A stretch of 64,000 bases of DNA, from the NCBI GenBank assembly GCA_964016885.1, contig OZ024762.1, forward strand, positions 21,266,001-21,330,000, given 5' to 3'. Shown here piece by piece: positions 1-64,000 of the stretch (the first letter of the stretch is position 1; each line of letters opens with the position of its first letter). This stretch comes from Eledone cirrhosa (Eukaryota). The position numbers were made by a program, and so were the translations under genes. Under the pieces are notes generated by a model. That model did not search any database. It saw nothing but the letters and a program-made list of their open reading frames with translations, and was not told the origin of the DNA.

Positions 1-261
1 TCCACCCCTTCTCTCTCTCTCTATATATGTATATACATATATATATATATATATATATACATACATACGTATATAGTAGTGAAAGAGTGAAGAATAACAT
101 GGTCGGCTGTACAAAAACGGTTTTATTTACAAAAATTAACAATTATGTTATTGATCATGTGAGTCTAAAGGCCGCTAATCACTCGAAATTGCGTCATTCG
201 ACCTTAAATACAGTGTGTCTGATCAAATCATCGGAAAACGATAACTTTGTATCCAATATGC

Positions 262-295
<34 letters not shown>

Positions 296-321
296 TTTTT
301 TCGCTCTACATGGCTGAATAC

Positions 322-716
322 AATAAATGTAATCTGAGTTTTTCGTATATTAATATTTGTTTCTACTTTTGGCACCAAGCCAGCAATTACCCAGTGTATT
401 ACTGGTAGTTTATTTTATCGACCCCGTAAGGATGAAAGGCAAAGTTAACTTCGGCGGGATTAATAACATTCGATTCGTTTGCAATTATGTAAACAAGCCT
501 CATTTTTAAAGCCGCTAGCTCTGACAGTTGGCAGGTGAACAGTGATGAAGGGTGATGCCCAGAAAGATTAGTGCCTGCAGTTATGTTTACATGCCAACAC
601 ACGAACAAGAATGAAGTTGTTCATTCTACAGACATGGCTTTAAAAATGAGGCTTGTTTGCATAATTGCAAACGAATCGAATGTTATTATTAATATTCGAA
701 AAACTCAGATTACATT

Positions 717-720
<4 letters not shown>
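322..720. mobile_element. Fold-back (inverted-repeat) element between (TA)n tracts, left arm interrupted by a SINE; probable PLE terminus
   Basis: 322-355 plus 461-512 is the near-perfect reverse complement of 636-720 (aataaatgtaatctgagtttttcg... / ...cgaaaaactcagattacatttatt); ~120 bp spacer. Confidence 0.6.
356..460 (-). mobile_element. Nin-domain SINE, 3' half
   Basis: Reverse complement reads atcccgccgaagttaactttgcctttcatccttacggggtcgataaaataaa...aaagtagaaacaa, matching the other copies in the window. Confidence 0.85.
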
Positions 721-796
<76 letters not shown>

Positions 797-800
<4 letters not shown>

Positions 801-917
801 ATAATAATAATTTGAAGACTAAAATCCGAAGAGTTCTCGATAAGGATAAATATCAGAAGATCCCGTTAAGGGTGAAAGCAGCGATTCTTTGCTTAAACTT
901 TAATCTGTTATTTTAAT
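797..917 (+). mobile_element. PLE-like terminus family D (inverted tail + HHR lacking 5' stem I strand)
   Basis: CAGAAGA 854-860, stem II, GAAA 874-877, gca..tgc, TT, aaact; homologous to 12051-12248, 13663-13895, 55925-56235. Confidence 0.65.
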
Positions 918-925
918 ATATATAT

Positions 926-1135
926 GTGAGAAAAACCACAGACCCTCCATCTCAACTCACCTTTTGAAAAGCAGAAGAACTGCGAAACCGGTAAAGGAAC
1001 CAAATAAATATATATATTTAAAAAAAAAATAAGACTCCAGTTGCATTTTCGATTTCATCTCTTTTTCTTTATACTTTCACTCGTGTAGGACACCTCGGTT
1101 ATTTTTCATTTTGTAAAAAAAACCTCACTTTCTAA
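926..1135 (+). mobile_element. PLE-like pseudo-LTR fragment, family A
   Basis: Bounded by TA repeats; homologous to 41440-41773; contains an HHR followed by AATAAA. Confidence 0.7.
960..997 (+). ncRNA. Minimal type-I hammerhead ribozyme, U3-A8 core variant
   Basis: cctt-TTGAAAA-gcag(aagaa)ctgc-GAAA-ccgg-TA-aagg: stems I and II pair perfectly; palindromic CCGG stem III loop. Confidence 0.7.
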
Positions 1136-1154
1136 TATATATATATATATATAT

Positions 1155-1341
1155 ATTGTTTCTACTTTAGGCACAAGGCCAGCAAATACCCAGTGCATTA
1201 CTGGTACTTTATTTTATCGACCCCGTAAGGATGAAAGGCAAAGTCAACCTCGGCGGGATTTGAACTCAGACTGTAAAGGGACGTAACTATGCTAGAAAGC
1301 TTGGCGTCCGACCCTCTACCGATACTGCCAATCCACCGCCC
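1155..1341 (-). mobile_element. Full-length tRNA-derived Nin-domain SINE
   Basis: 5' gggcggtggattggcagtatcggtagag (A-box-like), B-box-like gagttcaaatcc, gcctttcatccttacggggtcgataaa core, 3' gtagaaacaat. Confidence 0.85.
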
Positions 1342-1939
1342 TACATACATAATGTAGTATATATAGACTTTAGAATCTAACTGCATTTCTACTTAGTTAT
1401 TTCCGAAGCCTCTGTTTTATTTGTGTAGCTTCCTCTGCTGTAGATATATTAATCTATTTATCTATTTATCTCCTCCTCCTGTCGGTTTTTACCTTGTTGT
1501 GAGTCGATATTTTATTTGTTTCTATTACAAAAGAGTGTGTATAGCTTTCTGGAATCTTAATTTCTATTTCCTTCGGTTAAACCTCGTCCATCTTGCTTTG
1601 CCTTCACTCAAATACCTCGTATATCTTACATTTTGGACATTTTAATTTTAAATGGAGGTCAACTGAATACCGATCTATTTTTTTTATTATTTGTTCATTT
1701 ATTTCTACCCCCAATTACCGCTGTTCTACAATGTCTACAATGTCTCTCTATCTGTCTCTCTATCTGTCTGTCTTTCTCTACCTCTCTATCTGTCTGTCTT
1801 TCTCTACCTCTCTATCGTTCTATCTCTCTATCATTCTATCTCTCCGTATCTCATTCATTTGGTTTTATTCATATTCAACAAGCAATATTTCACTGATAAA
1901 ATAGATGGAAATCGTGGTGGTGGTAGTGGAGGGGGGGGT

Positions 1940-3346
<1,407 letters not shown>

Positions 3347-3585
3347 GTGCACTACACATCATATATATAATGTATGTCACCATTTGATCTACATATCGCC
3401 ATGATTAACGTAATAGTAATTGTTGACCAAAATAATTTAATAGTCATTACAACGTTTGTATTATCTTTCCGTATGTTAGTTGATGTGTTTTCTATCTCAA
3501 ATATGTATGTCTACAAAATCTTTACTTATATATATATACATATATACATACATTCATACATTATATATATATATATATATATATA

Positions 3586-3986
3586 CGAGGGTAATCCCAA
3601 AAGTAAGGTCTCCAAAGCGATGGGGACGCAGAGAAACTGTTCGTACGGCTGTTGGCAACACTGTTGTGATTGGTGCTTCCTTCACTCCCAAACAAGCATG
3701 CACGCGCTTCGCTGGGATGCTCAATCTTGGCTTGGCAGCCGTTGAGAGGGGAGCTCCTGTTGAACGCTACCGCCAAGTGCGAAGTTCGCGCAGTTATTAT
3801 ATAGAGGGCAATCCCAAAAGTCAAAAGTAAGGTCTTCCTTCCGAGGAAAACATGCGTAAAGATCGGCGGATCACTCTGGATGCTCTCTGCATTTTGGTTC
3901 CTGAGGTTTTCTGAAGCACCATCCATAGGATTTTAACGGAAAAGTTGCAAAATCGGAAGGAGACCTTACTTTTAGGATTGCCCTCG
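3586..3986 (+). mobile_element. Internally deleted mariner (Tc1/mariner) transposon
   Basis: TIRs cgagggtaatcccaaaagtaaggtctcc / ggagaccttacttttaggattgccctcg flanked by TA; transposase remnants ATAKCEVRAVI (~3765-3798) and MRKDRRITLDAL...STIHRILTEKLQ (~3852-3950); extra internal TIR at ~3803. Confidence 0.85.
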
Positions 3987-3996
3987 TATATATATA

Positions 3997-4400
3997 GACT
4001 TGGACACTGACCAAGAAACTCACTCAGATGGTGGATGGGTGCTACACGAGAATGTTGAGGATGGCTCTGAACATTAATCAGTATACACTGAGGATGAAAA
4101 ACTCAGAGCTGTATGGGAGCCTCCCAAACGTCAGCTCAAAAGTGACACAGAGGAGACTGAGGTTAGCTGGACATGCTCACCGACATCCAGAGTTGACATT
4201 GCACTCAGTGCTCCTTTGGGAGCCCCTACATGGACACACTAGAAGAGGAAGACCAAGGTTAACGTATGTTGATGCCCCAAGGACAGACACTGGTCTGTTG
4301 GAGACGCAGGACATGGCAGCGATAATGAGGGACAGAGACCGCTGGAGAGAACTCGTCCATGGATCTCGGGAATTTTACCCGCCCTAGATAGATAGATATA
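3997..4400 (+). mobile_element. 5'-truncated RTE/RTE-X clade LINE 3' end
   Basis: ETWTLTKK..DGCYTRMLRMAL..RRLRLAGHAHRH..LLWEP..GRPRLTYVD..DRDRWRELV; (TAGA)n tail. Confidence 0.85.
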
Positions 4401-4574
4401 TATAGACAGTTCAAGAGTAAACCAATCTTAAATAGAGAGATATAGACATATAGATAGGATGGATTGATGAAGGTATTAGAAGCCAAAAGCTCACTCTTTG
4501 ACTAATGTCTTCTATGTGAGTTTGTGGTCTTGATTTGCTTAACTACTGAATATAAATATATATATATATGTATG

Positions 4575-4619
<45 letters not shown>

Positions 4620-4651
4620 AGATCAAAAGATGGTTAAAGGAGTTCCATGTA

Positions 4652-4718
4652 TTTTATTATGCGCATTTCAAAAACAAACATCATCATGCAATAATATTTG
4701 TGTTTTCATCAGATAAAA
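4652..4718 (-). ncRNA. Type-I hammerhead ribozyme (family B, inverted copy)
   Basis: Reverse complement of 4806-4872. Confidence 0.8.
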
Positions 4719-4805
4719 CAGGAGAACATGATATGAAGGCTAAAAAACACTTGTGGATAGTGCAGTTTTAAATCAACATTTTAGCCTTCATATCATGTTC
4801 TCCTG

Positions 4806-4872
4806 TTTTATCTGATGAAAACACAAATATTATTGCATGATGATGTTTGTTTTTGAAATGCGCATAATAAAA
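4806..4872 (+). ncRNA. Type-I hammerhead ribozyme (family B)
   Basis: ttttat-CTGATGA-long stem II-GAAA-tgcgca-TA-ataaaa; canonical core, palindromic stem III. Confidence 0.85.
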
Positions 4873-4995
4873 TACATGGAACTCCTTTAACCATCTTTTG
4901 ATCTTATATTATGTATACTCCAGTCCTACAAACTGTAGAGTGCTTCTTATCCGATATCTGCATTGCTTTATTGTACTACAATAAAACTCACCTCC

Positions 4996-5064
<69 letters not shown>

Positions 5065-5145
5065 GTTATTCCGGGTTGAATCGGAGGTAACCACAGTAAG
5101 TAAGGTACTCAATACATAGCAGAGTATAACAGTTTTAATATAGAA

Positions 5146-5198
5146 GAGATTCTACAGGACTAGAACTGTTTCATTCATTAGAAATCATCAGGAATCTC
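5146..5198 (-). ncRNA. Type-I hammerhead ribozyme (family C, inverted copy)
   Basis: Reverse complement of 5200-5252. Confidence 0.8.
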
Positions 5199-5199
5199 T

Positions 5200-5252
5200 G
5201 AGATTCCTGATGATTTCTAATGAATGAAACAGTTCTAGTCCTGTAGAATCTC
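5200..5252 (+). ncRNA. Type-I hammerhead ribozyme (family C)
   Basis: gagattc-CTGATGA-tttc(taat)gaat-GAAA-cag(ttctagtc)ctg-TA-gaatctc; 7-bp stem I, GUA cleavage triplet. Confidence 0.85.
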
Positions 5253-5263
5253 TTCTATATTAA

Positions 5264-5296
<33 letters not shown>

Positions 5297-5298
<2 letters not shown>

Positions 5299-5485
5299 TA
5301 AGATGTATGGTAGGTCGTATGTGAATCGCGATGATCACGTCTGACCTACCAAATATGTGACGGTAGCTAGTTAAGCTCTATGCGTATAAGCAGAGCAGAA
5401 ATATTAGTGAAAAAGAACAAAGGAACTATTATGACATTATAACAAGTTTTTAATAATGTCATAATAGATCCTTTGTTCTTTTTCA

Positions 5486-5491
<6 letters not shown>
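5297..5491. mobile_element. Fold-back insert in (TA)n (40-bp inverted repeat + tail)
   Basis: atattagtgaaaaagaacaaagga.ctattatgacattat / ataatgtcataatag.tcctttgttctttttcactaatat at 5401-5491. Confidence 0.55.
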
Positions 5492-5544
<53 letters not shown>

Positions 5545-5737
5545 TGTTTTAATATAGATGAGATTCTACAGGACTAGAACTGTCTCATTCTTTAGAAATC
5601 ATCAGGAATCTGGGTATCAAAAAAATAAGTATGGTATTTATAGGTCTCTACAAGTGGTAGGAGAGGGTTGGGAGTGGGATGGGTGTAGGTCATTGGTTGA
5701 TAGAAAAGGGAATTCATTAAAAGCTAATTCTACAACG

Positions 5738-5738
<1 letters not shown>
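5545..5738 (-). mobile_element. Family C pseudo-LTR with CCAAT and TATA boxes upstream of a mutated HHR
   Basis: Minus strand: ccaat (5694-5698) ... tataaata (~5635-5642) ... gattcCTGATGA...GAGAcag...ctgTAgaatc (GAAA changed to GAGA). Confidence 0.65.
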
Positions 5739-6143
<405 letters not shown>

Positions 6144-6837
6144 ATGTATATATGTATGTATGTAACAAAATCTTTATTTAAATGCACGTATATATATATA
6201 TACATTACACGCACACATATATCTGTAAAACAATTATATATATTTGTATATATATGTACGTGTACATCATTTTTATTTAAATGTCTCTATACATAATACA
6301 TACATAGACCAATATATATGTATATATATATATATAGGTCTATGTATGTATTATCTATAGAGACAAATAAAAATGATGCACACATCATATACAAATGATA
6401 CACACATACATATACAAATATAATTGTTTTACAGATATATATGTGTGTGTAATGTATATATATATATTTATATATATATATACACACGGAGAATAACTAT
6501 ATAATCACCTGTACAAAGGATGACTAATTCATAGATACACACACATACATACAATAATGTTTCTGTACACATACACAGCTACATTCATACCAACACGTAT
6601 ACATGCATACATACTTACATACACACATACGTACGTACGTACATACATTAATACATACATACATAAACACATACATACATACCTACATATACACATACAT
6701 CTTTGTCATGGTAACGGATTATTTTAAGGGAGCTTTTATTTTAATTCAGTTTAGACAATTTATTTCAATTTAATTTTAGACAAAATGTCATAGATTTTTT
6801 TCTACAATTTCTGCCTGACGATATACTATACTCCTGT

Positions 6838-6918
<81 letters not shown>

Positions 6919-7589
6919 CTTCTTCTTGCTGCTGCTACTACTACTGCTGCTGCTGCTGCTGCTACTACTACTACTACTACTACTATGACTACCTCATACT
7001 ACTCCTCTCTCTTTAAGTCTGTTGCTTACATTTGAGTGTGTATTTTTGTGTGTCTGTGTTGGCACATTTTTATTTATATACTCATTCATATAAATGTATG
7101 TATATGCACATACACATACGCACACATACACACACATATACACACATATACACATACACGTCAGCGCGTTTGAAAAAAATCAGATTTAATAAAATTCAGT
7201 TACTTTATTCTTTCCTTCACCTCTCCTACGTCACTTCTCCATTCGCCTCCTCCTTCTTCGCCCCTCCTACCATCAACTCATCTGTCCTCTCCACTCTTTC
7301 TTCTCCACCATTTCCTCCACTCCCCCCACTCCTCTTTCTAACATATCCATACTTCTGCTTCCCCCCATCTTACTCTCTCTTCACCACCCTCCCGTGACCA
7401 CAACCCCCTATGGTCATTATCCACGATGAGTCTCCCCCCCCCCAACAACAGTAGCAGAAGCTGCAGTGTTTGAGGGCGGCTGGAAGGGCATCTTACACGT
7501 ACACTGTGATGGAATCTGAGGAGCAGATACAACGGGAGACACTGTGACAACCTTGCAAACTTGCTCAAGCAATTCTAACTGTCTATGCA

Positions 7590-9597
7590 AACTAGATTTA
7601 CTAAGTATGCCAACGGAGACTTAAGCAATCTGTATCGGACCATCCAGGGACTAGATTTATTAAATATGCCAACAGAGACTTGAGTAATCTATATCGGACC
7701 ATCCAGGGAATAGATTTACTAAATGTGCCAACAGAGACTTGAGCAATCTGTATCGGACCATCCAGGGAATAGATTTACTAAATGTACCAACAGAGACTTG
7801 AGTAATCTATATAGGACCATCCAGGGAATAGATTTACTAAATGTACCAACAGAGACTTGAGTAATCTATATCGGACCATCCAGGGAATAGATTTACTAAA
7901 TGTACCAACAGAGACTTGAGTAATCTATATCGGACCATCCAGGGAATAGATTTACTAAATGTACCAACAGAGACTTGAGTAATCTATATCGGACCATCCA
8001 GGGAATAGATTTACTAAATGTACCAACAGAGACTTGAGTAATCTATATCGGACCATCCAGGGAATAGATTTACTAAATGTACCAACAGAGACTTGAGTAA
8101 TCTATATCGGACCATCCAGGGAATAGATTTACTAAATGTACCAACAGAGACTTGAGTAATCTATATCGGACCATCCAGGGAATAGATTTACTAAATGTAC
8201 CAACAGAGACTTGAGCAATCTATATCGGACCATCCAGGGAATAGATTTACTAAATGTACCAACAGAGACTTGAGCAATCTATATCGGACCATCCAGGGAA
8301 TAGATTTACTAAATGTACCAACAGAGACTTGAGCAATCTATATCGGACCATCCAGGGAATATATTTACTAAATGTACCAACAGAGACTTGAGCAATCTGT
8401 ATCGGACCATCCAGAGAATAGATTTACTAAATGTACCAACAGAGACTTGAGCAATCTGTATCGGACCATCCAGGGAATATATTTACTAAATGTACCAACA
8501 GAGACTTGAGCAATCTGTATCGGACCATCCAGGGAATATATTTACTAAATGTACCAACAGAGACTTGAGCAATCTGTATCGGACCATCCAGGGAATAGAT
8601 TTACTAAATGTACCAACAGAGACTTGAGCAATCTGTATCGGACCATCCAGGGAATAGATTTACTAAATGTACCAACAGAGACTTGAGCAATCTGTATCGG
8701 ACCATCCAGGGAATATATTTACTAAATGTACCAACAGAGACTTGAGCAATCTATATCGGACCATCCAGGGAATAGATTTACTAAATGTACCAACAGAGAC
8801 TTGAGCAATCTGTATCGGACCATCCAGGGAATAGATTTACTAAATGTACCAACAGAGACTTGAGCAATCTATATCGGACCATCCAGGGAATAGATTTACT
8901 AAATGTACCAACAGAGACTTGAGCAATCTGTATCGGACCATCCAGGGAATAGATTTACTAAATGTACCAACAGAGACTTGAGCAATCTGTATCGGACCAT
9001 CCAGGGAATAGATTTACTAAATGTACCAACAGAGACTTGAGCAATCTGTATCGGACCATCCAGGGAATAGATTTACTAAATGTACCAACAGAGACTTGAG
9101 CAATCTGTATCGGACCATCCAGGGAATAGATTTACTAAATGTACCAACAGAGACTTGAGCAATCTGTATCGGACCATCCAGGGAATAGATTTACTAAATG
9201 TACCAACAGAGACTTGAGCAATCTATATCGGACCATCCAGGGAATAGATTTACTAAATGTACCAACAGAGACTTGAGTAATCTGTATCGGACCATCCAGG
9301 GATTAGATTTACTAAATGTACCAACAGAGACTTGAGTAATCTTTATCGGACCATCCAGGGATTAGATTTACTAAAGGTACCAACAGAGACTTGAGTAATC
9401 TTTATCGGACCATCCAGGGATTAGATTTACTAAATGTACCAACAGAGACTTGAGTAATCTTTATCGGACCATCCAGGGATTAGATTTACTAAAGGTACCA
9501 ACAGAGACTTGAGTAATCTTTATCGGACCATCTCGAGACTAAATTTACTGAATGTGCAAATGAAGACTTGGGCAATCTCTATTAGGCCATCCAGGTC
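7590..9597. repeat. 59-bp tandem minisatellite, ~34 copies
   Basis: Unit agagacttgagcaatctgtatcggaccatccagggaatagatttactaaatgtaccaac; no spacers; degenerate edge units. Confidence 0.97.
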
Positions 9598-11127
9598 GTA
9601 TTTAGATTGAGATTTTGTTAGGTTAGTGGATAGTAATAGTAGAGAAGGATAGCATATGTTTTCCACTGTTTCGCTTGATTGTCTACACTGACTGCAAGTT
9701 TGTGATCTGCTCTGTCAACCTATATAGACATAGTCAACCTATATATGACACGGTCACTTGACACACAGAGATTGCTAGTATACTAAGCTTATTGGGAGGT
9801 GATAATGTAATATGTCTACATAAACAGTGAACGGAGTAGTGAATTATTTATGAGTTTATGAAGAATGTTTGTCGAATATCATTATCAACAACCAACGAGA
9901 TATTAGAATAAGATCTGTTTGCTTTCACTGAGAAATAGCAATACAGAAATAGTAGATTTGAGAAATCGAGAGCCAGATAGTCGATTAAAAGAGGTGTTTA
10001 GTTATAGCTGGTGCCTTCCACAACGTGGCATGTTCTCTCTTAAAACTTTTATAGTACATTGGCTGCAATGCAGCGACATAATTAGAAGAAAGGGCTGTAT
10101 GCACAGAACAACATGATGATTTGTAATAAAATCGATAAGGAAAGGTTTGTATGAAATAAATCAAGTGTGATTACGAGATGAAATATCTACCTGTAATTAT
10201 CCACTTTTAAAATTTAGGCATTGGGGAATTTGCCCTCTAATTTGCATTTGGAATAGTATCGGATGCAAGTAATGAAACTTCGGTTTATACCATATCAAAT
10301 GTTACAATGTATATCCAATGACTGTGAAGTGTCTTAAGCTCTAAATTGGATGCTGCTTATGGAAGCAAGATAATTTCTCTCGGCGTAGAAGATATATGAG
10401 CGTTACTTAATCGATATCTATAGAAATATTGAACACCCTAAATGTATATCTTTCTCTAAAACTACATTTGTATTGATTTTTGCAAAGATATCATTGATAC
10501 GAATCAGAGAACTTCCCAGTGGAAACGATGGATGTGTTAATTTCTAAGGATATTTACGTTGTAATTTTCAATGAAATCAAATAATACACGACGAAGGTTT
10601 TCACCTTTTCCTTCAGATCTGGAATATTGTAGGAAAACGTTAAGAGTACTAAGTACTACCTTGTTAATGCTCAGTCAACCATACTACCTACTAGAAAGAC
10701 TGAAAAGAATTTTGAAATAGACGCTGGGTGCAATGGTATCAGAGATTAGTGAAATGTTAACCATTTATAAGAATAAATCCAGTTCAGCTGAGATATAAAA
10801 CACGTATTACTTCCACTTAGATGAAAAACTATCGAAGTTCTGTTTTTCAAGGGATATCATGTTTCGAAGCATGAAACTTTTCTATAAGTCCACATTAAAT
10901 AAATAAACAAAGAAAGAAAAAAAGAAAGAAACAAAGAAAGAAAGAAATAAACAAACAAATAAATAAATAAATAAATACATAAATAAATATTGAATATTAT
11001 TTGCAAGAGAATGGGATTATAGATTATCATGTTATTCTAGCCATGACTATCATTTTAAAATTGTTTAGATATGATTTTGTAAAAAAGAAGTATTTGATAC
11101 AATATAATCTCTTTGGATGTACACACA

Positions 11128-11187
<60 letters not shown>

Positions 11188-11450
11188 AATATATATATAT
11201 ACTAATATGTATATATGTCTGTGTATGTATGTATATACATGCGTATATGAATATATCAACGTTTAAATGTACTTATATATATATGTATATATATGCATAT
11301 AGGAATTACATAAATGTATATATCTCCTTTACTCTTTTACTCTTTTACCTGTTCCAGCCATTCGGCTGAGGCCATGCTGGGGCAAATAATATTCAATATT
11401 TATTTATTTGTTTGTTTATTTATTTATTTGTTCGTTTGTTTGTTTATTTT

Positions 11451-11511
<61 letters not shown>

Positions 11512-11514
<3 letters not shown>

Positions 11515-11698
11515 AAAATGTCATAACCCCGACGGCAGAGCTCAAGCCGTTTCGACCGGTATTTCTGGACTAAATTAGAATTTTTAGCGTGGTAAAAAAT
11601 TCTAATTTAGTCCAGAACTAGCCGTCAAAACGGCTGTCAACCATTTTCCTATTACCCACTCTACTACCCTAAGTATTGAGTACTCTGGTGCGTTATAG
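11512..11698. mobile_element. Family E fold-back copy (diverged)
   Basis: ccccgacggcagagctcaagccgtttcgac ... cctattacccactctactaccctaagtattgagtac; internal hairpin 11562-11616. Confidence 0.7.
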
Positions 11699-11811
11699 TG
11701 TGTGTGTGTATATGTGTGTGTATTCAGTCAGCCATATGGACAGTATGGTAGCTCGTAAATTGATATTACAGTTGTGTAAAAGTTACAAAGAAAAAGATAC
11801 CGTCATACGTA

Positions 11812-11900
11812 TTATCGATCTCGGAAGAGTGAAAGGAAAAATTGACCTCGGCTAGATTTGAACCCAGAATGCTGAGAAACGGAACAAATACCACCAGATC
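11812..11900 (-). mobile_element. Diverged Nin-SINE fragment
   Basis: ttatcgatctcggaagagtgaaaggaaaaattgacctcggctagatttgaaccca. Confidence 0.6.
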
Positions 11901-11972
11901 GTCGCCCATTAAGGAGTTACATCTATGTTTACATCTATGAATTCCTGTTAATGTAGAAATTAGTCAAACTCT

Positions 11973-12039
<67 letters not shown>

Positions 12040-12050
12040 GATATATATAT

Positions 12051-12248
12051 CAAAATAACAGATAAAAGTTTAAGCAAAGAATCGCTGCTTTCACCCTTAA
12101 AGGGATCTTCAGAAGATCCCGTTAAGGGTGAAAGCAGCGATTCTTTGCTTAAACTTTAATCTGTTATTTTAATAAATATTTGGTCTACGGTTTTATATAT
12201 TTTATATATATATTATCCTTATCGAGTCCTCTTCGGATTTTAGTCTTC
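12051..12248. mobile_element. Family D fold-back terminus
   Basis: ~58-bp inverted repeat centred at ~12110, which is the C of CAGAAGA, plus tail. Confidence 0.75.
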
Positions 12249-12277
12249 ACACACACACACGCACACACACACACACG

Positions 12278-12364
<87 letters not shown>

Positions 12365-12380
12365 TGTAAGAACAGATTAA

Positions 12381-12431
12381 AGTTTAAGCAAATAATCGCT
12401 GCTTTCACCCATAACGGGATCGTCTGAAACT
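12381..12431 (-). ncRNA. Hammerhead-like ribozyme, U4A core (family D)
   Basis: agttt-CAGACGA-tccc(gttat)gggt-GAAA-gca(gcgattatt)tgc-TT-aaact. Confidence 0.6.
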
Positions 12432-12469
12432 GAAAAAAATCAACCTGTGGACGCATATCTCGAATATGG

Positions 12470-12962
12470 CTTTTCAAACCTGCTAGAGACTTGCACTCCT
12501 TCGCACATTGACGACAACTATGGATCTCCATGGCCTCAGGCCTTGCATAAGGTTGCCTGTGAACCTTCACAATACCGTGGAGATCATAGTTCACTGGTTC
12601 TCTTTGAATATGGCTGCAATGGTGGCTCCTGAGACAAGATTTGATCAAGCAAATGTGTCCACTCAGGGCACTTCAATTCAATGGAGACACCGATTGTTTC
12701 GAAAGATACACCAGGGCATTGCTTACGCACATCCCGTTTGATCTTCTCGTGCTCTATGCGTTTGACCTCAAAATTATGGACCCTATCATTTGCCATTCCA
12801 CGCCATGTTTCTCTTTCAAGAGCTTCTATCTCCCAGTCAGCCATCATCAAACCAGTTTGTTTCAATGAGTCCTTTACACAATCCTTGAATCAGAGTCTTG
12901 GCTTGTGCGGTGGTCTCTTACCCTTACAAAGCTCGCCATACAAAAGTTGTTTTGGGATTCGA
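12470..12962 (-). mobile_element. RTE (BovB-like) LINE 3' coding remnant with C2H2 zinc finger
   Basis: [61 protein letters not shown] (frameshifted). Confidence 0.85.
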
Positions 12963-13004
12963 TCTTATATACATACATACATACATACATAAATTTCTCT
13001 CTCT

Positions 13005-13058
<54 letters not shown>

Positions 13059-13142
13059 TTTTCCGTAGTGTTGTAATATGAATATTACACACAGTAGATG
13101 GACAGCTCATATATATATATATATATATATGTATGTACATAC

Positions 13143-13194
<52 letters not shown>

Positions 13195-13307
13195 ATACAT
13201 ATATATAATATATATATAATATATATATATATGTGTGTGTGTGTATGTAAAAGGTAAACAGAAATAACACAATCGGTACAGTATATGGAGGGAATATATT
13301 AGGTTAA

Positions 13308-13342
<35 letters not shown>

Positions 13343-13572
13343 CACAGATAGAAGTATACATGTGTTCGAATTGTAAATGACTAAGTTGTAAATCACCAAT
13401 ACTAATTTAAAACAATATGGTTTGCCTGTCTCGATCTAAAGTAATAAATAAATAAAAATAACAAACCTATATTGGGCAACTGCCTTCGATACCCGGACAA
13501 ATCTAAAATCTGTTTCTCAAGAATTATTAAGTGAAAGCCATTTTGAGACTATTTTGAGATTCTAACTCAATC

Positions 13573-13662
<90 letters not shown>

Positions 13663-13666
<4 letters not shown>

Positions 13667-13895
13667 ATAATAATAAATTTGTAGACTAAAATCCAAAGAG
13701 GGCTCGATGAGGATAAATATATATCAAATATATAAGAACCGTAGAGCAAATATTTATTAAAATAACAGATTAAAGTTTAAGCAAAGAATCGCTGCTATCA
13801 CCCTGAACGGGATTTAATGGAGTTTCAGAAGATCCCGTTAAGGGTGAAAGCAGCGATTCTTTGCTGAAACTTTAATCTGTTATTTTAATAAATAA
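13663..13895. mobile_element. Family D fold-back terminus; HHR at 13821-13871 (+) with H17=G
   Basis: agtttCAGAAGAtcccgttaagggtGAAAgca...tgcTGaaact; inverted arm 13750-13813. Confidence 0.75.
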
Positions 13896-13922
13896 ATATA
13901 TATATATATATATATATGTGTG

Positions 13923-13989
<67 letters not shown>

Positions 13990-62246: not shown

Positions 62247-63119
62247 CAGAAATTTGTCTGTATGCCGCTCAGTCTGTCTGTCCACTTGTCTGTCTGTCAG
62301 TCGGCCTGCCTGCTGCCTGTCTGTCTGTCTGCCTCAACAAGCATACTTCATCTGTCTGTGTCTGTTTGCCTGCATGCCGCCCTCCCTCTCTCGCGTTGAC
62401 CAGTGTGCCTGTAAGTGAACTTTTGGGAGACGGAAACTGCCGAAGCCCGTCGTGTATATATATAAACTCCCCCTCTCTCTCTCCCGTTACTTAGCTGTTC
62501 AACCAAAAACAAACAAACAAACAAAGCAAAACAAAAAAGAAAAGGTCGATGACATAAGCACCAGCCCCAGAAAAGAAAAACATTATGAGATAGATTTGAT
62601 CGACTAAAATAAAGTATTGCCCTAGCATGGCCGTAGTCTACTCACTGAAACCCTGAAAGAAGTTAAAAGAAAATAGTAATAAAACCCTCATATTAACAAC
62701 GAGATTTATGTAAGAGTACCAGGTAATTTCTATATGGTGTCTCATTTATACTGTCAAGTTAGTGTTAAATTGTAAAAAACAAAAATATATTTCGCCTAAG
62801 CTCATTTTGGGGCATCGATTTCAATAACCACTTAAGTCGCTTATGTCCCGATGAAATACATGAATATCCTACCTCTTCCATCACGCCATAAAAATATGAC
62901 CTTGTATTTGAGTATGGAATCAATATTACCGTTTAAAACCTTTCAGGTTATTTCAAATTAGATTTTTTCTTCTTCTTCTATAATGTTTCTCTTAATGGAT
63001 GGATTGTCTTCTATTCCCAGAAGAGAACATATATCTAGGTACAGAGGCTTCTTAAAAATGTCACCAAAGAGCGAAATATCTGATGATATTTCTGTATACT
63101 TTTCTATTACTATTACTAT

Positions 63120-63283
63120 TGGATCGGACGCCATGCTTTGAAGCATAGAGTTACCTCCCTTTATGATCTGAGTTCAAATCCCGCCGAGGTTAACTTTGCC
63201 TTTCATCCTTACGGGGTCGATAAAATAGCGTACCAGTAATACACTGGATAATTGCTGGCCTTGTGCCAAAAGTAGAAACAATT
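63120..63283 (+). mobile_element. Nin-domain SINE (5'-truncated)
   Basis: ggatcggacgccatgctt...gagttcaaatcccgccgagg...gtagaaacaatt. Confidence 0.9.
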
Positions 63284-63449
63284 ACTATTTTTACTGATTT
63301 CATTCATTAGACTGCGGCCATGCAGGGGCATCTCCGCATTGAGGAAATTTCAATCGATCGTATTGAGCTCAGTTCGTATTATGCTTTGTTTACTTATTCT
63401 CATTCTGGGACTCATTTTGTTTTGTCTAACCACTAGTTCACGGACGGGT

Positions 63450-63835
63450 CATAGACCACACAACCATGCCAAGACCCTCATAACCACGCAGACATTCCCG
63501 TGAACTCTTAACCACGCAGTCGCAAACCCTTCTTATATTCTACTGATATACGTACCCCCTCCCATAGCCACAGAGGTCACAGCCATTCCTGTCGTTTCAT
63601 CTTATCTTCTCAGCCAACCACTTTTTTAACTATACAACCATATTACCCTCGCACCCAAACATTCACGTGCCCCTCATAACCACATAGCTACAGCTGTACC
63701 TTTTAACCACACAGCCATTCCTGCGCTCCACTTCACTTCTCAGCCCTTCCCGCGCTTTCTTAATCATACAACCATATCTAGCACCTCATATCCACATAGT
63801 TATATCTGCCTCTACTAGCTACCCAACCATCCCAA
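63450..63835. repeat. Old degenerate ~29-bp minisatellite
   Basis: Recurring (t/a)aaccac(a/g)cag(c/a)cattcc units. Confidence 0.6.
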
Positions 63836-63845
63836 CTCTTCTCTT

Positions 63846-64000
63846 CATCATCATCATCATCATCACTCGTCGACTACTGTCGAGATGATGGATCTCACTC
63901 TCATGCCCCAGAATCCCCTGTCCCCCATCGCTGCCCCCAGGTCCTGTCTGCTGAATCCCGTATCCCTAGAGATAACGTCAGGGAATGACAGCTTCCTACT
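63846..64000 (-). mobile_element. RTE-X-like LINE 3' end with (TGA)n tail, cut by the window edge
   Basis: RKLSFPDVISRDTGFSRQDLGAAMGDRGFW..* parallels LTYVD..DTGL..QDMAAIMRDRDRW at 4260-4350. Confidence 0.65.

Follow-up and report, generated by a model that had tools for sequence, protein, structure and literature searches.

The motif that recurs in a 64,000-nucleotide stretch of Eledone cirrhosa DNA (the window) is most probably a minimal type I hammerhead carried by the terminal repeat of a Penelope-like retrotransposon that is abundant in the genome. We hold with good confidence that its C3-G8 tertiary pair was exchanged for U3-A8 in the ancestor of a clade of elements, and that it likely cuts the element RNA after GUA as a dimer. 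The original prediction had read three TTGAAAA motifs, at 964 and 41695 on the plus strand and at about 42048-42054 on the minus strand, as hammerhead cores with a compensatory U3-A8 pair. All three motifs are present in the sequence, and comparison of related sequences bears out the compensatory reading, in that the 3-8 pair covaries between lineages while N7 is free and positions 3 and 8 are fixed.

The copies in the window differ in how well their helices are formed (Table 1). In copy 1, stems I (CCTT/AAGG) and II (GCAG/CTGC, closed by G10.1-C11.1) are each 4 bp long, and the core reads U3-U4-G5-A6-A7-A8-A9, followed by GAAA after stem II. The palindrome is ACCGGT, and cleavage is predicted after GUA, between 993 and 994. 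Positions 964-993 thus fit the core of minimal hammerheads in Penelope-like elements (PLEs): U4, G5, A6, N7, A9, G12, A13, A14, A15.1-U16.1, and H17. Helices I and II measure 4 and 5 bp in copy 3 and 3 and 3 bp in copy 2. The claim that stem II varies in sequence but stays paired consequently holds for copies 1 and 3 and fails for copy 2, where stem II is incompletely paired because it has only three base pairs and a G-U closing pair. The hammerhead pattern occurs three times in the window and in none of 200 Markov-resampled windows. No ORF remnant accompanies the window copies (a tblastn search of the window was empty), and the fragment containing copy 3 is 92% identical to both terminal repeats (pLTRs) of a full-length copy, L148. 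The tail-to-tail inverted pLTR layout around copy 2 is typical of Penelope-like elements (PMC8557442, Fig. 2 legend). AATAAA or ATTAAA, at 1003-1008 in the window, lies 6-29 nt 3' of the cut in families A-E and 69 nt 3' of it in family C13.

Table 1. Positions of the hammerhead motifs and of the element fragments that carry them (window coordinates unless L148 is named).
Feature	Position	Strand	Evidence or remarks
Family A type I minimal hammerhead (copy 1; putative)	960..997	+	Sequence, fold, cofold, genome pattern matches
Copy 1 parts	CCTT 960-963; TTGAAAA 964-970; GCAG-AAGAA-CTGC 971-983; GAAA CCGG TA 984-993; AAGG 994-997	+	
Family A Penelope-like element, 5'-truncated to its 3' end (pLTR), then (TA)n	925..1135	+	92% identity to the 3' end of ORF-bearing copy L031
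Tail-to-tail inverted pLTR pair, insertion of older subfamily A2	41433..41776	.	Matches copy 1 at 76-80% by blastn
Hammerhead copy 2, U3-A8, stem II GCAT/CTGT	41691..41728, core at 41695	+	Sequence, fold
Fourth copy, G5 to A, inverted partner of copy 2, predicted inactive	41555-41592	-	Missed by the original prediction
Copy 3, C13 family: U3-A8 and A13C (GCAA), stem I TTTT/AAAA, stem II GCATT/AATGC	42020..42058	-	TTGAAAA at 42048-42054
C13-family pLTR fragment whose tandem units upstream contain GGCGCAAAA and CCAATCA motifs	41893..42364	-	Terminates at (TA)n
3' end points	1073 and 1135; L148 5576 and 5540		

Rfam models do not recognize these motifs, and the original prediction had expected the same of standard CUGANGA searches: Rfam returned no hammerhead in the window at the gathering threshold, none in 880-1150 at E values up to 10, and none in five loci at E values up to 1. 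Its output comprised chance matches only, namely MALAT1 (E 0.29, far under gathering) and miRNA models driven by microsatellites, which also dominated a repeat search of the window. Folds of the monomers did not outperform those of shuffled sequences (z -0.94 to +0.66). The proposed dimer architecture, built on the palindromic CCGG loop, gained support from modeling, as cofolds placed intermolecular ACCGGU pairs at 0.92-1.0 for copy 1 and at 0.91-0.98 for C13; for representatives of families C and E the palindrome duplex was not favored (0.0 and 0.09). Family B has only 2 contiguous base pairs in stem I, and helix I of family E is also weaker. Families A and C13 lack an additional nucleotide separating positions 9 and 10.1, where families B and C have a U opposite U. 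Contigs of four runs (type unrecorded, RNA ends not visible) gave no splice-like joint against family A or against the upstream pLTR of C13, and contigs of run X1, weak data from a run of unrecorded type, had zero substitutions at or above 5% inside the motif.

Conservation of TTGAAAA and of the stem spacing, on which the original prediction had staked itself, extends across the 3.0-Gb genome: the family A pattern TTGAAAA-N11-16-GAAACCGGTA has 17,081 exact matches, versus 1 for the reversed control, and many of the matches listed are tail-to-tail pairs. The motif lies on the sense strand, ~1.0-1.4 kb 3' of an ORF with an RT-linker-GIY-YIG arrangement. In copy L031, it is found 1.37 kb downstream of a 510-aa frame on the same strand that matches Pfam RVT_1 (E 5.5e-7) and GIY-YIG (E 8.3e-7), both above cut-off. 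This frame contains LIYAIKCKGCNEDYIG and has two cysteines between the GIY and YIG boxes; the linker before GIY-YIG is of the CX4CX2C type, reading CGRSNCGTC in family A and CDRPNCGIC in C13. Among named proteins, the nearest belong to Octopus bimaculoides (76%) and Argonauta hians (59%), which by itself makes an octopod host probable. The element's pLTRs and its tandem and inverted 5'-truncated copies fit an EN+ Penelope-like element with a C-terminal EN. From these sequence features, we classify the carrier as an EN+ Penelope-like element of Neptune/Nematis type, an assignment that does not tell the two clades apart.

Across 69 family A motif occurrences (overlapping loci unmerged), 32 have their 3' end at the late site and 19 at the early site beside TA repeats. 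In every family the 3' end falls at one of two fixed points next to TA repeats; the distance between them is ~62 nt in A and 36 nt in C13. Genomic copies retain 80-140 nt past the cut site. Divergence from the majority sequence has a median of 8.9% in family A (46 copies spanning several subfamilies). Upstream, GGCGC(A/G)AAA and CCAATCA are repeated in the pLTRs of families A and C13 (window 42120-42364 on the minus strand; L035, L082, and L153) and are absent from representatives of families B-E; we take these motifs to resemble E2F and CCAAT sites.

We compared positions 3 and 8 within and between families. Among 100 family A copies anchored by their flanks, TTGAAAA was kept in 95, the other five each having a different single change. 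GAAACCGG was kept in 85 of 100, with changes mostly at CpG. Genome-wide, single changes of the pair are rare and at background (132 C3-A8, 89 U3-G8). As these changes are rare, inserted copies seem to decay neutrally and hold little information on selection. A sister group with stem II GCAT/ATGC (1,495 matches) has U3-A8 in 99 of 100 among the matches listed, with U, A, C, or G at N7; family C (290 matches) has U3-A8 in 98 of 100 among the matches listed, mostly with C7. The patterns used for these two groups fix part of the core, so that information comes from positions 3, 7, and 8, which the patterns leave free, and for families B, C, and E, all found by patterns fixing much of the core, conservation there is partly by construction. 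Families B and C read TTGATAA and TTGACAA, sharing the core with flanks that cannot be aligned. Similarly, the flanks of the sister group and of family C gave no alignment with those of family A, and the proteins of both are 53-59% identical to that of family A.

A protein-based scan, independent of the motif, yielded 86 loci outside this genome, in which a descriptor allowing all four 3-8 combinations found 23 matches. Eight were left out: five antisense, one antisense and well folded but from another element, and two within the ORF. The other 15 are sense-strand hammerheads beyond the ORF, and their 3-8 pair is Watson-Crick in 15 of 15 (12 C3-G8, 3 U3-A8, 0 mismatched). In a quick RT tree of 30 rows, families A, B, and C13, all U3-A8, form one clade (SH-aLRT 100); the families of this clade in the Eledone genome are 55-73% identical to each other in protein. 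The nearest outside relatives bearing a hammerhead have C3-G8 and 4-nt palindromic loops, and a hammerhead was found in only 6 of the 14 close outside relatives, several of whose contigs end soon after the ORF. Moreover, U3-A8 recurs on three other branches of the tree, including the sister pair L287/L295, whose stems are common to both and whose cores are U3-A8 versus C3-G8. On this comparison of sequences, U3-A8 is ancestral to the clade of families in the Eledone cirrhosa genome.

Several C3-G8 motifs in the same genome were considered separately. A few C3-G8 copies with family-like stems were rejected as an ancestral subfamily, L087 and L088 being junction artefacts. A canonical family, CTGATGA-N18-GAAACCGGTC (L051-L080, e.g. 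C1:14076716), accounts for most of the 105 C3-G8 matches that have the same CCGG palindrome. Family D, an old family (L185-L214; 680 first-look candidates) that could not be tied to any ORF, reads C-A-UGAAGA with a distal helix UUCCG/CGGAA and is homologous by its flanks to the U3-A8 family E. We infer that its core is C3-G8 with an inserted A. In family D, every copy with A8 (three loci) also has T at what is putatively position 3, hinting at a path from C-G through U-G to U-A.

The minus-strand copy in the window belongs to a second large family. The original prediction had noted G(A/C)AA after stem II; both forms are present, and the C is no noise of individual copies. Rather, GCAA (A13C) is the fixed C13 of a separate family and is not decay: the pattern TTGANAA-N11-16-GCAACCGGTA has 12,185 matches genome-wide, versus 2 in the control, and only 138 family-type matches have another nucleotide at position 13. 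Copies with A13 were rejected as an ancestral subfamily, as they look like later point changes; they make up about one third of the 100 non-C matches listed. Stem II differs from that of family A by one G-C to U-A pair. The family has a 655-aa open frame (L147) and a full element with two frameshifts (L148), whose direct pLTRs each contain the motif, 4,805 nt apart, with the first cut site 192 nt 5' of the ATG. A second hammerhead in L148 was found neither by the descriptor nor as any ribozyme by Rfam. Divergence from the majority has a median of 4.4% (53 copies). Mutation of A13 inhibits cleavage 10-100-fold, less than mutation of C3, G5, G8, G12, or A14 (PMC4075628, consulted in part). For the C13 family, the prediction is weak cutting or none; the family has nevertheless amplified.

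The C13 element combines features of its relatives. By its ORF it stands nearer to families B and C than to A (71-73% protein identity to B versus 55-59% to A; C13 versus B has dS about 1.07 and dN/dS 0.15), while its pLTR is 74% identical to family A over the 120 nt before the cut and more weakly similar to about -260. The similarity to family A ends 2 nt after the cut site, and the far downstream part resembles family C (z 5.7) somewhat more than it does A (z 3.7). These alignments suggest that the C13 terminal repeat may be a mosaic whose breakpoint falls between +2 and about +74, although constraint that differs along the repeat would be an alternative. A more ambitious proposal, which we consider rather doubtful, is that C13 represents a working natural U3/A8/C13 core, the U3-A8 background tolerating loss of the near-invariant A13, and that its repeat came from family A through a junction formed at the cut site, either by cleavage and religation or by a template switch within a mixed dimer that the common ACCGGU palindrome holds together. 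If true, the C13 repeat would record in the genome both cleavage in vivo and an exchange between Penelope families mediated by the ribozyme.

How the motif might act can be outlined from the arrangement of the full element. In a read-through RNA with two direct pLTRs, the two ACCGGU palindromes would pair into a shared 6-bp helix III, and cleavage after GUA at both sites would release a unit-length RNA, 4,805 nt in L148. The element's endonuclease would then nick (TA)n sites, into which its RT would copy the RNA. Because genomic copies keep sequence beyond the cut, the template would be uncleaved tandem RNA or a religated circle, and an uncut or religated template has been proposed before (PMC4209133, in the part consulted). 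Selection would act through source elements, with inserted copies decaying neutrally. A Penelope minimal hammerhead had no activity in vitro as a monomer and low activity as dimers, according to the same part of PMC4209133, and we therefore expect slow cutting by the Eledone motif. Efficient cutting may not be needed, since C13 reached ~12,000 matches with its inhibiting change.

This last point also lends weight to another explanation, in which the hammerhead shape is kept for folding or dimerization (palindrome pairing, RT binding), cleavage is weak or dispensable, and both U3-A8 and C13 reflect relaxed catalytic constraint. The C13 family, with its own ORF, its young age, its copy number, and no second hammerhead found, is what such an explanation would lead one to expect, as is the sequence that genomic copies keep beyond the cut site. 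In the parts consulted, published work allows for functions besides self-cleavage (PMC4209133) and describes hammerhead function in EN+ PLEs as unclear, with Naiads proliferating without canonical ones (PMC8557442). Against it, the 3-8 pair is Watson-Crick in all 15 outside elements and in every plain-core family of the Eledone genome, a pair that pure dimerization would presumably not need; G5, G12, A14, A15.1-U16.1, and the H17 rule are all conserved as well. We judge this explanation, the main alternative, unlikely.

Far less probable is that the motif is a decayed relic of a C3-G8 hammerhead, produced by AT-biased mutation and passive amplification, or a hammerhead-like DNA promoter element centered on TTTGAA, a sequence that we take to resemble the CHR promoter consensus. 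The genome is AT-rich, the most frequent changes are C>T and G>A, and GGCGC(A/G)AAA and CCAATCA lie upstream in families A and C13, all of which would suit these ideas. The 3-8 covariation largely refutes them, however: only paired 3-8 states are fixed in plain-core families, families B and C share the core despite their unalignable flanks, and the U3-A8 state persists over a dS of about 1. The CHR reading of TTTGAA itself was rejected, as family C is without TTTGAA. Overall, we favor a U3-A8 hammerhead that likely cuts the element RNA.

We noted several other elements in the course of this analysis. On the minus strand at 56617-56651, a canonical-core motif, gtca CTGATGA ... GAAA AAAC TT tgac, has stems I and II and a non-palindromic loop, and is probably the decayed end of another PLE or retrozyme. 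An inverted pair of degenerate CTGATGA...GAAA motifs (5164-5191 on the minus strand, 5207-5234 on the plus strand) lies beside (TA)n, with flanks resembling L091/L092, a further C3-G8 family. Directly 5' of copy 1, positions 816-920 hold a different repeat, CAGAAGA/CTGAAGA-TCCC-N5-GGGT-GAAAGCAGC, with relatives near 12080-12182, 13747-13897, and 56185; it may be a rearranged hammerhead-type element. A non-LTR retrotransposon ORF remnant at 60907-62030 is presumably L1/Tx1-like, given similar frames in L040 and L043. Finally, some bacterial MAGs (SUP05, Bacteroidota, and Campylobacteraceae) include short contigs with Penelope-like ORFs (L315-L320, with hammerheads in L315 and L319), which are probably animal DNA contamination.

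These observations place ~30,000 hammerhead-like motifs in the Eledone cirrhosa genome that neither Rfam nor CUGANGA descriptors pick up. They also provide a natural experiment, in which related Penelope families of one clade have C3-G8, U3-A8, and U3-A8-C13 cores. The need of Penelope elements for their hammerhead has been described as open (PMC8557442, in the part consulted), and the C13 family makes this need testable. If its motif is dead, an ORF-bearing family has reached ~12,000 copies while lacking a hammerhead that cuts; should the motif be active, core rules and search descriptors need widening.

The U3-A8 pair itself is not new, and UUGAAAA in a Penelope-element hammerhead is already published. 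In the portions of the literature drawn on here, natural U3-A8 cores are described, with a statement that they were active in vitro (PMC3088659; Perreault et al, 2011), U3-A8 is reported in about 1,300 minimal hammerheads related to Schistosoma mansoni Cercyon PLEs (Cervera and De la Pena, 2014, PMC4209133), and the supplement of the latter lists UUGAAAAA, with a UUGAAAA core, in a PLE-associated motif. The Eledone motifs resemble the Perreault variants in their U3-A8 covariation and in the tolerated U10.1-U11.1 mismatch, which families B and C share. That study names A6C, A6a, U13a, and U15.1-A16.1 as natural core variants, and its text and text supplements, as far as covered, contain no A13 substitution. 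Likewise, the part of the PMC4209133 alignment considered contains no GCAA core. In the parts of the literature covered, main texts and text supplements, neither a natural A13C core nor a cephalopod PLE hammerhead was seen.

Like the PLE hammerheads described by Cervera and De la Pena (PMC4209133, in the part consulted), those of Eledone are of type I, with a short helix I and a palindromic helix III, are located in pLTRs, and occur as solo and inverted copies. They differ from the Cercyon motifs of that study in their host, an octopod rather than a trematode, in a helix II of 4-5 bp rather than 7-8 bp, in a 4-nt CCGG palindrome loop, and in a homogeneous population with a copy number more than tenfold higher. 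Family A also departs from the published consensus in having no extra nucleotide between 9 and 10.1, a feature that some published examples likewise lack. The carrier shares with Neptune/Nematis EN+ PLEs, as portrayed in the sections of PMC8557442 used here, a C-terminal GIY-YIG domain with two cysteines between GIY and YIG, a CX2-5CxxC linker, pLTRs, inverted 5'-truncated segments, and (TA)n targets. Similarly, the type I fold, the palindromic helix III, and the PLE link recall metazoan non-LTR retrozymes (PMC7229834; bioRxiv 10.64898/2026.07.22.740005; both consulted in part), but whereas retrozymes are short non-coding tandem units, the Eledone hammerheads reside in protein-coding elements of ~4.8 kb.
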